From positions 1 to 64,000 of IMG/VR virus record IMGVR_UViG_3300020227_000045: a stretch of DNA of 64,000 nucleotides; one strand, given 5' to 3'. The notes below the pieces were generated by a model, which did not search any database, was not told where the DNA came from, and saw nothing but the letters and a program-made list of their open reading frames with translations. Both the position numbers and the translations under genes were made by a program. This stretch comes from a virus (taxonomy: Duplodnaviria; Caudoviricetes). How positions within the stretch are numbered: the first letter of the stretch is position 1; each line of letters begins with the position of its first letter. Positions 1 to 64,000 of the stretch are shown here, in pieces.

Positions 1-30
1 TAAAGAAATTTAATAAAAAAATTATACAAT

Positions 31-58
31 AGCCTAGGATTAAATTCCTAGGTTTTTT
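31..58 (+). terminator. Rho-independent terminator
   Basis: CCTAGGA-ttaaat-TCCTAGG hairpin followed by a T run. Confidence 0.75.
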
Positions 59-59
59 T

Positions 60-540
60 AATGCAGAAAAATAAGATAAAAAAAAATTATAGAATAAAAA
101 CAAAATAGAATAGAAATGATATAGAATAAAAAGGAAATAAAATAATTAATTTATTAATTAACCAATATATAGAATAAAAGAACTATAGTATAAAAACAAA
201 ATTGAATAAAAGGAAAAATAATTAACTTTATTATAGAATAATTACCGTATAGAATAAAAGGAAAGTTAAATAAAATAATTATAAGAAAATTAATTTATAA
301 AAGAACCTTATTAAAAGAAAATTAATTTATAAAAGAAAAAACTTATTAATTAACCTATGAATAGATTAAAAAAAGAATAGGATAATTTTATTATAGAACA
401 AAAACAAAATAAGATAAAAAAAGAATAAAATTTTTATAGAATAATTAAATTATTAGTTAACCTATGAATAGATTAAAAAAAAAAGAATTAAATAATTAAT
501 TTATAGAATAATTAAGTTATTAGTTAACCTGGGAATTCTT
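60..540. repeat. A-rich non-coding region of degenerate direct repeats (ATAGAATAAAA-like; TAACCTATGAATAGATTAAAAAAA x2)
   Basis: Repeated TATAGAATAA motif many times, strong purine skew, no ORF. Confidence 0.6.
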
Positions 541-1682
541 TAACCTCCCCATCAGATAACTTTATACTTATATCGCCTACCCACCTATTAAACTTTTTAA
601 CTAATAGTGTCCTCTTCAATACTTATTTTATTGTATAAATTTTTTATCTAATTGTAGGCTAATCAATGCTAGTGATATTATATTGTGTGCTAATGATTAA
701 TTAATGAATTATAATCAGTAGTTAATCAGTTGTAATCAAGGGAAAAGTTTTACTTCTTATACAGTGTTATACCATTTAATTATTGTATTAACTTATATGA
801 AAGGTTTTATATAAATAAATTATAAAATAGAATATAAAAAAATAACCGCTTCAATGTTTAGTTAATGAAGCGGTTTAAATATATTTATTATTAGGTTGTG
901 TGATATCGTATTCAAATTATGTAGGGTAGTACAAGGCTAAAAAGGTTTATTATACTATAAATAATTTATATAGTATACTGTTACGGTTTCCCGCACTAAA
1001 GGATTTGCTACGGATATGAAGCGGACTATATTATAGATTAGAATGATTCTAATCTATAAACCTAACCTTTTACCCTAGGGATAAAGGCACTAAAAAATAA
1101 AAGACTGTAGGCAAGGGATTTATATTTTTATTTTATTCAAATTTAGTTATATTTCTATAAGAGTAAAAAGTTAAGGAGGTTTAAATAATAAAATTATATT
1201 ATCAATTAGGTATTAGTAAATGATAATATTAGATATATTTTATTTAGTGTAGTGTAATACTTAAATGAATTTAGTCGGAGTCTTTCCCGTTACTCCTCTT
1301 GAGTAACTCTGGAAGTCTGATTTCTACTTCACTTATAATGATACTACATTTTGGTATAAATTGCAATAGGTTTAGGGAAATTCTTTTTACTTTCTTTTAT
1401 TATTATATAAATTTATTATAGATATTTTAGGGTATCACTTCCATGATACTACAGTTTAGGTATAATGTCAAACACTTTCTTATACAGATTAACTTTACCT
1501 TTGTTCTGTATAGATTAATGTATTTACGATGTATTTATCCTTAATAGTATTAAATAATAGAGAGAGTAGGCTCTCTTTGGTCTGTAAGAGTTATAGGGCA
1601 TATTTGTATTGAATTATAGTTATTGTTCAATGTGAGGTGTCTGAGAGGGTTGTATATGTATATCCGCTTCATTTAGAAGCGG

Positions 1683-1964
1683 TTAGGTGGTTATTTTTCT
1701 TTTTTTATCTTGTATACCTTTGTGCATTTTGTTTATTAGGTCTTGCTTGTATTCTTTTGACTTGTAACTAGGTATCATAATATGTTTACCTTCTACAGTC
1801 GTCCTAATTTCTAAAGGTCTGTTATTTTTATCGGTTTCAATAATTTCAATACTATTTAAAGGATATTTATTTAAAACCTTTTCTATGTCTTTCTTAACCT
1901 TTGTTTGTATCATTGTTGTGTTTTCTTCTTCATTATATACAATAACAGTACTTTTTACATCCAT
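1683..1964 (-). CDS. Hypothetical protein, 93 aa (terminal-repeat-region type)
   Basis: ORF with upstream AAAGGA RBS and a leftward TTAAGT..TATACT promoter-like site. Confidence 0.7.
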   Translation of the reverse strand: MDVKSTVIVYNEEENTTMIQTKVKKDIEKVLNKYPLNSIEIIETDKNNRPLEIRTTVEGKHIMIPSYKSKEYKQDLINKMHKGIQDKKRKITT

Positions 1965-2215
1965 TTATATACATCCTTTCAATATATGTTTATTCTAGTA
2001 TATCATATTTACTTAAATTAACTTAAGATAAGTGTTTGACTTTTTAATATGTTGTTAACCGCTTCAATGTATTACCTTATACAGATTAACTTCTATTAGC
2101 TTTCATTGGATTATACTATTATATGATGTATTTATCCTAGAATATATTTAATGATAGAGAAGCGGGTTTATCTTTGCTCTCTATAGTATAGAAATGATTT
2201 TAATTATATTTAATG

Positions 2216-2250
2216 TTTGACAGAATGTTTTAATGTATGTTATCTTATAG
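2216..2250 (+). promoter_or_regulatory. Sigma-A-type early promoter (TTGACA..TATCTT) of mini-ORF cassette 1
   Basis: TTTGACAGAATG...TGTTATCTT followed by AGGAGG RBS and ATG at 2289. Confidence 0.65.
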
Positions 2251-2288
2251 ATAGTTAAGAAATACAGATACTTTAGGAGGTATAACAA

Positions 2289-2381
2289 ATGGCTATAGGC
2301 GTATTAGTAACTAGTGGTATTATTCTTTGGGGAATTGGCTCACTTGTAATTGTTGGACTTGTGGGAATGACAGAAGATTAA
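2289..2381 (+). CDS. Small hydrophobic peptide, 30 aa (MAIGVLVTSGIILWGIGSLVIVGLVGMTED)
   Basis: Read by hand; AGGAGG RBS, own promoter, single TM-like stretch. Confidence 0.6.
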   Translation: MAIGVLVTSGIILWGIGSLVIVGLVGMTED

Positions 2382-2681
2382 ATATAGAATTTACGAATAA
2401 AAAAATTATTATTAAATCTTTTAACGGTAATTATTTAATCAAATACGAATGTTTTTACAGAATTAGCTTTAAATGTTCGTGATATATAGATGTACTATAG
2501 AGGTAAAGGTTTTCTCTCAATTATCTAACTTAAATCGTTTTATGATGTATTTATCCTTATTAGTATTGAATGATAGAGAGAGAAGGTTCTCTTTGGTCTG
2601 TATGACTTAAAATTAATGTTTGACAGAATTATCTACTATAGGTTATACTTTAGATACAAATTAATTAGGAGGTCGGAAATT

Positions 2682-2756
2682 ATGTTATTCATATTTGGTT
2701 TTGTAATGATGAGTGCTTTCATTTATGGTTACATGGAAGAAGAAAACAAAAAATAA
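2682..2756 (+). CDS. Small hydrophobic peptide, 24 aa (MLFIFGFVMMSAFIYGYMEEENKK)
   Basis: Read by hand; AGGAGG RBS and TTGACA..TATACT promoter directly upstream. Confidence 0.55.
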   Translation: MLFIFGFVMMSAFIYGYMEEENKK

Positions 2757-2819
2757 TGTTTGACAAAAATATTTAATGTATGCTATAATTTAGATACAAA
2801 TTAATTAGGAGGTAATACA

Positions 2820-2966
2820 ATGATAAAATTTAAATTAAATGGTAAGAAATACAAATCTACACCACTAACGGATAAGCTAGTTATTTTATTTGGAGGTACT
2901 GGAATAGTTGCAACAATTGATTATCTTATCAGAATTCAAGATAACATCAACATTTTTATTAAATAA
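2820..2966 (+). CDS. Small membrane-associated peptide, 48 aa
   Basis: Read by hand; AGGAGG RBS and TTGACA..TATAAT promoter upstream. Confidence 0.65.
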   Translation: MIKFKLNGKKYKSTPLTDKLVILFGGTGIVATIDYLIRIQDNINIFIK

Positions 2967-3025
2967 ATGTTGACAACCTAGAAACAACGTGTTAATATTA
3001 AGATAACAAATAATTAGAAAAGGAA

Positions 3026-3229
3026 TTGATAATTATGAAAACTGTTAAAATTTTAAAAAATGTAGAATTGACTTTAGCACCTATTCATGGTAAGTTAAAT
3101 GTTGGGCAATACTTCGATAAATATTATACAAATGTAGACAAGAATATAACAGTAACAAAAATTCATAAACAAATTGAGGCAGATGTTTATGATAGAAAAT
3201 ATTTAATTGATGCAATTGAAGTTAAATAA
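3026..3229 (+). CDS. Terminal-repeat-region hypothetical protein
   Basis: ORF with RBS and TTGACA promoter; likely start MKTVK at 3035. Confidence 0.7.
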   Translation: MIIMKTVKILKNVELTLAPIHGKLNVGQYFDKYYTNVDKNITVTKIHKQIEADVYDRKYLIDAIEVK

Positions 3230-3365
3230 AAAAATTATATAAACCGCTTCGGATCTAAATAAAAAACTTCAAAAAAAGTTTTAAATACTTGTTGACACTT
3301 TAGCAGATAGATGGTAATATTAAGGTAGTTAGAAAAACAAAAAAATTATTAGGAGATGTTTAGAT

Positions 3366-3677
3366 ATGAATAACACTTATACAGTAGAACAATTAAGATT
3401 AATGGTAATGGAAGTAAATGAATTTGATAGTAGTTTAGATAACTTAGAGTTTTTTGAAATGGAAGAGCTTGACGATGTTTTAACTGGTTTAGAGCCTACA
3501 GAAATATTAAGAATGGCACACTTTGGAGATTTTAACTGGAACGATGAATATTTTCAAATAAACGTATATGGCAACTTAGACAGTGTTAATAGTTGGGATA
3601 TAGAAGACTATCAAGATGAAATTGTAGATCGTTACAATGAACTTGTAGAAAATGAAGAAATAGAAAACATACTTTAA
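3366..3677 (+). CDS. Acidic terminal-repeat-region early protein, 103 aa
   Basis: AGGAGA RBS, TTGACA promoter at about 3295, very D/E-rich. Confidence 0.75.
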   Translation: MNNTYTVEQLRLMVMEVNEFDSSLDNLEFFEMEELDDVLTGLEPTEILRMAHFGDFNWNDEYFQINVYGNLDSVNSWDIEDYQDEIVDRYNELVENEEIENIL

Positions 3678-3757
3678 TCATTGTTAGGGTGTCCACCGCT
3701 TCGGTGGTGGGTATCTTATAGAGTGATTAAATCACTACTAAACTAAATGAAAAGGAA

Positions 3758-4258
3758 TTGATTATAATGAATACAATTAGAGAATTTTTAGAAACTAGAG
3801 AAGCAGAAGGAACTATGCACATTGGAGATTTAGCAGAGTTTGGACTTATGAGTGTAGCACCTGGAGAACTAATGTACAATGAAGATATTATTAATTTCTT
3901 TGATAATTATTACACTGATATTGAAAATACTGTGATTGATTATGTAGAGGGTACTATTGGTGGGGAGTTTTACGACCTAACTAACATGGAGTTATTGAGT
4001 GATTTAAATAACTATACTAACTTAGAGTTTACAACTGAAGATGAAATGCTAGAAATGTTACGTGAGAAAGCAGAACAAGAGGCAATAGCAGACAATGAAG
4101 ACGATTGGGATAATATGGATGAAGACGAACAAGAGGAACTTATATTCGATTATATGGAGGACTTAGAGGTTCTACCTACTGACCAAGACAAGATTAACTT
4201 TGTATGCTTAGCGGTTGAATTAGTAGCACAAGGCATGATAGAAGAAAGAGACTTATAA
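3758..4258 (+). CDS. Highly acidic early protein, 166 aa (possible DNA mimic)
   Basis: ORF with RBS; extreme D/E content. Confidence 0.7.
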   Translation: MIIMNTIREFLETREAEGTMHIGDLAEFGLMSVAPGELMYNEDIINFFDNYYTDIENTVIDYVEGTIGGEFYDLTNMELLSDLNNYTNLEFTTEDEMLEMLREKAEQEAIADNEDDWDNMDEDEQEELIFDYMEDLEVLPTDQDKINFVCLAVELVAQGMIEERDL

Positions 4259-4289
4259 GATATACAGTAACCAATAAGGAGGATATATA

Positions 4290-4382
4290 ATGGACTATAA
4301 CACAATGTTATTGAAGCGGTTAGAACAGTCTGTTAAAGACTTAGAAAAGGTTGTTAAGTTTAAGAATAAAGAACATAATTAA
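4290..4382 (+). CDS. Small peptide, 30 aa
   Basis: Read by hand; AAGGAGG RBS; followed by a hairpin and T run. Confidence 0.5.
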   Translation: MDYNTMLLKRLEQSVKDLEKVVKFKNKEHN

Positions 4383-5000
4383 AGGCTATCGTTTGATAGT
4401 CTTTTTTCTTTTGTCTTATCCGCTTCATTTAGTCTGTAAGGTACACAGAAAGGACTTAGATTGCTTGTGTTTAAATTTAATTGTATTTAGGTATTATGTA
4501 TCCTATTATATGTTAGTACTGTGTAAGGTACTTCTTTGTGTCTTGTGTAAGGTTATGAATTAATTTAAAAAACTTAATTAAAATAAAATAATTAAGAATA
4601 AATATTTTATAAACTTAAAAATAATAATTTATATTATTAACTTTATTTATTTTATTAATTATTATATAAAAAAATTATTTAATTGAGTACCCCCGTATAA
4701 AATAGCCATAAAGTGGGGTACAATATAATAGCTACCCCACACTCTCATGAGGCTTATAATTTTCTAGTAAATTTTTGGTGGTAAAATTTTTGGAATTATA
4801 ATTTTCTTGAAATGTAAGTCAACACTATTAGTTATTTATCTATCTATCTTATATATACCCGCTCACCCACCCCGTAATTATATAAGTAATACCTTAGTAT
4901 ATAAATGTCAACACTAATGATTTTAAAATTTAAATTCTTAAAAATAAAATGTCAACATAATTAGACTAACTAATAAATGTCAACATTAAGTATGTAAAAA

Positions 5001-5028
5001 TAAGAGGTCTTTAAATAAGAGACCTCTA
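5001..5028. terminator. Terminator ending the leftward gene block
   Basis: AGAGGTCT..AGACCTCT inverted repeat immediately after the stop of 5032..5379. Confidence 0.65.
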
Positions 5029-5031
5029 GGG

Positions 5032-5379
5032 TTAATCTTCCCATTCTAATTCTGGTAATAATTCTTTTTGTTCTGTCCAACTTGTTAATACTTTATTTAA
5101 TATGACTGATATAAAGTTTACATCTCTGAATTTAAGTATCTTTGATGTGAAGTGACCTTTTTCTAATCCTTTAGGTATATGGACTGCTATAGCCTCACTA
5201 TAGAGATTATCGAAAGGGATAGATAGTGTCTTGTTATCGTATTTAAAGACTAAGGTTAATACATAAGATTCTTCTATAGTTTTACTTAACTTTACCTTTT
5301 CTCCATTGTTAAGTTTTAAGTACTTACCACTTTTTTGTTTAAAGTAGTCTTTTAATCGTGTAGTATCTGAGATATACAT
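5032..5379 (-). CDS. Hypothetical protein, 115 aa
   Basis: ORF with GGAGG RBS; TAATG coupling to the upstream ORF. Confidence 0.75.
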   Translation of the reverse strand: MYISDTTRLKDYFKQKSGKYLKLNNGEKVKLSKTIEESYVLTLVFKYDNKTLSIPFDNLYSEAIAVHIPKGLEKGHFTSKILKFRDVNFISVILNKVLTSWTEQKELLPELEWED

Positions 5380-5531
5380 TAGTTTTCCTCCTTATTTAGT
5401 ATACTATCTTTTCCCTGTAAATCATCTAAAACTTCATAATATAATATCTCCCCAAGACTTAAGTTTTCATTCTTATACTTTTCTTTTATATACTCATATA
5501 TATACTCATAGTATTCTTTAGAACTATCCAT
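5379..5531 (-). CDS. Hypothetical protein, 50 aa
   Basis: Read by hand; GGAG RBS; TAA overlaps the next ATG. Confidence 0.55.
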   Translation of the reverse strand: MDSSKEYYEYIYEYIKEKYKNENLSLGEILYYEVLDDLQGKDSILNKEEN

Positions 5532-5676
5532 AAATAATTCTCCTTTTTTTAAAATTTAATAACTACTTCTATTTTTACACTAGACTCTTTCTTTTCTGAT
5601 AGTTGTTTTGCAATTAAATCTTTATTTTTTAATTCTTCTTGTATTTGATATAAAGATTTCATTTATACTATATCTC

Positions 5677-6066
5677 CTATTCATTTAAATAGTCTAAAAT
5701 TTCTTCTTTATCATTGTAGTACACCCAAAAACTTTGAGTGTGTAATCTAATTTCTTTGCATATCCCCTTCAAAACATCTGTATTATTTAGATACCCAAGT
5801 CTCCCCAACACTATTTCTCTGTGTCCTGTTTCATTATAAGGTTTTACATTGAATATGCCATATTTTGTAGCGAACAGTTCAAGTGTGTTTACTTTACTCT
5901 TGTACTTTATAGTAATTTTTAAAACATCAAATTCTGAATGTCTACTATGTTCTAAATCCATAATAGTAAAAGTGTTATTATTAACGGTGAATGGTTCATC
6001 TATTACATTTTGTAAACTTTTATAAGCATTAAGCATCCTATTTTTGTGTAATTCTAAATCTTCCAT
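5677..6066 (-). CDS. Hypothetical protein, 129 aa
   Basis: ORF with AGGAGG RBS and upstream promoter-like site. Confidence 0.75.
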   Translation of the reverse strand: MEDLELHKNRMLNAYKSLQNVIDEPFTVNNNTFTIMDLEHSRHSEFDVLKITIKYKSKVNTLELFATKYGIFNVKPYNETGHREIVLGRLGYLNNTDVLKGICKEIRLHTQSFWVYYNDKEEILDYLNE

Positions 6067-6146
6067 TATAATTCCTCCTTATTAGTTATATACCTATTAT
6101 ACAGTAAAACTCTACGAAAGTAAATACGTAGAGTTAATTTTTTTAT

Positions 6147-6395
6147 TTAATTTTCTTTTAAATAGATTTCATGAATCGTAATCATATCTTCTCTAAATAA
6201 GGGTACATCTTCTATATTATCTTTGTAATAGAAAAAATGCCCATCTGGGATGTACCCTCTTCCTTTTTCTTCATAGCCTTCTGCTTTAATACGTTTAATT
6301 AAGTTCTTCTTATTTGTATAAACTGTATCTTCTCTGTAAGAATAGTTATCTTCATATTGTTCACAATTATCATGTTCTACTTGGTATAATTTCAT
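6147..6395 (-). CDS. Hypothetical protein, 82 aa
   Basis: ORF; N-terminus resembles that of 10639..11121 (VYQ...TVYTN...EGY). Confidence 0.7.
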   Translation of the reverse strand: MKLYQVEHDNCEQYEDNYSYREDTVYTNKKNLIKRIKAEGYEEKGRGYIPDGHFFYYKDNIEDVPLFREDMITIHEIYLKEN

Positions 6396-6914
6396 TTATT
6401 TTTCCACCTTATATTTAAATGTTTTAATATACTCACTATTTTTTAACACCTTTTGCACATTTTCACTAATAAATTTTTCTTGCTCTACCTCTTTTATTTT
6501 TTCCTGTATTCTAAGGTACAGAACTTTAGGAACACAGGTAGGGTTTTGTAATTCTTCTTCTGTAACTGAGTTTGTAAAACTTGCCATATCATCATTAGCT
6601 AGAATAAGACCATCTGTAATTCTAGTTAACTTATCTCCATTAGGTTTATAATATATAATTTCATAAACCTCTTCATCTTTAAATAACTTCTCACGAGGTA
6701 TCCTTCTAGAGGAGAAGCTATAACCATTTTTAAAGGTGATTATTATGTTTTGGGTTTCTCTTAAAAACACTCTTAAAGTATTTTCAAAAATATCCCATTT
6801 TTTGTTTTCTTCCTTTGTTATAGTTATATTTTCCTTATTTTTTTTAAACATCGTTATTATTCCTCCTCCTTGTAATACACAGTGTCTATATGGGTAATAT
6901 TGTTTTTGAACCAT
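6396..6914 (-). CDS. Hypothetical protein (true start probably MFKKNK at about 6851)
   Basis: GGAGGAGG RBS precedes the internal ATG. Confidence 0.7.
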   Translation of the reverse strand: MVQKQYYPYRHCVLQGGGIITMFKKNKENITITKEENKKWDIFENTLRVFLRETQNIIITFKNGYSFSSRRIPREKLFKDEEVYEIIYYKPNGDKLTRITDGLILANDDMASFTNSVTEEELQNPTCVPKVLYLRIQEKIKEVEQEKFISENVQKVLKNSEYIKTFKYKVEK

Positions 6915-7387
6915 GTAGATTTATCACCTTTTTTAGATTCTAAAGAGTTACCTCCGTTAAAAACAAGACCCTTAATAAAAGAATTTAAGTTAGTTTTAGT
7001 ATCTTTTTGTTTTACAACAGTAGAAGACCCTGATACATCACAAATACTTATAAAATTAATATCTTTTTCTATTTCTTTTTCTAGCTTTTCTTTATTTTCT
7101 TCTTCCCATATATCGTACAAATAGTCTAGGTACTCTGTAATTGTATTAAAATCTTTTATTTTACTACCTTTATTGTAGCTATCTCCGTACCCTTTTTTTG
7201 CTATAAAGTCATCTCCAATATTAGCATTAATAGTATCGTTATTTTTGGTATAAAAAATATATTCTTCGGGTGGGGATTGTATCATTACATTGCCAAAGTA
7301 AACGTACTCTAAGGTATACTCACCAATTTTTTTAACTTTACATTCCCTCATTTCGTCAAATAAAGCTAAAAACGTTTCATAATCCAT
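6857..7387 (-). CDS. Hypothetical protein, 176 aa
   Basis: ORF with AAAGGA RBS and leftward TTGACA..TATAAT promoter at about 7435-7470. Confidence 0.75.
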   Translation of the reverse strand: MDYETFLALFDEMRECKVKKIGEYTLEYVYFGNVMIQSPPEEYIFYTKNNDTINANIGDDFIAKKGYGDSYNKGSKIKDFNTITEYLDYLYDIWEEENKEKLEKEIEKDINFISICDVSGSSTVVKQKDTKTNLNSFIKGLVFNGGNSLESKKGDKSTWFKNNITHIDTVYYKEEE

Positions 7388-7531
7388 AAATTACATCCTT
7401 TCTGTTGTATAAACAAATACCTATCATTATTTATATACCTATTATAACATAACTAAAAGTAAATGTCAACTAAAATATATATAAAAAAACACTAAGTTTA
7501 TCTAGTGTTTTTTTTTATACTACTTTTATAA

Positions 7532-9277
7532 CTATCTAATTGGAAACATTATATTAATAGCTATACCATTATTTGGTGGCACTGTTCCAGTATTCACTAA
7601 TACTATCTGTCCATTGGATTTAATATCTAAAATTGGTAATGAGGTTTGTACTAAAGCACTTCCTGTAATAGCCACTGGTGTCCTTTGTGTGTTTATAGGT
7701 CTAACTCCTTCTGGTAATGTTGCTATAACCGTAGTATCCATAGGTTGTTTATTAGCCCATCCATATACAAATACCATATCCTCACTAATTTTTTTATACC
7801 TTAATTGTACACCACTTTGTACTTTCCAATCATTTTGATAATCTAGGTCAGTCCAAGTTCCTAAATCACTATATATTTGACCACCATTTTCTTTCTTTTC
7901 TGGAATACTAGCTGATTGTATCCAATCGTTTGAGCCACTTTTGAAAATAAAACCATTTAATGAATATAAAGCAACTACATTACCTGTACCTGAAGTTATG
8001 TTGTCATCTATTCTAACTGTACTACCATTTTGAGATTGAATACATAAATCTTGATTACTTAGATATGATGTTCCTAATGAACCGAAGCTACCATCCCAAT
8101 AAAGTGTTATTTTTCCAGGTATGTTTCTATCCATCCTACAACGACTTATAGAACCATATATACATCTACTAAATAGTATAAATGCTTTTCTGTTTATTTC
8201 TCCACCATAAGTACCCATATCTTCAATGTGTACATACCCCATGATGTCATAGAAGTTTAAAGCCTTAACACGTACATTTATGTTTTCGATATTTTCTGGT
8301 GGTTCTGTGCTTCTTATAAATATTGTTCCACCAATCACACCTGTTAAGTATGCTTCTTCGTCATAGTCTCCTGGTTCTACTAGGACAGTATAACGTTTAT
8401 CTATTATTTTAGGAATACTATCAAATGCTTTTTGAATACTATCAAAAGGATTCCTTTTTGTACCGTTACCATTATCTGTTCCTGTCTTACTCACATATAT
8501 ACTCACTGAAGATTGTGATAATCCATAGATTCTCTCTACTTTTTTCCCAATATCTAATACATCTTCTTTAATAGGTGTCCTTAACTCTTCTATTTGCTCA
8601 GGTGTAAAATCTTGATAAGTAAAATCTTCTCCTTTATCTCCTTTGTCACCTTTTTCTCCTTTTTCTCCTTGAAGTCCTCTTTCCCCTTGCTCACCCTTAT
8701 TACCTTTAAATCCTATTTCACCTTTTTCACCAGGCTCACCCTTATCGCCTTTGTCACCTTTATCTCCTTTGAACCCTCTATCCCCTTTTTCACCAGGTTC
8801 TCCTTTATCCCCTTTGTCTCCTTTAAGTGATTCTAACCACTCAATTTCAGTTCCTTCAAAACCATTATCTAGAGCATATTCATAAGCACTTCCACCTTGT
8901 GTGAGGTTTAAACCACTATCTCCTGGTTCTCCTTTAATAGATTCAACCCATTCTTTTTCTGTTCCACTAAAACCATTCTTAACTGCAATATCATAAGCTG
9001 TCATAGGTTTAACTGTTAAGGCATCTTTAAAATAAAATACTAATTCTTTATTTGTACTACTTTCTGTTGTAAATCTAGGTACAGGTATTAATTCTGTTTC
9101 ATAATTTTTATCTTCCCAACTTACAAAGTATGTTCCTTCTTCATAAGTAGTATAGGGTATTAAGTCTGTAAGTAAACCCCACCCTTTATCACCTGTAAAT
9201 TCCTGACTTACAAGGATAAGTTCTTTTTCCTTATTATATATTTTTAATACTGCCATATCGTTATCTCCTTTATACAT
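7532..9277 (-). CDS. Collagen-repeat fibre/appendage-like protein with a putative beta-helix (pectin-lyase-like) domain
   Basis: SAYEYALDNGFEGTEIEWLESLKG motif, about 22 G-X-Y triplets, IYVSKTGTDNGNGTKRNPFDSIQKA beta-helix entry motif, C-terminal fibre-tip-like domain. Confidence 0.7.
   Translation of the reverse strand: MYKGDNDMAVLKIYNKEKELILVSQEFTGDKGWGLLTDLIPYTTYEEGTYFVSWEDKNYETELIPVPRFTTESSTNKELVFYFKDALTVKPMTAYDIAVKNGFSGTEKEWVESIKGEPGDSGLNLTQGGSAYEYALDNGFEGTEIEWLESLKGDKGDKGEPGEKGDRGFKGDKGDKGDKGEPGEKGEIGFKGNKGEQGERGLQGEKGEKGDKGDKGEDFTYQDFTPEQIEELRTPIKEDVLDIGKKVERIYGLSQSSVSIYVSKTGTDNGNGTKRNPFDSIQKAFDSIPKIIDKRYTVLVEPGDYDEEAYLTGVIGGTIFIRSTEPPENIENINVRVKALNFYDIMGYVHIEDMGTYGGEINRKAFILFSRCIYGSISRCRMDRNIPGKITLYWDGSFGSLGTSYLSNQDLCIQSQNGSTVRIDDNITSGTGNVVALYSLNGFIFKSGSNDWIQSASIPEKKENGGQIYSDLGTWTDLDYQNDWKVQSGVQLRYKKISEDMVFVYGWANKQPMDTTVIATLPEGVRPINTQRTPVAITGSALVQTSLPILDIKSNGQIVLVNTGTVPPNNGIAINIMFPIR
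8630..8826 (-). repeat. Collagen-like G-X-Y repeat coding tract
   Basis: GDKGDKGEPGEKG... repeats in the translation. Confidence 0.85.
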
Positions 9278-9331
9278 TATATATCATCTATAATATACCA
9301 TCTTGTTATATATAAATTCTTATATAACGAT

Positions 9332-9730
9332 TTAAATAACCTTTTTCCAACCTTGTCTTTCTAATTCTTTTAAGGACTTATGTTTATGATAAATCGTTTC
9401 ACAACTTGTAAAATCCACAATGTTATACTCGTCTTCATCTATTTTAATAAGAATACCTGAAGTATAACCATCAGTAACGTAGTCTCCTTTACTAATAATA
9501 GGTTTAAGTAATTCTAAAACCCTCATTAGCATATCGTCATCCGTCAAATGCCTTCTACCCCCTCCTTCATTTTCTTTATGGGTGATATAACTATCATTAG
9601 CTATACAAACCTTAACCTTATTGTTGATGCTTACTGCTTCCTCATATAAATCTACGTGATTTAATTCTACACCTTTTTCACTCATACTTTTTGTAATTAG
9701 ACTTAATAATTCTGTTATGTTATCTACCAT
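9332..9730 (-). CDS. Hypothetical protein, 132 aa
   Basis: ORF with AAGGAGG RBS. Confidence 0.7.
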   Translation of the reverse strand: MVDNITELLSLITKSMSEKGVELNHVDLYEEAVSINNKVKVCIANDSYITHKENEGGGRRHLTDDDMLMRVLELLKPIISKGDYVTDGYTSGILIKIDEDEYNIVDFTSCETIYHKHKSLKELERQGWKKVI

Positions 9731-9761
9731 TATAATTCCTCCTTATAAAATGTGTGTTTTA

Positions 9762-10538
9762 CTAAGCACTAAACTCTTTATTCATTAAACTTTTTACCCA
9801 ATCCTTATCGTCAACATTATCAGATTCTTTTAACCGACTAATTATTGTTTGCATGTAAGGTATGGAACAGTTATACTCTTCAGCTAACACTTTTACTGTA
9901 TATGCTTTAAATCTTCTTTTGAAGTTAATCTCTTTTAAATCATTTTCTCCTATTAATCTATATGAATTATTTTTCTTCTGATAAGGATTTCTATGCTGTA
10001 GTCCTGAAGACCACGCATGTGAAACATTTTCTTCAAAAGGTATTATTTCTAAATTCTTATAGTAGCAGTTATTTTTAACTCCATCTATATGGTTAACTAC
10101 ATAATCTTCAGGTATCTTTCCTATAAAATGTTCAGCAACAAGTCTATGTACATAGTAGTATTTATTTTTATACCCAAACCTCAAATATCCTTCATTATGT
10201 TTTGATAAGCCAACCACTTTCATTGGTGATGTTAATGTCGGTAATTTGATAATATCCCCATAATTAGATAGATAGTACTCATTATCTAACTCACTATCAA
10301 AACACAGTCTTTCCCATTCCTTTTTAGGGTCTAATAAGTTATCACAACTAAATAATTGAATAAGTGACTCATATTTGATTACTCTTGATTGTTTTAAGTT
10401 GTCAGGGTAACACTGATACCCTTTTTTGTTTTTATTATATCGTACTTTAGCAAGTGTATTATCTTTCTTTACTCGGTATAATACTAAATCATTATCTAAA
10501 CAATAATTACTAAATCCATATTTTTCTAAATTAATCAT
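9762..10538 (-). CDS. Free-standing HNH homing endonuclease
   Basis: VHRLVAEHF...VNHIDGVKNNCYYKNLE HNH motif. Confidence 0.85.
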   Translation of the reverse strand: MINLEKYGFSNYCLDNDLVLYRVKKDNTLAKVRYNKNKKGYQCYPDNLKQSRVIKYESLIQLFSCDNLLDPKKEWERLCFDSELDNEYYLSNYGDIIKLPTLTSPMKVVGLSKHNEGYLRFGYKNKYYYVHRLVAEHFIGKIPEDYVVNHIDGVKNNCYYKNLEIIPFEENVSHAWSSGLQHRNPYQKKNNSYRLIGENDLKEINFKRRFKAYTVKVLAEEYNCSIPYMQTIISRLKESDNVDDKDWVKSLMNKEFSA

Positions 10539-10638
10539 TCCTAAAACAACTCCTTATTAATAAAATGATTCTTTTATTTAATATACTCTTATTATACAAT
10601 AAAACTCTACCTAAGTCAATAGATAGAGTTAAAGTTTT

Positions 10639-11121
10639 TTATTTATTTTGTTTTAAATACTCTTTTACTTCTTCAACTACTTCAGTGAAGTAATCACTTT
10701 CGTTTACAGTTCTACCTGTCTTAGTGTCAAATACTTCAATATATTCATCTAATCCGAAAGGTAGGTATTCATAATCTTCTTCCAACTCTTCGATAGTATT
10801 AAAACTAATTTTTAAATCTCCTGTACCTCCACTAGGGTAGTAACTTTCATAACTAAATAATAAAAATCTATAATATATAGGTTCTCTTAAATAAACATGC
10901 TCTTTAGGCATCTTACGACCCTCATAATGAGTTAATTCTTTAATCACTGCGTAATCTTTAATTACTACACCTTTTACTTTTTCATAAATGTTAATACCTA
11001 CCTCTTTATACCCTTCTTCTTCCAAAGACCATATTACATTATCTATATTTGTATATACTGTTTCTTCCTGTGTTGCTTTACCATCTTTTATGAATTCCAA
11101 TTGATATACTTTATTTGCCAT
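10639..11121 (-). CDS. Hypothetical protein, 160 aa
   Basis: ORF with AAAGGAG RBS. Confidence 0.7.
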   Translation of the reverse strand: MANKVYQLEFIKDGKATQEETVYTNIDNVIWSLEEEGYKEVGINIYEKVKGVVIKDYAVIKELTHYEGRKMPKEHVYLREPIYYRFLLFSYESYYPSGGTGDLKISFNTIEELEEDYEYLPFGLDEYIEVFDTKTGRTVNESDYFTEVVEEVKEYLKQNK

Positions 11122-11296
11122 TCTGGATTTCTCCTTTATTTTTTAGTTTTCTTACTCTTTCTATAGCTATCAAGCTCTCTACCATACTATGAACACTTGC
11201 AGTATTTGAATCATATTCTTCTTGTAGTAGTAATTCAAATTCTTTCTTAATATTTTCTAATTTTTCTATCCTACTCATTATAATTTCCTCTATCAT
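11111..11296 (-). CDS. Hypothetical protein, 61 aa
   Basis: Coupled ORF in the operon. Confidence 0.6.
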   Translation of the reverse strand: MIEEIIMSRIEKLENIKKEFELLLQEEYDSNTASVHSMVESLIAIERVRKLKNKGEIQNGK

Positions 11297-11705
11297 TAAT
11301 TTCTTTTAATGTTGCATCTATATGTCTATGAATCATTTTATCATCTGCCATTGCTTTAATAGCTTTCATTTGATGAATTAAAAACTCATAGTTTGAAGGT
11401 TTTGGTTGAGACCAAAGAAGTATTGTAATGCTGTCTCTTATATAACCGAAAGTAACTGCTTTTTCAAGAAATACTCTCTTAACGTAGTCATATTCATAGA
11501 TGTACCCATCACTTTCTATTCTTAAGGTAGTATTACCTTCTGTATTTGCTAGGTGTGATATTTCTTGTGTAAATGCTTTAGCTAAAATAATGTCTGCATC
11601 TAAATCAAAAACACCAATAGTTAAATTATTATACTCATCTTGTCTTCTTACTTCTTCCAAAATAAGTTCATAGTTTTCATCTTCTGAAATTAAAATCATT
11701 TTCAT
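11271..11705 (-). CDS. Hypothetical protein, 144 aa
   Basis: ORF with GGAGG RBS. Confidence 0.7.
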   Translation of the reverse strand: MKMILISEDENYELILEEVRRQDEYNNLTIGVFDLDADIILAKAFTQEISHLANTEGNTTLRIESDGYIYEYDYVKRVFLEKAVTFGYIRDSITILLWSQPKPSNYEFLIHQMKAIKAMADDKMIHRHIDATLKEINDRGNYNE

Positions 11706-11718
11706 TATAATATCCTCC

Positions 11719-11943
11719 TTAAAATAAGATAGAACCTGCTACAGTGTAATCATTTCTTTCTAAACAATACTGTTGTAGCTTAATGTAATCATCTTTATTA
11801 ATATTTGATACATCAATTTGCAATACACCTTTATCAGTGTCCGCATTAAATTCTGTGTTAACAATTACTAAAATATTTCCAGTAAATCTAACCTTACATG
11901 GTTTATTCTTTTTAATAGTTTCTAATACCTCTTTATGATCCAT
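11719..11943 (-). CDS. Hypothetical protein, 74 aa
   Basis: ORF with AGGAGG RBS and promoter. Confidence 0.7.
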   Translation of the reverse strand: MDHKEVLETIKKNKPCKVRFTGNILVIVNTEFNADTDKGVLQIDVSNINKDDYIKLQQYCLERNDYTVAGSILF

Positions 11944-12018
11944 TTGTAATTTCCTCCTTATTTATTATAATCTTATTATATAATAAAAGAAACCTACTGT
12001 CAATAGGTTTCTAAAAGT

Positions 12019-12306
12019 TTATTTTATAAATCCTTTAAGTTCTAAAATTGCATAATATTCAGGGTTTAAAATATGAAGCACTCCCCAAATGAAACTTGCA
12101 ACAATAGCTACAATCATAATAACATATACAACAAATGCAGTAGGATTATTGAAAGGTACTTGAAACTTCTTAACCAATACCCAAATTACAAATGCTAGTG
12201 CTACACCTAATAAAACAAAACCTAAACCTATTAATACTTGTTGCCATACCATTGTCGAAAATCCTTGCCCTAGTGCATTACTTGCTTTCTCAATTGCTTT
12301 ATCCAT
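12019..12306 (-). CDS. Two-TM membrane protein, 95 aa
   Basis: Two hydrophobic segments. Confidence 0.75.
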   Translation of the reverse strand: MDKAIEKASNALGQGFSTMVWQQVLIGLGFVLLGVALAFVIWVLVKKFQVPFNNPTAFVVYVIMIVAIVASFIWGVLHILNPEYYAILELKGFIK

Positions 12307-12498
12307 TTATTTTCTCTCCTCTCTAATTTTATCAAATTCTTTAGTAGTTTTAATACTGTACTCTGTATCTGGGTTACGTTCTTCTAGTCTTTCTTTAAGT
12401 TCTTCTAAGATAGAAATATCTCTATTTGCTCTGATTTGTTTAGGTACTTTTTTCTTACCTACTTTATCATAATAACATAAAGCATACCATGTGTCCAT
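12307..12498 (-). CDS. Hypothetical protein, 63 aa (its ATGG is the apparent TnpB-element insertion site)
   Basis: ORF lacks a good local RBS; the matching AGGAGG RBS + ATGG lies at 13843-13860 on the far side of the element. Confidence 0.7.
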   Translation of the reverse strand: MDTWYALCYYDKVGKKKVPKQIRANRDISILEELKERLEERNPDTEYSIKTTKEFDKIREERK

Positions 12499-12684
12499 AT
12501 TAATCCGTTGTCAAAAATTTATAAAACTCTATAAATTTTATTCCTTATTCAACGTACCCCTTTTTGAGTATTTCACTATAAATAGCTACTTCTGATTACT
12601 CTACTAAGGTTTGTGTGATACTCCAAAGGCTTAAATTCCCATACAACGAATGGTACATATATTTAGTATCGTGTTAGTGATATT
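12495..12684 (-). ncRNA. Putative TnpB omegaRNA scaffold (right end)
   Basis: GTACC..GGTAC and CCTTTGGAGTAT..ATACTCAAAAAGG stems downstream of tnpB. Confidence 0.65.
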
Positions 12685-13797
12685 CTAAATATTATAGTTA
12701 GCTAAATTAATACTTGCATTAAGGTCTCTATCAATGCTAAAACCACATTCACAGTTAAATACTCTGTCTGATAGTTTTAAGTCTTTATTAATGGTTCCAC
12801 AGTTAGAGCACATCTTACTAGAAGGAAAGAATCTATTTGCTATAACTAAGTCAATACCTTTATTCTTAGTTTTATACTCTAACTGTCTACGAAATTCATA
12901 GAAACCTTGTTTTTGTATTGCTTTAGCTAAATGTCTATTTTTCATCATACCGCTCACATTCAAATCTTCAATTACAATTCTTCTAGGTTTGGTTTTCACT
13001 ATAGAAGATGTAGTTTGATGTAAATGGTTTTTACGAGTATTAGACAATCTTCGTTGTAGTAGTTTGATTTCTTTTTCAAGTTTTATAATATTGCAAGTTT
13101 TAACAAACGTACTCCCTTCTTTATTGTTTTGGTATTTACGAGATACCTTACGTTGCAATCTACGTAATCTTTTTTCTAATTTTTTAGTTTTTACTGTTTT
13201 ATTTATATTACCATAAATAGTTCCATCAGAGCATATTGCTAGCTCTTTTATCCCTAAGTCAATACCTAAAGATTCATTTGTTAGTTCTTCATATTCATCT
13301 TCTTTTTCTATAGAAACACTTATATACCAATACTTACCATCGAAGGTAATCCTAGGGTTATAGTATTTAGTATCTGTAGGAAGTTGTTCTGAGGTTCTAA
13401 CCCAACCTATTTTTTCTAATAATACTAATTTTTCTTTTACTTTTAATTTTTGTGTATCATTATAGAAACTAGGTCTTGTTTTCTTTCTAGACTTAAATTT
13501 AGGAAACTTAGCTTGACCTTTAAAAAACCTCTTGTAAGCGTTACAAGAATCTTTAACTGATTGCTTAGGGATATTGTTACTTACCTCAGTTAACCAATTA
13601 AATTCTTCAGTTTTCTTAAGTTGAGTAATTTCTTTACGTAAAACAGAATCAGGTATAAATTTATTTCCTTGTTTATAATTTTCTTGTTGTTTTCCTAAGA
13701 CCCAATTATATATAAATCTTGCTGTTCCTGAAGATTTATATAACTGTTTTTCTTGTTGTTTAGTAGGTTTAATTCTAACTTTTTTAGTTATCATCAT
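12685..13797 (-). CDS. tnpB: RNA-guided endonuclease TnpB, 370 aa
   Basis: N-terminal HTH, GIDLG (RuvC-I), VIEDL (RuvC-II), CSNC..CEC zinc finger, DRDLNASINL (RuvC-III). Confidence 0.95.
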   Translation of the reverse strand: MMITKKVRIKPTKQQEKQLYKSSGTARFIYNWVLGKQQENYKQGNKFIPDSVLRKEITQLKKTEEFNWLTEVSNNIPKQSVKDSCNAYKRFFKGQAKFPKFKSRKKTRPSFYNDTQKLKVKEKLVLLEKIGWVRTSEQLPTDTKYYNPRITFDGKYWYISVSIEKEDEYEELTNESLGIDLGIKELAICSDGTIYGNINKTVKTKKLEKRLRRLQRKVSRKYQNNKEGSTFVKTCNIIKLEKEIKLLQRRLSNTRKNHLHQTTSSIVKTKPRRIVIEDLNVSGMMKNRHLAKAIQKQGFYEFRRQLEYKTKNKGIDLVIANRFFPSSKMCSNCGTINKDLKLSDRVFNCECGFSIDRDLNASINLANYNI

Positions 13798-13866
13798 TTA
13801 ATTCACCTACTATATTACTAAATTTTACTATAGACATATATGCCATAATATCATCCTCCTATTTAT

Positions 13867-13895
13867 AGTATATAATACTATTATCTATATGTCAA
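13867..13895 (-). promoter_or_regulatory. Sigma-A promoter TTGACA-17-TATACT
   Basis: Direct reading; precedes the AGGAGG RBS and the element's left junction. Confidence 0.75.
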
Positions 13896-13939
13896 CAACT
13901 ATTTTAAAATTAAGAGGTTCAATTAAGAACCTCTATAAA

Positions 13940-14959
13940 TTACATAAGTAAAGGTTCTGCAACCTCATGTAGATACTTACGTAAATCTTCAATATTTTTA
14001 ATCTCTTTATTTTTAACAACATTTACAAGTGTAGTTTCCAATTCGTTTAGTATTAAATTGAATGTTGTTTTATTCGTTTCTTTAGTATATTTTAAAGTTA
14101 TTATATACCCTATTCTTAAATCTATATTTAAAGTACCTTCATTTTTTATAGTTAAATTTGAAGTAGGCATATACCCACCAATATAAATAGGAGATGACAA
14201 CATAGCAAGAATCATAGGTAATCTATCTTTCTCTTGTGTACCTTTTTCTGCTTTCTCTTTTGCTTGTAGGTACTCCCTCTTAGCTCCTAATAAACAATCA
14301 CTTATCCACTGTTCTATATCTCCAACTTCTTTTGGTATTTTAAACTGGTATACAGTATCGAGTGATATACTTAATGTATTTAAGTCTCCTTCTACTATAG
14401 TAACAGGGATTTTCTTATCTAACTCTTCATCATATAAATAGAAAATAATACCATCATTATTATCTTGTCTAAAGTAATGTACATATCTATTACTGTTCTT
14501 ATTTAGAGTGTTCATAGTATTAACTCTAGGATAATTACCAATTTCATCTCTTTGTTCAATATAATCTTTCCATTCAGTTAAAAATGGTGAAAGCTTATTA
14601 ACTTCATTAATAAAATATAATGATTCTTCTATATTTTTATCTTTTAAATTTTCTTTAATAAAATCAAAAGCTAATTGAGTACCTTCTTCAAAGTCTCTTA
14701 CGTCACCTAAATAAGTATAAAAATCATTATGGTCACAGTGTGTTGCACAGTATCCTTTAACTTGAATGATTGTAAAAACAAAATTAAAGTCTTTCTCAGT
14801 TAATGGTCTTTCTAACGTATCTAAATCAATTTCTTTTTTAACTGAAACTAAAAGTACCTTCTTATCATTTTCTATATATGAGTGATTAAATACAGTTAAG
14901 TACTTACCTTCCCCTGTTAAAAATCGTTTTACTTTTAATTTCTTTTTATCAAACTCCAT
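13940..14959 (-). CDS. Hypothetical protein, 339 aa
   Basis: ORF with RBS, upstream promoter and downstream terminator. Confidence 0.75.
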   Translation of the reverse strand: MEFDKKKLKVKRFLTGEGKYLTVFNHSYIENDKKVLLVSVKKEIDLDTLERPLTEKDFNFVFTIIQVKGYCATHCDHNDFYTYLGDVRDFEEGTQLAFDFIKENLKDKNIEESLYFINEVNKLSPFLTEWKDYIEQRDEIGNYPRVNTMNTLNKNSNRYVHYFRQDNNDGIIFYLYDEELDKKIPVTIVEGDLNTLSISLDTVYQFKIPKEVGDIEQWISDCLLGAKREYLQAKEKAEKGTQEKDRLPMILAMLSSPIYIGGYMPTSNLTIKNEGTLNIDLRIGYIITLKYTKETNKTTFNLILNELETTLVNVVKNKEIKNIEDLRKYLHEVAEPLLM

Positions 14960-15293
14960 AATATCTCTCCTTTATCTGTTATATATACAGTTTACCACAG
15001 ATACTTATTTGTGTCAATAAAAAAAAAGACACCTTTTTTAGGTGTCTTTGTTTCTTTTAAGTTTTTGAATTAGTAACTCTATTTTGATTTTAATATATTC
15101 TAAAATATTCATAGTTTAACCTACTTTGCTGAGTACTCCCAGTTCCAATACGTACCATCATATGAGAATTTGTATTTAAAACCATCTAATTCAAAACCAA
15201 TATCATACTTTTCGTTCTTCAAAGGCTTCTCGTTTAATACAGGACTATTACTTTTTGCTAATTCTGCTAAAAATTCTTTACTGATTTCTAACA

Positions 15294-15665
15294 TTATTTT
15301 TCACGCTCCTCATAATTAATGTAACATTTTACATATTTTTCTAAAAATGTTGTGATTACTTTATCTGGTTTTTCTTTATAAAGTTTGTTGAGTTCATATT
15401 GTGTTAAAGTTTTCTCTAATATTACATCTATTAAATGATTATGAACATCCTCTAAATTAAAACAATGTTCTGACATATAATCTAGGTCTATTTTAACATA
15501 AATAATTTCCCCACGTTTATTATCATTCACTCTAGCTGTATAATAACGTGTTGTTCCTAAATTATGTGCATGTGTAGCCACATTACCATCTAAGAACACG
15601 TAGCCTTCGTCTAATATTTCTTCTAGGAAAACTTCGATTAATTGTGCCAAAAGGTTATTATTCAT
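15294..15665 (-). CDS. Hypothetical protein, 123 aa
   Basis: Coupled ORF. Confidence 0.65.
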   Translation of the reverse strand: MNNNLLAQLIEVFLEEILDEGYVFLDGNVATHAHNLGTTRYYTARVNDNKRGEIIYVKIDLDYMSEHCFNLEDVHNHLIDVILEKTLTQYELNKLYKEKPDKVITTFLEKYVKCYINYEEREK

Positions 15666-16134
15666 AGAGAGAAAGACCTTCTCTTAATCTGACAAAGTAA
15701 CTAAAGATTTTAATTAACTCTTTATACGTATCATCTTTACGTCCTAAACGTGTTGTGTATTTTACAATATTAAATACCATAGACCCAACAAATTGCTCTC
15801 TTGTGAAATATTCTTCTTGTAAGAATTGAATAACATCCACCTCACCATTGTAGTGACTAGGAATACTAATATCTTCCTTAGTGATTGTATGTCCAAAGTA
15901 GCTACTTAAATCTAAGATTGCAGTTCCTAAATAATCTAAAACTTGTTCACTCGGCTCCTCAAACAAATTCATGTCTTGAGTAACATAAAAAGCATTATCT
16001 AAAACTTCTCGTTTAATTCCTTTAAGCTCTTGTTCATCTGTACCCTGTGTTTCTAAAAATTCTTTTGCATCCATATATCTAATCTCCTTTTCATCTTCTA
16101 AATGTATTATATCATAAAAGTTAATTAATTGCAA
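15658..16134 (-). CDS. DUF3310-like phage protein
   Basis: C-terminal GSMVFNIVKYTTRLGRKD..EL.K motif resembles DUF3310. Confidence 0.55.
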   Translation of the reverse strand: MQLINFYDIIHLEDEKEIRYMDAKEFLETQGTDEQELKGIKREVLDNAFYVTQDMNLFEEPSEQVLDYLGTAILDLSSYFGHTITKEDISIPSHYNGEVDVIQFLQEEYFTREQFVGSMVFNIVKYTTRLGRKDDTYKELIKIFSYFVRLREGLSLYE

Positions 16135-16224
16135 ACAAAAACCCCTAACCGAAGTCAGGGGTAAAAAGGAAAAAAGATATTATGGAGTTTGTGCCAATTG
16201 ACACATTTTTAATATATCATTTTG

Positions 16225-16419
16225 TTAATAGTTTATGTCGTTTACATTAATATTTTTAATACTTCCATCTAAATAATCATTTGGATGATTATTAATATCT
16301 TCTTCGATTTCTTCTTCAATATTTTGGTCTTTATTAAAGTCTACATTCCAAGTAATATGCTTAGATAAAGACACTGTGTAATCTACTCTTACAGTTCTTT
16401 CATTCATTTCATCTTTCAT
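16225..16419 (-). CDS. Hypothetical protein, 64 aa
   Basis: ORF with GAGG RBS. Confidence 0.6.
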   Translation of the reverse strand: MKDEMNERTVRVDYTVSLSKHITWNVDFNKDQNIEEEIEEDINNHPNDYLDGSIKNINVNDINY

Positions 16420-16577
16420 TTAGAAACCTCATTTAAATGTGCGTGGTCTGTTTCGTTGAAATCTGGTAAGTCTACATCATCATTTGCTGTTAAGTAGTAG
16501 ATTAATTCTTGTATAAGATATTTCATTAATACAATAAGTGGTATTATAATTGCTAGTATAGTTATTAATTTCTTCAT
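16416..16577 (-). CDS. RinB-like small protein, 53 aa
   Basis: Read by hand: hydrophobic N-terminus then ELIYYLTANDDVDLPDF, matching the TANDDVE motif of staphylococcal siphophage RinB-family proteins. Confidence 0.6.
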   Translation of the reverse strand: MKKLITILAIIIPLIVLMKYLIQELIYYLTANDDVDLPDFNETDHAHLNEVSK

Positions 16578-16667
16578 ATTCTCACCGCAACTCTATCATG
16601 TATTTTATAACTCTCTTTTTCTATTACTTCACAACCATTAAACTTGTATCCTGTCATATCTATAGCT

Positions 16668-17507
16668 TTACTCAATAATATCACTTTCTTTAATAAATGA
16701 GCCATCTTTAGACATCTTACCTTTTCTATCTTTTATTTCTCCATACGCTTGCTCTAAACATTCTTCTAAATTCATACCATTTTGTTGTGCTAATATTACT
16801 AATGTAACGATAACGTCTCCTATGCCGTCTCTAAGCTCGTCTATATCATTTCTGCATAATGCAGCAGCAACCTCGCCTGATTCTTCAAAAAATTTCGCTA
16901 ACTGTACGAAACTATTTCCTCTATCTAATCCTTTATCTTTACTCCATTGTTCTACTGATTTTACTAACTCTTCCATTCCTAATCTCTCCTCATATTCTTT
17001 TATTAATTTTTCCATAGTTTTTAATTCTTCATGAAGTTTTACGATTTGTTTTTTATATTCTTCTCTATCAGAAAAAACACTAGCTTTAACATAATCGCTT
17101 TGACGTAGCTCTTCTTTGAGTTTTTTGTTTTCTTTCTTTAAATCTTTACATTTAATTGAATAATGTCTAACATCTTCCAATAATTTAAGGTCATTGTCTT
17201 CAAGTTGTTCTTGTAGTCGTTCGTTTTCTTGTTGAAGTCTTTCATTCTCTTCTTCTAAATAATCTTCTCTATTAGCCCAATTTACATTACCTTCTGAATC
17301 TGTTTTTTTACTGTCTTTGTATAACACTGACATAACATATTCACTTTTTACTGCTACCATTTCTCCTATTTTTCTATCAAATAAATCAATGTAATCATGT
17401 GAATCAATATATTTTAAAACATCTTTTTTACCATGGAAATTAGTTATAATCTCATATTCTTTACCATTTGTCATTTTAACAACATATCTAAATTCATAAT
17501 TAACCAC
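16668..17507 (-). CDS. Coiled-coil protein with C-terminal MazG-like nucleotide pyrophosphohydrolase domain
   Basis: QLAKFFEESGEVAAA...DGIGDVIVTLVILAQQ MazG motif. Confidence 0.8.
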   Translation of the reverse strand: MVNYEFRYVVKMTNGKEYEIITNFHGKKDVLKYIDSHDYIDLFDRKIGEMVAVKSEYVMSVLYKDSKKTDSEGNVNWANREDYLEEENERLQQENERLQEQLEDNDLKLLEDVRHYSIKCKDLKKENKKLKEELRQSDYVKASVFSDREEYKKQIVKLHEELKTMEKLIKEYEERLGMEELVKSVEQWSKDKGLDRGNSFVQLAKFFEESGEVAAALCRNDIDELRDGIGDVIVTLVILAQQNGMNLEECLEQAYGEIKDRKGKMSKDGSFIKESDIIE

Positions 17508-17513
17508 TATCTA

Positions 17514-17744
17514 TCACTCCTCATATTCTTCCATTACAGATTCAAATACCTTATCTAATTCATTTCCACCTTGTTTACCATATTTTTCAACATGTTTTTT
17601 ATATTTTAAGAAAGTATCAAATGCTTTTGCTTTACGATACACTTCTTGTAATTCAGTAATTGATTTTGTAATGTTAGCTCCACCTGATAAAACATTATAA
17701 CTATTTAGCTTTCTAATATTTTCTTTCTCATACTCATACGCCAT
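17514..17744 (-). CDS. DUF1024-like phage protein
   Basis: AYEYEKENI...ELQEVYRKAKAFD motif. Confidence 0.7.
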   Translation of the reverse strand: MAYEYEKENIRKLNSYNVLSGGANITKSITELQEVYRKAKAFDTFLKYKKHVEKYGKQGGNELDKVFESVMEEYEE

Positions 17745-17768
17745 CTATCCATCCTCCTATTTAATATA

Positions 17769-17969
17769 TTAATTATATTCTTCCATTATTTCTTCTACTT
17801 CTATTCTTTCATCTTCTGATAAATCTATTTTTTCTCTTACAATTTCTTCAGCTTCATCTTCATCAAGTGCTTTAACTGTTAATTCATACGGAGTAACAAC
17901 ATAGCCTTTTACTTTATAATTCTTTCCAATCATAGTTCTTCTTAAAGTATCATCATTGTTCATTTCCAT
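17769..17969 (-). CDS. Hypothetical protein, 66 aa
   Basis: ORF. Confidence 0.6.
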   Translation of the reverse strand: MEMNNDDTLRRTMIGKNYKVKGYVVTPYELTVKALDEDEAEEIVREKIDLSEDERIEVEEIMEEYN

Positions 17970-17973
17970 TATA

Positions 17974-18165
17974 TTATTCCTCTTCCTTGTAATTTCTTGT
18001 ATTCCATATCTTGACTAATTTATTTACGCTATCAGTTTCAACACGCAACCAAGTAGAAGGTTGTATTTCACATTTAGTATTTATACATTCAATCAATGCT
18101 TTACCAAGACTATATCTCATATCTGCTCGACCTCCACAAAACGGACAAGGTTTTATTGAATTCAC
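17974..18165 (-). CDS. Lar-family restriction alleviation protein (zinc ribbon)
   Basis: IKPCPFCGG...IEC..TKC...WN.R motif. Confidence 0.7.
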   Translation of the reverse strand: MNSIKPCPFCGGRADMRYSLGKALIECINTKCEIQPSTWLRVETDSVNKLVKIWNTRNYKEEE

Positions 18166-18365
18166 TCACCATCACACTCCTTGAGCTTTCTTTTTAATTC
18201 TCTGTTCTCTTTTTCTAAACGTTCCAGTTTTTTATTTAATCTTTGTAAACATTCGTTTTTAAAATCCACTAAATCATTAGCAATCCTTAACTGTTCTTCT
18301 CTAATACGCAAACTCTCTCTGTAATATTCACTCACTCGGCATCACTCCTCTAATAAATTTGGGTG

Positions 18366-19103
18366 TTACTTATAAAATTTTCCATTTTTTCTGTTTTGTT
18401 CTTTTGCTAAGTTTCTTAAATTTTCTTTTGTTTCTTGTGTGTGACCTTCCCAACTATAATCAGTATCTTGAATGTTACTGATATTACCCTTTTTTAATCT
18501 TTGCCATTGTATTTTATAATGCTTTGTACAAAGTTTATACTTGCTAGAAGTTACTTCATTACATTCTGGGTATATACATTGTGCACTTCCTTTTCTTATA
18601 AACCTATCTTTATTACCTTTTGTATGAAGTTTTGTGTGTTCTTCTGTTGTCATTATCTGCAAGTTTTCAATTCTGTTATCTGACTTATCTTCATTTATGT
18701 GGTGCACTATTTCGTCTTTTCTTAAAGGTCTACCTATATGCTGAGACATTACATATCTATGCTCTGCAATGTAGCCTGACTTTCTGGAGTTTGGGTGTTC
18801 AGGAATCCATATGTCAATATACCCATTCTTCCTTTTGTGTTTTCCACCTTTATTATTTCCACCTTTTTTACCTTTTCTTGATTTAACAAGGTTATCTCTT
18901 GCTAAACTAGATATTTCTGGTTTTAATATAGACAATCCCATATACTCTATAAAACTATTCCAATTACCAAAGTTTTGCCTTATAGGCATATCACTTGGTG
19001 TTAAATTGCTATCTAACCAGTCTTTTTTAGTAGGTCTTTTACCTAATACTTTTTCTAACTCGTTAAACAAGGACACTAAAGTATTTTTATTATACTTAAT
19101 CAT
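18366..19103 (-). CDS. Free-standing HNH endonuclease
   Basis: EHRYVMSQHIGRPL..DEIVHHINEDKSDNRIENL. Confidence 0.85.
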   Translation of the reverse strand: MIKYNKNTLVSLFNELEKVLGKRPTKKDWLDSNLTPSDMPIRQNFGNWNSFIEYMGLSILKPEISSLARDNLVKSRKGKKGGNNKGGKHKRKNGYIDIWIPEHPNSRKSGYIAEHRYVMSQHIGRPLRKDEIVHHINEDKSDNRIENLQIMTTEEHTKLHTKGNKDRFIRKGSAQCIYPECNEVTSSKYKLCTKHYKIQWQRLKKGNISNIQDTDYSWEGHTQETKENLRNLAKEQNRKNGKFYK

Positions 19104-19430
19104 CTACTCAACCAGCCCTTTCTCATGTGTCCATATTAACTTCAATACTCCATTTAATATTGCATGAATTTCAACTACAGCACTGTTTTTCTCTCTATTA
19201 ATTGTTGCATCAGTGCAGGTATAAACAGTGCCATCTTCGATTACTTTAACTAACGTGTGAAATACTGTATATTCATCAATTTCTTCCTCGACTTCGACTA
19301 TGAAAGTGTCATCTGGATTATATGAAAATTCATCACTAAATTCTGCCCAACCCGATAAATTAAAAATTACTGATTTTTTCTTAAATTCATTACAAATATA
19401 CTCTTTATTTGTTATACCGTTCTCCCACAC
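19104..19430 (-). CDS. Staphylococcal phage hypothetical protein (true start probably about 19480, MKVKL..)
   Basis: Frame extends upstream to an ATG with GGAGG RBS. Confidence 0.6.
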   Translation of the reverse strand: MWENGITNKEYICNEFKKKSVIFNLSGWAEFSDEFSYNPDDTFIVEVEEEIDEYTVFHTLVKVIEDGTVYTCTDATINREKNSAVVEIHAILNGVLKLIWTHEKGLVE

Positions 19431-19586
19431 CCATTCAATAAATTGTGGTAATTTTAATTGTTTCTTAGTTTTACTTTCATTTTTTATTTCCTCCTTTTAT
19501 CTTATGTATTAATAATACCATGTTTAAAACTCATTGTCAATTAAAAAATAAGGGTTTATTAAACCCTTATTATGATTTAGTGTATT

Positions 19587-20021
19587 TTAAATAAAAGCAT
19601 CTACTAAGTTATCTATAATTTTATCTTTAATGTGAATATTTTTATTTAAACATTTATATTCTACAACATTAGGGTGTGTTAAATTTCTTTTAGAAAATAC
19701 ATCGCCTCTAACGTATCCTTTTTCTTTCATATCTTCTAACCATAAGTTATGAAAATCTTCTGAATTTAATTCTGGACATTCAATTCTCATTCTAATTTGT
19801 GTTCTTATTTGATTTGCAAACTCTGAATCCATACATACATCTTTACATATGTTTTGAGTTTCTAACATATTTAATGTAGCTTGGGTTAAATTATCTAACA
19901 TAATTTCTTCATATTCATCTGTTAATTTACTTACATTATTATATGTATTAGAAACATATTTATTATCTGATTTACTAGAAAGTTCTTCCATATCATCTAC
20001 TATTTTATTAATTACAATCAT
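19587..20021 (-). CDS. RyR-domain-containing protein, 144 aa
   Basis: HNLW..D....GY.RG......LTHPNVVEY..L....HIKD fits the RyR repeat pattern. Confidence 0.6.
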   Translation of the reverse strand: MIVINKIVDDMEELSSKSDNKYVSNTYNNVSKLTDEYEEIMLDNLTQATLNMLETQNICKDVCMDSEFANQIRTQIRMRIECPELNSEDFHNLWLEDMKEKGYVRGDVFSKRNLTHPNVVEYKCLNKNIHIKDKIIDNLVDAFI

Positions 20022-20232
20022 TTTCCTACTCCTTTCGCATTTACGACTTGGTTTAAAATTTTATTATATAATGGTGTTCCTTTATCTAATTTTTCTAATA
20101 TTTCTTTTGCTTCTTCTACTTCTATAATCACTTTTGCTTCCATGTTTTATCAATCCTTTCTTTTAACTTAACTCTATTATAACATCTAATTATTAAAAAC
20201 ACAAGTATAAAATGCAAAAAAAAAGAAGGCTA

Positions 20233-20493
20233 TTAAAAGCCTTCTAATCTCGTAGTATATGTTGTAGTCTCTATTTTATTAATAGGTGTAACATTGTCAT
20301 TCTCTAATAATGATTCATATTTCCTAGAATTCTTAAACTTAATTGTATTAGGTATCGTTAAAGCTTCTTCTAATATTTTTGTAAAAGATACAGGAACATT
20401 ATTATGATTAACTTCCTTAATATACTTCTCTTCTATTTCATCATAAAATACTATTTCATTTTTATTTTGTACGGTTTCTTTATTGTATTCCAT
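20233..20493 (-). CDS. Hypothetical protein, 86 aa
   Basis: Coupled ORF. Confidence 0.6.
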   Translation of the reverse strand: MEYNKETVQNKNEIVFYDEIEEKYIKEVNHNNVPVSFTKILEEALTIPNTIKFKNSRKYESLLENDNVTPINKIETTTYTTRLEGF

Positions 20494-21504
20494 TTAATTC
20501 ACCTCTGTTAATTTCATCACAAATTTCCTATTAGCATTAAATATAGGTAATCCATATTTCTTAATTTTATCTTTTATTGTATTGGGTGAATGACCTTTAC
20601 CATATATTTTATATACCTGGTCTAAACTTTTATTATTCTCAAGCATTTCATAAAACCATAGTTTATAATAGTAATCTGAAAAATAATCAATGTCATGGTC
20701 ATATATTGTTTTTACCAACTTTATATTATAACTTTTATCTTTTTTACTTTTTCTTAAAGGTAAATAGAATTTTTTAAATGCTTTTAAGAGGGAGCCTTTA
20801 GAAATATTTTGCTCTTTACTTATTACTAATGAAGATTTTCCTTTTTTAAAATATTCATTAAACCATAAAGATTCTACAAAATGCTTATCTTTAAGTTTTT
20901 TTGTTGTGTTATTTCTTTTTTTATTAATGTCAGAATAACCTCTAACTAAGTTTTTAGTTATATATTTATAAGTAATATTATTCCTAATGTCATTTAAGGT
21001 TTGTTTATTAAGTTTTTTATAAGAATATTTTTTTATAATTTCTTTATCAGGTAATGTAGATGTATAAATATCAGTTACTTCTTCTTTTGTATATAAAGTT
21101 CCACTTTCGCTAATATCTTCATATCTATAGTCACTATAACCAAAACCATGTCTTGCATTTTCAAAAGCATATACCCATTCTAAATTTGAAGGGTGGTTAT
21201 TATATACATCCCCATCTATATGATTAACAACATCCCTATTATCTTTTCTAATTTTAAAAACATCTGCAACCATCCTATGAATCTTATAATACTTATTTTT
21301 GTAATTATAAGAAACATTTATTATAAGGTAACCAGACATATCTTCTATTATCTTATGAAATTTATTAAACATTTTATTATATATTTTATCCCCTTTTATA
21401 TTTATAAAATATTTTCCAGATTCTATATAAGTTGGATAAAATATTTCGTTTTCATACTCTACTATATTTATTGGTCTTTTTTCTTTTATTACTTTATTAA
21501 CCAT
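20494..21504 (-). CDS. Free-standing HNH endonuclease, 336 aa
   Basis: IHRMVADVF...VNHIDGDVYNNHPSNLEW. Confidence 0.8.
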   Translation of the reverse strand: MVNKVIKEKRPINIVEYENEIFYPTYIESGKYFINIKGDKIYNKMFNKFHKIIEDMSGYLIINVSYNYKNKYYKIHRMVADVFKIRKDNRDVVNHIDGDVYNNHPSNLEWVYAFENARHGFGYSDYRYEDISESGTLYTKEEVTDIYTSTLPDKEIIKKYSYKKLNKQTLNDIRNNITYKYITKNLVRGYSDINKKRNNTTKKLKDKHFVESLWFNEYFKKGKSSLVISKEQNISKGSLLKAFKKFYLPLRKSKKDKSYNIKLVKTIYDHDIDYFSDYYYKLWFYEMLENNKSLDQVYKIYGKGHSPNTIKDKIKKYGLPIFNANRKFVMKLTEVN

Positions 21505-21560
21505 AAAATTCCTCCTTTATATAAATAATATCATAAAGGAGGTAATATGTCAAACATTTT

Positions 21561-22298
21561 TTACCAGCTAAGAGAATCACTTACAGTAGCTATACGACCT
21601 CTAAAGTTAACAGTAAATTCATGGTGTACTGCAAAATCTTGTTTTTTAAACAATTCTATATAAGGCTCAAAACCACTTTTTTCTCTTCTAATATCTGATT
21701 GTTCTGGTTGTCCTTCAATAACAACTTTACAATTATCATGAATTCTAGTTAAAGTTTTTTTAAGTTCTCCTCTTGTAAAGTTCTGTGCTTCTGAAATTAT
21801 AACAGTTTTATTCATAATATTTTTACCTCTTAAGAAAGTATGAACTGCTTGTGTAACAAAAGCTTCACTTAATTTTTGTTTATCTACATTAGGGTCTAGC
21901 TCTATCAATGTTTTAACTGAATTTGTTGGACTAATCTCTAATTCTAATAAAGCATCATGTAAAGGTGAGAAATAATCTAATGCTTTTTCATCAGCATTAC
22001 CACCTCTGTACCCTAATGAACGTTCTTCAACAGGACTCATAATAAAAATTATTTCTTTACCTTTATTTAAATATTCTGCATAAGCACAAACAATACTTGT
22101 ATATGTCTTTGCACTACCACTTCTAGATGAATTTGTCAATAGTAAAATACCATCATTAAAAAAGTCCTCTGCAAATTGTAATTGCTCATCTGTAGCTTTT
22201 AATAAAAACTCATTAAAAACTGTATGTTTCATGAGATTGTATCTCACATTTGGGTAATTATTTAATTTGTACTCTAAGTCTTTGAATTTTCCTGCCAT
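21561..22298 (-). CDS. phoH: PhoH-family protein
   Basis: SGSAKT P-loop variant, TFLRG, ISEAQN, LTRI motifs. Confidence 0.9.
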   Translation of the reverse strand: MAGKFKDLEYKLNNYPNVRYNLMKHTVFNEFLLKATDEQLQFAEDFFNDGILLLTNSSRSGSAKTYTSIVCAYAEYLNKGKEIIFIMSPVEERSLGYRGGNADEKALDYFSPLHDALLELEISPTNSVKTLIELDPNVDKQKLSEAFVTQAVHTFLRGKNIMNKTVIISEAQNFTRGELKKTLTRIHDNCKVVIEGQPEQSDIRREKSGFEPYIELFKKQDFAVHHEFTVNFRGRIATVSDSLSW

Positions 22299-22471
22299 AT
22301 TTACAAGTATCCCCTTACTTTATATTTTGTTCTACAAATGATAATAAATCTTCTAAAGAATCAATAAGTTCTTGGGTCTTTTCATCTTCACTATCTATTT
22401 GTAGGTCGTGTATTTCACCTTTAATATAATCTAAAGCTATATCTAAATTCTCATATTTCAAATTACCACTC

Positions 22472-22927
22472 CTAGTTGATTGAAATTGTTGCTAGGTCAT
22501 CTGCCCTTTCGTTATAGAAATCACCGCTGTGTCCACGAACTTTATTAAAGTTTATATCGATATGTTGTTCTAAATGTCTCATTGTACTTATATAAGCTTG
22601 ACTTAATTCATTCTTAGCTCTCCAAGCACCACTACGCCATTTAATTAATCCGATATAATCTACATAAACTTCTACAGACTCATAACCTAGTTCTACACAT
22701 TTTTCAATACCATAAAGGCAAGCAAATATTTCACCTGCAACATTATTATACTTAACGAATTGTGGGTATTTCCCTTTAATACTTGCACTGTATACTTCTG
22801 CATCATTTTCTACAATTACATATCCAGAACCATAGAGACCTCTTTTATATGAACTTGCTCCATCTGTATATAGTTTAGGCATATAAGAAGTCCTCTCTAT
22901 TAATAATATAAGGAAAATCACTATCAT
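22472..22927 (-). CDS. Ribonuclease HI (start probably MPKLYTDG at about 22882)
   Basis: YTDGAS, NNVAGE, VDY, KVRGHSG..NERADDLA. Confidence 0.9.
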   Translation of the reverse strand: MIVIFLILLIERTSYMPKLYTDGASSYKRGLYGSGYVIVENDAEVYSASIKGKYPQFVKYNNVAGEIFACLYGIEKCVELGYESVEVYVDYIGLIKWRSGAWRAKNELSQAYISTMRHLEQHIDINFNKVRGHSGDFYNERADDLATISIN

Positions 22928-23069
22928 TATTTTGGTAATTTAAAAAATAAACTTTTATATCATTATAATCAAAGAAAGCAAAACAATGTTTCTTAATTTC
23001 ATCTTCATTCTTAGCAACTGCAAACATTTCTCTACCATCAACAATAACTCTATATAAACATTTTAACAT
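22875..23069 (-). CDS. Hypothetical protein, 64 aa
   Basis: ORF with GGAGG RBS. Confidence 0.65.
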   Translation of the reverse strand: MLKCLYRVIVDGREMFAVAKNEDEIKKHCFAFFDYNDIKVYFLNYQNNDSDFPYIINREDFLYA

Positions 23070-23081
23070 ATTGTAATCCTC

Positions 23082-23687
23082 CTAGAAATTAATAAGTTTT
23101 AAAATCTCTAACATTTCTTCATCGTTAGGTTCTTCTTCTTTGTTGAAATTAATGTCTAAGTAATAACCATTCTCAACATTATCATCAATCACTTTTAAGT
23201 TATCTAACATCTTACTTAAGTTATTTTTATTTTCTCTTAAATACTTAACAACTTCAGTACTGTATGCAGAACTCTCTTCACTTAAGTCACTACCTAAGAC
23301 TATATATTCAATAATAGAACTCATAACGACAGTCTCACCTGTGTTTTTAAGGTTATATCGAATGTCTTCAATCGCTTGCCCAATACTATCACTCAATACT
23401 GAAGAATAGAAGTCTGTCTTCTCGTCTATAGGTGAGTGTTTACGGTATACTGTACCTTCTTCATACTCTACAAAATTACTTTTATTAGCATTTAGTAATT
23501 TATCTAACGAACCATAAACATGTAGTCTTTCTTCAATTGTTAAATGGTCTTCAATTGTTTCATAAAGCTTCATAAAGTTTTCTGTACCTAAAACTCTTTC
23601 AACTTCATTAAGCTCCATGAGTTCATAAGTATCTACTTTATCTCTAGCTTCATTTAAATATCCTTCTAATATTTCTGAGTTAGTCAT
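23082..23687 (-). CDS. Hypothetical protein, 201 aa
   Basis: ORF. Confidence 0.7.
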   Translation of the reverse strand: MTNSEILEGYLNEARDKVDTYELMELNEVERVLGTENFMKLYETIEDHLTIEERLHVYGSLDKLLNANKSNFVEYEEGTVYRKHSPIDEKTDFYSSVLSDSIGQAIEDIRYNLKNTGETVVMSSIIEYIVLGSDLSEESSAYSTEVVKYLRENKNNLSKMLDNLKVIDDNVENGYYLDINFNKEEEPNDEEMLEILKLINF

Positions 23688-23886
23688 CCTTTATATCCTC
23701 CTTTAGTAATTCTTGTAAAGGCATACCTAGAAGCTTTTCTAATTTAGTTGCATTTGCATTTCTAGGTTTACGTTTACCGTTCTCCCATAAAGAAATAGAA
23801 GAATAATTCACACCTATTTCATCTGCTAAAGAACGAACAGAATAACCTTTTTTCTCTCTTACCCTTTTCATTACTTTCCTAGCCAT
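23680..23886 (-). CDS. XRE-family HTH transcriptional regulator
   Basis: SVRSLADEIGVNYSSISLWENGKRKP. Confidence 0.9.
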   Translation of the reverse strand: MARKVMKRVREKKGYSVRSLADEIGVNYSSISLWENGKRKPRNANATKLEKLLGMPLQELLKEDIKDD

Positions 23887-23902
23887 AATATCCTTTTCCT
23901 TT

Positions 23903-24106
23903 CTAGTCTTCCTCTACACCTAAAAATTTATAATCATTTTTGTTAGTAGAGAACCTGTTTATATATTCTTTAGCTTCTTTAGTTGCTTTTGCAGGTGTTG
24001 TAGCATCTATTCTTAGATAGAGTTTTTGTGTGTTTCTATACAAAAAACAAATTTGATATGTTTTAATTTTATAATTAAAAACATTATCTTTTAACCATTT
24101 TATCAT
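23903..24106 (-). CDS. Hypothetical protein, 67 aa
   Basis: ORF. Confidence 0.6.
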   Translation of the reverse strand: MIKWLKDNVFNYKIKTYQICFLYRNTQKLYLRIDATTPAKATKEAKEYINRFSTNKNDYKFLGVEED

Positions 24107-24107
24107 A

Positions 24108-24356
24108 TTACCATCCTCTTCTATATTTTGTCAATACATTTTTTAAATAATCATTAGATTTTGTCATATCTGAAATCAGTTGTTGTTTTTGAATTGTAGA
24201 TAACTTAATACTATTTTTAACCAATACATCGAATTCATGTAAATTTTCTTCTACATTTTTAAGTAAATGTGGATTAGACTTTACAATCTTATTTTCTCTA
24301 GCTGTTTTATAATTATTATTCAAATCTTCGTATAAACCTTCTACATCGTAATTCAT
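24108..24356 (-). CDS. Hypothetical protein, 82 aa
   Basis: ORF with AGGAG RBS and TTGACA promoter. Confidence 0.7.
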   Translation of the reverse strand: MNYDVEGLYEDLNNNYKTARENKIVKSNPHLLKNVEENLHEFDVLVKNSIKLSTIQKQQLISDMTKSNDYLKNVLTKYRRGW

Positions 24357-24455
24357 TTTAATCTCTCCTTTTATTTTATATACTTAGTATATCATAAAGG
24401 TTTTTTATTGTCAACAAGTATTTAAATAATTAACCCCTATTTTAAGGGGCTAATT

Positions 24456-26099
24456 TTATTCTTCATCCATTGTTTGTTTTTGGTATCCTGCTTTATCATC
24501 TTTAGGTTGTCCATCTTTACCCATTTCATCAGCTTTACCATTAACATCTTCATCAGTACCATCAAGAGGTTGTTTACTTGGGTCTAGTTTATTTGGTGCA
24601 TCATTACCTAGTAATCCTTCTTTTTCCGCTTCAAAACGTTCTCTGTTCATATCTTGTCCGATACCTTGGATATATTCAGCTTTAAGAATAATGTCTCCAC
24701 CTTCTATAGGCTCATGACCTCTTTCTTTACGTGCTTCATTAACCGTTTTGAATGTAGATACTTCTTTAGTTAATATATCTAGTTTTTCTTCTTCAGACTT
24801 CGTATCTCCACCAACAAATTGGAAAAGATATTGTTCTCCAAATTCTTCAACTAAATGTTTATTAATTAAATCTTCTATAAATCTAAGTAAAGGTTGTAAA
24901 CCTTTATTTTGAGATTGTTGGAGTTTTTTCTGAGGGTCTGATTCATTTAAGGTGTTTCCTCCCTTAGAACCTGTAGCTCCTCCTTTGTTAGGGAAGCCAA
25001 TTTCAGCAGGGTCAATACCATATAAACTAGCTATAATATTGATAAGGAAATTTAACCATTTCTCAAATTGCATATCATTTGCAGTTGGTGTCATATTAAC
25101 AAAGTTAATATCTTCAGCACTTACTACAGGGATTTGCCAACTTCCATTTATACCACTTAAACTATTTTTCCATTCACGCTTAAAGTTTTGAAGTGCCCTT
25201 TGGGATTGTTGTTGTCCTGTTTTAATCTGTAAGACACCTCTTGTAGTTCCTCCATGCGAGAAGAATCTATCATTAAAAGATTCAGTATTTATAAAGGCAA
25301 TTAATTCTCTCATAGCTATTTCTACTTCAGACAATCCATAACCACTTGAACCTATATCTGTTCTTGGGTTTCTAATGCCCATTGCCATTTCTCTAGAAGT
25401 AAAAGCAGCACGAACTTGCTTATCTATAACTTGAACGTAACGTTGTCCACCTTTAATAATCTCACCTTTAGCATTTGTACCATAGAATATTGTACTAGGG
25501 TCAACTGCTATAAATTTCTCTAGTTTATTTGTCTTCTTATTAAATATTTTCTCAAAGTTAACTTGGTCAAATATATAAGTATCTCTAACAATTTTTCTAC
25601 AGAAGTTTTGGAATGAATCTCTATCAATATCTCTATCTTTACCTGTATTAAGTAAAAATTCTTCTATACGTTTAATTTCTTCTTTTTGTTGTCTTCCTGG
25701 TTCTTTATTAAAATCTCTCATTCTTACTTGGAATCCTAAACCTTTTTCTGAGTATCTAGCAGGTTGACAATACATAGATACTTGGTTTTGTCTCGTAAGT
25801 ATTACTGAGTTTAAGATTGGGTTACTCCCAAACTTTTTAAGTACATCATGCAAGTTATGTTCACCTTTAGTATAACTACTCTTATCCCTATATTCGGGGT
25901 TTGTATCAAAAGCAGTTAAAAAAGGCTCTGCATAAGCTTTTTGATTTCCATTTAAAGACTTATTAATATTATTGTCTTTAGCATTTTTCTCTATCTCTCT
26001 TATGTTTAAAGCTAGGTTTTCTTCAGGTAATTCTATATCGTAATTCTCAGTACCGTCTTTTAATCCACCTAACCTCAAAGACTTCCAAAAGTCTGCCAA
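24456..26099 (-). CDS. Portal protein
   Basis: Recognisable phage K-type portal sequence (PRTD..SSGYGLSEVE, NDRFFSHGGTTRG, DMQFEKWLN). Confidence 0.92.
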   Translation of the reverse strand: MADFWKSLRLGGLKDGTENYDIELPEENLALNIREIEKNAKDNNINKSLNGNQKAYAEPFLTAFDTNPEYRDKSSYTKGEHNLHDVLKKFGSNPILNSVILTRQNQVSMYCQPARYSEKGLGFQVRMRDFNKEPGRQQKEEIKRIEEFLLNTGKDRDIDRDSFQNFCRKIVRDTYIFDQVNFEKIFNKKTNKLEKFIAVDPSTIFYGTNAKGEIIKGGQRYVQVIDKQVRAAFTSREMAMGIRNPRTDIGSSGYGLSEVEIAMRELIAFINTESFNDRFFSHGGTTRGVLQIKTGQQQSQRALQNFKREWKNSLSGINGSWQIPVVSAEDINFVNMTPTANDMQFEKWLNFLINIIASLYGIDPAEIGFPNKGGATGSKGGNTLNESDPQKKLQQSQNKGLQPLLRFIEDLINKHLVEEFGEQYLFQFVGGDTKSEEEKLDILTKEVSTFKTVNEARKERGHEPIEGGDIILKAEYIQGIGQDMNRERFEAEKEGLLGNDAPNKLDPSKQPLDGTDEDVNGKADEMGKDGQPKDDKAGYQKQTMDEE

Positions 26100-26465
26100 T
26101 TATTCTTCACTCCTAACAATCGTTATTGAAGTAGAATTATTAAATGTTCTATTCTTAATATCTTCACTAACATTTACCTTAACTTCAAATGGTTCTTCGA
26201 TATAATAAAACATCTTTCGACTACTATAAACAATATCATAATCCTCAAGTTTAATATGATTATCTTTATCTACAAGAATAACTTTATCGTCTGTTGTAGC
26301 CTCTAATATCATATATTTAACTTTATCTATAGCAATAAATACCGTAACGTGTTTACCACCAATTTGTCTATAGTAATCGACAACTTCTATCCAATTATTT
26401 TTCATTCCTTGTTCTTCAATAAATTTTTTAGCTTCTACCCACTTCTTATCTTGTCCATATGTCAA
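26100..26465 (-). CDS. Conserved hypothetical protein upstream of portal
   Basis: ORF, coupled to portal. Confidence 0.7.
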   Translation of the reverse strand: MTYGQDKKWVEAKKFIEEQGMKNNWIEVVDYYRQIGGKHVTVFIAIDKVKYMILEATTDDKVILVDKDNHIKLEDYDIVYSSRKMFYYIEEPFEVKVNVSEDIKNRTFNNSTSITIVRSEE

Positions 26466-26485
26466 TTTGTAATCACCATTATCTT

Positions 26486-26851
26486 TTAATCTTTTTTATA
26501 CCATATACTTTCATAGTTTTTTCGTTTTACATAGTTAGTAATTTCTACAATAACATATCCTACTACTACACCTATAGTTGACACAGACATAACAATCCAA
26601 ATATCAATGAAATAACTATAACGTGTTGTATTTGCTACTGTATCGAGAATATCATATCTAATTAATGATGCAGTTTCCCTAAACATTATTGTTAAGTATA
26701 CTGTTGATACTACTATTATAACATAAAATATTGAGTTGAACAATATTGTTTGTTTAGGTCTAAGTTGAACAATAATTATACCTAAGATAAGTAAAGAAGA
26801 AATAAAAGCTAAAATTGATGTTACTAAAATACCTGTATCCATTTTATACAC
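26486..26851 (-). CDS. Membrane protein, 121 aa
   Basis: Three hydrophobic segments. Confidence 0.75.
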   Translation of the reverse strand: MYKMDTGILVTSILAFISSLLILGIIIVQLRPKQTILFNSIFYVIIVVSTVYLTIMFRETASLIRYDILDTVANTTRYSYFIDIWIVMSVSTIGVVVGYVIVEITNYVKRKNYESIWYKKD

Positions 26852-26911
26852 CTACTTTTTTAATCTCTATAGTCTAATATATCAACGTTTACAAATTAAA
26901 GAAGAAGAGGT

Positions 26912-28162
26912 TTATTCCTCTTCTTCTATAGGTTTTTCTTGAGATTGTTCTGTTGATTCTTCTTGAGGTTCTTCTTGAGGTTCTTCTTTAGGTTTTTCTG
27001 TAGTTTCTTCTTGAGGTTCTTCTTGAACTTCTTCTTGAGGTTCTTCTTGAACTTCTTCTGTAGGTTTTTCTGTAGTTTCTTCTTGAACTTCTTCTGTAGG
27101 TTCCTCATCAGTTGTTTTATCTTCATTAGGGATTGCAGGTTCTAAAGGTACCATAGGAATAACTTCATTAGGGATTGCAGGTTCTAAAGGTACCATAGGT
27201 TGTTCTTGTACTTTATTAGAAGATTCTAAAGTTACATCAGGTTTTCTATATGGTACATTATTGTCATCTTCAATAGGTTGTTGAGGTTCTATAGGAACAA
27301 AAGACTCTGGAACTGTTTGGTTATCCGTAGTACCTTGAGGTACTGTAGGTTCTTCTATAGGGTCTTGAGGTTCTATTGGTGTGTTAGGAGTAATTGGTTG
27401 TTCTACAGGTTTTTCAGATAAATTAGGTTGTTGTACTTGAGAAACTTCAGGTGTTATAGGTTGTTGTTGTTCTTCAGGTTGTGCTTGAGGAACTTGTGGT
27501 TGTTCTACAGATTTAACAGGAGGTACTTCTCCTTGAGTATTAACCTGAGGTGGAACAATTGGTTCATTTTGTACTTGATTTCCTACAGGGTTACTTTGCG
27601 TTGGTTCTGTAGGAGTTGTAGACGTATTATTAACACTTTCTACAATATCCTGTTCAGAACTATTTAAATCTTTACTATCTCCTTGTATCCCTTCTATAAC
27701 TTTTTCCTTATCTATCTTATCTAACATACCTTTAGGAACTTCTACTTTCCCTATTCCGTCATCCCCTTGCACAATTCTAGGTTTATCAATCTTACTATTT
27801 TCTTTAATATCTTTACTAATTAGAACTAAGTTATCATACTTAGAAGAACCTTCATTATACTTATCTAATTGCTTATCTTGTTCTTTTTTACTTAGTTTGT
27901 TAAAACCTTTATAGTTTGTTTCCTTCTTAACCTTTTTAATTTCTTCTTTTGCTTGACTTAGTTTCTTAGCATAGTTCTCAGAAGTTTTATCATCTTTTTT
28001 ATCATCTTTTTTGTAAATTTCTATCGTTCTTTCTTTTTCTTGTATCTCTTCTTGATACTCTTTAACTTGATGATAGAAGATAATGAAACCAATCATAATT
28101 AAGATGATAAAGAATATAAATATATTTAAGATTAAGCTTTTACCGCTATCTTTCTTTTTCAT
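26912..28162 (-). CDS. Membrane-anchored coiled-coil protein with P/Q/E-rich repetitive tail
   Basis: N-terminal TM; PMVPLEPAIPNE x2 and EEVQEEPQEE repeats. Confidence 0.8.
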   Translation of the reverse strand: MKKKDSGKSLILNIFIFFIILIMIGFIIFYHQVKEYQEEIQEKERTIEIYKKDDKKDDKTSENYAKKLSQAKEEIKKVKKETNYKGFNKLSKKEQDKQLDKYNEGSSKYDNLVLISKDIKENSKIDKPRIVQGDDGIGKVEVPKGMLDKIDKEKVIEGIQGDSKDLNSSEQDIVESVNNTSTTPTEPTQSNPVGNQVQNEPIVPPQVNTQGEVPPVKSVEQPQVPQAQPEEQQQPITPEVSQVQQPNLSEKPVEQPITPNTPIEPQDPIEEPTVPQGTTDNQTVPESFVPIEPQQPIEDDNNVPYRKPDVTLESSNKVQEQPMVPLEPAIPNEVIPMVPLEPAIPNEDKTTDEEPTEEVQEETTEKPTEEVQEEPQEEVQEEPQEETTEKPKEEPQEEPQEESTEQSQEKPIEEEE

Positions 28163-28177
28163 TGGGAAATCCTTTCT

Positions 28178-28528
28178 TTATTTAGTATTCCCCATAATAT
28201 CTTTAAACTCCTTAAAATCAAAACTTTTACTCACTTTAAATATAACATTTATAATCGTTATATTCCCTTTTGAAGTTTTTTCTGTTGTATTCTCTAGAGT
28301 TACACTTATACCTGTTTCTTCTTTTCTATTAATTGAACCTGCTAATTTAATAAAACTTTTAGCTTCTTCTCTTGAATTTTCATCTTCCACAATATCTACA
28401 AGAGGGTCTGAGTCATCAATTAACATATTAGGGATAGGGATAGCGATTTCGTTAAATTCATAGTGTGTATCTTCAAAGTTAATCTTCTCAAGTTTCTTTT
28501 TCAATGAATCATAAAAACGATTATCCAT
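28178..28528 (-). CDS. Hypothetical protein, 116 aa
   Basis: ORF with GGAGAG RBS. Confidence 0.7.
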   Translation of the reverse strand: MDNRFYDSLKKKLEKINFEDTHYEFNEIAIPIPNMLIDDSDPLVDIVEDENSREEAKSFIKLAGSINRKEETGISVTLENTTEKTSKGNITIINVIFKVSKSFDFKEFKDIMGNTK

Positions 28529-29093
28529 TTTCTCTCTCCTCTAATTTTTGTTTGATTTTTTCTTCTGCCTCTTTTTCTTTTTGTTCTTTTTCATCAAATA
28601 ATGTTTTATCCATAAATGAAATTGTAAAGTTATATTCATTGCCAGATAAAATATTACCTACCGCTGTATCTGTAATTTTAATATTTGAACCTAAAGGTAA
28701 TACATTCCCTTTTTCAACTTCTTCTCGGAACTTAACGTTAATCTCATAAATATTTAAGTTATTATCAAAAGCTAACTTAAACATTTTATTGTGTTCTTTT
28801 GTAGTTAGAGGGTCATTTTGATGACTTTGGAAAAGTAATTGATGACTATAGTATTTTTGCTCTTCTGATTGAGGTGCTTGCCATAATACTTTATATTCAG
28901 AATAAAGATTATACGCTATCTTAGATAAGTTTGTAACAAACTCTTCTACAGCCTTTTCCTTGTTATCCGAACCCTTAATTAATTCTTCTAATGTGTTATC
29001 ATTTAAAACTTTCTCCATAATAATAAATCTCCTTAAAATGTGTTTAATTGTGCATAGTTCTTTTATAACCAATAAATATTTGTAAACTTCCAT
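28521..29093 (-). CDS. Conserved hypothetical protein (true start probably MEKVL at about 29021)
   Basis: AAGGAG RBS precedes the internal ATG. Confidence 0.7.
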   Translation of the reverse strand: MEVYKYLLVIKELCTIKHILRRFIIMEKVLNDNTLEELIKGSDNKEKAVEEFVTNLSKIAYNLYSEYKVLWQAPQSEEQKYYSHQLLFQSHQNDPLTTKEHNKMFKLAFDNNLNIYEINVKFREEVEKGNVLPLGSNIKITDTAVGNILSGNEYNFTISFMDKTLFDEKEQKEKEAEEKIKQKLEERENG

Positions 29094-29520
29094 AATAATT
29101 TAACTTTATTAACGTTTATTGCCTTACAGTGTTTTGTGGGTGATTTAAAATTAATAGCATTTCTTTTAGGTCTAAGACCTGTAACATACCCTCTGTGTGT
29201 TTCTCTATTACGATATGTGTATTCCACTATATCTCTATGTTTAATACCGTTAACATTATCATAAATAGCTTTACTTTTTCTTCTTATTGGTTTGACTATA
29301 TATTCTTCTATATTTAAATCCTTACTAGGAATTAAATTTGTTACAACTACTGCATCGTTAGAATGTGATTTATCTACATCCCAATCTATACGTTTATTTG
29401 CTGTATCTCCACCTGTTGTCAATCTTAAATATGCTATTTTAGATAACTCTTGTTGTAAATAACTCTTACCTATCATAACATGAGAAGCATGGTTTAAAAA
29501 ATTAAAGTTTTTCTTACCTA
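29063..29520 (-). pseudogene. iscB: Truncated IscB (C-terminal RuvC-II/III part only)
   Basis: HASHVMIGKSYL..EL...TTGGDTANKRIDW...KSHSNDA, RRKS..., IKHRDIV; PLMP, RuvC-I and HNH regions are absent. Confidence 0.7.
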
Positions 29521-29735
29521 TAATAGAGTATAAAGTATCAATATATTGTTCTTCTACACAGGTTATCTTACCTTATCCTAAGACTTAGGTAAGTTTCTTT
29601 GTTCACACTCTTAGAGCTTCCGACTAAAGCTTGCATCTGAAGGTAAGTCTTTACCATTTTCCTCTAACGTAGTTCATATCTAGGATACGTTGTTTCCAAC
29701 TCCCTAGTCACTAAGGCTTGAAACCAACTGGATAA
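29520..29735 (-). ncRNA. IscB omegaRNA (HEARO-like) scaffold
   Basis: AACTACGTT at 29674-29666, GTTTC..GAAAC and CTTACC..GGTAAG stems, directly 5' of the IscB fragment. Confidence 0.65.
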
Positions 29736-29929
29736 GTATAAATGTCTACTTATTTAGTAAGTCCTTATTTTAGTTTTCTTTGTATATCTTTTAGTTTATA
29801 TTCTATTTTCCCTTTTCTTTTAAGTTGTAATAGGTTTTTAAATAATGTAACTAAAAAGATTAGTACAAAACCTATTATACACCCAAATAATATCAATGTC
29901 AACCGCCACCTAAATTTTTCCTTTATAAA

Positions 29930-29957
29930 AACCGTAAGCTTTAAACTTACGGTTTAG
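29930..29957 (-). terminator. Hairpin after the terminase stop
   Basis: AAACCGTAAG..CTTACGGTTT inverted repeat. Confidence 0.7.
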
Positions 29958-29959
29958 TT

Positions 29960-32900
29960 TTAATCATCTAAAAAGAAATTATTATTGTCTTCATAGTTTG
30001 TATTAATGAATACAGAATCAAATTCATTTTCATTATTTTTAATGTACAAGTCTTCTAGACGTGATAGACCAATTCTAGCATATATACTTGCTTGACTATA
30101 GTGGTCATCGCCTTTTCTCTTGATTACTTGATACATTTCTTCTGTTCTACTATCTTCTTCATCTCTAATTACCACATTTTGCCAATGTTTAAGAAGTATA
30201 GCTTTATCGTTATCATTTTCTTGGTAAATTCTTATTCTTCCTGTTTTTAAATCTTGGATATAAATTTTGTTCTGCATTAATTTATCTACAGTAACAATAT
30301 TTGAATTCTCATTGAATACAGGTTTAATTTGTCCAGATGATTTAGGAGATGATTTGTAAGTACAACCAAACACAATATCTTCACCAAAGTATTGTTGAAG
30401 TCTTAGTAGGTTGTTTCCTGAATCTCCTGTATCTGCTACAATAATATCTGGATTATATTTAGAAAATTCTACACGTATTTGTTCTATATCTGATTCAACC
30501 ATATTAGGGTTTTTATTTCTTTTAACATTAAATAACCTAATTAAGTCTATCTTACCATCTTCGGTCATTCCATGTATAGTGCAATAATGAACATTTCCCC
30601 AATCCACTGATGCTGCGATAAATTTATAATCTCCTCTATTAAACATTTGTTTCTTAGCAATAGGAGATTGATTATCATAAATATCTTCTTGTAATACTTT
30701 CATCTTCTGGTCTTCATAAGGGAATCCTAGCGTGTAGTTATAAAACAATTGGGTTGATTCAGTGTTCATTTCTTTTTCTTTTAATTCACTAGCTGAAATC
30801 CAACATTTTTTGTTACGATTGAGTTCGTTATTCTCAACCTTCTATATATCGCTATATAAGTTCAGACTATATCTTTACCTTATCAAATGAGACTTAGGTA
30901 TCCTCTGTTTCGTGCTACTTAGCACTACTAATTAGTCGTTGCACGTTCTCTTATTACAAGAGCTTCGCTCATGATTATCTCTAATGAGAGACTTCCCATG
31001 AATTAAAAGGACTTCACTCTGTACATTTCTATATAGAGGGGCTTGGTTAACCGCATTTAGCTGTGAAATAAAATAACCTCTTGTTCCTTTTCCACCTTTA
31101 GTTCTTTCAGGGTACTTACAGTGCCATTCACCGTTATACCATCTATCTAGAAGTTTACCACATTTTTGACAAACAAATTGGTAACTTCCTTCTTGCACTG
31201 TTTTAGCCATCTCGTCAACACCTTCAGGATTGACTAATAGGATATTCCCACTCTTCTCTAAATTATCTGGGTCATAATCTTCATAACTCATTTCATTTAA
31301 GTAATCACAATGTGTACATCTATGACCATAATACCATTGGTCAGATTGCATGTAGAGTTTATGGATTCCCATATTTGGAGTCGTCTTAAACATTATTATT
31401 TTCATAATAAAATGGACTATCTCATAATCCTTATTTTTGGTTAAGGATTCTCTGCTTTACGAAATTAATCTCTTATCTGATTCTACCTTACTCCTTTTAG
31501 TAAGTTACTCAGAAATTTAGTCTCTAGGCATTTACAAGTATATAACTTGATTTAGCAATTGATTGTCTACAGCTTTACCTGTTTAGAGTTTCCAATTTTA
31601 ACAGAGTTTTTCAAAACAAATTACTTTGTTAAGCCCCACGATTTAACATAGGGGTACTCCAACGTCTTATAACCTTGAAAGGTGAACTTGACATTGATTC
31701 CATTGCTGATGATTCTGATGATGAAGGTACTCTATCATATTCCAAATTATACCGCTAGTTTCCTAGTATTTACTTACGGTTTAGACTATCTCATAACTAC
31801 TTACTTAGGTTAGTAGCTCCTTGCTTTACGAAATTAATCTCTTATCTGATTCTACCTTACTCCATTTAGTAAGTTACTCAGAAATTTAGTCGTTAGGCAT
31901 TTATCAGTTAATAACTGAATTTAGCAATTGATTGCCCTCAGCATTATCTGTTAGGGGTTTCCAATTTTAACAAGGTTTATACTGGACAAATTTTATCCAG
32001 TGACAAATAATCAATCATTTTTTTACTTAATACCCCTACTTTCGTAGTACTTTAACACTATTTAAATAGTGGGCTTAGACTATATCTTAGCTATTCATTA
32101 ATAGCTCCTTGCGTTACTTCTCTTTGAAAGAGTTTTTTTATCTAAAGTAATTTAGAAATTTAGTCGTTAGAGATTTTCCTCTACATAAAGTAGATTCTTT
32201 CCTACGGTATTCCCTCTATCCTTATAGGACTTAGGGTCTCTTACCAGCTACTTAAAGCTATGACCGTTTAGCAAGGTTTAACGTGAACAGATTATTTTAT
32301 CCACGCCTTCTAAAGCTTTAGGTGTAGAACTTGTTCTAAAGAACATACTTGAATTTCTTATTTGTTTATATTTCAAGGAATCATTATCTTGGTTAATTAT
32401 GCTTGCAAAATAAGGTTGTTGCAGTGTAGGGTTTATCCTACTTTGTACGAACTTTTGCATTTGATCACTGGTTGGGTCTAGGGTATACCGCTAGTTTCCT
32501 AGTACTTTAACACTTAATTAAAAGTCGGAGTAGACTATATCATAATCCTTATTTTCGGTTAAGGACTCTCTACGTTACGGATTAAATATCCTTTTATCTA
32601 GTTCTCAATATTCCCTTTTGAATATTTACCTAGAAGATTAGTCGTTAGGCATTTACGTAACTAAGGTATATATACCTTAGTTCGATTTAGCAATTGATTG
32701 TCCTCATCATTACATGTTAGGAGTTTCCAATTTTAGTAGAGTTATTCGATATACATTACTGTATAAAGCCTCCCCTAATTATTTGAAGGTGAACATACAT
32801 TTGACCGAATCTTTACTATGCGTATCTGCAAAGTGTAACATCTTATTGTATCCAACTTCACTTACGTTTATACCGTCACTTTCGTGATATTTATATACGG

Positions 32901-33750
32901 ACTAGACTATATCTTGATTGTATAAAGATAATTTTAATTACGGTTTATACAACCCCTTGCTTTACGAAATTAATCTTTTATACTGTTCTACACTCAACCA
33001 TTTATGAGCTTACCAGTAATTTTAGTCGTTCGGCATTTATCAGTTAGTAACTGAATTTAGCACAGGATTGTCCTCAACTTTACTTGTTAGGAGTTTCCCT
33101 GTTTAACAAGGTTTTACTTGAACAAATTTTTATCCAAGTTGTCTCGACTTAAGTACTGCTATGTTAGGATGTTTGTCATTACGTTTATACCGTCACTTTC
33201 GTGATATTTATATACGGACTAGACTATATCATAATCCTTATCTTTGGTTAAGGATTCTCTGCTTTACATTATTTATATTAAATAAATAACTATTATCTAG
33301 TTCTCAGTATCTCCTTTTAGATACCTACCTAGAAATTTAGTCGTTAGCCATTTATCTTAATTCTATTATAACATACACATTTAGTGTTGTCAATACTAAA
33401 ATTAAGAATTTAGGAAGGGATTCTCACTATCCGTTTGGACTTAGAGTTTCTTATCAGGATATTCTTTATTTTCCTATGCCCTTTTAACAGAGTTATTCGA
33501 TATACATTACTGTATAAAGTCACATTATTTATATGATAGCAATTTGCCATGGTCTATGAGCTTGAGCTTTACTTTTATCTCTATTTGGTATAGAAAAAGT
33601 AATATTATGACCACGTATTAAATTGTGTTTCAACATATAAGCAGTTGTACTAGACATTGTTAATACATAATCTAACTGTTCTTGGGTAACATTTGTAGTT
33701 CCATATGTGGATATGAGTAAGTCTTTTAATTGTTTTCCATCCATTTTCAT
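29960..33750 (-). CDS. terL: Terminase large subunit, split by 7 group I introns (605 aa after splicing)
   Basis: Exons 33750-33533, 33181-33132, 32864-32787, 32477-32299, 32015-31995, 31742-31650, 31384-31050, 30803-29960 sum to 1818 nt in frame: HRPWQIAII|NDKHPNIAVLKSRQLG|LSE..MFT|YPT..EGVD|IDYLSLD|EYDR..WSTP|TTPNMG..NAV|WISA; collinear with phage K terminase. Confidence 0.92.
30804..31049 (-). ncRNA. Group I intron terL-I7 (246 nt)
   Basis: GT|..ATG|TTGG junctions; P7 motifs. Confidence 0.88.
31385..31649 (-). ncRNA. Group I intron terL-I6 (265 nt)
   Basis: CCT|..AAG|ACG junctions; GAGACTA and GAGATAGTCC P7 strands. Confidence 0.88.
31743..31994 (-). ncRNA. Group I intron terL-I5 (252 nt)
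   Basis: Splits the Walker B region (SLD|EYD); P7 motifs. Confidence 0.9.
32016..32298 (-). ncRNA. Group I intron terL-I4 (283 nt)
   Basis: GAT|..G|ATT junctions, P7 motifs. Confidence 0.9.
32478..32786 (-). ncRNA. Group I intron terL-I3 (309 nt)
   Basis: U/G junctions, P7 motifs, frame restored (T|AC = Tyr). Confidence 0.85.
32865..33131 (-). ncRNA. Group I intron terL-I2 (267 nt)
   Basis: U/G junctions, P7 motifs, frame restored. Confidence 0.9.
33182..33532 (-). ncRNA. Group I intron terL-I1 (351 nt, no ORF)
   Basis: Upstream exon ends in U, intron ends in G; AACGACTA and GATATAGTCT P7 strands. Confidence 0.88.
33365..33393 (-). promoter_or_regulatory. Consensus sigma-A promoter inside terL intron 1
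   Basis: TTGACA-17nt-TATAAT, extended TG. Confidence 0.7.
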
Positions 33751-33752
33751 AA

Positions 33753-34223
33753 TTAAAACGTCTCCGAATTTTGTTTATTCATAAGTTTCTCTTTTTCTGT
33801 AACCATTTCTGCTACTTCATCAGCAGTCATTTCAGATAACTTATCTAAGTCCACATATTCATTTCCGTCTTCGTCTACTTCACCTGTAGTTTCAACGAAG
33901 TTACTTAGTACAGCACGTTCTTTTTCTCCTAATGCAGGTAGCGTACCCATACCACCTGAAGCATTACCATTCATTTCACTAATTTGTCCGTACATGACTA
34001 ATAATTTATAGATGTCGTTTGTGTCGTTTACATTGATTTCTCCACGTTCGACTTTATCTTCTAGTTTAATCATAAGTTTTTGTATGACACTTAAAAAACC
34101 ATTGGATATAGCTTCATTCGCATCTTCATTCTCTCGCTTTTTTTGTTTGAGTTGGTTTCTCATCGTATCTACTCTTGATTTCAAAAGTAAATCACTCCTC
34201 TTTCTTGTATTTATAACAATCAC
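33753..34223 (-). CDS. Conserved protein upstream of terL (possible terminase small subunit)
   Basis: Position, helical and coiled character. Confidence 0.55.
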   Translation of the reverse strand: MIVINTRKRSDLLLKSRVDTMRNQLKQKKRENEDANEAISNGFLSVIQKLMIKLEDKVERGEINVNDTNDIYKLLVMYGQISEMNGNASGGMGTLPALGEKERAVLSNFVETTGEVDEDGNEYVDLDKLSEMTADEVAEMVTEKEKLMNKQNSETF

Positions 34224-34515
34224 TTAGCTTGTGACATATATCTAGTTGTAATACTTCACTGAAAACTAAGTGCAGGTGGTCATGCGAAGCAAAGGCTTTA
34301 CCTGTTAGTTTATCGTATGTTGATAAGCTTCTCCCACAAACAGAGCATACTCTTGAAGAACTTGATATTCTTTTATCTCCTCTTTTTATGTGTGTAACTT
34401 TAGATGCTCTTCTCTTTAACTTGTTTCTCATCAATTTTATCTTCTCTTTCAAGGTTTCTTCCACTCTCCTCACGAACTTTAGCTCGCATTTTAACCTCCT
34501 CTTTAGATATACCAT
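34192..34515 (-). CDS. Small CxxC-containing hypothetical protein (true start probably MRNKL at about 34430)
   Basis: CSVC..H.H..C..C pattern. Confidence 0.55.
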   Translation of the reverse strand: MVYLKRRLKCELKFVRRVEETLKEKIKLMRNKLKRRASKVTHIKRGDKRISSSSRVCSVCGRSLSTYDKLTGKAFASHDHLHLVFSEVLQLDICHKLSDCYKYKKEE

Positions 34516-34789
34516 GTTCTTCCATAAGTTCTTTTAAGACTTCTACTTCTTCAGCTGTTTCTCTTGTTGTCTTTAATACATACTCTGGGAGTGGGTCTTC
34601 TCTTCTCTGTATAACTTTTTCATGTATTTTATTACCCATATAGTAAGCAAACACACCTACGCTTACGTAAACTAATACAGATAATGGTCGAATACTGAAA
34701 GTAAGAGCCATAATGTCAGCAAAAGATAAAAAGCATAATAACACTACCATTCCTAATATTATCTTAAGAAAGAATTCATTCACTTTCAT
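34400..34789 (-). CDS. Two-TM membrane protein, 129 aa
   Basis: Two N-terminal hydrophobic segments. Confidence 0.7.
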   Translation of the reverse strand: MKVNEFFLKIILGMVVLLCFLSFADIMALTFSIRPLSVLVYVSVGVFAYYMGNKIHEKVIQRREDPLPEYVLKTTRETAEEVEVLKELMEEHGISKEEVKMRAKVREESGRNLEREDKIDEKQVKEKSI

Positions 34790-34935
34790 ATTTCTTTTTC
34801 ACCTAAATTCATTTTAATTTATGTGTGCCACTCGCAAAAACATTTAGTGATACTATTACTAATATAATAACATAATAAAAATAACACATACAATTTAGTT
34901 GTGTACCATTGTATTGTTATTATAATTAGCTACTA

Positions 34936-34945
34936 TGTTATATTA
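34936..34945 (+). promoter_or_regulatory. Late-promoter motif TGTTATATTA (also at 38466, 47242, 49142, 52182)
   Basis: Exact recurrent motif upstream of late and structural units, as recalled for Twort-like phages. Confidence 0.65.
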
Positions 34946-34977
34946 ATATTAGATATTTATACTAGACTAAGAATGGT

Positions 34978-35253
34978 GTGTTAGGAATGATATTAACGAC
35001 CTCAATCTCTATAGTTATCATCCTATTTTATCTTTACTGCCTTATCATTGTTACAAGGAATTTATCGTCTTCTATATATTTCAAAAGAACAGATAATATT
35101 TTAAAATATGGGCTAATTATTATAATAATATTTCTGTTCTATGTGTCCACTATAATATTAACTTTGCAAAATAATACTATAGCTTTACTATCTATCCTAA
35201 TAATCTTACTTATATCTCTTACTATTACTATTATAACATATTTTACAAGGTAA
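34978..35253 (+). CDS. Three-TM membrane protein
   Basis: Highly hydrophobic ORF. Confidence 0.65.
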   Translation: MLGMILTTSISIVIILFYLYCLIIVTRNLSSSIYFKRTDNILKYGLIIIIIFLFYVSTIILTLQNNTIALLSILIILLISLTITIITYFTR

Positions 35254-35284
35254 TACAAATTCAATTAATAGGAGGTTAGAACTA

Positions 35285-35608
35285 ATGTCTAAATATAGAG
35301 ATGTGTTGAAAGTAGAGTTTAAAGATGCTATCAGACACTTTCTCAGAAATCGTAATATGTATCACATCTACAGAATAAACCGTCTTATGTCTAATGGTAC
35401 ACTTATCAACTTCGATTTTTATTTTTTACCTTCTCAAAACCCTGAGAAAGTAATACAAGAAATAGACTTACAAGATTACGGTAAATTAACTTTTGAAATA
35501 GATGTTACTAATTCTTATGGAGAAATAATTAGTGATGATTACAATGATGTCATAAATAACTTTATAGAAAATTATGACGTAGATTCAGAACACCTTGGAA
35601 AGAATTAG
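35285..35608 (+). CDS. Conserved hypothetical protein, 107 aa
   Basis: AGGAGG RBS. Confidence 0.75.
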   Translation: MSKYRDVLKVEFKDAIRHFLRNRNMYHIYRINRLMSNGTLINFDFYFLPSQNPEKVIQEIDLQDYGKLTFEIDVTNSYGEIISDDYNDVINNFIENYDVDSEHLGKN

Positions 35609-35620
35609 AGGTGTTATATA

Positions 35621-35947
35621 GTGGAAAATTATGAAGATTTGTCACAAAAAGTAGAAACACTGAAAGAAAATATACAAACTAAGGGTTATATAGATAATAC
35701 TACTTTTAAAGAGTTAGAGAATAGAGTTAATTTATTGAGTGATGCGGTAAAAGATTTGGATAAAGATGTTGCTATTAAGCAAGAAAAACAAGCACAGATA
35801 TATATTCAAATTGATAGATTAGATGATTTAATTAAAGAAATGAAAACATCAACATCAACCAAAGAAGATAAAAAGAAAGACACTATCGAAAAAGTTTTAC
35901 TTTTAATTATAGGTGGAATAATTTCTTTCGTGTTTAATAAATTATAA
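35621..35947 (+). CDS. Coiled-coil protein with C-terminal TM helix
   Basis: Heptad pattern plus terminal hydrophobic segment. Confidence 0.7.
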   Translation: MENYEDLSQKVETLKENIQTKGYIDNTTFKELENRVNLLSDAVKDLDKDVAIKQEKQAQIYIQIDRLDDLIKEMKTSTSTKEDKKKDTIEKVLLLIIGGIISFVFNKL

Positions 35948-35966
35948 CTGATAAGGAGAAAATGTA

Positions 35967-36170
35967 ATGATAGAGATAACTATGATTAGCGGAAAGATAT
36001 ATTATAAAAAAATGGAACAAAGTACAGAGAGAAGTAACGTAGGGGATATGCAAAAACTAATGTCAGGTAAAGGTAATGCTGTAGAAGCATACAGCACTGA
36101 AAGCTTTAACCAAGAAGACAAAGTATTTCTAAGTCCTTTTAATATTGAATCATTCCGTATTATCTTGTAA
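35967..36170 (+). CDS. Hypothetical protein, 67 aa
   Basis: AAGGAG RBS; followed by a terminator at 36185-36213. Confidence 0.7.
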   Translation: MIEITMISGKIYYKKMEQSTERSNVGDMQKLMSGKGNAVEAYSTESFNQEDKVFLSPFNIESFRIIL

Positions 36171-36339
36171 TATGTTAAAGTAGGTAAGGGTAATTAAGTT
36201 TACCCTTATTTTTTTATACATTTTTTACTTGCTAGAGATAAAAAAGTATGATATAGTATGAATATCTAGAAAAATATAGTTAATTTGATTTTACAAATTA
36301 GTAAAAGTGTGTTATACTATATTTAGTTAGAAATACATA

Positions 36340-36800
36340 ACAATTAAATAAAGAGCTGATGAGTACACATAACGGTGAGATGTGTAGGGATAGCGACAAT
36401 GAGGAAGTTAAATCGGAGCTTCGAGCATCACCATAAGAATTCGATGGGTATATATGTAAATAAATAGTACAATGGTGCATATATTTCCAGATTTGGTGAT
36501 GACTACCAATGTACTAAAAAGGTCAGGGAGGTTTCTTGTTGTGCTTTGCACAGGGGAGCCTTGTTCCCATATACAGACTTCACGAGGGGCGGTAGCTATC
36601 CCCTCTTTAAACATTATAACTAAAGGCTAAACGAAGTAGTATTGGTTGTTAGGACAAGAATTAACGTAAAACAAGGTTAGCACTAGACCGTAATCTATAC
36701 ATATTTTATACACTATGATTATATCTTTCTAGTTACAATTCTGTTGTACCTAGGGGATAAGTCTACCCGTAATGCTACGCAAACCTAAACAAATAAAACA
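36340..36800 (+). ncRNA. Candidate large structured ncRNA A (about 450 nt)
   Basis: GC-enriched, no credible ORF, TGTTATACT upstream, multiple nested and crossing complementarities. Confidence 0.5.
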
Positions 36801-37229
36801 CAAAACAAATAACCTAAATAATTAATAACTCATTACTTACTGTAGACTTATCTAATAATTAAATAAATTAAATAATAAATATATAGAGTAATTAAGATAT
36901 ACAGAAAACTAAATAAATATACAGTATATATAAATAAACTTAATAAACATATATAAATATATTAAATTAATTAAGTAATTGTAGTGAAGAATTAGAGCGA
37001 ATCTTTATAACTTAATTATATACATATACATACATAAATATTAAGATATACTAAATAAAATAACTTAGTATATATTTTTTAAAATAAGTGTTGACATATT
37101 ATGATTTATAAGTTATAGTTAACATATACTAATTATTCAAGATATTAATTAAAAAAAGTTATTGACAAACATTAATAAATATATTATAATTAGATATATA
37201 AAATAAATTAAAGAAAAGGAAATGATAAT

Positions 37230-37439
37230 ATGAAAAAACAAGTAATGGTTTACAGTAAATTAGAATGTCAAGAATGTGGAAGTAACTTAAGTATTCCTAG
37301 AAAAAGAGCTAAGAAAAGAAGTGAAGGACACATTAAACATATGTATTGTCCTACATGTCAATCAACTACAGGATTTATAGAAACAAGTAAAGACAAATCA
37401 TATGATTTTTGGGAACAATGGCAAGCACAATTTAACTAA
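37230..37439 (+). CDS. Zinc-ribbon protein resembling ribosomal protein L33
   Basis: LECQECG..S..RK..KK......K.YCPTC..T....ET spacing parallels bacterial L33. Confidence 0.55.
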   Translation: MKKQVMVYSKLECQECGSNLSIPRKRAKKRSEGHIKHMYCPTCQSTTGFIETSKDKSYDFWEQWQAQFN

Positions 37440-37453
37440 GGAGATGGTGAGAG

Positions 37454-37756
37454 ATGAGTAACTATACAAATCATGGACAGAAAAGACTACGTAAAAGACA
37501 AGGTGTTAAGAAAAGTAATTTAGAAGATGAAATAGATAAAGTGTTAGAAGAAGGATTAAGTCATGGTGATTGTAAAGGTAAGCTTAAGAAATACTTAGAC
37601 AGACTATGGTTTAGTCATAAGAGTGGTTACTTCAGAGTTTACAAATCTAATATTTATATATTTGACTTTAATACAGATAGATTAATTACAATGTATGCTC
37701 TACCTGGACACTTAAATAAGATTTATCAACAATGTTTAAAAAAGAAATCAATTTGA
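37454..37756 (+). CDS. Hypothetical protein, possible DUF4258/RelE-like (BECR) fold
   Basis: YTNHGQKRLRKR...I..VL..G...IYIFD....LITMY pattern. Confidence 0.45.
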   Translation: MSNYTNHGQKRLRKRQGVKKSNLEDEIDKVLEEGLSHGDCKGKLKKYLDRLWFSHKSGYFRVYKSNIYIFDFNTDRLITMYALPGHLNKIYQQCLKKKSI

Positions 37757-37872
37757 TTTTGTAAAAATGGACTTGTGTGTTATAATGTAATTAAGTAGTT
37801 GAGATACACTACTTAAACCACATGCCCACCCTATATATTCAGAGAGATTAAGTTCTCTCTGTTTATACATAT

Positions 37873-38420
37873 ATTAGTGTATTGAAAGCACTTGTTATAA
37901 TGACTGAATAATGGTTTGGTATCCATAAAGTACAAGATAATCAAACGAACTAAAACCTATCGGGTTAATCAATCGGTAGGATAGGTCGTCATTAGTATTG
38001 TTTAATATGATTGGTATACTTGGTACTTGGTTATAAGGTCTGTAGAGTATGATAACAGCTAGAGTTTAACTTCTTCTTAGGGTCTTAGCGGAATCCTAGG
38101 AAGATACGCTGTAACAACTTCCTGTAGTTGGAGCACAGAAATGTGTTTGATAATAGAGGTTATCAGTACAAGTAGCATAAACCTACAGTTCAAAAGATAT
38201 ATATTTGATAAAAATAATTATGTAATCAAATAATTTACTTCTTCGACCATGTGAACGTTACTAACTATTATGTTAGTATCACATTATCCTTTTGGATTAC
38301 GTGAGATGGACTTAAGGTAGCTCCTTAATAGAGTCAAGCGTAGTGATTCACTTAATAACAGGTCTTATAATCAGGTTCTCGGTGAGACGAGTTATAACAG
38401 GTGCTTTGATTACATTAGTA
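37873..38420 (+). ncRNA. Candidate large structured ncRNA B (about 550 nt; ROOL-like)
   Basis: 5'/3' terminal stem (37874-37891 with 38401-38418, 16 of 18 pairs), many internal hairpins, no ORF, late promoter upstream. Confidence 0.6.
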
Positions 38421-38559
38421 ATCCCATAACAATAATTCCTCCGTTTTATTTATTACATTTTTTATTGTTATATTAAGTCCTAGGTATATGAAAAGATATT
38501 GTAGTTATCAAAAATTTAAATCATATAAATCCTCCTTTCCCTTTGTTTTTTGTATAGAT

Positions 38560-38890
38560 TCATTCTACAGTCAAATCGAAGTAGTATACCTATAAACCCA
38601 CTTTAAATAAATAGTATGGATGAACAGTGGGCTCCATACCATACATAAACATTTTAACATATGACTGTTTTTTAGACCTTATCCTGTTTTCCAGTATAAA
38701 CAATAACTAATGATAAGGGATATGTAAGAATAATTAGGGTGAGAGTTTAGCTACCTCTTGCTTAATGCTTAGCGACTGTATCTAACTCTTTGGACAGTAT
38801 AAAATTTGCAAAGACGGGCAGTTTAGCGAGGAGACCTGCGGTACCAAACATCTCGCTTACATAATAGTAATTGATATCGACCCTGATTAA
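38560..38890 (+). ncRNA. Candidate pseudoknotted ncRNA C
   Basis: H-type pseudoknot 38597-38639 plus long-range stems; TGTTATATTA at 38466. Confidence 0.4.
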
Positions 38891-38934
38891 AGCTTTATCA
38901 ATTCTTTTTTACATATATTAAAAGGAGAAAACCT

Positions 38935-39120
38935 ATGGCTAGTTATAAACAAACTAACTATGTAAATAGTTTAATTGTAAAAGGTTTAATGGAAGATAAA
39001 ATTAAAGACAAACAAGACTTACTAGATAAATTAGAAATCCTTGATGGGGTTAGTTTATCAGACTTTGACACAAAAGAAACTTCCGATATTATTAAAAAAT
39101 TAAATACAATAGTAGAATAA
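38935..39120 (+). CDS. Conserved small protein upstream of holin
   Basis: AAAGGAG RBS; resembles the phage K MASAKQ.. protein. Confidence 0.75.
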   Translation: MASYKQTNYVNSLIVKGLMEDKIKDKQDLLDKLEILDGVSLSDFDTKETSDIIKKLNTIVE

Positions 39121-39195
39121 AATTGCTATATTATCCATTGAAGATTAAAAGTCTTTAATGGATTTTTTTATATAATATTATAGGAGTGATAGATA

Positions 39196-39753
39196 GTGTC
39201 AAAAGATACTAACCAGAAAAAGCCTAAAGTATTTTTAGGTCAAAACTTATCTACACGTGTACGTAGTCCTTTATTTTGGACAGGTATTGTAGGTATTTTA
39301 GGTAGTGCAGTTGTATCATTCGGTGGATTAATAGGTGTAGATTTATCAGCTCAAGTAGATAATGTCACAGCTAACTCAAGTAAAATTATTGAGTTTATTT
39401 TCTTAATCCTTGGATTGTTAGGTGTTTCAGTAGACCCTAATAGTAAAGGTGCAAAAGATAGCGAGATTGTAAGAACTGATTACACAAAACCTAGAAATGA
39501 TAAAGACCCTAATGAATTTGTTCAATGGAAAAATGATAGTTCACTTACAGATGTAACTCCAGAGCGTAAAGAAAAAGAACCAGAAGAATTCGATACTTCT
39601 GAACCTTTTACAGATGACTCAGATGAAGTAGAATATGATGTTTCTGAGTATGAAGATGAAGATAATACACCTTTAGGTGGAAGTAAACTTCATGATGATA
39701 CACCATTAGATACTACAATTGACCCTGACAATTTAGAAAGGGATGGTAAATAA
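39196..39753 (+). CDS. Holin (phiLC3-type) with acidic C-terminal tail
   Basis: RVRSPLFW..., two TMs, GVSVDPNSKG..DS motif; precedes endolysin. Confidence 0.88.
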   Translation: MSKDTNQKKPKVFLGQNLSTRVRSPLFWTGIVGILGSAVVSFGGLIGVDLSAQVDNVTANSSKIIEFIFLILGLLGVSVDPNSKGAKDSEIVRTDYTKPRNDKDPNEFVQWKNDSSLTDVTPERKEKEPEEFDTSEPFTDDSDEVEYDVSEYEDEDNTPLGGSKLHDDTPLDTTIDPDNLERDGK

Positions 39754-39754
39754 G

Positions 39755-42730
39755 ATGGTTGCAAAACTCACAGAAAAAGAAGCAATAGCATTTGTCAAAA
39801 GTTTAGAAGGTAAGAAAATAGACTTTGATGGATGGTACGGATATTAACATAATGGTATCCTAACTCATTGAATTGACGGGAACCCCCTTAGAGCTTTAAC
39901 TACTAACTTATCATGGTGACATAGGTAAGGGCAAACAGTAATGTGTTTGGTAAAGTAAAAAAGTTAAAGATTGGGAAATCCGCAGGTAAGCTACTATGGT
40001 AACAGTAGTAGAAACTTCAACGACTAAATACTATCAATTGGTAGTTAGTGGTGAGTACTTGATAAAAGTTAAGTAATAATATAGTCTGTTCTTATAGGAA
40101 ACTATAAGAGTTACATTATACAATCAATGGTAGAAATATTATTGAGGAAAGATGATAACATAACAAAAAGCAATGTTTTGACCTAGCTAATGAATATTGG
40201 AATAAATTATTTGGCACAAGTCTTAAAGGTGTAGGAGCAAAAGACATACCTAATTCAAATAATTTTAAAGGTATAGCTAAGGTATATAATAATACATCTT
40301 CATTTAAAGCTAAACCAGGTGATTTGGTAATTTTCAACTCATCTTATGGTGGCGGGTATGGTCACGTAGCTATAGTTTTAAATGGAAATGCAGATGGAAA
40401 TTTAATGAAGTTTGTAAGTCTTGACCAGAATCAAATAAGGTTCCCTTTATATAGTAATATATAATTGAATAACACATTAAATTGCTGGAACCCCGTAAAG
40501 CTCAATTAACTACAACGTAATAGGAAACTATAAGCGTGAAAGTTAGGAAACTAGAAAAAATAATTGAGATACCATAAGCTGAGAAAAAGCTCAAAGAGTG
40601 CTAAGTGGTGAATAATCGGAAATCAGCATCCAAACCTACAAATAGTGGGGAGGTTCAACGACTATAATATGTGGCTCCTATAAGGAGTATGGTATAGTCT
40701 AGTCCGTAAATAAATACTAGGAAACTAGCGGTATAGACGTGGCAAGGCGGAGGATGGACAAGTGGTCCAGAAAAAGGTGGTACAGGTTGGGAAGCAGCAA
40801 CAAGAGTAACTCATCCATACGATTTCCCTATGTGGTTTATCAGACCATATTACAAAGAAGAGTCAAAAACAAAAACTACAAGTAAAAAAACAACAGCTAA
40901 GAAAAAAGCTAAAAAACTAACTTATATTCGTGATGAAGTAAAAGGTTATCGTTTACCTAATCGTGGATATAAGCCAAAAGGGATAGTTCTACACAACGAT
41001 GCGGGTAGTGCAGGTGCTACAGCTGAAGCGTACCATCGTGGATTAGTAAATGCACCATACTCAAGATTAGCTGCTGGTATTGCTCATTCTTATATCAGTG
41101 GTAACACAGTATATCAAGCATTACCAGAAAGCAGAGTAGGTTGGCATACGGCTTAATTTAGGTCATTTGTATAGTAATATACATCTAAATGTGTTTTAAT
41201 TCAGAGGAAGTCTAAACAATATAAGTTGTAGATAATTCTGAGCTAAGTTTATATTGACATATAATTATATTTATTGTATAATATTCATAGGAGGAGATTT
41301 TATGGAATTATACAAATTAGAAAATATTAAAGGTTTAGAAGAATTAAAAGGATACTCAATAGATAAAGAAGGTAACGTATACTCTCACAAATATACAACT
41401 TCGAATGGTAATACTTTTTATTATCATATATCAAATGAACCAGTTAAGAAATTAACTACTAAAAAAGATAGTAGAGGTTATATAAAAATAGGGTTAAACG
41501 GTAAAAGTTTATTCATTCATAGGCTGTTAGCTTTATTATTTATTCCTAATCCAGAGAATAAAGAACAAGTAAATCATATGAACGGTGTTAAAGATGATAA
41601 TAGAATAGAAAATTTAGAATGGTGTACAAACAGAGAAAATAGAATACATGCTATAGAGAATAATTTGTTAGATAACATACCTTATGGCATTTCTCAGTAC
41701 ACTAAAGAAGGGTTACATGTTAGAGATTATGATACTTGTTTAGAAGCTATAGAATACTTAGGCTTAGACAAAGGTGCTTCTGGAAATATAGGAAGATGTA
41801 TTAGAGGTAAAAGAAAAACAGCTTATGGTTATATATGGAAGTCAATATAAAAAAGTGCAACGACTATCCCTTAGGACGAGTGCCAATAAAAATAAATCGT
41901 CAACAGGAGTAGGGCTCAAGTCAATGGAGTGGGTGAAAATCCCTTAAATCGAAAAGGACACTTCCTTTTATAAGGAAAAGATATAGTCTATTCTTATAGG
42001 AAACTATAAGGAGTTCATAAGAGAACCAATAAAGAGTTACGAACTTTATTGAATATTAAAGAACCAAAATGGTAATAAAAATTACTATGGTATAGAAATA
42101 TGTCAATCTATAGGTGCAAGTGATAAAGTATTCTTAGCTAATGAACAAGCATCTTTCCAAGAAGCTGCTCGTTTATTAAATAAATGGGGATTAACAGCTA
42201 ATAGAAATACTATCCGTTTACACATGGAATTTTCTCAAACTAGCTGTCCTCATAGAAGTATGAAGTTACACACTGGTTTTGACCCTGTAACACAAGGCGT
42301 ACCTTCAAAAGCTACACAGCTTAAACTCAAAGACTATTTTATTAAGCAAATTCGTGCTTATCAAAATGGTAAAATACCAACTGCAACTGTTTCTAAAAAC
42401 ACTAGCTCTGCAAGCAATACAAAATCAACTGTAGCAGGAAAATGGAAACGTAATTCTTTCGGAACGTATTACATGACAGAAAAAGCTAGATTTACTAATG
42501 GTAATCAACCTATAGCAGCAAGAACAGTAGGACCTTTCAGAAGTTGTCCATTAGCTTATTGGTTCCAACCAGGAGGATACTGTGATTATGACGAAGTAAT
42601 GCTTCAAGATGGTCACGTATGGATTGGATATGATTGGCAAGGACAAAGATATTATCTTCCTATACGTACATGGAATGGAGTAGCTCCTCCAAATCAAGGT
42701 TTAGGAAACCTTTGGGGTTCAATTAAGTAA
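39755..42730 (+). CDS. Endolysin CHAP-Amidase_2-SH3b, split by 3 group I introns (477 aa after splicing)
   Basis: Exons 39755-39844, 40171-40431, 40740-41153, 42062-42730: WYGY|QCFD..LDQN|WQGGG..GWHTA|NQNGN; amidase and SH3b are LysK-like. Confidence 0.92.
39845..40170 (+). ncRNA. Group I intron lys-I1 (326 nt, no ORF), just before the catalytic QC of CHAP
   Basis: U/G junctions; CAACGACTA and TATAGTCT motifs. Confidence 0.88.
40432..40739 (+). ncRNA. Group I intron lys-I2 (308 nt, no ORF)
   Basis: AAT|..ACG|TGG; CAACGACTA and TATAGTCTAGTCC motifs. Confidence 0.88.
41154..42061 (+). mobile_element. Group I intron lys-I3 (908 nt) encoding an HNH homing endonuclease
   Basis: HTA|NQ site as in the phage K lysK intron; P7 motifs after the ORF. 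Confidence 0.9.
41302..41850 (+). CDS. Intron-encoded HNH endonuclease with NUMOD1-like C-terminus
   Basis: [30 protein letters not shown]; own TTGACA-17-TATAAT promoter and GGAGG RBS. Confidence 0.88.
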   Translation: MELYKLENIKGLEELKGYSIDKEGNVYSHKYTTSNGNTFYYHISNEPVKKLTTKKDSRGYIKIGLNGKSLFIHRLLALLFIPNPENKEQVNHMNGVKDDNRIENLEWCTNRENRIHAIENNLLDNIPYGISQYTKEGLHVRDYDTCLEAIEYLGLDKGASGNIGRCIRGKRKTAYGYIWKSI

Positions 42731-42802
42731 CAGAAATTAAGAGAGACCTATTTACAGGTCTCTTTTTTTATGTTAAAATAAATATAGATAATAAAAAAGG
42801 AG

Positions 42803-44152
42803 ATGATATATATGGTAAATTTTAAAGAAACTGTTTATGAAAACGAACATATGAGAAAATATGTAAAAGATATAGAAAAGTCTAAAAATATAAGTAGTAA
42901 TGACTCATATAGAAAATTGTATTGGGTATGTCCTATATGTAAGGAAGAAACTTTATCAACACCTCATAGTATTAAGAAACGAAAATATAGATGTTATTCT
43001 TGTAATCCTAGGTATAAAGAATCTGTTTATGATAACAAATATATGAGAAAATATGTTAAAAATATTGAAGAGTCTAAGAAAATAAGTTCATCATCAAAGC
43101 AATATATAGAATGGGAGTGCCCAAAATGTTTAAGAGAGATGTATACTGCTCCTCAAAATGTTAAAAAATCTGGTTTTATTTGTCCTGAGTGTAAACCTAG
43201 GTTTGAGGAATCGGTTTATGAAAATGAATATATGAGAAAATATGTTAAAAATATTGAATATTCTAAAATAATTAGTAGTAAATCAAGAATTAAAATTGAC
43301 TGGGAATGTCCTAAGTGTAAAAAATTAAAAAAATCTACACCTTTTTCGATTTCCCTTAACGGTTTTATATGTTATTTTTGTTCACCTAATATTTCTTATC
43401 CAGAGAGATTGATGACAGAGATATTAGAAGAAAATAAATTAAATTATGATACACAAGTAACTTTTGAAGGTTGTAAGAACAAAAACCATTTACCTTTTGA
43501 TTTTGCTATATATGATAAAGAAAATAATTTAAAATATTTGATAGAAATGCAAGGAGAACACCATTATTTAAAAGAAAGCCATAATAGGTGGGATACGAGT
43601 TTAGTTAAGGTAACGGATAAAATTAAAGAGAAATATTGTGATGATAACAATATAAAGCTTGTAACTATAGAATGTAAAAAGTCAGACTTTAATTATATTT
43701 TAAATCGTATTGAGAACACAGAATTGTATTTTCTCCTACATAACATAGACAAAGATAATTTAAAAAATGATAGTTTAGTTAGGGATACAGATGTAGATAT
43801 TGAAGGAATGGTTAATTTATACTTATTAGGTGTTAATTATAATAGTATAGCTAAATATTTTAATAGTAGTAGTAGTTATACCATAATTAATTTACTTAAA
43901 AAATTAGGATATTATGAAAGACATAGAGAAATTAACAGATACCTTAATGTTGTTTTTGTAAATAAAAGACAAATATTTAAAAGTGTTCATGAAGCAAGAA
44001 GATATATGAAATTTAAGAATACTAATGAAATAAAAAGAAGTTGTGAATATTCAAAGAAATATGAAAATAATACAATACAAGAATGGATGTATATAACAGA
44101 TTATATTAATAAGTTTGGGTTTGAAGGTCTTACTTGCCCTATAGATATATAA
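42803..44152 (+). CDS. Putative homing endonuclease: repeated WxCPxC zinc modules plus PD-(D/E)xK-type nuclease
   Basis: Three about 60-aa ESVY.N.YMRKYVKNIE..WxCPxC repeats; LPFDFAIY..IEMQGEHHY. Confidence 0.7.
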   Translation: MIYMVNFKETVYENEHMRKYVKDIEKSKNISSNDSYRKLYWVCPICKEETLSTPHSIKKRKYRCYSCNPRYKESVYDNKYMRKYVKNIEESKKISSSSKQYIEWECPKCLREMYTAPQNVKKSGFICPECKPRFEESVYENEYMRKYVKNIEYSKIISSKSRIKIDWECPKCKKLKKSTPFSISLNGFICYFCSPNISYPERLMTEILEENKLNYDTQVTFEGCKNKNHLPFDFAIYDKENNLKYLIEMQGEHHYLKESHNRWDTSLVKVTDKIKEKYCDDNNIKLVTIECKKSDFNYILNRIENTELYFLLHNIDKDNLKNDSLVRDTDVDIEGMVNLYLLGVNYNSIAKYFNSSSSYTIINLLKKLGYYERHREINRYLNVVFVNKRQIFKSVHEARRYMKFKNTNEIKRSCEYSKKYENNTIQEWMYITDYINKFGFEGLTCPIDI

Positions 44153-44312
44153 TTTTCTGAATTATTACAATTGATGTAATTAAAATATAATATAAAAACA
44201 TTCTAACTAGTTAATTAAATATTATATTATAGCTTGTGAGAAAAGCATAAGTATGTTATGATTACTTATGTAATAAAAATACATTAAAAAATATTAAGGA
44301 GTTTTAAGAATT

Positions 44313-45050
44313 ATGAAGAAAACAATTTTTGCAACATTAGCATTAGGAGCAGCGATTACATTTGGTGGAGTATCTAGTAATGAAGCTAGTGCTGACGAAA
44401 TTGACTATAATAAATTAGCAGAACAAGCTAAATCAAATTCAGTAGAAGTTAATACGAAACCAATTCAAGAAGGAAACTATGACTTCTCATTTAGTGATGG
44501 AGAATTTACTTACCATTTCTACAATTATAATGGTAACTTTGGATATGAATATCAATATGGTTCAACACAAGTAAATAACACAAGTTCACAATTAGCAGCA
44601 CAAGAACAAGCAAGTGAACAAAAAGTAGACCAACAACAAGCACAGTTTGATACTCAAAATGAAATTGATACTAATAAAGCAACAAGTTCAAATGAACAAC
44701 CTAAACAAGTAGAAGCACCTAAGGGAGAAGTTAAACAAGAAACTAAACAAGAAACTTCAACACCAGTACAAAAAGAAACTAAATCAGTTTCGGGAGGTTC
44801 TGTAAAAGCACAATTCTTACAAGCAGGTGGAACTGAAGCTATGTGGGATTCTATTGTAATGCCTGAAAGTACAGGTAATCCTAATGCAACCAATGGTCAA
44901 TACTCAGGATTATTCCAAATGTCACCACAATCAGGTAACGGAACAGGTTCCGTAGCTGAGCAAACTAAATCAGCAATTAAATACGCTAACGAAAGATACG
45001 GTTCAGTAGAAAATGCTATTTCTGCTCGTCAATCTAAAGGTTGGTGGTAA
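44313..45050 (+). CDS. Secreted IsaA/SceD-like lytic transglycosylase
   Basis: Signal peptide, IsaA-like N-terminus, IVMPESTGNPNA..GLFQ lysozyme-like motif. Confidence 0.85.
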   Translation: MKKTIFATLALGAAITFGGVSSNEASADEIDYNKLAEQAKSNSVEVNTKPIQEGNYDFSFSDGEFTYHFYNYNGNFGYEYQYGSTQVNNTSSQLAAQEQASEQKVDQQQAQFDTQNEIDTNKATSSNEQPKQVEAPKGEVKQETKQETSTPVQKETKSVSGGSVKAQFLQAGGTEAMWDSIVMPESTGNPNATNGQYSGLFQMSPQSGNGTGSVAEQTKSAIKYANERYGSVENAISARQSKGWW

Positions 45051-45074
45051 TAAATAAGACTAAGGGTATTCCCC

Positions 45075-46409
45075 TTAGTCTCTTTTTTTAAAATTATTAT
45101 ATTTTCTACTTACAGTAAACCTTGAAATTTTGTATCCTTGTTTATTTAATATTTCTGTAGTTTGTCTATAATTATAACCAGAGTCAACTAATTCTATTAT
45201 TTTATTTATAGGATATTTATGCTTTTCATTAAGGATAATCAAGTTATCCCTTATTTCTTTTTCTTTAGATAAATTTAATAAATTATTTAACTCTGATTTT
45301 TTTATAGAGTTCATGATATATTCGTAATTACTTTCTCTAGCATCAATACAAATTAATTTTATATTATTAGTAGAACAAAAATTTAATTTGATATTGTCTC
45401 TTTCTTTTATATTTTTAAGAGATTCACTATTAGAAAAACCTGACTTTTCATTATAATGCTGTAAACCTTGAATCTCTACTAGGATATTATAATCTATTAG
45501 ATAAAAGTCAAAAGGTAGAGGTACGGTAGTTTTACAATCTTCAAATATTTTTTGTGTTTCATAATTAAAATTATTAGTTTTTAGAACAGATTCAAATAAT
45601 TTTTCTGTGAAAGGAGTGTTATCACTACAAGAATTACAAATATAAAACTTAGGTAAATCTTTAACTTTATAAGTTTTTGTTTTTTTACAATTAGGACATT
45701 CTAATACTATGGAGTTAGTTCTACTAAAATGTGTTGTTCCTTTTTTAGCATACTCTATGTTTTTTATATAAGGTCTCAAATCAGGTCTTTTGTTCCACAG
45801 ACAGTTTTCACTATTAACAGTTAGTCTATTATGGTAAGGACTAAATTTCCTTTTCTTTAATGTGGTCTCTTCCCAATCAAACACAATACCTGTAAAATTG
45901 CATTTTACTTTATAACCTTTTACAGTTTTCATTTTTTTATATTTAGATTTTAAACGTTTTTTCTCTAATATAGTACAGTTTGCTATAACATCACCAACAT
46001 TAAATTTAAAATCCTTATCAAAGGAACCACTTAAGAAATTTAATTTGGCAAACTTTATAGTCTCTGTCTTCCTGTTGAATACTTTTCCATTACTTAAAAC
46101 CTTTAAACTTTTTAATTCTTTAGGTTTTTCTTTATACACAGGTTCTAGTATGGTTATAGTATATACAGTATTTTTGTGAAAACAAGTTAAATTTATATCT
46201 ATAGAATTTTTCCAATCAAAACTTGTTTTACCGTTCCATAATTTTTTAGGTATATCTCCAAGCATTATGTAATCTAAGTATAATGAATCTTTATCTTTAT
46301 ATAACCTAAAAGAATTATATAAGTCGTCAGTATAAAATTCTAAATTATTAGATTCCATGTATTTTTTAGTATATTCTAAATATTTTTCAGATAACATATT
46401 ATCCCTCAT
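45075..46409 (-). CDS. Putative free-standing PD-(D/E)xK homing endonuclease, antisense to neighbours
   Basis: CPNC..C..C zinc module; LPFDFYL..ILVEIQGLQHY. Confidence 0.7.
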   Translation of the reverse strand: MRDNMLSEKYLEYTKKYMESNNLEFYTDDLYNSFRLYKDKDSLYLDYIMLGDIPKKLWNGKTSFDWKNSIDINLTCFHKNTVYTITILEPVYKEKPKELKSLKVLSNGKVFNRKTETIKFAKLNFLSGSFDKDFKFNVGDVIANCTILEKKRLKSKYKKMKTVKGYKVKCNFTGIVFDWEETTLKKRKFSPYHNRLTVNSENCLWNKRPDLRPYIKNIEYAKKGTTHFSRTNSIVLECPNCKKTKTYKVKDLPKFYICNSCSDNTPFTEKLFESVLKTNNFNYETQKIFEDCKTTVPLPFDFYLIDYNILVEIQGLQHYNEKSGFSNSESLKNIKERDNIKLNFCSTNNIKLICIDARESNYEYIMNSIKKSELNNLLNLSKEKEIRDNLIILNEKHKYPINKIIELVDSGYNYRQTTEILNKQGYKISRFTVSRKYNNFKKRD

Positions 46410-46456
46410 TTCATATTATTTATTATATAATATATCATAACATATAGCTAAGTATA

Positions 46457-46591
46457 ATGCAAGGTTTAGGAAAATCATGGGCTAATGGTTCAGTAGCAGA
46501 ACAAACTAAAGGAGCTAAACAATATATGATTGACCGTTATGGTTCAACAAGTGCAGCCCTTTCTCACCATGATGCGAATAATAGCTATTAA
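46457..46591 (+). pseudogene. Orphan alternative C-terminus of the transglycosylase (44 codons)
   Basis: GSVAEQTKGAKQYMIDRYGS vs GSVAEQTKSAIKYANERYGS in 44313..45050; similar terminator follows. Confidence 0.75.
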
Positions 46592-46686
46592 TATCTAAGA
46601 CTAGGATAATCTCCTAGTCTTTTTTCTTTATTATATTAGACATAGGTATATATACCTATGTCTAAAAATGAAAGAGGTATTGCTAT

Positions 46687-47121
46687 GTGAGTGACTACAA
46701 CAAAAGAGAAATTTACAATCTTGTCTATTATTTATTAGATAATGGATATTTATGGCATATGCAATATGCAAACATTGTATTAATACCTAGTGAAGTACAA
46801 AAGATAATGAAAGAACGAGAAAAGTTTAATAAAAGTATCTTAGAAAGGATTGACAAACTTTTGGGTAAAGAAGAGCCTAACCCTATAAAGTATATAGAAA
46901 TATATACACAATCATGTGTAGTTAATTTAAATAATGAACATTATACAAATGAACAACTTAACACTGTATTTAACCAATTAGAAGAAGGTAAAAAAGTATA
47001 TGTAGAGAGTGAATATAAAACAATATGTATTAAAGATTACACAGGATACCAAATAACATATATTAATGAATATAAGAAACATATGAGTAAACAAAATGAA
47101 AAAGATATTAATTTAGAATAA
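46687..47121 (+). CDS. Hypothetical protein, 144 aa
   Basis: ORF with GAGG RBS. Confidence 0.6.
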   Translation: MSDYNKREIYNLVYYLLDNGYLWHMQYANIVLIPSEVQKIMKEREKFNKSILERIDKLLGKEEPNPIKYIEIYTQSCVVNLNNEHYTNEQLNTVFNQLEEGKKVYVESEYKTICIKDYTGYQITYINEYKKHMSKQNEKDINLE

Positions 47122-47308
47122 ATTGACTACTATTAAAGTAGTCTTTTTTGATTTTGTGAAAAAAGGATTATATGCTATAATAAATATATAATAAATGTAT
47201 AAGATAAATATACATAATAAAATCAACAAGAAAGTTAATAATGTTATATTATGTAGAGAGTACGCATATGTATTTGAAAAATATAACATAAGAGAGGTGT
47301 AAAACCTT

Positions 47309-48096
47309 TTGGAAGAGACAAAATTTAATACTTTTGTTCCTTTAGATTTAGAGAAGTCTACAGAGGTAGAAAATGACACTAGAGAATTCTCTACAGTATC
47401 TGGTTGGGCTTCAACACCTAACTTAGATTTACAGAACGATATTGTAAACCCTAAAGGGATAGACATAGAGTATTTCGTTAAGCATGGGTATGTTAACTAC
47501 GAACATCAACCTGACCAAATCGTAGGTATACCTTCTGAAAATTGCTATGTAGATATGAATAAAGGATTATACATTGAAGCTAAATTGTTTAAAGATAACG
47601 ATAAAGTTATTAAGATGTTAGATTTAGCAGAAAAATTACAAAAGACAGGCTCAGGACGTAGATTAGGATTCTCTATAGAAGGAGCAGTGAAGAGTAGAAA
47701 TGTTAATGATAATAGAATTATAGATTCTGTTATGATTAGTGGTGTAGCTTTAACTGCACATCCTGCAAATCCTGATGCTACATGGGAAAAATTTGTTAAA
47801 TCTTTTGTTACAGGTTATGGTACAACACCAGAAACACAACAAGATGCAGGAGCATTAAGAAGAGAACAAATTTCAAGTAGTATTACTAACCTAACATATT
47901 CTACAAGCCTTCAAAATCCTAAAGACTTAGATAATTTATGGAAAGATGTAGTTAACTACATGTCTAAAAATAATCAACTAGGTTATGAGGAATCTATTGT
48001 TACATTACAATTAGCAAAAGGATTATCAAGAAAAGATGCTGAAAAAGCAGTTTTAGATATAAGACGAAACGAATTAGATTCGGAAGGAGAAAAATA

Positions 48097-48097
<1 letters not shown>
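47309..48097 (+). CDS. Prohead protease
   Basis: VSGWAST..LDLQ.D, NYEH, LGFSIEG, VALTAHPANPDA; position before scaffold and capsid. Confidence 0.9.
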
Positions 48098-49128
<1,031 letters not shown>

Positions 49129-49214
49129 ACAGTAAAACTTATGTTATATTATAGTACGAAGTGAAATAAAATTTAAACTTTTAAAAAAACATATAAATGA
49201 AAGGTGAATAATAA

Positions 49215-50639
49215 ATGACCGAAGAAAATAAAAACGGTTTTGAACAAAAGTTAAAACCAAGTCAACGTGAATTCGCTGAAAACTTGCAAGAACAATTGTC
49301 AAAATCATTCCAAACAGGATACGGAATTACTCCTGATACACAAATTGATGCAGGAGCTTTACGTAGAGAAATTTTAGATGACCAAATTACAATGCTTACT
49401 TACACTAATGAAGACTTGATTTTCTTCAGACAAATTACTAAACGTCCAGCTCAATCAACAGTTATGAAATATGACGTTTACTTAAACCATGGTGAAGTAG
49501 GTCACTCAGGTTTCGTTCGTGAAATCGGCGTAGCACCTGTATCAGACCCTAACATCCGTCAAAAGACCGTTAACATGAAATATGTAAGTTCTACTCGTAA
49601 CATGTCAATCGCTACAACGTTAGTAAACAACGTTGAAGACCCAGCTCAAATCTTGACAGAAGATGCGATTGTAACAGTTGCTAAAAACATTGAGTGGGCT
49701 TCATTCTATGGTGATGCTTCATTATCAAGTGAACCAACTAACGAAGGCGGACTTGAATTTGATGGTTTAGTTAAATTAATTTCTAAAGAAAACGTAATTG
49801 ATGCAAAAGGTAAAGCATTAGACCAATTATTATTAAACGATGCAGCAGTTCACATTTCTAAAGGTTTCGGACAACCTACAGATGCTTTCATGCCTTTAGG
49901 TGTACATGCAGAATTCGTAAACGATATGCTTTCTAACCAACGTCAATTAATGTCAGACAACAGTGGTAACTTAACAGCAGGTTACAACGTACAAGGATTT
50001 AACTCAGTACGTGGACACATTGCTTTACATGGTTCTACTGTAATGGAAAATGACTTAATTTTAGACGAATCAGTTCAACCAAAACCAAATGCACCTCAAC
50101 CAGCTAAAGTAAATGCTACTGTTAAAACAGACCAAAAAGGTAAATTTGAAGACCCACAAGAAACTGAAGTTAACTACAAAGTAGTAGTAAACTCAGATGA
50201 AGCTAAATCTTATGCTAGTGAAGTAGTACAAGCACAAGTTTCAAATGCTACAGATGCAGTTGAATTAACTATTCAATTACAATCTATGTATCAATCACAA
50301 CCTCAATTCGTTTCTATTTACCGTCAAGGTAAAAACACTGGTTTATTCTACCTAATTGATAGAGTAGCAGTTTCTCAACAAAACGAAGAAGGTAACATTG
50401 TGTACTTAGACCGTAACGAAAACTTACCAGAAACAGCAGACGTATTCGTTGGTGAATTAACTCCAACAGTAATTCACTTATTCGAGTTACTTCCAATGAT
50501 GAGATTACCATTAGCTCAAATTAATGCTTCAATTACATTTGCAGTATTATGGTATGGTGCTTTAGCACTACGTGCACCTAAAAAATGGGCTCGTATTAAA
50601 AACGTTCGTTACACAGCAGTTAACCCATACGCACAATAA
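49215..50639 (+). CDS. Major capsid protein
   Basis: KSFQTGYGITPDTQIDAGALRREILD, WYGALALRAPKKW, phage K-type. Confidence 0.96.
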   Translation: MTEENKNGFEQKLKPSQREFAENLQEQLSKSFQTGYGITPDTQIDAGALRREILDDQITMLTYTNEDLIFFRQITKRPAQSTVMKYDVYLNHGEVGHSGFVREIGVAPVSDPNIRQKTVNMKYVSSTRNMSIATTLVNNVEDPAQILTEDAIVTVAKNIEWASFYGDASLSSEPTNEGGLEFDGLVKLISKENVIDAKGKALDQLLLNDAAVHISKGFGQPTDAFMPLGVHAEFVNDMLSNQRQLMSDNSGNLTAGYNVQGFNSVRGHIALHGSTVMENDLILDESVQPKPNAPQPAKVNATVKTDQKGKFEDPQETEVNYKVVVNSDEAKSYASEVVQAQVSNATDAVELTIQLQSMYQSQPQFVSIYRQGKNTGLFYLIDRVAVSQQNEEGNIVYLDRNENLPETADVFVGELTPTVIHLFELLPMMRLPLAQINASITFAVLWYGALALRAPKKWARIKNVRYTAVNPYAQ

Positions 50640-50738
50640 TTTAATAAACATTTTAAATAACAATTTAATACAACTCAATAAGCTAAGGTCATATAACCTT
50701 AGCTTTTTTTATTATAATAAAAGAGAGGATACTAATAC

Positions 50739-51020
50739 ATGTTAAAATATAAAGGTTCATTCAATAAAAAAGTTCAAACTGTAGTAGGAGAAGTTACAGT
50801 TGATGAATTTGGATTAGTTAAAGGATTAAAGAAAGCAGATGAAGATATTCTTTTAAATGGTTTTAACTTTGAACAAGCAGAAGAGTCAAAATCTACAAGT
50901 AAAACACAATCTAAAGAGGATTCTAAAGAAGAGGAAAAGTCTTCAACTACTAAGAAGACAACAGGAACTACTAGAAAAACAACTGCACGTAAAACAACTA
51001 AAAAAACTGAAGAGAAATAA
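50739..51020 (+). CDS. Conserved small protein downstream of capsid
   Basis: ORF with RBS. Confidence 0.75.
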   Translation: MLKYKGSFNKKVQTVVGEVTVDEFGLVKGLKKADEDILLNGFNFEQAEESKSTSKTQSKEDSKEEEKSSTTKKTTGTTRKTTARKTTKKTEEK

Positions 51021-51032
51021 AGGTGATAAAGA

Positions 51033-53706
51033 ATGTCTAACCAAATGTTCGGAGGACATCTAGACCCATACGAAACAACAGATAACTATGAGTACCCTTA
51101 TCACCCAGCAGGTAATCCTAAAAAGATAGATAAATCAGAAGTAGAATCATATACTCTAGCTGATTATGGTTGGACACCTGAAGCTATCAAAGAACATTAC
51201 ATGTATGGTATAAGGGTACAAAACCCTGAAACAGGTAAAGAAATGGATGATGCTTTCTATTATCATGTATTTGAAGTGGCTATAGATAAAGCAGAAAAAG
51301 CATTAGATATATCTATACTACCTGATTTCCAAGATGAACAAAGAGACTATTATGAACAAGACTTCAATAGTTACATGTTTGTTCATGCTTATAAAAAACC
51401 AATACTACAAGTTGAAGGATTACAATTACACTTCAATGGTAGACCAATATATAAATATCCAGCTAACTGGTGGAAAGTACACCATGTAGATGGACAAGTA
51501 CAGTTATATCCAACAGCTTTAATGCAAGTAGGACAGGGAGCTAGTTATTCTAGTGCGGTGAGTGGTTATCCTTATCTAGCAGGTATGATGCCACCACAAG
51601 GTAATACTTATGCTCCTCAAATGATACATTTAGAATACATTTCAGGTATGTTACCACAGAAAAGAGCAGGCGTAACTAAACCATGGGAATGTCCTACAAG
51701 TTTACAACAATTAGTAATTAAATACGCACTTAAAGAGATATACCAAGTATGGGGTTACGATGATATTACCCTGTGTGTAGCGTAAGTTGCACATTTTCAA
51801 AGGTTAACTGCTAAGAAATCCTAAAGCTAACTAAACTACAAAGTAATCTGAAAGGATAGGCTTGAATGTTGAGAAATCAGAAAAAATTAGTTAGATACTC
51901 TAAGGTTAAATCCTAAGGAGAAGAGCAATGGAAGTTTAGCATCGAAAGTCCTAAGTCAATAGATAAGGAATACGTTCAACGACTATTCTGTATAGACGAC
52001 AGAAGTAAAGCTCCAAGTGATTGGGAGAAGAAAAATCTTTACCCTAGTCTTAGGGATAACAAATAGTCTGCACACGTCTTGAAAAAGAGTGCTAGGAATT
52101 GACCTAGACTTATTTAGTAGCGTAAGTAAGGAAACAATGTTAATTAAATGAAAACTTCCTATTGAAATTACCCCAAGTATATGTTATATTATAGGTATAA
52201 TATATATAAGGTGGTGAAAGTAAATGAAAAAAACGGAAAATAAATTTTATAGAGGTATAATACTAAAAGTAAACCCTACACAAGAACAAGAAGATTTAAT
52301 GTGGAAACATGTTAATCACTCAAGGTTTATTTATAATTATATGTTAGAAAGATATTGGGAAGCTTTAGATAGTGATAAATATATAGACTATAAGAATATG
52401 CTTTCTTTACTTAAGGAAATGAAAAAAGAAGATGATTATGATTTCTTAAATGAAGTATCTAGAAAAACTTTAGTTGGTAAAATAGATGATTTAAGAGAAG
52501 CTTTAATAAAGTACCATAATCATGAAATAAGAAAACCTAAATTTAAGTCTAAAAAGAGAGAACCTAAACGTTTTCCAATTAGATATGACCGTATGCACTT
52601 CAGTAAAGAAAAAAGTGTTAAGGTTGAGAAGTTAGGCTACTTAAGAATTTCTAATGGAACATATAAAAATAATAAATCAGTACTTGAGAATGAAAACATT
52701 AAACCTTTAAATCCTAAGTGCTATTATGACGGTAAATATTGGTATGTATCATTTTCGGTAGAAGTAGATAATCAATACAAAAAAGAAAATGATAACACTG
52801 ATGAAGTTGTAGGAATAGACTTAGGTAGTGGTAAAAAACACGTAATTTGTTCTAACAGAAAAATATATGGTAATATTATTTATTCTAAGAAAATGAAAAG
52901 GTTAGAAAAAAAAATATCTGACCTACAGAAAAGATTAAGTAATAAATATGATATTAACCACACCAAAACAAATAATGTTTTAAAGCTAGAAAATAAGATA
53001 GCTAAAGTTTATAGGAAAATGTCAAATATCCGTAAAAATCATGTACATGAAATAACAAAAGAAATTGTTGAAAAGTATCCTAAAGAGATTATTGTAGAGG
53101 ATATAAGAGTTCGTGATTTAATAAAAGACAGAGGATATACAGGACAAAAAAGAAAAAAAATACAGTTTTCTAATTTCTATATGATTAGACAGCAATTACA
53201 ATATAAATGTGAAGATAGAGGTATAAAATTTACAGTAGCTAATACTTATTATCCATCATCACAAATATGTAGTAATTGCGGAGAAAGAAAAAGAAATGCT
53301 TTAAAATTACAGTTAGGTGATAAAGTCTTTAAATGTAATGCTTGTGGATATGAAGAAGATAGAGATATTAATGCAAGTATTAACTTAAAAAATTACCATA
53401 AATCTCAATGGTTAAAAGAACAAAACCAATAATATGTTTGCTTTTAGTAGGGTTCTATAACCCGAAAATATAATGCCTTTTATTTTAAGAAGGAAGTTAA
53501 TTTAATTAACATATGGTAATCTCATTATCGGTGCAGGAATAGCAAACAAATCACTAGATGTTGATGGTATTAGTGAAACAATCGGTACTACTCAATCAGC
53601 TATGTATGGTGGAGCTAGTGCTCAAATACTTCAAATAAATGAAGATATTGGAGAACTACTAAAAGGTCTACAATCATACTTTGGTACCAACATGGTAGCT
53701 ATCTAA
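51033..53706 (+). CDS. Conserved head-completion/neck protein, split by an IStron (303 aa after splicing)
   Basis: Exons 51033-51754 and 53517-53706 join as KEIYQVWG|NLIIGAGIANK, collinear with the phage K gene two downstream of capsid. Confidence 0.88.
51755..53516 (+). mobile_element. IStron-like element: group I intron fused to a TnpB-only IS607-type module
   Basis: P4 (TGCTAA/TTAGCA), P7 (AACGACTA 51986-/AATAGTCT 52122-), tnpB in the 3' part, GG at both junctions, precise removal restores the host ORF. Confidence 0.85.
52224..53432 (+). CDS. tnpB: RNA-guided endonuclease TnpB, 402 aa (IStron-encoded)
   Basis: GIDLG, IVEDI, CSNC..CNAC, DRDINASINL; all three RuvC acidic residues present. 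Confidence 0.93.
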   Translation: MKKTENKFYRGIILKVNPTQEQEDLMWKHVNHSRFIYNYMLERYWEALDSDKYIDYKNMLSLLKEMKKEDDYDFLNEVSRKTLVGKIDDLREALIKYHNHEIRKPKFKSKKREPKRFPIRYDRMHFSKEKSVKVEKLGYLRISNGTYKNNKSVLENENIKPLNPKCYYDGKYWYVSFSVEVDNQYKKENDNTDEVVGIDLGSGKKHVICSNRKIYGNIIYSKKMKRLEKKISDLQKRLSNKYDINHTKTNNVLKLENKIAKVYRKMSNIRKNHVHEITKEIVEKYPKEIIVEDIRVRDLIKDRGYTGQKRKKIQFSNFYMIRQQLQYKCEDRGIKFTVANTYYPSSQICSNCGERKRNALKLQLGDKVFKCNACGYEEDRDINASINLKNYHKSQWLKEQNQ

Positions 53707-53719
53707 AGGAGGAATATAG

Positions 53720-54601
53720 TTGGAAAAGAGTTATAAATTAACAAGTAGTAGAGTAGATAAAGTTAATCCTTCTATAGCTAATGATACTTCCTATTCTCCT
53801 TTAGAAAAAGAAGAACCTAAAACATCAACAGCAAAATTAGAATTTGACACAAAAGATATGCGTAGGTTTATGAATGATAGAGGTATAAAAGTTCTTTGGG
53901 AACAAGCATACCTCTGCCCTTGTTTAAATACAAAAACAGGAGCACCTAGAATAGATTGTCCTAGATGTCATGGGTCAGGTATAGCTTATCTACCACCTAA
54001 AGAGACAGTGATGGCTATTCAATCACAAGGTAAAGGTGTAAGTGTATTTGACTTAGGTATTATGGAGACAGGTACTGCTATAGGTACAACACAACTAGAA
54101 CATAGAATATCTTACAGAGATAGATTTACAGTTCCAGATGTAGTAATGCCACAACACATGATTTTCTTAATAACAGAAGATAGAGTTAAAAAAGGAATAT
54201 CATTAGTATATGATACAAAAGAAATTGTATATATAACAACAGATGAACGTGTCTTATATGAAGAAGATTATACAGTAAAAGATAATAGACTATATTTAGA
54301 TAAATCATTCATAGGACAAAACGTATCTTTAAAAATATATATGACTTTAAGATATACTGTTTCAGATATATTAAAAGAAAGTCGTTATCAATATACACAA
54401 TTCAATGAACCTCAAACTAAATTTGAAAATCTACCTCAAAAACTACTCTTAAAAAGAGAAGATGTTTTTGTTAAACCAGAAGCATATAAACCTAAAGATG
54501 GTATTAATGAAGATATACAAATAGATGATGTTATAGATGACCCTAAAGCTAAACCTACAAGTCAAGAAAATAAAGGTGGATTCTTTGGTGGTGGTTTATA
54601 A
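53720..54601 (+). CDS. Conserved virion/neck protein
   Basis: CPC..CPRCHG motif; Twort-like morphogenesis operon position. Confidence 0.75.
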   Translation: MEKSYKLTSSRVDKVNPSIANDTSYSPLEKEEPKTSTAKLEFDTKDMRRFMNDRGIKVLWEQAYLCPCLNTKTGAPRIDCPRCHGSGIAYLPPKETVMAIQSQGKGVSVFDLGIMETGTAIGTTQLEHRISYRDRFTVPDVVMPQHMIFLITEDRVKKGISLVYDTKEIVYITTDERVLYEEDYTVKDNRLYLDKSFIGQNVSLKIYMTLRYTVSDILKESRYQYTQFNEPQTKFENLPQKLLLKREDVFVKPEAYKPKDGINEDIQIDDVIDDPKAKPTSQENKGGFFGGGL

Positions 54602-55209
54602 TGGCAAAGAATAAAATACCTAAATTTTTAGCAAATCCTAGTGAATCATCTAAAAAGATTGCTAAAGGTTTAGAGAATGATGCTACAAATGAATTACATT
54701 TACAAGCTCAACAAATACAAATGGATATGGACGATGTAAAAGTAACAAGACTTAATAATAGAATTCAAATAGAAAAGAAAATGGAAGAAAATAATATCAT
54801 TGACTTAAAACCATATTTTGCCAGGTCTTCTAAGAAGAAAGATAAAAAAGATGGTGGATGGTACTTAATTGTACCTATTCGTGTAAAAACAAGTCAAATG
54901 AGTAGTAGAATGTATACGAAGTTAAACAAAGTAAAAAAGCAGGGTAAGTATACAAATACTTTAATAGACTATATAGAAGGTACAAGACAAAAAACAACAG
55001 TTCCTAGCTTAGCACCAAAACAAGCTAGTAAAAATATAACTAAAGTAGATAAACCTACAAACCAATCTCATTATGTATTCTTTAGAACAGTTTCCGATAC
55101 ATCACCTCCAAACTCTTGGATAATAAATAGAGGAAATACTGAAGGAATGTCTTCGAGAGACAGAAGAGATATTGAATCATTAATGAGATGGAAGATGAAC
55201 AACCTATAA
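54601..55209 (+). CDS. Conserved morphogenesis protein
   Basis: GGWYLIVPIR..FRTVS..SP.NSWII motifs. Confidence 0.75.
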   Translation: MAKNKIPKFLANPSESSKKIAKGLENDATNELHLQAQQIQMDMDDVKVTRLNNRIQIEKKMEENNIIDLKPYFARSSKKKDKKDGGWYLIVPIRVKTSQMSSRMYTKLNKVKKQGKYTNTLIDYIEGTRQKTTVPSLAPKQASKNITKVDKPTNQSHYVFFRTVSDTSPPNSWIINRGNTEGMSSRDRRDIESLMRWKMNNL

Positions 55210-55225
55210 AGGAGAAAAGACTATT

Positions 55226-56068
55226 ATGGCTATCACTTCAATTGACTCATATTTACTAGAAGAAATAGAGCCTAGATTACAGACAGTGCTTAAAAATTGT
55301 TATATTATAGACGAGGTTTTGAAGGACTACAACGAATCCACAAGATATAACTTTAAAGAAGGTTTTTGTGGAGAAAATGCACCTTATGAAGTCGATATAA
55401 GTTTCAAAACACCTGAATTTAAAAATGGTACTAAAGCACATTATCTCATTCAACAAGGACAAGGAAGAGAATCAAATACATCCTTCTCTAATATACAAGC
55501 TGACTACTTAGAAGCAAGTGGTAATACACATTCTGAATATAGTACAGTATATAGAGATGAGGATAGATTGAAACTTAAAGTTTCCAAGCCTATTCATGAA
55601 GTATTGGTTGTAGAACACATTTCCTTTGCTGAGTTTGATGATTTAAAGTGGGAAGATAATGTTATTTCTTTTAGATATGATGGAAATGAATCTTTAGAAA
55701 ATTATCAGGCTATTGTTAAATATGTTGAAAAAACAGGTGATACTAAAGGTCTTGTAAAAGGATTTACTGTTAGTGAACAAGTAACGATTGTTGGATTATC
55801 TGATAACGTAGATACAGCAAGGTGTTTAGATGCTATTTTAAAAATGATTTTAATATCAATGAGAGATAGCTTACAAGAACAACAATCTTTACAATTACAA
55901 AGATTAGAGTTTGGAGATTTATCCCCTATAATTACAGATACTGATTTTTATATTTGGGGTAGACCAACAATCATTTCATATGAAACATCTATAGATATGG
56001 ACTATACAATCACTCAAGACATCAACAAATTAACATTTAAAGAGAGGTATGACTATAACAATGGCTAG
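55226..56068 (+). CDS. Conserved morphogenesis (tail terminator-like) protein
   Basis: MAITSIDSYL.., position before sheath. Confidence 0.7.
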   Translation: MAITSIDSYLLEEIEPRLQTVLKNCYIIDEVLKDYNESTRYNFKEGFCGENAPYEVDISFKTPEFKNGTKAHYLIQQGQGRESNTSFSNIQADYLEASGNTHSEYSTVYRDEDRLKLKVSKPIHEVLVVEHISFAEFDDLKWEDNVISFRYDGNESLENYQAIVKYVEKTGDTKGLVKGFTVSEQVTIVGLSDNVDTARCLDAILKMILISMRDSLQEQQSLQLQRLEFGDLSPIITDTDFYIWGRPTIISYETSIDMDYTITQDINKLTFKERYDYNNG

Positions 56069-56276
56069 TAAAAAACAAACAACAAAACAAACAAAACCTA
56101 AATTCACAGGGTATGCTGATATAGATACTTTTATTAATTCAGCACAAACTGTCTTTAAATTCTCTGATGGAGAAGCTAAAGGATTTAAAGCTTATATGGA
56201 AGGTAAATATTATCAACGTTCAGAACGTGATTTTATCCCTTACTTAGAAAGCTATTTAGGTAGAAAATTAAAATAA
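56049..56276 (+). CDS. Conserved small protein before tail sheath (start probably 56061)
   Basis: GFKAYMEG..F.PYLE.YLGRKL as in phage K. Confidence 0.75.
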   Translation: MTITMASKKQTTKQTKPKFTGYADIDTFINSAQTVFKFSDGEAKGFKAYMEGKYYQRSERDFIPYLESYLGRKLK

Positions 56277-56297
56277 TAGATAGGAGACATAAATAAT

Positions 56298-58067
56298 ATG
56301 GCTGAAAGTGTATTTCCAAGAATCCCTATCACCCGTCCACATACAGAAATCAATGTAGATACGTCAGGTATTGGTGGTTCAGCAAGTTCAAGTGAGAAGA
56401 TTCTTTGCTTAATTGGACAAGCTGAAGGTGGGGAACCTAACACAGTATATGAATTACGAAATTATTCACAAGCTGAACAAGTTTTCCGTTCAGGAGAGTT
56501 AGTAGATGCTATTCATTTAGCATGGACTACAAACCCACAATTTACAGCAGGAACTATTTTAGCAATGCGTATTGAAGATGCAGAACCTGCAACACTAACT
56601 AAAGGTGGATTAACTTTTAAATCTAAAATCTATGGTGTAGATTCTAACGACATTCAAGTTGCTTTAGAAGAAAACACTATTACAGATTCTTACCGTTTGA
56701 AAGTTAACTTTGATAAAGACCGTATTCGTAACACTTACGATAATATCGGTAACATCTTCAAATTAGAATATACAGGTGAAGGTCAAGGTACTTATACAGT
56801 TAAACATAGTAAAGAAACTGGAAAAGCTACAAACCTAATCTTAAGTGAAGATGGTTCAGAAGTAAGAAACTATGCACTAGGTGAAGGTGTATATGAATAT
56901 ACAAATGACATCATTAAAGATGTAAACAACTTACCAAGCTTTAAAGCTACATTATCACCTTTTGGAAATAAAGACTTAGAAACTAAGTATTTAGATGAAG
57001 CTAAAGATGTAGATATTAAAGTTGAAGACGGAGTTTATGTAACAGCAATATTCGGTGATATTCTAAATCAAACAAAATATGACCAAGCAGTTACAATTGA
57101 ACGTGCAGAAGCACAACAAGAATCTCCAAGTGACGTAGATGTAGAAGCAGGAGAAACTAGTGCTGAAGTAACAGCAGGAAGCACTGTATCTACACAAGAA
57201 ATCGAACCATTTGAATTGTCTAACTTACAAGGTGGAACAAATGGAACACCACCAAGTACTTGGTCAGAAAAATTAGATAAATTTGCTCATGAAGGTGGAT
57301 ACTACATTGTACCACTAAGTTCTAGACAATCTGTACACGCAGAGGTTGCACACTTTGTAACTTCACGTACAGATGCAGGAGAACCAATGAGAGCTATTGT
57401 TGGTGCAGGATTTAATGAAGCAAAAGAACAATTAATTGGTCGTGCTTCAGCTCTAGTAAATCCTCGTGTTACACTTATAGCTAACTCTGGTACATTTATG
57501 ATGGGAGATGGACGTAGAAACCATGTACCTGCATATATGGTAGCAGCAGCTATTGGTGGTTTAGCAAGTGGGCTAGATATTGGTGAATCAATCACATTCA
57601 AGAACTTCGGTATTAATTCATTAGACCAAGTTTATGAGTCAGCAGACTTAGACCAATTAAACGAAAACGGTGTTGTATCTATCGAATTCGTTCGTGACAG
57701 ATTAAATACTCGTTTCCGTATTGTAGATGATGTTACAACATTCAATGATACAAGAGACCCTGTTAAATCTGAAATGGCAATTGGTGAAGAAAACGACTTC
57801 TTAAGTTCTGAACTTAAAGTCTTACTCGATGATAACTTCATCGGTACTAGAACAACAGAAACAAGTCCTTCAATTATCAAAGACTTTATTCAGTCTTATC
57901 TTGAACGTAAAAAACGTGACCATGAAATCCAAGATTTCACACCAGAAGACGTACAAGTTATTATTGAAGGTAAAGAAGCACGTATATCAATGACAGTATT
58001 CCCAATCAGAACATTGAAAAAAATTACTGTATCATTGGTTTATAAAGAACAACAATTACAAGCCTAA
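56298..58067 (+). CDS. Major tail sheath protein
   Basis: FPRxPITRPH..VDTSGIGGSASSSEK; phage K-type sheath. Confidence 0.95.
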   Translation: MAESVFPRIPITRPHTEINVDTSGIGGSASSSEKILCLIGQAEGGEPNTVYELRNYSQAEQVFRSGELVDAIHLAWTTNPQFTAGTILAMRIEDAEPATLTKGGLTFKSKIYGVDSNDIQVALEENTITDSYRLKVNFDKDRIRNTYDNIGNIFKLEYTGEGQGTYTVKHSKETGKATNLILSEDGSEVRNYALGEGVYEYTNDIIKDVNNLPSFKATLSPFGNKDLETKYLDEAKDVDIKVEDGVYVTAIFGDILNQTKYDQAVTIERAEAQQESPSDVDVEAGETSAEVTAGSTVSTQEIEPFELSNLQGGTNGTPPSTWSEKLDKFAHEGGYYIVPLSSRQSVHAEVAHFVTSRTDAGEPMRAIVGAGFNEAKEQLIGRASALVNPRVTLIANSGTFMMGDGRRNHVPAYMVAAAIGGLASGLDIGESITFKNFGINSLDQVYESADLDQLNENGVVSIEFVRDRLNTRFRIVDDVTTFNDTRDPVKSEMAIGEENDFLSSELKVLLDDNFIGTRTTETSPSIIKDFIQSYLERKKRDHEIQDFTPEDVQVIIEGKEARISMTVFPIRTLKKITVSLVYKEQQLQA

Positions 58068-58136
58068 TCTAGTGGAGTACCTAGATTAGGTACTCCTATT
58101 ATGAAAAAGTTAAACAAAATAGGAGAGTGAATATAG

Positions 58137-59403
58137 ATGGCAAGTGAAGCTAAACAGTCCATTCACACTGGTAATACCGTCTATCTCATGATTAAAGGTA
58201 AAATTGTAGGCAGAGCTCAATCAGCTTCAGGTACTCGTGAATACGGTACTGAGGGCGTATATGAAATTGGTTCAATTATGCCACAAGAACACGTTTACCT
58301 TAGATATGAAGGTACGGTTACAATAGAAAGATTACGAATGAAAAAAGAAAACTTCGCAAAATTAGGATATGCTTCTTTAGGTGAAGAAATCCTTAAAAAA
58401 GATGTTATCGACATTTTAGTTGTAGATAACTTAACTAAGAGTGTAATCATAGCATACCATGGTTGTAGTGCTAATAACTATAAAATTTGTAGCTTTAGGA
58501 AGTAATTCCTATCGAAAAACTTTTCTAAACAGGGAAACCTAAGTACAATTTGTATAAGGCAATCCTGTGCTAAATTGACTTAATCAGTCATAAATGCCAA
58601 ACGACTAACAGAAACCTATTCATATAAGTGAAGGGAGTAAGAGTACAGCCAAGTGGTCAAGGTGTTGGGTAATAACCAAATAAATCCTTGTTAAATGGAA
58701 AAGAAAAGAATCCTTAATATAAAAAGGATTATGATATAGTCTCATCTATATGGAAACATATAGCAGTTCTAAAAGAACGTACAATGATTAACGACCATTG
58801 TAGAAGTAAATGGATGAAGAAATTAATACCAATGAAATGATTACAGAAAGTATTGAGTAGGTAAAAAGCTCCTATAATCAGAAATGGTTATAGCAAATCT
58901 CTCTAATTCATGGAAACCCCTAACAAGTAATGATGAGGGCAATCATGAGCGAAGCTCTTAAAACAAGAGAACGTGCAACGACTAGTCTACGGACGTACAA
59001 TCAAGTGATTGGAAATGGGAGACACCTTCAATTTTAAGGTGATGATATAGTCTGAACTATATGGAAACATATAGAAGGATAGAATTAACGATTCTATTCG
59101 TAACAAAATTGTTTCTTATCTTACAGCATTAAATTTCTAGTGCCCTTATACAGTAATGTATATTGAATCAATCCTCTAATTCAGGGAAACCCTAAACGAA
59201 ATTAAGACGTAGGCAATCCTGAGCCAAGCCTATAATTAGGAAGGTGCAACGACTATCTCTAAGGAGAGTACGCTCAAGTGAGTGGAAATGGGGATTATCC
59301 TATACAATATAGGATAGTGATATAGTCTGGACTATATGGAAACATATAGAAGGTTAGGAGTAACGAACCTAATCGTAACATAATCGCAGATAAAGCATCA
59401 TAA
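58137..59403 (+). CDS. Tail tube protein, split by 3 group I introns (141 aa after splicing)
   Basis: Exons 58137-58481, 58813-58858, 59112-59129, 59387-59403: CSANNY|DEEINTNEMITESIE|FSYLTA|SDKAS. Confidence 0.92.
58482..58812 (+). ncRNA. Group I intron tube-I1 (331 nt)
   Basis: U/G junctions, P7 motifs. Confidence 0.88.
58859..59111 (+). ncRNA. Group I intron tube-I2 (253 nt)
   Basis: U/G junctions, P7 motifs. Confidence 0.9.
59130..59386 (+). ncRNA. Group I intron tube-I3 (257 nt)
   Basis: U/G junctions, P7 motifs. Confidence 0.9.
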
Positions 59404-59513
59404 TATTTTAGAATATTTAAACCCAACAATAAAAGTTGGGTTTATTTTTTTTATACTTTACATAACAGAGCAACTATGATATAATATAAATATAAACAAA
59501 AGGAGGATATATT

Positions 59514-60779
59514 ATGACATTAACAAATAGAAGAAATAAAGGTTCTATAGGAGAGCAAATAGTAGATACGATATTAGGGTATAATAATATGACTTATGAA
59601 AGAGAATATACAATAATTAACAAAGAAGAAAGAAAACAAAGGATGGATTTTAAAGTTAAGTATAGAGGTAAAGATTACTGTATTGAATATATGGGTGAAC
59701 AACATTATGTTGATAAAACTATATTTGACTTAAAAAGTATACAAAAGAATGATAAACTTAAAAAAGAATATTGCTTAGATAACGGTATCATATTTATTGA
59801 AATTAGTTACTTAGAAAATTCTATAGATAGTATTTATAAAATATTAAAATGGTATTTCAAAGATATTAAAAAACCTAAAAATATAGAATTATATAAGGAA
59901 GCAAATAAATTTAAAGGAAATATAACTATAGAAAATAAAAGAAAGAATATTAAATTTACAGGAACATATGGAGATATATTAAATGAATTTAAAGATATAA
60001 ATGAATCAAATATTAATAAGTGTTTAAATGGGGAGACTGATAGTATTGGTGGTTATCTCATGTCTTTTGAAGATGATTATTTAGAAAGTATAAGAATTTT
60101 AAATTGTCAAGAAAGAAAGGATAAAAGGAAAAACAAACCATTAAAAAAACCTAGAGAAAAAACACCTATTGTTGCTCTAAATGTATATACAATGGAAGAA
60201 TATAAATTTGATTCTATTAATGAGTGTCAAAAAGAATTAGGTCTAACTGGAGTTTATAACTTAATATTTCCTAGAGAAGAAGATAGAACAAGAGTTAGTT
60301 TAAAGGGTTTTATATTTAAAAAAGTAGGAGAAGAATATAAACACAATCCAAAAGAAGTTAGAGAAAAATTAAAAAAAAGAAAACCTCAAAAGGTAAATAA
60401 ACCTGCGGTTCCTAAAAGACAAGTATACATGATTGATATAGAAACAGGAAAGGAAACAAAATTTGAATCTATAGCACAAGCAGAAAGAGAGACAGGTATA
60501 AAAGGAATCTCAACATATATTTCAAGTAAAAGAAACAGAGTATCATTAAAAGGAAAAATGTTTAGAATAGACGGACAAGAGTATAGATATAGTTTAGAAG
60601 AAGCTAGAAGTAAATCTCAAAAAAGAAAAGTAGAAGCTTATAATATAGAAACAGGAGACAAAATAATAGGAAGTCTAAATGAAGTAGGTAGGAAAATAGG
60701 GGTTTCAGGAACTAACATAAGTAAAGTTTTAAGAGGTAAAGGTAAAAGTTTAAAGGGATATACATTTGAGTATAAATAA
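59514..60779 (+). CDS. Putative free-standing homing endonuclease (PD-(D/E)xK N-terminus, NUMOD1-like repeats)
   Basis: RMDF...CIEYMGEQHY; repeated F.SI.E....G...I modules. Confidence 0.7.
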   Translation: MTLTNRRNKGSIGEQIVDTILGYNNMTYEREYTIINKEERKQRMDFKVKYRGKDYCIEYMGEQHYVDKTIFDLKSIQKNDKLKKEYCLDNGIIFIEISYLENSIDSIYKILKWYFKDIKKPKNIELYKEANKFKGNITIENKRKNIKFTGTYGDILNEFKDINESNINKCLNGETDSIGGYLMSFEDDYLESIRILNCQERKDKRKNKPLKKPREKTPIVALNVYTMEEYKFDSINECQKELGLTGVYNLIFPREEDRTRVSLKGFIFKKVGEEYKHNPKEVREKLKKRKPQKVNKPAVPKRQVYMIDIETGKETKFESIAQAERETGIKGISTYISSKRNRVSLKGKMFRIDGQEYRYSLEEARSKSQKRKVEAYNIETGDKIIGSLNEVGRKIGVSGTNISKVLRGKGKSLKGYTFEYK

Positions 60780-60948
60780 TATTTAAGACCTAGATTAATT
60801 TCTAGGTCTATTTTTTTATTCCTATTTTGTTATATATAAATAATATGATATAATTGATATAAATAAGATAGAATAATATTATTGCGTGCTATATTAGATA
60901 TGTAAAAGGAAAAAATAATTACTAAGAAGAGGAGAAAGTGTTTATATT

Positions 60949-61500
60949 ATGGCTGAAGAAACTAAAAAAGATTTATCTGAAATGACCGAAGAAGAAATAG
61001 ATAAATTAAAATATAAAAAAGATACTAAAGAAACAGAAGATAAAAAAGAAGATTCTAAAGAAGACTCTAAAGAAAAGGAGTCTAAAGAAGAAAAACAAAA
61101 ACCTGTTTCTGAAATGACTAAAGAAGAAATAGAAGAATTAAAATACCAACAAGAACAAGAGAAACAAAAAGTATTAGATAAAGTTATTAGAGGATACAAT
61201 GATACATTTATTAAACACTATGACTTTAGAGAACTAGGTTTAACATTCACAATTAAATTACATTTACCTAACATGATTGAACAAGGTCAAATTAATGCTC
61301 TACGCTCCAAATACCTTGGAGGTACGGATGTAGACCAACCTGCATATATTTATTATGCTTTTGAAATGTTAGCTACAATTCAAGTTGTAGGTGACGAAGT
61401 TCCTAAATATTTCAAGAATGAAGAAGATGTATATAACCCAGCTCCATTAATTCAAATGTATAATGATTGGATGGACTTTCAATCAACCTTTCGTTACTAG
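60949..61500 (+). CDS. Tail assembly chaperone
   Basis: Resembles the phage K chaperone, ends ..FRY; upstream of tape measure. Confidence 0.8.
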   Translation: MAEETKKDLSEMTEEEIDKLKYKKDTKETEDKKEDSKEDSKEKESKEEKQKPVSEMTKEEIEELKYQQEQEKQKVLDKVIRGYNDTFIKHYDFRELGLTFTIKLHLPNMIEQGQINALRSKYLGGTDVDQPAYIYYAFEMLATIQVVGDEVPKYFKNEEDVYNPAPLIQMYNDWMDFQSTFRY

Positions 61501-62092
61501 AAGAGATATACAAGAACTAGGTGGTATGAAGCATGTTGCGAAGAATAACTATGGTCGTAATATGTGGAGAATCATGGATAAGTTCCAAGTACTACCTACA
61601 GATGAAAGATTCCAAAATCTATCCCCTGACCAAATAGAGTACATATTTGCTAATATGGAAATGGACATGAAAGAACAACAAAGAATGGCTAAAGGACTTA
61701 AAAACACAGTTGAAGATGATGATGATTCATGGTGGAGTGAAGACTCTGAAACGTTTGACCCATTACGTGAAGACCATGATGAAGATGATTTAGCTAAACA
61801 GGTAGATGCTTTACTTTCTGAAACAGAAAGACGTAAGAAAGCAGAACGTATTAAAGCTGATGATTACTCAGAAGAAGAACAAGAAATGATTAAACAAAAC
61901 CATCAAGATGAAGTTAGAGATTATATTAATAAACAACTCGAAGAACTTGATGATGAAGTAAGCAATGGAAAAACTAAAGAAGAAAAACCTTCTACAACAA
62001 TTCCAGAAGATATGACTAAAGATGATTTAGAAAGTGCAATAAGCTTATTCAATGGTACAGAAGAAGAAACAGATGATTTCTTCGATATTTAA
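61463..62092 (+). CDS. Second tail assembly chaperone ORF (possibly +1 frameshift extension)
   Basis: W.IM..F.VLPT..RF motif; overlaps the previous ORF in the +1 frame. Confidence 0.75.
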   Translation: MIGWTFNQPFVTRRDIQELGGMKHVAKNNYGRNMWRIMDKFQVLPTDERFQNLSPDQIEYIFANMEMDMKEQQRMAKGLKNTVEDDDDSWWSEDSETFDPLREDHDEDDLAKQVDALLSETERRKKAERIKADDYSEEEQEMIKQNHQDEVRDYINKQLEELDDEVSNGKTKEEKPSTTIPEDMTKDDLESAISLFNGTEEETDDFFDI

Positions 62093-62146
62093 AGGTGGTG
62101 GTTAAAATCCACTACCTTATTTTTTTAGAAAAGTGGTGGTATACAA

Positions 62147-64000
62147 ATGGCAATGAATGAAACTTATAATTTAACCATAAATGGTGATGGTTCCAAGTTA
62201 AATAAGGAACTGGAGACAATACTTACAAATTTAAAATCTATTGAAAATCAAAATATGTCCAAGCCTTTAAAAGACTATGAACAAAAGATTAGAAAAGCTG
62301 TAGATTTAAATAAAGAATTACAAAAGATAATGAATAAAAACCAAGGTAATACAATTGTATCTTCTAAAGATATGAATAGTTCATTAAAGATAACACAAGA
62401 AATGACTAAACATATGAAAGACTTACAAGGTGTATTACAAGATGTTCAGAAGACTGGATTATCTAAAGGTATTAAAGCTGATTATGATATGTTGCATCAA
62501 ACATTAAATGGTTTGAATGGAACAATGAGTCAAACAATTAAACAACAAAAAGAGTTTAATGGTTTAAAAACAACAAGAGACCCTAACGTTCAAGCAATGA
62601 TTAAAGATTGGGAACGTTTAGGTAAAATGCCTAAAGAATACGAAAAGTCTGTGAAAAATATAGACAAAACAAAAGAAGCTAACAAGACTTTAAATAAACA
62701 AAGAAACAGAATTACATCTGCAAATGAAAGAGAACGTAGAGATGGTAGATATTCTGCTAGAGATGGTTCGGAAGTATCTAAAGCTTTAAACCAAGATTAC
62801 GACCAATATAGAAATGAGCTTAAGAAAGCTAAAGCTTCTTTAAAAGAGCTAAGAAAAAAACAAGATGATATTGCTAAAAACCAAGAGAAAGCAAATACAG
62901 ATTATTCAAGTAATAAAATCGGGAAAGATGAACATAGAGAACAAACAGCTTATAACTCTACCTTATCAAGTCAATATGATAAAGAGATTAAAGAGAGAGA
63001 AAAATATGTCTCTAACTTAAAAAGCATGACTAATGATTTAGGTAAAACGGGTGCAACAAGACAACAATTTGAACAAGGGAGAGTAGCTAGAAGTCGAGAT
63101 ACATTCTTAGGTACTGCTTTAGAACGAGCACCATCCATTGCATCTCACGCAACTATGGGAGTAGGTGGAGCATTAGGTTTACAATATGCTCAAGGTAAAA
63201 GCTCTCTAGAAGGTATTAGAGGAGAAGAAATAGCATTAGGACAACAAACAGGTGCAAGTGATTATTCTTCTTTAAGAAAAAACTTATTCCAAGCATCTGA
63301 TGATAGAGGTTTAGGATTTTCACCTTCAGAACTCGTTAAAATGTCTTCACAAGCTATGCAAGCAATTGGAGATAAAGGATTACCTAATCAACAAGAAATC
63401 ACAACAGAACTAGCTACAGGAGCTAGAGGTATGGGTGTAGCTGACACAGAATCTTACTTGAAATCTATGACAGATATTATGCACAGTGGTGGAATTGATG
63501 ATGACGTAGATTTAAAACAATTCCAAAAAACAGTATCTGGTGGTATTAAAGAATCAGGTATGAAAGCACAAGCAGATGAACAATTAAAAGCTTTATCTTC
63601 TATGTCTAATACAATAGGAGCTCAACGTGAACTTTCAACTGCTGATTTAAATTCTATTGCTAGCTTACAAGGTACTTTTGCAGAATCAGGAAATAAAGCA
63701 TTACAAGGTGAAAAAGGTGCAAATGCTTTAACTCAAATACAACAAGGTCTTTCTAATGCTTATCAAGACCCTGGAATGAGGAATATCATGGGGTTCGGTT
63801 CTGAATACACAGGTGTTACAGGAGCATGGCAACAAAGAAGAGATTTAGGAGACCCTAGTAAATTAGGGGAGAATTTAAGTCAATTCATGGGATTCTATGG
63901 TACAGCAACACCTGAACAAGAAGCTGCTACAGGTATGGGTCTTATGGATAATTTTGGACTTAGTGGTCAACAAGCCGAAGAAATCATGAAGTTGTATGAT
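62147..64000 (+). CDS. Tape measure protein (5' part; runs off the window)
   Basis: Open frame from ATG 62147 (MAMNETYNL..), phage K-like TMP N-terminus; absent from the ORF track because it has no stop in the window. Confidence 0.9.
   Translation, partial: MAMNETYNLTINGDGSKLNKELETILTNLKSIENQNMSKPLKDYEQKIRKAVDLNKELQKIMNKNQGNTIVSSKDMNSSLKITQEMTKHMKDLQGVLQDVQKTGLSKGIKADYDMLHQTLNGLNGTMSQTIKQQKEFNGLKTTRDPNVQAMIKDWERLGKMPKEYEKSVKNIDKTKEANKTLNKQRNRITSANERERRDGRYSARDGSEVSKALNQDYDQYRNELKKAKASLKELRKKQDDIAKNQEKANTDYSSNKIGKDEHREQTAYNSTLSSQYDKEIKEREKYVSNLKSMTNDLGKTGATRQQFEQGRVARSRDTFLGTALERAPSIASHATMGVGGALGLQYAQGKSSLEGIRGEEIALGQQTGASDYSSLRKNLFQASDDRGLGFSPSELVKMSSQAMQAIGDKGLPNQQEITTELATGARGMGVADTESYLKSMTDIMHSGGIDDDVDLKQFQKTVSGGIKESGMKAQADEQLKALSSMSNTIGAQRELSTADLNSIASLQGTFAESGNKALQGEKGANALTQIQQGLSNAYQDPGMRNIMGFGSEYTGVTGAWQQRRDLGDPSKLGENLSQFMGFYGTATPEQEAATGMGLMDNFGLSGQQAEEIMKLYD

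Follow-up and report, generated by a model that had tools for sequence, protein, structure and literature searches.

Organization of the terL locus

In the 64,000-nt stretch of viral DNA analysed here (the window), the gene for the large terminase subunit (TerL) spans positions 33750 to 29960 on the minus strand, where eight exons alternate with seven intervening sequences of 246-351 nt each. In the order of transcription, the locus is composed as follows.

33533-33750, minus strand: terL exon 1 (E1), 218 nt; ATG at 33750; 3' end ...PWQIAI(I), phase 2
33182-33532, minus strand: intron I1, 351 nt, ORF-less; CDS site 218; P5 and P6 regions enlarged
33132-33181, minus strand: terL exon 2 (E2), 50 nt; NDKHPNIAVLKSRQLG; bears Walker A
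32865-33131, minus strand: intron I2, 267 nt; CDS site 268; interrupts the codon following KSRQLG
32787-32864, minus strand: terL exon 3 (E3), 78 nt
32478-32786, minus strand: intron I3, 309 nt; CDS site 346
32299-32477, minus strand: terL exon 4 (E4), 179 nt; 3' end ...ALEGVD
32016-32298, minus strand: intron I4, 283 nt; CDS site 525
31995-32015, minus strand: terL exon 5 (E5), 21-nt micro-exon IDYLSLD, Walker B strand
31743-31994, minus strand: intron I5, 252 nt; CDS site 546; between Walker B Asp and catalytic Glu
31650-31742, minus strand: terL exon 6 (E6), 93 nt; EYDRV...RRWSTP
31385-31649, minus strand: intron I6, 265 nt; CDS site 639; immediately 3' of WSTP
31050-31384, minus strand: terL exon 7 (E7), 335 nt; end of the ATPase domain, Cys-rich segment
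30804-31049, minus strand: intron I7, 246 nt; CDS site 974
29960-30803, minus strand: terL exon 8 (E8), 844 nt with the TAA stop counted; putative nuclease domain
29927-29955, minus strand: terminator-like site, read from the sequence as a 10-bp hairpin and then a T run, immediately past the terL stop

In silico removal of the seven introns joins the eight exons into an intact 1818-nt frame of 605 codons plus stop, without any internal stop. The original prediction, with exon sizes of 218, 50, 78, 179, 21, 93, 335 and 844 nt and a TerL of 605 aa, was thus reproduced exactly. All eight exons, the 21-nt micro-exon included, were also recovered by tblastn with a Kayvirus TerL, and one intron-less Kayvirus terL aligns in a single piece to residues 3-605. 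The relatives compared were PSU4, RSM-J51Sa, Golestan101-M (Golestan101), phiSA_BS1 (BS1), phiSA_BS2 (BS2), JDF86 and IMG/VR UViG 3300010165. Each of the seven junctions is crossed gap-free by an intron-less allele in some relative; for E1/E2, such alleles are found in BS2 and JDF86. The dN/dS of the spliced frame is 0.075 against JDF86 and 0.078 against BS1, and the frame is under purifying selection. The 74.5-kb record contains only this one copy of terL. As causes of the interruptions, inteins, frameshifts, recoding of stop codons and decay of the gene were considered, and none of them fits: the inserts consist of non-coding RNA that resembles ribozymes, and they shift the reading phase.

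Profile alignment of the predicted protein to lambda gpA (E=5e-9) places KSRQLGLS opposite lambda K76-S83, LSLD/E (the slash marks the intron) opposite D178-E179, and WSTP opposite GSTP. We take the names and functions of these lambda motifs (K76-S83 as Walker A, D178-E179, GSTP) to be those of the lambda terminase literature. In the predicted protein, the GpA ATPase domain is recognizable by its Walker A and Walker B motifs, the catalytic Glu and the C motif. Pfam PF05876 (GpA_ATPase) matches the Kayvirus orthologue with 62 bits, and exon 7 alone with 24.4 bits, just below the 25.6 cut-off. E8 matches Pfam Terminase_6C weakly (18.2 bits, under the 22.6 cut-off), and its full-length TerL homologues number 74 at E<=1e-20; a sequence search for solved structures gave none. 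The introns are located near the Q motif, within Walker A, around Walker B, past the C motif and within the domain linker. The lambda gpA alignment thereby confirms the earlier proposal that they cluster at the ATPase motifs KSRQLG, SLD/E and WSTP.

The intervening sequences as group I introns

With the region searched alone, Rfam RF00028 (Intron_gpI) matched each of the seven intervening sequences, with 21.8-90.6 bits and on the minus (coding) strand. The gathering score of this family is 50 bits. I7 (90.6 bits), I2 (55.4 bits) and I6 (53.7 bits) lie above it, I3 (46.3 bits, E=6e-10) and I5 (41.1 bits, E=2e-8) match strongly below it, and I4 (27.3 bits) and I1 (21.8 bits, a partial match) are weak. 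A family HMM detects I1 over its full length (E=1.7e-44) and I4 on its 3' half (E=5.5e-12). No homing endonuclease gene was found in the seven introns, and no stop-to-stop frame exceeds about 50 aa, hence the introns are ORF-less. At the splice sites, the last nucleotide is U (T in the DNA) in each of the seven 5' exons and G in each of the introns. Seven ORF-less group I introns with this U/G boundary rule are what had been proposed at the outset, and this structural reading holds in each detail open to computation. The terminal-G rule also yields a unique boundary for nearly all introns mapped in the seven relatives. In minimum free energy (MFE) folds, the splice-site U pairs with G in the P1 hairpin of six introns (I1, I2, I4, I5, I6 and I7); in the MFE hairpin of I3 it stands opposite A, and the U.G pair requires a shifted register.

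The Rfam alignments extend over P3-P9. RNAalifold of the seven introns recovers helices P2, P3, P6, P7.1, P8 and P9, with compensatory changes in 32 of the 44 pairs. The P7 strands GACUA and AUAGUC are invariant across the introns, and in the lack of any variation P7 offers no covariation evidence. The IA2 hallmark P7.1/P7.2 appears as a nested helix pair in alignment columns 222-259 that covaries in I1-I6; the region forms two hairpins in the MFE fold of I4 and is a shorter insert in I7. The unaided MFE folds of I1 and I4, with z about -4, have group I architecture: I1 shows P1, P2, a P3-closed core, P8 and P9 (z=-4.05), and I4 is group-I-like (z=-3.84).

These two introns are the most plausible candidates for a catalytically dead member of the set, which would make terL non-functional or its splicing helper-dependent. 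Their weak Rfam scores (21.8 and 27.3 bits) and unusual P5 and P6 insertions would fit such a defect in at least one intron, and there is a precedent in some Bastillevirinae introns, for which splicing occurred in vivo, but failed in vitro (PMC11878797). We nevertheless regard this as highly improbable, in view of the intact 605-codon frame with dN/dS about 0.08, the invariant core segments, the canonical architecture in the unaided folds of I1 and I4, and the absence of any other terL from the record.

Six of the seven terL introns are mosaic paralogues. The identical blocks common to introns are 21-49 nt long, and the final 49 nt are identical between I1 and I2. I7 represents a second intron lineage, and its nearest counterpart (67% identity) is a tail-tube gene intron at 58842-59074. 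The tail-tube gene of the window has itself three introns (Rfam 79-98 bits).

terL introns in related phages

The terL exons of the Baoshanvirus relatives are 88-99% identical to those of the window, and the genomes carry 2-6 terL introns each; Twort carries three (tblastn). Together, the window, the Baoshanvirus relatives and Twort use 14 different insertion sites in terL. Sites 268, 346, 546, 639 and 974 are shared between the window and the Baoshanvirus relatives, whereas sites 202, 351, 542, 886, 898, 1053 and 1674 are used by the relatives and empty in the window. Outside the window, site 218 holds an intron only in Twort and in one metagenome contig. Site 525 is filled in the window alone among the phage genomes compared; an intron is present there also in contigs of run X18. 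The count of seven in the window is the highest among the genomes compared, none of which has the identical set of seven introns. Apart from BS2 and UViG 3300010165, exon 8 scans of IMG/VR and metagenome contigs brought up no additional close relatives.

Introns at the shared sites are closely similar in sequence. For I2, the same-site copy in IMG/VR 3300010165, a complete genome, is 100% identical, and copies of I3 in BS2 and IMG/VR 3300010165 are 90-93% identical. I6 has 96-98% identical copies in BS1, BS2, JDF86 and RSM-J51Sa, and I7 has 99.6-100% identical copies in PSU4 and Golestan101. A cmscan of the loci of the relatives gave no hits, even for a 100% identical copy of I2 (55 bits in the window) and a 99.6% identical copy of I7 (90.6 bits in the window); these blanks are regarded as an artefact of filters or tool and not as true absence, and I7 was lost to the same filters when the whole window was searched. 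Several Baoshanvirus relatives differ from the window, with its ORF-less introns, in carrying endonuclease genes of about 1 kb within introns. Inserts of this size occur in relatives at sites 268, 546 and 639, and there are annotations of endonuclease-type ORFs for the BS1 and BS2 inserts at site 546 (HNH) and for one PSU4 intron. BS1, BS2 and JDF86 have the same intron as I5 plus an HNH endonuclease insert of about 1 kb, PSU4 has an endonuclease-bearing version of I6, and site 268 is occupied by endonuclease-bearing versions in RSM-J51Sa and Golestan101, and by a long intron in Twort.

The phage of the window and Twort both belong to the Twortvirinae, and share the IA2-type intron family and short internal exons. 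Twort terL is cut near the same sites, 218 and 268, with the same 50-nt exon class between them (tblastn). In contrast to the seven ORF-less introns of the window, two of the Twort terL introns encode endonucleases (IepA and IepB). In Kayvirus genomes, terL has either no intron or, as in phage MCE-2014, a single intron with an endonuclease ORF. The latter adjoins the I3 site of the window, past the conserved ...YTFP/FTYP segment, and its ribozyme parts locally resemble I1 and I2 (80-94%).

The count of seven introns could be inflated if the assembly had followed a path through co-occurring strains with fewer introns each, joined in short exons or in intron blocks. The record is a metagenomic UViG fragment, about 51% complete, related strains with differing intron sets are present in many samples, and exactly this intron set occurs in no other genome compared. 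Some of the exons flanked by introns measure only 21-78 nt. In a metagenome assembly with identical intron blocks of 21-49 nt, a mixed-strain path could therefore overstate the number of introns per molecule. However, the isolates PSU4, RSM-J51Sa and Golestan101-M have five introns each, and six, with equally short exons, are found in a complete IMG/VR genome that has terminal repeats, so that high intron density is real in the clade. The identical blocks do not exceed 49 nt, a length below that of the largest k-mers used by common assemblers, although the assembler used for this record may differ. Moreover, contigs of an independent run span E1/I1, E4/I4 and I4-E5-I5 with two or three mismatches, and hence both of the rarest introns are present outside the window as well, as is the arrangement around the micro-exon. 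A single run contains 95% of the words of the region, and may be the source sample. All in all, it is unlikely that the count of seven is inflated by assembly.

Contigs of four RNA or possibly-RNA runs were aligned to the terL region. None of them contains a clean spliced junction assignable to the phage of the window; the contigs derive from related strains, and their joints are intron-less alleles with synonymous differences, or introns elsewhere, for example at site 1053. One 263-nt contig of an oligo-dT run covers I6 alone (31385-31647). Excised I6 RNA would fit this observation, which is a single low-depth contig with a sequence common to many relatives.

Discussion

The locus is very probably a single GpA-type TerL gene of a Baoshanvirus/Twort-like Staphylococcus myophage, split by seven ORF-less IA2-type group I introns, as judged from sequence comparison and predicted folds. 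The gene would be transcribed into one precursor RNA of about 3.8 kb. Each intron is predicted to be its own ribozyme, with a P1 that contributes the U.G pair of the 5' splice site, a core of P3-P8, the invariant GACUA/UAGUC P7, the P7.1/P7.2 hairpins and the terminal G, and would excise itself by two guanosine-initiated transesterifications. It would then take seven correct splicing events to obtain the 1818-nt mRNA that encodes the 605-aa packaging protein, a putative ATPase-nuclease. In I1-I6, an in-frame stop is located within six codons past the 5' splice site; these early stops would bar ribosomes from the ribozyme cores. We infer, also with respect to the route of arrival, that the introns are selfish elements which accumulated in the best-conserved parts of the ATPase. 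terL is an insertion hotspot in this clade, with 14 sites varying by genome, and the copies in the window represent minimal, endonuclease-free forms.

Alternatively, the array may be regulatory, if the rate of splicing times packaging, or if in-frame skipping of E5, E6 or E3 leads to ATPase-dead TerL isoforms. The reading frame is kept when E3, E5, E6 or E5 and E6 together are skipped. The exons before I2, I4 and I5 all end in ...UGGAU, and the guide sequences are cross-compatible: the I5 guide can pair with the end of E4 at -5.8 kcal/mol and with that of E2 at -5.7 kcal/mol, compared to -9.4 kcal/mol for its own exon. The 3' splice-site contexts of I1 and I2 are identical. Exon skipping has precedents in a phage SIOphi gene (PMC11878797) and in Twort orf142, for which it is published together with self-splicing, as cited in PMC11878797. 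Against a regulatory role, the strongest P1 pairings are mostly cognate, and the contigs from the RNA runs lend no support to skipping or to splicing control. The presence of introns varies freely in close relatives, from two to seven at 14 sites, a pattern more in keeping with selfish spread than with a conserved regulatory design. A regulatory array therefore appears unlikely, and it is very unlikely that the introns in the ATPase centre are used specifically through E5/E6 skipping or timing, with cross-compatible guides and shared 3' splice sites as the means.

Under the preferred reading, that of selfish introns in a functional terL, the window gene is an extreme, record-density case of a known phenomenon. 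Like the phage of the window, Bastillevirinae, crAss-like and Jug phages have group I introns in core genes of replication or packaging, in some cases together with small internal exons and the skipping of exons (PMC11878797, PMC7886860, PMC12880540). The published counts are smaller than the eight exons of the window terL: at most three introns per gene in Bastillevirinae pol and terL (PMC11878797), five fragments of the MCP gene in the Zeta group of crAss-like phages (PMC7886860), and two or three fragments of terL in Jug phages (PMC12880540). The Twort orf142 tail-tube gene has three group I introns, compared to seven in the window terL. The original prediction that seven introns exceed the published multi-intron phage genes fits the literature found, where the maximum is three or four introns. 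As a maximum, seven stands against the published genes, but it is less exceptional next to unpublished or unannotated relatives, which already have five or six, and Twort terL, which has three. The window terL is thus the top of a continuum, and not an isolated oddity.

With eight exons per 1.8 kb of coding sequence, the window terL apparently exceeds every other phage protein gene on record in intron density. It also illustrates that one essential gene can host 14 alternative sites for group I introns, and that their use can vary among near-identical phages. The clade offers a natural system to study how ORF-less introns reach new sites (with the help of endonucleases in trans, by recombination of one copy with another, or by reverse splicing), how tandem ribozymes separated by only 21-93 nt of exon escape mis-splicing, and why catalytic motifs are targets for introns.

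On the practical side, terL is a standard marker for phylogeny and annotation, yet in the GenBank relatives it is fragmented. No published description of the terL introns of the Baoshanvirus relatives was found in the literature searched, and the GenBank entries of the relatives record terL as two to five unconnected fragments.

Exon structure of the terL gene

The large terminase gene (terL) lies on the minus strand. Its first ATG, at 33750, is 2 bases past the stop of an upstream small-terminase-like gene, and its own stop is followed directly by a 10-bp hairpin and a T run. The original prediction had divided the gene into eight exons (E1-E8) and seven ORF-less group I introns (I1-I7), and our analysis returned identical exon lengths. 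The joined exons give 1818 nt, or the claimed 605 codons plus TAA, without internal stops.

terL exons (minus strand) and introns, 5' to 3'. The CDS site is the position in the spliced frame after which the intron inserts; bits are Rfam Intron_gpI scores.
E1, 33750-33533, minus, 218 nt
I1, CDS site 218, 21.8 bits; intron-less in BS2, JDF86 and others
E2, 33181-33132, minus, 50 nt
I2, CDS site 268, 55.4 bits; intron-less in PSU4 and BS1
E3, 32864-32787, minus, 78 nt
I3, CDS site 346, 46.3 bits; intron-less in JDF86, BS1, RSM-J51Sa and Golestan101
E4, 32477-32299, minus, 179 nt
I4, CDS site 525, 27.3 bits; intron-less in all relatives
E5, 32015-31995, minus, 21 nt, micro-exon IDYLSLD
I5, CDS site 546, 41.1 bits; intron-less in PSU4 and Golestan101
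E6, 31742-31650, minus, 93 nt
I6, CDS site 639, 53.7 bits; intron-less in Golestan101, IMG/VR 3300010165, Kayvirus and Twort
E7, 31384-31050, minus, 335 nt
I7, CDS site 974, 90.6 bits; intron-less in BS1, BS2, JDF86 and others
E8, 30803-29960, minus, 844 nt

Queried by tblastn with TerL of Kayvirus MCE-2014, itself encoded in two exons, the region yielded all exons, including the micro-exon, and residues 3-605 of the spliced product form a single alignment (66% identity) to an intron-less Kayvirus terL from IMG/VR. All seven predicted exon-exon joins are matched base for base and without gaps by a relative lacking the respective intron; judged by these alleles, the predicted junctions are exact. 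Purifying selection on the spliced frame is strong (dN/dS 0.075 against JDF86 and 0.078 against BS1, with dS about 0.3), and no second terL was found in the 74.5-kb record.

E2 (33132-33181), which I1 and I2 flank, shares only 70-78% identity with relatives without both introns, versus 83-97% for the other exons, and intron-less alleles show synonymous differences right at the insertion sites. Co-conversion with the introns may account for both observations, as may constraints from P1/P10 pairing.

Identity of the introns

All intervening sequences classify as group I introns by sequence and predicted fold. The covariance search proposed with the original prediction, run on the region alone, gave seven minus-strand Intron_gpI matches, one per gap. 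Three of the seven pass the gathering score of 50 bits, and two more have E<=3e-8. The weak I1 and I4 are also matched by a profile built from eleven ORF-less family members with I1, I4 and I7 left out (I1 over its full length, E=1.7e-44; I4 over its 3' half, E=5.5e-12). Their unaided MFE folds (z-scores -4.05 and -3.84, respectively) contain P1, a long-range P3 around P4-P6 and P7.1/P7.2 hairpins, followed by P8 and P9. A MAFFT alignment of all seven introns shows no variation in the P7 strands GACUA and AUAGUC, and RNAalifold recovers helices P2, P3, P6, P7.1, P8 and P9, with compensatory changes in 32 of 44 pairs.

The predicted terminal nucleotides, U at the end of the 5' exon and G at the end of the intron, hold in every case. 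The splice-site U pairs with a guide-sequence G in six of the seven MFE hairpins; I3 requires a different register. At 246-351 nt, all seven introns are too short for an endonuclease gene, and in I1-I6 an in-frame stop follows within 6 codons of the 5' splice site.

Position in the ATPase

By Pfam (PF05876), the product is a terminase of the GpA type. Alignment of lambda gpA with a profile built from 65 Herelleviridae TerL sequences (E=5e-9) bears out the proposed clustering of introns in the ATPase motifs.

Motifs in the window, their lambda gpA counterparts and intron positions.
PWQ; lambda PFQ; I1 five residues downstream
KSRQLGLS; lambda K76SARVGYS83 (Walker A); I2 inside the motif
IDYLSLD (Walker B strand); lambda ...GYD178; bracketed by I4 and I5 as the 21-nt exon
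D/E; lambda D178/E179; pair separated by I5
WSTP; lambda GSTP; I6 follows directly

I7, at residue 325, falls C-terminal to the ATPase domain match.

Intron sites in relatives

The nearest GenBank relatives of the 74.5-kb IMG/VR fragment that includes the window are Baoshanvirus phages of staphylococci. Their sites were located by mapping the spliced window CDS onto their terL loci and applying the U/G rule.

terL intron sites (CDS numbering of the window).
This window: 218, 268, 346, 525, 546, 639, 974 (seven)
IMG/VR 3300010165 (complete, terminal repeats): 202, 268, 346, 542, 1053, 1674 (six)
PSU4: 202, 351, 639, 974, 1053 (five)
RSM-J51Sa: 202, 268, 639, 886, 1053 (five)
Golestan101-M: 202, 268, 898, 974, 1053 (five)
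BS1: 546, 639, 886 (three)
BS2: 346, 546, 639 (three)
JDF86: 546, 639 (two)

Together these genomes use 14 distinct sites in a 1.8-kb gene; among those compared, site 525 (I4) is filled in the window only. In IMG/VR 3300010165 (140 kb; terL locus at 132900-138300), site 542 is only 4 nt from site 546 of the window, in the same Walker B strand, and the intron at site 1674, close to the gene's 3' end, is 1.3 kb long. Kayvirus genomes have zero or one terL intron. The Twort record (MT151386) joins three pieces around two endonuclease-bearing introns, whereas tblastn finds four, with cuts at about 218, 268 and 898. The extra gap of about 257 nt (about 40234-40490) is 73-75% identical to I2 and I5 of the window. 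Judging from this likeness, Twort appears to contain a third terL intron near site 218, ORF-less and possibly unannotated.

A cmscan (evalue mode) of the relatives' loci, including IMG/VR 3300010165 and Twort, was blank, which we treat as an artefact. Intron copies 99.6-100% identical to those in the blank loci score 55-90 bits in the window, so blank Rfam results are not evidence of absence; even I7 (90.6 bits) was lost when the whole 64 kb was searched.

Multi-intron phage genes are already known, as are group I introns in terL of Twortvirinae. We found published maxima of three introns per gene, in Bastillevirinae and in Twort orf142 (PMC11878797), and of five fragments, for the MCP gene of crAss-like Zeta phages (PMC7886860); terL of Jug phages is in 2-3 fragments (PMC12880540). 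None of the papers searched combines Baoshanvirus with introns. As far as we can tell, seven introns in one phage gene, counted on one metagenome-assembled contig and presumably carried by one molecule, is a record, and exceeds the published cases as originally proposed. The difference from the known cases is one of degree, and unannotated relatives with five or six introns are close behind.

Origin of the introns

I1-I6 (57-77% pairwise identity) are paralogues by sequence. Identical blocks are shared in a mosaic fashion (the 49 nt at the 3' ends of I1 and I2, 42 nt of I5 and I6, 31 nt of I1 and I3) and point to recombination between intron copies. I7, closest (67%) to an intron of the tail-tube gene, represents a second lineage. 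Relatives have the same ribozyme at sites 268, 546 and 639 with an insert of about 1 kb, annotated as an HNH endonuclease at site 546 of BS1 and BS2; the copies in the window are minimal forms. Presence and absence vary freely among close relatives, a pattern that favours selfish spread over a conserved regulatory design.

Splicing

The best-supported reading is an ordinary one, in which seven selfish group I ribozymes would be transcribed inside a single terL precursor. Each would remove itself, and packaging would then depend on seven correct splicing events. One sequencing run holds 95% of the words of the terL region and is probably the source sample. In an independent run, contigs with 2-3 mismatches cross E1/I1, E4/I4 and I4-E5-I5, which places the rarest introns and the arrangement around the micro-exon in a second sample as well. 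The contigs of four RNA or possibly-RNA runs contained no clean spliced junction attributable to this phage. A 263-nt contig from an oligo-dT run covers I6 alone, at most a weak hint of the excised intron.

Mis-splicing is a real possibility, to judge from the splice-site sequences. The 3' splice-site contexts of I1 and I2 are identical, and exons 2, 4 and 5 share the end UGGAU. The I5 guide could also pair with the end of either E2 or E4 (about -5.8 kcal/mol, versus -9.4 with its own exon). Skipping of E3, E5, E6 or E5+E6 keeps the frame.

Other intron-like loci

The tail-tube gene (58137-59441, plus strand) closely follows the tail sheath gene (56280-58067); it is the counterpart of the three-intron orf142 of Twort and contains three group I introns.
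58471-58763, plus, tail-tube intron, Rfam 79 bits
58842-59074, plus, tail-tube intron, Rfam 98.3 bits
59120-59349, plus, tail-tube intron, Rfam 98.1 bits

Next comes a 427-aa ORF (59496-60779) whose repeated modules resemble DNA-binding ones and which may encode a free-standing endonuclease. Within 40159-41850 (plus), the endolysin gene looks split into a CHAP-like part (40159-40464) and an amidase-like part (40737-41156), followed by an HNH-like ORF (41242-41850). Since the terL intron-family profile matches 40681-40738 with its 3' end (E=1.2e-11), the two parts are probably separated by an ORF-less intron of about 270 nt, for which Rfam gave no match. A weak Intron_gpI match lies at 51840-52091 (plus; 21 bits, E=1.3e-4 in an own-genome search). 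Above their gathering scores, Rfam also reports the Staphylococcus sRNA S808 at 42295-42549 (plus, 85.2 bits) and RAGATH-18 at 12541-12629 (minus, 60 bits).

Follow-up and report, generated by a model that had tools for sequence, protein, structure and literature searches.

A structured RNA of a Baoshan-like Staphylococcus phage is very probably a divergent ROOL-family RNA, orthologous to Kayvirus lncRNA2

What is the RNA encoded at positions 37876-38416 on the plus strand of this phage DNA? The window, by which we mean the whole stretch of 64,000 nucleotides analyzed, carries here a region that a first-pass annotation had described as a closed, ORF-free and highly structured non-coding RNA of about 550 nt, resembling ROOL. 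The ROOL RNAs, which assemble copies of themselves into hollow cages, are among the largest bacterial and phage RNAs that have a solved structure but no known function. Our analysis shows that the element is a stand-alone non-coding RNA of roughly 540 nt, and we conclude that the locus very probably encodes a divergent ROOL, which in this Baoshan-like phage is the orthologue of the Kayvirus transcript known as lncRNA2.

The size, closure and structure proposed for the element are all borne out. The longest open reading frames within 37871-38422 are 30-38 aa, none of them sizeable. The pairing of 37874-37891 with 38401-38418 that had been proposed to close the domain is real, and belongs to a 25-bp terminal helix, P1. 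All but 3% of the alignment cells of this helix are paired (97%), with compensatory change in 13 of the 25 pairs, and it is retained in the Kay-like, Silviavirus, Twort-like, Listeria and Enterococcus relatives despite quite different sequences. The conserved block stops exactly at P1 in all lineages, with flanks that diverge or are rearranged, and members of the family range from 527 to 607 nt in length. The components of the fold are as follows.

37876..37900 (+), P1 5′ strand, the closing helix, paired with 38392-38416
37903..38022 (+), 5′ domain, in which every helix has 2-7 covarying pairs
37903-05/37929-31 (+), P1a, in the 5′ domain
37911-15/37922-26 (+), P2 hairpin, in the 5′ domain
37933-44/38011-22 (+), P3, in the 5′ domain, enclosing P3.1, P3.2 and P3b
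37918-37920/38246-38248 (+), PK-A, candidate contact between P2-loop bases and a site just 3′ of the linker
38025..38048 (+), 5′ strands of P4 and P4b, a long-range helix, paired with 38350-38376
38050..38165 (+), central domain with P5, P6, PK1 and P8, supported by covariation
38050-61/38154-65 (+), P5, corresponding to the '[ ]' helix of ROOL
38072-83/38093-104 (+), P6 hairpin, in the central domain
38087-90/38107-10 (+), PK1, candidate contact of the P6-loop AGCG with CGCU
38123-27/38183-87 (+), P7, a pseudoknot of five pairs (UGUAG/CUACA) that crosses P5
38131-37/38142-48 (+), P8 hairpin with an invariant GAAA loop, corresponding to the GAAA hairpin of ROOL
38166-76 (+), family hallmark GUACAAGUAGC, between the strands of P7
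38175-78/38249-52 (+), linker-closing helix GCAU/AUGU, also in the ROOL consensus
about 38188-38236 (+), variable A/U-rich linker, enclosed by the linker-closing helix
38237..38349 (+), 3′ domain with P9-P12, including the UUCUUC and GUGAACGUU motifs
38259-65/38272-78 (+), P11 hairpin, in the 3′ domain
38286-89/38294-97 (+), P12 hairpin, in the 3′ domain
38296-302/38338-44 and 38305-07/38333-35 (+), P9, in the 3′ domain
38312-17/38323-28 (+), P10, in the 3′ domain, with the palindromic loop UAGCU (38318-22)
38350..38376 (+), 3′ strands of P4b and P4, paired with 38025-38048
38378..38391 (+), P13 hairpin (38378-80/38389-91) with a conserved GUGAGA-type loop, supported by covariation
38392..38416 (+), P1 3′ strand, paired with 37876-37900

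Compensatory evolution conserves the fold, with its terminal helix of 25 bp, a long-range helix of 23 bp, a GAAA hairpin in the central domain and a variable linker. Covariation was assessed in 23 homologues from eight lineages of Staphylococcus Twortvirinae. Across these the 135-pair model, in which two of the helices are long-range and three contacts are of pseudoknot type, is 97.8% paired, compared with 37-40% when the partners are slid. Compensatory changes occur at 89 of the 135 pairs (slid controls 14-25; shuffles 0/500), and the minimum free energy has a z-score of –6.3, with none of 100 shuffles folding as well. Lack of covariation support had been named at the outset as what would count against such an RNA; the support is in fact very strong.

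The long-range helix formed by P4 and P4b (19 + 4 pairs) shows compensatory change in 15 of its pairs, and is the '{ }' helix of the Rfam ROOL consensus. The pseudoknot P7 is 100% paired with three of its five pairs compensatory, and the GUACAAGUAGC hallmark between its strands is kept in the Listeria, Enterococcus and Brochothrix members as well as in the ROOL consensus. The inner pair of the linker-closing helix alternates between U-A (12 sequences) and C-G (11), while the linker that it encloses differs among lineages in both length and sequence (alignment columns 326-402). PK-A changes from GGU:ACC to GAU:AUC and is paired throughout (100%), and all three pairs of P13 show compensatory change. 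In most lineages the P10 loop has AGCU, UAGCUA or GCUAGC at its core; Sciuriunavirus has UUGCAA, a double change that leaves the core self-complementary. The loop is non-palindromic in the Twort lineage and in the ROOL consensus. All three contacts, candidates for either inter- or intramolecular pairing, could on this sequence evidence be intramolecular. A further candidate contact, between alignment columns 123-125 and 551-553 (37988-37990 with about 38345-38347), showed a single clade split and one mismatch, and was left out.

Most of the individual hairpins named in the first-pass annotation have a place in this fold. CCTATCG/CGGTAGG is P3.2, in which four of the five tested pairs covary, and TTAAGG/CCTTAA is P10, with three of four pairs covarying. 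TACTAAC/GTTAGTA is P11, whose sequence differs in the Sepunavirus, Twort and Sciuriunavirus lineages while the hairpin itself is kept; this is a direct reading, as MAFFT misaligns P11, which was therefore left out of the formal covariation count. TAATGAC/GTCATTA finds no support: it is complementary in the window, is not kept in the Sepunavirus and Twort lineages, lacks covariation support and competes with the covarying P1 and P1a.

How is this fold related to ROOL? When the element alone was scanned (571 nt) the Rfam ROOL model RF03087 matched with 52.1 bits (E 1.2e-9) over model positions 182-526 of 574, which is below the gathering score of 99.1 bits, a practical cut-off tied to the present seed and not a biological feature. 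The alignment places P4/P4b, P5, P8, the hallmark, the linker helix, P11, P12 and P9/P10 in consensus order, and each of the matching helices is backed independently by covariation in the Staphylococcus set. Inside P5, the '[ ]' helix, there is one clear long hairpin where the ROOL consensus has an extra helix and two hairpins, of which the extra helix and first hairpin have no aligned counterpart in the window. Larger scans gave no ROOL or GOLLD match: the whole window at gathering thresholds, 2 kb around the element at E ≤ 10, and five other Staphylococcus members at E ≤ 1. A reading of these empty scans as a new family distinct from ROOL is overturned by the 571-nt scan; the miss is an effect of filtering and sensitivity, not the sign of a new class. 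The suggestion that strong covariation combined with a ROOL miss points to a new class would mislead at this locus, and the cmsearch proposed in the first-pass annotation does return ROOL, on the element alone and sub-threshold, with no match to GOLLD or OLE. Neither these two nor raiA, HEARO and the other large RNAs of Rfam 15 matched at E up to 10.

Further covariance models connect the families from both sides. R1, built from Staphylococcus RNAs only, finds the RNA of Listeria phage A511 with 83.5 bits (E about 1e-18) and that of EF24C with 21.4 bits. The reciprocal model R3 was built from A511 and three Enterococcus ROOLs only, leaving out Brochothrix A9; its input alignment came from a model, R2, that included Staphylococcus sequences, while its parameters are purely non-Staphylococcus. 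R3 finds the window at 38048-38189 with 64.5 bits (E 2.4e-14), against 14.4 bits for the next-best match in the window, and all seven other Staphylococcus lineages with 63-75 bits; R1 covers this same region of the window. The Rfam ROOL model itself scores EF24C at 264.8, EFDG1 at 260.6, Revolver at 242.6, Brochothrix A9 at 192.8 and A511 at 87.5 bits, the last a full-length match that is also under the gathering threshold. By contrast, an nhmmer profile of five non-Staphylococcus ROOLs found nothing in the window or the Staphylococcus loci, even at E 100, so that homology rests on the structure-aware models. Three short hallmarks, GUAcAAGUAGC, GUGAA-GUU and a GGU-GCUCC loop, lie at 38166, 38250 and 38316, exact or near-exact, with the spacing found in EF24C, Revolver, A9 and A511, and are present in the ROOL consensus. 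The ROOL-like assignment, offered in the first-pass annotation as an inference, is thus right, given the Rfam match on the element, the discovery of A511 by the Staphylococcus-only model and that of the window by the non-Staphylococcus model. On these comparisons we judge the fold to be homologous, helix for helix, to the ROOLs of Enterococcus, Brochothrix and Listeria Herelleviridae phages.

The resemblance extends to a length of about 550-600 nt, to terminal, long-range and inner helices in the same order, to the GAAA hairpin, to the loop-to-flank pairing after a long hairpin, and to a variable linker with a short closing helix; a linker of little conservation has been described for ROOL (PMC12286853). 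The relatives and orthologues share a phage location, tRNA neighbours in most cases and, as measured for the orthologues, very high abundance. The window RNA differs in being invisible to the Rfam model in normal genome-scale scans, in its simpler structure inside P5, in the extra leader sequence of about 80 nt ahead of it and in having no nearby tRNA gene, and its kind of host is a strictly lytic Staphylococcus myovirus. GOLLD is also large, ornate, phage-borne, near tRNAs and abundant late in infection, and its RNA-only cage encloses a disordered linker (PMC12286853), but it is longer than 800 nt and unrelated in sequence and secondary structure.

The element matches positions 37983-38519 of vB_SauM-515A1 (minus strand) with 83.7% identity over 499 nt. 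This is the position of the published lncRNA2 (38,000-38,525), to which the element is therefore orthologous. lncRNA2 makes up 8.4% of all RNA-seq counts, rising 45-fold by 30 min from the early promoter p78 (PMC7698491), and is the most abundant transcript of the therapeutic phage-K-like viruses. In phage K the lncRNA is located between gp191 and gt004 (PMC9241854). The two RNAs share their strand relative to the holin and lysin genes, which lie downstream of the element in the closest relative, and the fold with its compensatory changes, whereas the sequence of P1 is wholly different. The Kayvirus RNA also has an extra 36-nt hairpin in the 3′ domain, three tRNAs downstream and a promoter abutting P1, all of which the window lacks. 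The published accounts treat the transcript and not its structure, likening it to ROOL or GOLLD by position and abundance only (PMC7698491, PMC9241854). The second Kayvirus transcript, lncRNA1 (downstream of tRNA-Met), has no homologue in the window and no similarity to lncRNA2.

Upstream of P1 lie two further features.

37759..37786 (+), promoter-like site, sigma-70-like, TTGTAA, 16 nt and TATAAT with a TG extended –10
37787..37875 (+), 5′ leader of about 80 nt between promoter and P1, with two small hairpins

The predicted promoter matches the consensus hexamers at 10 of 12 positions. A promoter upstream had been called previously as late-type; a promoter-like site is present, while the late-type label is not supported: the homologous p78 has been mapped and counted among the typical early promoters (PMC7698491). 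P1 of Kay-like phages is immediately preceded by a promoter of the form TTGACA-17-TGTTATAAT, with its –10 box about 10 nt away. The leader is found only in the Baoshan-like lineage, where it is shared by an IMG/VR relative (L022), and is absent from Kay-like phages. No intrinsic terminator was found after P1 in the window. In RNA-seq (four runs from three studies, picked using the window sequence and holding 0.10-0.17 of a 1.2-kb query) the only contigs on 37600-39000 are 332-469 nt long and lie wholly inside 37905-38403; they are 95-97% alike, from near-identical relatives, and as contigs carry no information on ends, strand or level.

The neighbourhood contains one small gene that recurs beside the RNA.

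37230..37439 (+), context gene for a 69-aa zinc-ribbon protein, phrog_1257 (E 1e-24)

The phrog_1257 gene, whose family carries the name 'ribosome associated inhibitor A', adjoins the RNA in Staphylococcus and Listeria phages, and was absent from the Enterococcus, Brochothrix A9, SPO1 and LP65 phages searched. DUF2828, the Ro60-like family of the Listeria 'RNA-binding protein', was found in none of the Staphylococcus, Enterococcus and A9 phages searched. As each is missing from part of the family, there is no protein partner common to it. tRNA genes neighbour the RNA in the Kay-like, Silviavirus, Listeria, Enterococcus and A9 relatives; in Silviavirus, Enterococcus EFDG1 and Brochothrix A9 only some 20 nt or less separate a tRNA from the 3′ end of P1. 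No tRNA gene was found anywhere in the 64-kb window; the lineage retains the RNA nevertheless, so that a cis-linked tRNA is not required.

What might such an RNA do? Its homologues have their own sigma-A-type promoter and by late infection make up several per cent of the transcripts (PMC7698491), and the closed compact fold would shield both ends, so that the RNA accumulates. Cryo-EM has revealed cages for the ROOLs of env-120, E. faecalis and a Firmicutes bacterium (PMC12286853, PMC12515178), in which the linker lies inside the cage and intermolecular contacts were first noticed as covariation (PMC12286853, PMC12515178). The RNA studied here may likewise assemble on its own, with no protein, into a cage of identical subunits held together by loop-loop contacts. 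The candidates are PK1 (P6 loop and its 3′ flank), PK-A (P2 loop and linker flank) and the palindromic P10 loop, and the variable linker would point into the cage. The covarying loop contacts and the double change that leaves the P10 loop self-complementary are indirect pointers to such an assembly, octameric in classical ROOL. By this analogy, cage formation in the Staphylococcus clade appears to us evenly balanced. As to function, our best guess, tentatively held, is a role in the tRNA and translation economy of the infected cell, suggested by the tRNAs that closely follow P1 in Silviavirus, EFDG1 and A9. The RNA might display, protect or mature phage tRNA precursors; alternatively it might capture a host RNA-handling or ribosome-linked factor.

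Other explanations of the locus deserve consideration. If it represented a new class of large phage RNA, resembling ROOL in size, closure and context by convergence, one would understand the empty Rfam scans of the window, the 2-kb region and the five relatives, the silence of the nhmmer profile and a direct Rfam score that is partial and sub-threshold. Against this, the reciprocal structure-aware matches fall at exactly the same domain, the Rfam alignment contains the listed helices in order, the three hallmarks have matching spacing in all lineages, and the A511 RNA is found strongly both by R1 and by Rfam ROOL. This reading is largely refuted already, and we consider it highly improbable. 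Marginally less credible still is the absence of any functional stand-alone RNA: the region could then be the long leader, or a spacer, of an operon for tRNAs or lysis, the remains of a tRNA cluster, or an element of the nearby replication origin, either a primer or a structure. The Kayvirus transcript does continue into tRNAs, with the phage K lncRNA called as 1154 nt, an untranscribed AT-rich region proposed as an origin lies nearby in phage K (both PMC9241854), and an intrinsic terminator was not seen after P1 in the window. Yet the conservation ends exactly at P1 in every lineage, the closing helix covaries, the RNA-run contigs end inside the element, nothing in it matches a tRNA, and its homologues belong to a recognized family of stand-alone RNAs with solved structures.

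A greater challenge concerns what the RNA forms. A ROOL homologue could act as a monomeric or dimeric sponge or scaffold, like OLE or 6S RNA and possibly with phrog_1257, and not as an empty cage; we think this unlikely, though a good deal less so than the preceding readings. The zinc-ribbon gene beside the RNA in Staphylococcus and Listeria phages, the departure from classical ROOL inside P5, the contacts that may be intramolecular, a very high copy number fitting titration and the report that GOLLD pulls down ribosomes (PMC12286853) are all consistent with it. Opposing it, phrog_1257 is absent from the ROOL-carrying Enterococcus and Brochothrix phages searched and DUF2828 from those of Staphylococcus, Enterococcus and A9, leaving no family-wide partner, and the elements that form quaternary bridges in the solved ROOLs seem to be kept in the window. 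A more elaborate version, which we regard as improbable, would make ROOL a core gene inherited vertically from the ancestor of those Herelleviridae whose hosts are Staphylococcus, Listeria, Enterococcus and Brochothrix, the Staphylococcus/Listeria branch having rebuilt the inner domain and gained phrog_1257 as a dedicated partner; in these lytic phages the RNA would then act as a ribosome- or tRNA-directed ribonucleoprotein or an altered oligomer, not as the empty octameric cage observed in vitro. If true, this would be the first handle on ROOL function.

Taking the RNA as a divergent ROOL, the lncRNA2 of phage-K-like viruses, some 8% of the transcriptome, is ROOL, and so too is the unexplained abundant RNA of the P100-like biocontrol phages of Listeria. 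In the P100-like phage CKA15 a highly transcribed non-coding region runs from 26,727 to 26,236 and was considered there in the light of Y RNAs and a Ro60-like protein (PMC12282133). The A511 RNA (26,173-26,753 by BLAST) is 98.6% identical to CKA15 26,172-26,752, and judged by this similarity the CKA15 RNA is of the same family as that of the window. The question of function can thereby be put to phages that are strictly lytic and open to genetics, with RNA-seq already available and simple phenotypes to score (burst size, timing and host range), and the window lineage, keeping its RNA with no neighbouring tRNA, uncouples the function of ROOL from tRNAs linked in cis. The searchable literature contains only two papers that connect ROOL with Staphylococcus phages, and no sequence or structural comparison is shown in either; one makes the link by position and abundance, and the other, a 2023 review, asserts sequence similarity without data.

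How widespread is this branch of the family? The current Rfam model misses the whole clade, so that the distribution of ROOL is underestimated, and the missed loci are left blank or annotated with spurious 'hypothetical proteins'. The clade below the model comprises 329 Staphylococcus phage records, and 53 Listeria records are expected just under threshold, like A511. Weak R2 matches in SPO1 and LP65 (15.5 and 13.2 bits) lie inside ORFs of 355 and 354 aa and are thus due to chance; the family was not found there. A pattern scan with a 27-nt conserved motif yielded true members in 10 of 15 matches from IMG/VR, 3 of 78 from metagenomes and 0 of 18 from GTDB genomes, the remainder, apart from the match L066 (25.6 bits), being chance or an unrelated motif.

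The genome under study is that of a Staphylococcus phage of the Twortvirinae, the nearest relatives being phiSA_BS1/BS2 (Baoshanvirus) and Golestan101-M. Genes on the + strand end at 37756 and restart at 38935, and the structured RNA lies between them. No ORF longer than 38 aa is present within it and a 25-bp helix (P1) closes the molecule, in agreement with the ORF-free closed domain described in the first-pass annotation. The local features are as follows, and no tRNA gene was found in the 64-kb window.

Features around the RNA
Upstream of the RNA: phrog_937 'hemolysin'-like gene and small ORFs
37230-37439 (+), upstream of the RNA: 69-aa zinc-ribbon protein, phrog_1257
37759-37786 (+): sigma-70-like promoter with extended -10
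37876-38416 (+): the RNA
Downstream of the RNA: small ORF, then holin/lysin module

A second ORF-free stretch of ~600 nt (36631-37229) immediately precedes the zinc-ribbon gene. For phage K, the replication origin has been proposed to lie in an AT-rich, untranscribed region in the same neighborhood (PMC9241854).

The structure was modeled using RNAalifold and an exhaustive scan for covarying stacks on an alignment of 23 sequences (55-99% identity), giving 135 pairs in 18 helices. Standard pairs occupy 97.8% of cells, compared with 37-40% after shifting the 3′ partners 1-3 columns out of register. Covariation is extensive; 89 pairs exhibit compensatory double changes (14-25 when shifted), and none of 500 shuffles reached the observed values. 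The minimum free energy of the single sequence has z = -6.3. Four of the five pairings originally named are supported by the model, while TAATGAC/GTCATTA finds no support in the covarying-stack analysis. The variable A/U-rich linker is closed by a 4-bp helix with U-A (12 sequences) or C-G (11 sequences) as its inner pair.

Elements of the structure model
P1: 25 bp, closes the molecule
5′ domain: P1a, P2, and P3, the last enclosing three inner hairpins
P4/P4b: 23-bp long-range helix
Central domain: P5, P6 (a 12-bp hairpin) and P8, whose GAAA loop is invariant
3′ domain: P9-P13
PK1: P6 loop with the 4 nt directly 3′ of the hairpin; AGCG:CGCU is replaced by GGUG:CACC and AGUG:CACU
P7: UGUAG/CUACA, crosses P5
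PK-A: P2 loop with the bases immediately 3′ of the linker

Is this RNA a ROOL, as had been suggested? Neither ROOL nor GOLLD was matched by Rfam models in a gathering-score scan of the whole window, in a scan of 2 kb at E<=10, or in five other Staphylococcus members at E<=1. A covariance model trained on the central domain of Staphylococcus sequences only (R1) nevertheless gives a match in Listeria phage A511 (26434-26577; 83.5 bits, E ~1e-18), in which P5 and P6 show compensatory changes, and a weaker one in Enterococcus phage phiEF24C (21.4 bits). The RNAs of these two phages are 560-595 nt in length, each with its own terminal closing helix and adjoining tRNAs. A broadened model reaches Enterococcus phage Revolver (53.8 bits) and, less strongly, Brochothrix phage A9, where all three sequence hallmarks are present and correctly spaced. 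These RNAs and that of Enterococcus phage EFDG1 are matched over their full length by the Rfam ROOL model, RF03087.

Full-length matches to RF03087 (gathering score 99.1 bits)
phiEF24C: 264.8 bits
EFDG1: 260.6 bits
Revolver: 242.6 bits
A9: 192.8 bits
A511: 87.5 bits, E 9e-17

P100/A511-like Listeria phages thus have a ROOL, which in A511 (26,191-26,749; locus L134 1258-1816, -) falls slightly below the gathering score and is therefore missed by standard annotation. In the reverse direction, a model made from A511 and three Enterococcus ROOLs only (R3) finds 38048-38189 of the window with 64.5 bits (E 2.4e-14), the runner-up in 64 kb scoring 14.4 bits, and gives 63-75 bits in seven other Staphylococcus lineages. 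Applied with lax filters to the element alone (571 nt), RF03087 itself matches 38040-38362 with 52.1 bits (E 1.2e-9), placing P4, P5, P8, the hallmark, the linker helix, P11, P12 and P9/P10 on corresponding consensus elements. Thus the cmsearch comparison, negative on the larger scale, picks up ROOL on the element, below the gathering score, and the Rfam negatives reflect limited sensitivity. When sequence alone is compared, a profile of the non-Staphylococcus ROOLs has no match in the window, so it is the models that include structure which carry the case for homology. The R1, R3 and RF03087 matches speak against the alternative of a new, non-ROOL family; judged by these covariance models, the RNA is a divergent ROOL.

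BLAST delimits a sharp-edged block (37897-38395) with 82-97% identity in 244 Staphylococcus phage records, rising to 329 in sensitive mode, where identity falls to ~68% in Silviavirus and partial matches appear in Sciuriunavirus, Sepunavirus and Twort-like phages. The block stops at the start of the terminal helix. The flanks differ among lineages yet pair mutually in every case; Kay-like phages have a 17-bp terminal helix of unrelated sequence, Silviavirus a further different one, and the window's Baoshan-like lineage a new P1 sequence and 5′ leader, with no tRNA neighbor. In each of the eight Staphylococcus lineages the complete RNA measures 527-580 nt, and additional copies occur in IMG/VR (Twort included) and three metagenome contigs.

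How general is the family? By BLAST it occurs in 329 phage records for Staphylococcus, 53 for Listeria and 68 for Enterococcus, and it is also present in Brochothrix A9. It was not found in SPO1 or LP65, where weak matches fall inside long ORFs, and the GTDB genome collection yielded 18 pattern matches, all of them outside the family. A 27-nt pattern (GTTGGAG, GAAA loop, TT-GATAA) recurs in numerous short contigs of a small set of related metagenome projects (L034, L042, L045, L053, L059, L061, L071, L072, L081, L093, L094, L107 and others); no ROOL-family feature was found in these beyond the pattern, and an unrelated repeat containing a GAAA hairpin is the probable source of the matches. No protein neighbor common to the whole family was found, phrog_1257 adjoining the RNA in Staphylococcus and Listeria phages only and a DUF2828 protein in Listeria phages only. 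tRNAs flank the RNA in most lineages, beginning 4 nt past P1 in Romulus, ~15 nt past P1 in EFDG1, and just beyond the ROOL match in A9. In these three, RNase P would generate the 3′ end of the RNA.

Both the kind of RNA and the transcript are already known. The match in phage 515A1 (37983-38519, - strand) coincides with the published 'lncRNA2' (38,000-38,525). That transcript makes up 8.4% of the total normalised counts, increases 45-fold from 5 to 30 min, and has what was classed as a 'typical early promoter' (PMC7698491). The 'late-type' label of the first-pass annotation is thus unsupported, though the RNA accumulates late. In phage K the same RNA lies between gp191 and gt004 (PMC9241854). 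Published comparison of the transcript with ROOL/GOLLD goes by position and abundance, and is loosely repeated in a 2023 review, which asserts sequence similarity but presents no data. The A511 RNA is 98.6% identical to CKA15 26,172-26,752, a 'highly transcribed' non-coding region whose nature was left open by its authors, who discussed Y RNAs (PMC12282133). In four RNA-seq runs from three studies, picked with this sequence, contigs of 332-469 nt (95-97% identical) lie wholly inside 37905-38403 and none was found in the flanks; being contigs alone, which give no ends or strand, they fit a discrete, dominant RNA but are weak evidence for it. In the searchable literature we found no demonstration of homology between the Staphylococcus-phage RNA and ROOL, no covariation-supported structure for this clade, no account of Listeria phages as a bridge to ROOL, and no report that Rfam's ROOL model misses the clade.

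The fold is conserved, closed, pseudoknotted and homologous to ROOL, and homologues are transcribed from a promoter of their own and reach very high levels (PMC7698491, PMC9241854). Solved ROOLs assemble without protein into octameric cages that enclose the variable linker, and at least one pairing initially recognized through covariation proved intermolecular (PMC12286853, PMC12515178). By analogy the Staphylococcus-clade RNA would self-assemble too, to which we give an even chance, and PK1, PK-A and the P10 loop would be candidate bridges between copies. The core of the P10 loop is self-complementary in most lineages, and a double change from AGCU to UGCA in Sciuriunavirus keeps the self-pairing; the loop is non-palindromic in the Twort lineage and in the Rfam consensus. 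A role in phage tRNA handling or translation is our best guess, a tentative one, the main rival being that the RNA titrates a host factor.

Past P1, the non-coding DNA at 38424-38545 has CCUCC-type tracts on the + strand which, read on the - strand, are strong Shine-Dalgarno sites followed by mini-ORFs of 2-5 codons; comparable tracts lie downstream of the RNA in 515A1 (L003 2100-2300). A conserved ~55-nt motif, which includes an inverted repeat around TTGTTTTCCAGTATAAACAA, follows the RNA in the window (38657-38715), whereas in those Kay-like, Sepunavirus and Sciuriunavirus loci that were examined it precedes the conserved core by 110-260 nt, suggesting local rearrangement in the window's lineage. 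The 515A1 copy belongs to a small unit that has a TTGACA-17-TATAAT promoter of its own and a terminator (L003:1262-1430), a candidate sRNA of ~130 nt.

Elsewhere in the window, Staphylococcus sRNA S808 (RF02897) matches at 42295-42549 (+) with 85.2 bits (gathering score 76), overlapping a 168-aa ORF (42224-42730) that follows the lysis genes. RAGATH-18 RNA occurs at 12541-12629 (-) and in Romulus (L004 3349-3438), with scores of 60 and 63.8 bits (gathering score 44.9), and thus in two Staphylococcus phage lineages. Group I introns account for five further matches, listed below.

Group I intron matches (RF00028)
58471-58763, 58842-59074 and 59120-59349 (+): in tandem within 900 nt
31393-31659 and 32883-33141 (-): terminase/neighboring region

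Follow-up and report, generated by a model that had tools for sequence, protein, structure and literature searches.

In a Twort-like Staphylococcus phage, a predicted self-splicing group I intron that carries an intact tnpB gene interrupts a conserved virion-structural gene. The insert occupies positions 51755-53516 (1762 nt) of the window, which is the whole 64,000-nt stretch of viral DNA analysed here; its limits were set from the window sequence and an alignment to the intron-free gene of phage vB_SurM-PSU4 (PSU4). It is very probably an IStron, since a 5' ribozyme is fused to an IS607-family tnpB, the ends of the element are the splice sites, and the insertion follows TGGGG. The TnpA of autonomous IStrons was not found in the 74.5-kb record. 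Overall, the observations are probably best explained by a TnpA-less IStron of the IS607 type (group B) in a virulent Staphylococcus myovirus. It is placed in group B by its ends, its NNGG target, a 5' splice site that has a G-C pair, and a TnpB whose nearest solved relative is the IS607 TnpB of ISFba1.

The split virion gene

Exon 1 (51033..51754, plus strand) comprises 240 codons plus 2 nt and matches PHROG 772, a virion structural family, with an E-value of 1e-94 over profile positions 4-241 of 305. Exon 2 (53517..53706, plus strand), as aligned to the PSU4 gene, supplies 1 nt plus 62 codons and the stop. Intact homologues of 303 amino acids are found in PSU4, Twort, ISP and P100, and the homologue in ISP carries the annotation of a structural protein confirmed by MS. 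PSU4 is the closest relative of the phage and its copy of the gene is uninterrupted; from 53515 on, the window is 95.8% identical to PSU4. The element lies directly 3' of TATGGGG in this conserved Herelleviridae gene and the insertion is precise. The last base of exon 1 is G51754 (..GTATGGGG), the first base of exon 2 is T53517 (TAATCTC..), and the joined exons encode ..Q-V-W-G-N-L-I-I-G-A-G.., the same as in PSU4, Twort, ISP and P100. A first-pass annotation of the sequence had described a 1762-nt break at W-G-N in a conserved virion gene, and the PSU4 alignment and the exact restoration of the frame bear this out. The junction can be shifted by -2 to +1 nt because GG/T is present on both sides, and only two registers give an intron that ends in G. 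The last intron base is G53516, as group I introns require. Unspliced, the exon 1 frame would run to a stop at 51783-51785 according to the list of open reading frames.

Four public runs labelled as RNA were aligned to the corresponding locus of phage SA11, and the spliced junction was not seen in these contigs, whose RNA or DNA nature is uncertain. Among public runs, one alone contains at least half of the sampled sequence words, a plant metagenome that may be the source, and the RNA-labelled runs contain 5-13% of them. At the SA11 locus they represent an ORF-less Silviavirus, in which a joint omitting 1328 nt of tnpB is a deletion at the DNA level.

The group I ribozyme

The 5' end of the insert (first ~380 nt) is a group IA2 ribozyme, and splicing activity is predicted for it from its sequence. 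The IA2-type core (51755..52136, plus strand) was delimited by RNAalifold covariation among 11 copies. P1 and the 5' splice site are at 51751..51772, where the exon GGGG and the intron U (51751-51755) pair with an ACCCU guide (51768-51772). These are followed, all on the plus strand, by P2 with a GUAA loop (51773-51794), the core helix P7 (51977-51986 with 52062-52070), the IA2-specific helices P7.1 (51987-52003) and P7.2 (52011-52027), P8 of the P3/P8 domain (52042-52055) and P9 with a GAAA loop (52071-52091). P3, the P4-P6 domain, P9.1 and P9.2 were also assigned.

Compensatory changes occur at 58 of the 92 predicted pairs in the 11 copies. Paired cells amount to 96.4%, compared with 37-47% when the partners are slid, and none of 500 shuffles attains the observed values. 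P3, P8, P7.1, P7.2, P9, P9.1 and P9.2 each have compensatory changes, in agreement with an IA2 core, whereas P7 (ACGACUAU with AUAGUCUG) is uninformative on covariation because it is invariant. P1 is 96% paired, and at exon position -3 six copies have a GC pair, three AU and two CG; the P1 guide therefore covaries with the different exons of the host genes. The 5' splice site after G51754 is a G-C pair and not the usual U.G wobble of group I introns, and the exon-terminal G lies opposite C in all 11 copies. The earlier observation that the 5' exon ends in G rather than U is thus correct. An exon-terminal G is a known exception in group B IStrons (PMC4227781, PMC13565253). The ribozyme is 75% identical over 114 nt to an annotated group I intron of Clostridium phage D-1873.

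The Rfam model for group I introns, RF00028 (Intron_gpI), does not reach its gathering score in the element, which is unmatched even at E<=1; the same model detects five other introns within the window. At E<=0.1 it matches none of eight related loci, including the D-1873 copy that is annotated as group I in GenBank. The negative result carries little weight against an intron because the ribozymes of these eight loci are missed as well. Rfam searches of the region (E<=1) and of the tail (E<=10) returned chance-level matches only (RsaA, RyhB and others). The first-pass annotation had placed a group I core in the first ~400 nt, and covariation supports this despite the lack of an Rfam match.

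tnpB and its promoter

The tnpB gene (52224..53432, plus strand; 402 aa) is intact and selectively constrained, and its product is a putative RNA-guided nuclease. Pfam identifies OrfB_IS605, Cas12f1-like TNB and HTH_OrfB domains. The NCBIfam guided_TnpB model is matched with 243 bits (cut-off 100), and the narrower IS607_TnpB model gives 139, below its cut-off of 350. All RuvC catalytic residues had been reported to be present, and the triad was located at D199/E292/D379, with zinc-finger CxxC pairs at 349 and 371. The best solved homologue is the IS607 TnpB of ISFba1 (PDB 8IAZ; Ren et al. 2024, PMC11061315), which is matched over residues 14-390 with an E-value of 9.6e-43; ISDra2 TnpB is matched with an E-value of 4e-20. 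Compared with the Stau2, CIFT28 and DH2 copies, dN/dS is 0.11-0.14 at dS of up to 0.57. The N-terminal half of the gene is mosaic (86% vs 98% identity), and given this mosaicism the selection signal may come in part from a history in other elements.

A sigma-70-type promoter with an extended -10 (TG) is found at 52162..52190 on the plus strand (TTGAAA-17-TATATT, 10/12), as had been noted from the sequence alone. It is the top-scoring promoter match in 51700-53750 and is at the same place in all aligned family copies; in the portal-gene copy of Romulus the corresponding promoter has been annotated. An RBS for tnpB lies 3' of the promoter (52208-52216, plus strand), and no terminator was predicted between tnpB and exon 2. 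The predicted promoter would drive tnpB and would read through the tail into exon 2.

The right end of the element

The element ends in an 84-nt tail (53433..53516, plus strand) that resembles a compact omegaRNA/reRNA and contains the 3' splice site. In the tail alignment, all on the plus strand, 53450-53463 forms the nexus hairpin SL1, 53476-53493 retains a stub of the outer stem of RAGATH-18, and 53492-53512 is SL3. SL3 is also the 3' strand of a long-range AT-rich stem whose 5' strand is at 52137..52159 (plus strand) and which closes the loop that contains tnpB. The duplex has a free energy of -19.2 kcal/mol, against a shuffled mean of -4.0, and an equivalent stem of different sequence is present in all six family copies tested. 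The right end finishes ..CATATGG with G53516 as the terminal G, and the tail features confirm the earlier description of a hairpin-rich end finishing in ATATGG. A pseudoknot joins the SL1 loop CUAUA (53455-53459) and the terminal UAUGG (53512-53516) on the plus strand. It covaries across eight sequence versions, with a compensatory change from CCGUAA/UUACGG to CCAUA/UAUGG. Compared with DH2 the tail is 95% identical and the ribozyme 83%. SL1 is not needed for splicing, since minimal ORF-less introns at the same site do without it.

The RAGATH-18 motif (RF03064) of reRNAs has no match in the tail even at E<=10. It is present in five relatives at 62-68 bits, and ~62 nt of its core are deleted here relative to the tails of the Fi4S2 and SapYZU04 types. 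Cleavage by ISFba1 TnpB requires a pseudoknot in which RAGATH-18 takes part (PMC11061315). The ISFba1 scaffold has 187 nt, with a 73-nt RAGATH-18 and the essential PK1, whereas the tail described here keeps the outer-stem stub only. Because the RAGATH-18 core is lacking, RNA-guided activity is the weakest link in the argument. The first-pass annotation had assigned a double role to the right end. The 3' splice site does coincide with it, but the omegaRNA part does not hold in standard form, as RAGATH-18 is reduced to a stub.

The predicted guide, and the target in an empty allele, is the first 20 nt of exon 2 (53517..53536, plus strand), by analogy with CboIStron (10.1101/2023.11.20.567912) and ISFba1 (PMC11061315). 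A TAM-like TGGGG lies 5' of this target. The best known empty allele is that of PSU4, which agrees with the guide at 18 of 20 positions. The mismatches are at positions 4 and 7, and the earlier suggestion of an exact match to the intron-free allele is borne out by none of the known alleles. These mismatches fall in the TAM-proximal part of the guide, and ISFba1 TnpB is sensitive to mismatches. An exact search of IMG/VR found no perfect empty site, and none was found in INPHARED, where the best contiguous blastn match of the 54-nt spliced junction was PSU4 (52/54).

Distribution and transfer

More than 20 Silviavirus genomes in public databases (SA11, Stau2, StAP1 and others) contain the same element at the same site, labelled only as a 'transposase'. 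The first-pass annotation presented such an element as not known from a lytic staphylococcal myovirus, and in this it overstated the novelty. A search of IMG/VR with the single TnpB protein returned the SA11 record alone. Related copies interrupt at least six genes in Staphylococcus phages: the virion gene, the gene at a second site (site B), a recombination nuclease, the tail lysin, the portal and an SbcD-like nuclease gene. Each Silviavirus genome has 5-7 ribozyme matches. The occurrence at multiple sites is evidence of transposition at the level of the family, and the compact-tail version is confined to one site. The insertion sites have the form NNGG (GGGG, AAGG, TGGG, GCGG, AGGG and GAGG), and the copies begin T(A/T)A and finish (C/T)GG. 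Five copies have CGG as their 3' terminus; the element in the window and the portal-gene copy have TGG, with a compensating change in the nexus loop. The ends of the family fit the published rules for group B IStrons and the TGGG TAM of CboTnpB (PMC4227781; 10.1101/2023.11.20.567912), and the likeness to IS607-family IStrons first seen in the GG at both junctions and the upstream TGGG is upheld by the ends and sites of the family.

The first reading also reported no tnpA, and no Resolvase/TnpA was found in the 74.5-kb record, which is only ~51% complete. A Resolvase domain is likewise lacking in three of four Silviavirus genomes. In SapYZU04, a related phage, a separate IS607 encodes both TnpA and TnpB. 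Within the IStron family as described, many copies lack TnpA (PMC4227781).

Several forms of the intron occur at the virion-gene site. The one that bears TnpB measures 1762 nt, another of 524 nt has lost tnpB except for the last ~35 nt of the ORF, and a minimal one has only ~437 nt. Because this remnant of the tnpB 3' end is kept, the ORF-less forms are deletions and not ancestors. In the flanks of the insert, identity is 92-99% with PSU4 and 60-80% with Silviavirus; within the intron, identity with the Silviavirus copies is 86-100%. Comparison of the alleles shows a short co-conversion tract in which exon 2 positions +4 and +7 only are of the donor type. IS607 TnpB cuts on the exon-2 side, which is the co-converted one here (PMC11061315). 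PSU4-like flanks, a Silviavirus-like intron and a short co-conversion tract point to a recent transfer between genera, and these sequence comparisons indicate that the element entered the phage recently from another phage genus.

Relation to known systems

The closest described elements are the group B IStrons BcISt1, from bacteria of the Bacillus cereus group, and CboIStron, from Clostridium botulinum. They too begin at the 5' end with an IA2 ribozyme and have tnpB nearer to the 3' end, and they share the GG-ending, TGGG-like sites, the exon-terminal G paired to C and the AT-rich complementary segments around the ORF. In group B IStrons the right end is likewise both the 3' splice site and the guide-RNA scaffold (putative here), with a pseudoknot between the nexus and the 3' end, and TnpA is often absent (Tourasse 2014, PMC4227781; Zedaveinyte et al., 10.1101/2023.11.20.567912). 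Group B IStrons have already been published from C. botulinum phages (PMC4227781), and the D-1873 phage copy is alignable in the ribozyme, as given above, and in TnpB (37.6%). Several features are different from BcISt1 and CboIStron. The host in this case is a myovirus with a strictly virulent lifestyle, and insertion affects virion and replication genes that are essential. The element ends in TGG and not CGG, the RAGATH-18 part of the scaffold is deleted, TnpA is missing from the 74.5-kb record, and tnpB has its own strong conserved promoter. It seems to spread by homing to a single site in phages of different genera, and not by transposing within one genome.

Like the element, ISFba1 has the RuvC triad and the zinc finger, a TAM rich in G (a TAM-like sequence here) and, just downstream of tnpB, the sequence for a guide RNA (predicted here), but it has no intron. 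Classical phage group I introns, such as T4 td/I-TevI and the HNH introns of Twort and phage K, resemble it in that a predicted self-splicing intron lies in an essential phage gene with a patchy distribution among relatives. They also show exon co-conversion and a series of gain, decay and loss of the ORF. Here, however, the ORF encodes a homologue of RNA-guided RuvC nucleases and not an HNH, GIY-YIG or LAGLIDADG enzyme, and recognition would rest on the intron's 3' end together with the exon.

Proposed mechanism and alternatives

The 5' ~380 nt would fold into the group IA2 ribozyme in the late pre-mRNA transcribed from the virion gene, and the AT-rich stem (52137-52159 with 53492-53512) would draw the remote 3' end up to the core. 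The 303-codon gene would be restored by splicing after G51754 and after G53516. The internal sigma-70 promoter would separately transcribe tnpB, through the 84-nt tail and into exon 2. This transcript would give TnpB and a candidate guide RNA, with the tail as scaffold and the first ~20 nt of exon 2 as guide. TnpB with its guide RNA would cut intron-free alleles beside TGGGG, ~16-22 nt into exon 2, and during co-infection repair from the intron-bearing genome would copy the intron in. RNA-guided homing of this kind is a serious possibility, at slightly less than an even chance. A more specific form of it is suggested tentatively, in which TnpB, with a natural 84-nt mini scaffold that lacks the RAGATH-18 core, drives homing between co-infecting virulent phages of different genera, and in which two promoters solve the conflict between splicing and guide-RNA production. 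The late transcript carries the ribozyme and would splice. The early transcript from the internal sigma-70 promoter contains neither the ribozyme nor the long-range stem's 5' strand and would therefore yield TnpB and guide RNA.

A rather unlikely, though substantial, alternative is that the element is a decaying IStron. It would splice, but its TnpB would have no working guide RNA and would be heading for deletion, as in sister phages, and the plain intron would be moved by ordinary recombination in short patches of identical exon. The loss of RAGATH-18, which relatives keep and which is essential in ISFba1 (PMC11061315), would be expected from decay, as would the same-site degeneration from 1762 to 524 to ~437 nt and the failure to find a perfectly matching empty target in IMG/VR or INPHARED. 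Decay is harder to reconcile with a dN/dS of 0.12-0.14 over a dS of ~0.55 among three lineages that are all short-tailed. The tail is moreover the most conserved part of the element, with SL1 and the pseudoknot kept though they are dispensable for splicing, and the crossovers are close to the intron, 0-14 nt away on the 5' side and 7-34 nt on the 3' side, despite a flank identity of only 60-80%.

It is improbable that TnpB is instead kept for another job, as a user of reRNA in trans, a tuner of splicing via the tail or an agent of interference with competing phages. A second TnpB element in the same genome has a full RAGATH-18 (12541-12629, minus strand) and could supply reRNA in trans, the splicing of C. 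botulinum IStrons is modulated when TnpB binds (10.1101/2023.11.20.567912), and purifying selection is seen despite the short tail. The two TnpBs are only 40% identical, however, a trans guide would miss the virion-gene site (site A), and the catalytic residues are intact, unlike those of domesticated nuclease-dead TnpB relatives.

The existence of ORF-less versions of the same intron could suggest that tnpB is an independent IS inside a pre-existing ORF-less intron, with IS ends that are intronic and a guide of intron sequence rather than exon 2. This is very unlikely and was rejected on the geometry of the tail and pseudoknot and on the tnpB remnant in the ORF-less copies: in every family copy the reRNA-like tail reaches the 3' splice site, the pseudoknot uses the last 5-7 nt, the ribozyme, tnpB and tail occur as one unit at six sites, and the ORF-less forms are deletions. 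Least probable of all is that no splicing takes place and the virion protein is truncated or made as two polypeptides, for which the lack of an RF00028 match could be cited, against the strong group I covariation, the exact frame restoration, an exon 2 without an in-frame start codon or its own RBS, and a gene that is uninterrupted across Herelleviridae.

Implications

Studies of IStrons concern the chromosomes of clostridia and Bacillus, in which the role proposed for TnpB is to retain a transposon that TnpA moves. The family described here sits in virulent Staphylococcus myoviruses, including Silviavirus phages of therapy research, and is mostly TnpA-less. In this setting the element acts as a mobile intron would, with an RNA-guided enzyme as the putative agent of homing. 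Such a mode of homing has been raised as a possibility in a recent review (PMC13565253), and no natural case of RNA-guided intron homing was found described in the literature. A test system is at hand in the donor phage group, the naive relative PSU4 and a defined target, to which the natural series of TnpB-bearing, tnpB-deleted and minimal introns can be added. If the short tail is functional, it would be a naturally miniaturised scaffold for the guide RNA of an IS607 TnpB. For the annotation of phage genomes, 'transposases' of this kind flag genes that are predicted to be spliced and are now left as fragments.

The insert and the split gene

The element is a real and well-defined phage-borne, TnpA-less IS607-type IStron. 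The window comes from a 74.5-kb IMG/VR record of a Twort-like Staphylococcus myovirus, whose nearest relative is vB_SurM-PSU4 of the genus Baoshanvirus. The front part of a conserved virion gene (PHROG 772) forms an ORF at 51033-51785. The annotation of the ISP homologue gives it as a structural protein, with mass-spectrometric confirmation, and the gene is unbroken, with a length of 882-912 nt, in PSU4, Twort, ISP and Listeria phage P100. Aligned with PSU4, the window is 96.9% identical as far as 51758 and 95.8% identical starting at 53515; no match lies between, which places a 1762-nt insert at 51755-53516. Joining G51754 to T53517 exactly restores ..QVWGNLIIGAG.., and the precise insertion claimed in the first-pass annotation was thus confirmed. 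The junction can be slid by a few bases because GG|T is found at either side. Only registers with a final intron G are compatible with a group I intron.

The group I ribozyme

The Rfam group I model does not match the element region, even at E<=1. The model also misses eight related loci, one of them a GenBank-annotated group I intron, so the negative result is a property of the model. An alignment was made of 11 copies of the 5' part, drawn from Clostridium phage D-1873 and five Staphylococcus phages and representing six insertion sites. RNAalifold predicted 92 pairs, and in 58 of these the pairing is kept through two-sided changes. Once P7 is included as a pseudoknot, 96.4% of cells are paired versus 37-47% when the partners are slid by 1-3 columns, and none of 500 shuffles attains the observed values for ribozyme pairing. 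These controls support the group I ribozyme proposed earlier. The predicted fold comprises P1, P2, P3/P8, the P4-P6 domain, P7 (strands invariant among the 11 copies), P7.1, P7.2, P9 with a GAAA loop, P9.1 and P9.2. The presence of both P7.1 and P7.2 is a hallmark of IA2 introns. The internal guide in P1 tracks the host exon (GGGG/CCCU, AAGG/CCUU, GCGG/CCGU, GAGG/CCUC). All copies have G as the final base of the exon, paired with C, in agreement with the 5' exon ending in G instead of U that had been noted; this G-C pair at the 5' splice site is on record as peculiar to group B IStrons (PMC4227781, PMC13565253).

We infer from the sequence that the insert self-splices. Among public sequencing runs, the sequence is strongly represented only in a plant metagenome, which may be its source. 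In four candidate RNA runs, of uncertain RNA or DNA nature, no spliced joint was seen at the SA11 locus. The ribozyme shares 99.5% identity with its counterpart in phage CIFT_MFB_MRSA28 and has a single internal blastn match in the window (83 nt, 40496-40578, 76% identity). Rfam also finds five other group I introns in the window, at 58471-59349 (+), 31393-31659 (-) and 32883-33141 (-); three of the five are arranged in tandem in a stretch of ~900 nt.

TnpB and family membership

An extended -10 sigma-70 promoter at 52162-52190 is the best in the region and is present in every copy. The tnpB gene (52224-53432) is intact, as had been claimed, with the RuvC catalytic residues D199, E292 and D379 and two CxxC pairs. 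The top solved relative is 8IAZ (E 9.6e-43), which is ISFba1, an IS607 TnpB whose guide RNA derives from RAGATH-18 (PMC11061315). The tnpB loop is enclosed by a long-range AT-rich stem (52137-52159 with 53492-53512), and the same arrangement with differing sequence occurs in 6/6 copies tested. The N-terminal half of tnpB (52300-52800, compared with 52800-53400) is 86% identical to Silviavirus copies at the same insertion point, site A, versus 98-100% for the rest of the element. Against the TnpB of the SapYZU04 tail-lysin IStron, protein identity is ~85% in the N-terminal half and ~50% in the C-terminal half. This mosaic suggests recombination between IStron copies.

Related elements split Staphylococcus phage genes for a tail lysin, a recombination nuclease, an SbcD-like protein, the portal and one more, in Silviavirus and others, as well as a structural gene of Fusobacterium phage Fnu1 and one gene of C. 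botulinum phage D-1873. In all copies NNGG precedes the insert, which starts T(A/T)A and finishes (C/T)GG. These ends agree with the group B IStron insertion rules and with CboIStron, which has a TGGG TAM and a scaffold ending in UCGG (PMC4227781; 10.1101/2023.11.20.567912). On the family ends, the 8IAZ similarity and the G-C splice site, the element is filed as a TnpA-less group B (IS607-type) IStron, the class first assigned to it. No TnpA was found in the 74.5-kb record, nor in three of the four Silviavirus genomes that were scanned; the reported absence of tnpA stands for the record, which covers about half of the genome.

The Silviavirus SapYZU04 carries a separate autonomous IS607-like unit (L050, OP432864.1, about 114.4-116.2 kb) adjoining a DNA polymerase A fragment. 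Its 196-aa TnpA (MerR-HTH plus resolvase) overlaps a 368-aa TnpB, and Rfam gives no RAGATH-18 or intron match in the unit. It is possible that this unit supplies TnpA in trans to the phage IStron family. At another insertion point, site B of LSA2308, Romulus and SapYZU04 (L022/L023/L025), a related intron is inserted after ..AAAAAAGG. A 289-aa ORF beginning ~520 nt downstream of the insertion may be exon 2 or another intron-borne gene.

The shortened putative guide scaffold

Rfam detects RAGATH-18 in five relatives, 30-110 nt past the stop codon, and does not match it in the tail of the element here (53433-53516) even at E<=10. The tail is of the Fi4S2 type with ~62 nt excised, leaving just the outer stem of RAGATH-18. 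ISFba1 has RAGATH-18 within a 187-nt scaffold, and a pseudoknot with this motif is essential for cleavage (PMC11061315), whereas the tail here has 84 nt and the outer stem alone. Still in place are the nexus hairpin (53450-53463), SL3 (the 3' strand of the long-range stem) and a pseudoknot in which the nexus loop pairs with the final five bases of the intron. The pseudoknot covaries family-wide (CCGUAA/UUACGG, CCAUGA/UCAUGG, CCGUA/UACGG, CGUUG/CAACG, CGAUACA/UGUAUCG; at site A CCAUA or CUAUA with UAUGG), which accounts for the element ending in TGG instead of CGG. Minimal ORF-less introns at site A lack the nexus hairpin, which is thus dispensable for splicing; a TnpB-related role in the RNA is the best explanation for it.

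Whether TnpB works with this short scaffold is close to an even question, leaning slightly against. Function is favoured by a tnpB dN/dS of 0.11-0.14 in all comparisons, including DH2 (dS 0.5-0.57) and the RuvC half alone, by a complete 402-codon ORF in all TnpB+ copies sampled, and by tail conservation above that of the ribozyme (95% versus 83% identity between window and DH2, with ~40% of synonymous sites differing). It is disfavoured by loss of the RAGATH-18 core, given the essential pseudoknot in ISFba1.

A second TnpB (363 aa, 12541-13779, minus strand), 40% identical to the IStron TnpB, has no ribozyme and is followed by a full RAGATH-18 (Rfam, 60 bits). The nexus loop CGUUGU of this RNA pairs with ..ACAACG, which puts the right end of this second element at ..GACAACGG, ~10 nt before an ATATGG. 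Rfam also matches Staphylococcus sRNA S808 within the phage genome (42295-42549 (+), 85 bits, above the gathering score).

Target and mobility

The earlier proposal that the empty allele would be cut exactly is not supported as worded: no perfect intron-free match to the 20-nt predicted guide exists in IMG/VR or INPHARED, the PSU4 allele matches at 18/20 with both mismatches TAM-proximal, and ISFba1 TnpB is mismatch-sensitive (PMC11061315). The ISP, Twort and P100 alleles match more poorly than PSU4.

The exons next to the insert share 92-99% identity with PSU4 and just 60-80% with Silviavirus; the insert itself is 86-100% identical to Silviavirus site-A copies. The element is also present at site A, with 86% identity, in a third lineage, S. 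pseudintermedius phage DH2. The element shows signs of recent homing from one genus to another. Upstream of the insert the window resembles PSU4 right up to the junction. Downstream of it, the exon is donor-type at +4 and +7 (TAATCTC versus TAACCTT in PSU4) and has returned to PSU4-like sequence by +35. With two informative sites to go by, such near-intron crossovers amid poorly matching DNA are as expected after break-induced homing. The cut sites of IS607 TnpB lie at 16 and 22 nt from the TAM, on the exon-2 side (PMC11061315), where the donor-type tract also lies. Alternatively, T at +4 and C at +7 could have been selected for splicing rather than co-converted, as both strengthen a possible P10 pairing.

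The site-A intron occurs in 48 phage records in three states: with tnpB (1760-1765 nt), with tnpB deleted except for its last ~35 nt and with the tail retained (524 nt), and minimal (~437 nt). These states make up the series of invasion, decay and loss familiar from homing-endonuclease introns, and the window lineage looks like a fresh invasion.

Papers on Silviavirus mention split genes, group I introns, RAGATH-18 and 'transposases' without connecting them, and an incomplete search of the IStron literature found no mention of Staphylococcus phages. A 2026 review has suggested intron homing as a possible way for TnpA-less IStrons to spread, including between co-infecting phages (PMC13565253). 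RNA-guided homing of the element described here is a good hypothesis that faces one serious structural objection. The IStron class is already known and the same element is present in public genomes; new variations are the setting, the way in which it appears to spread and its truncated guide scaffold.
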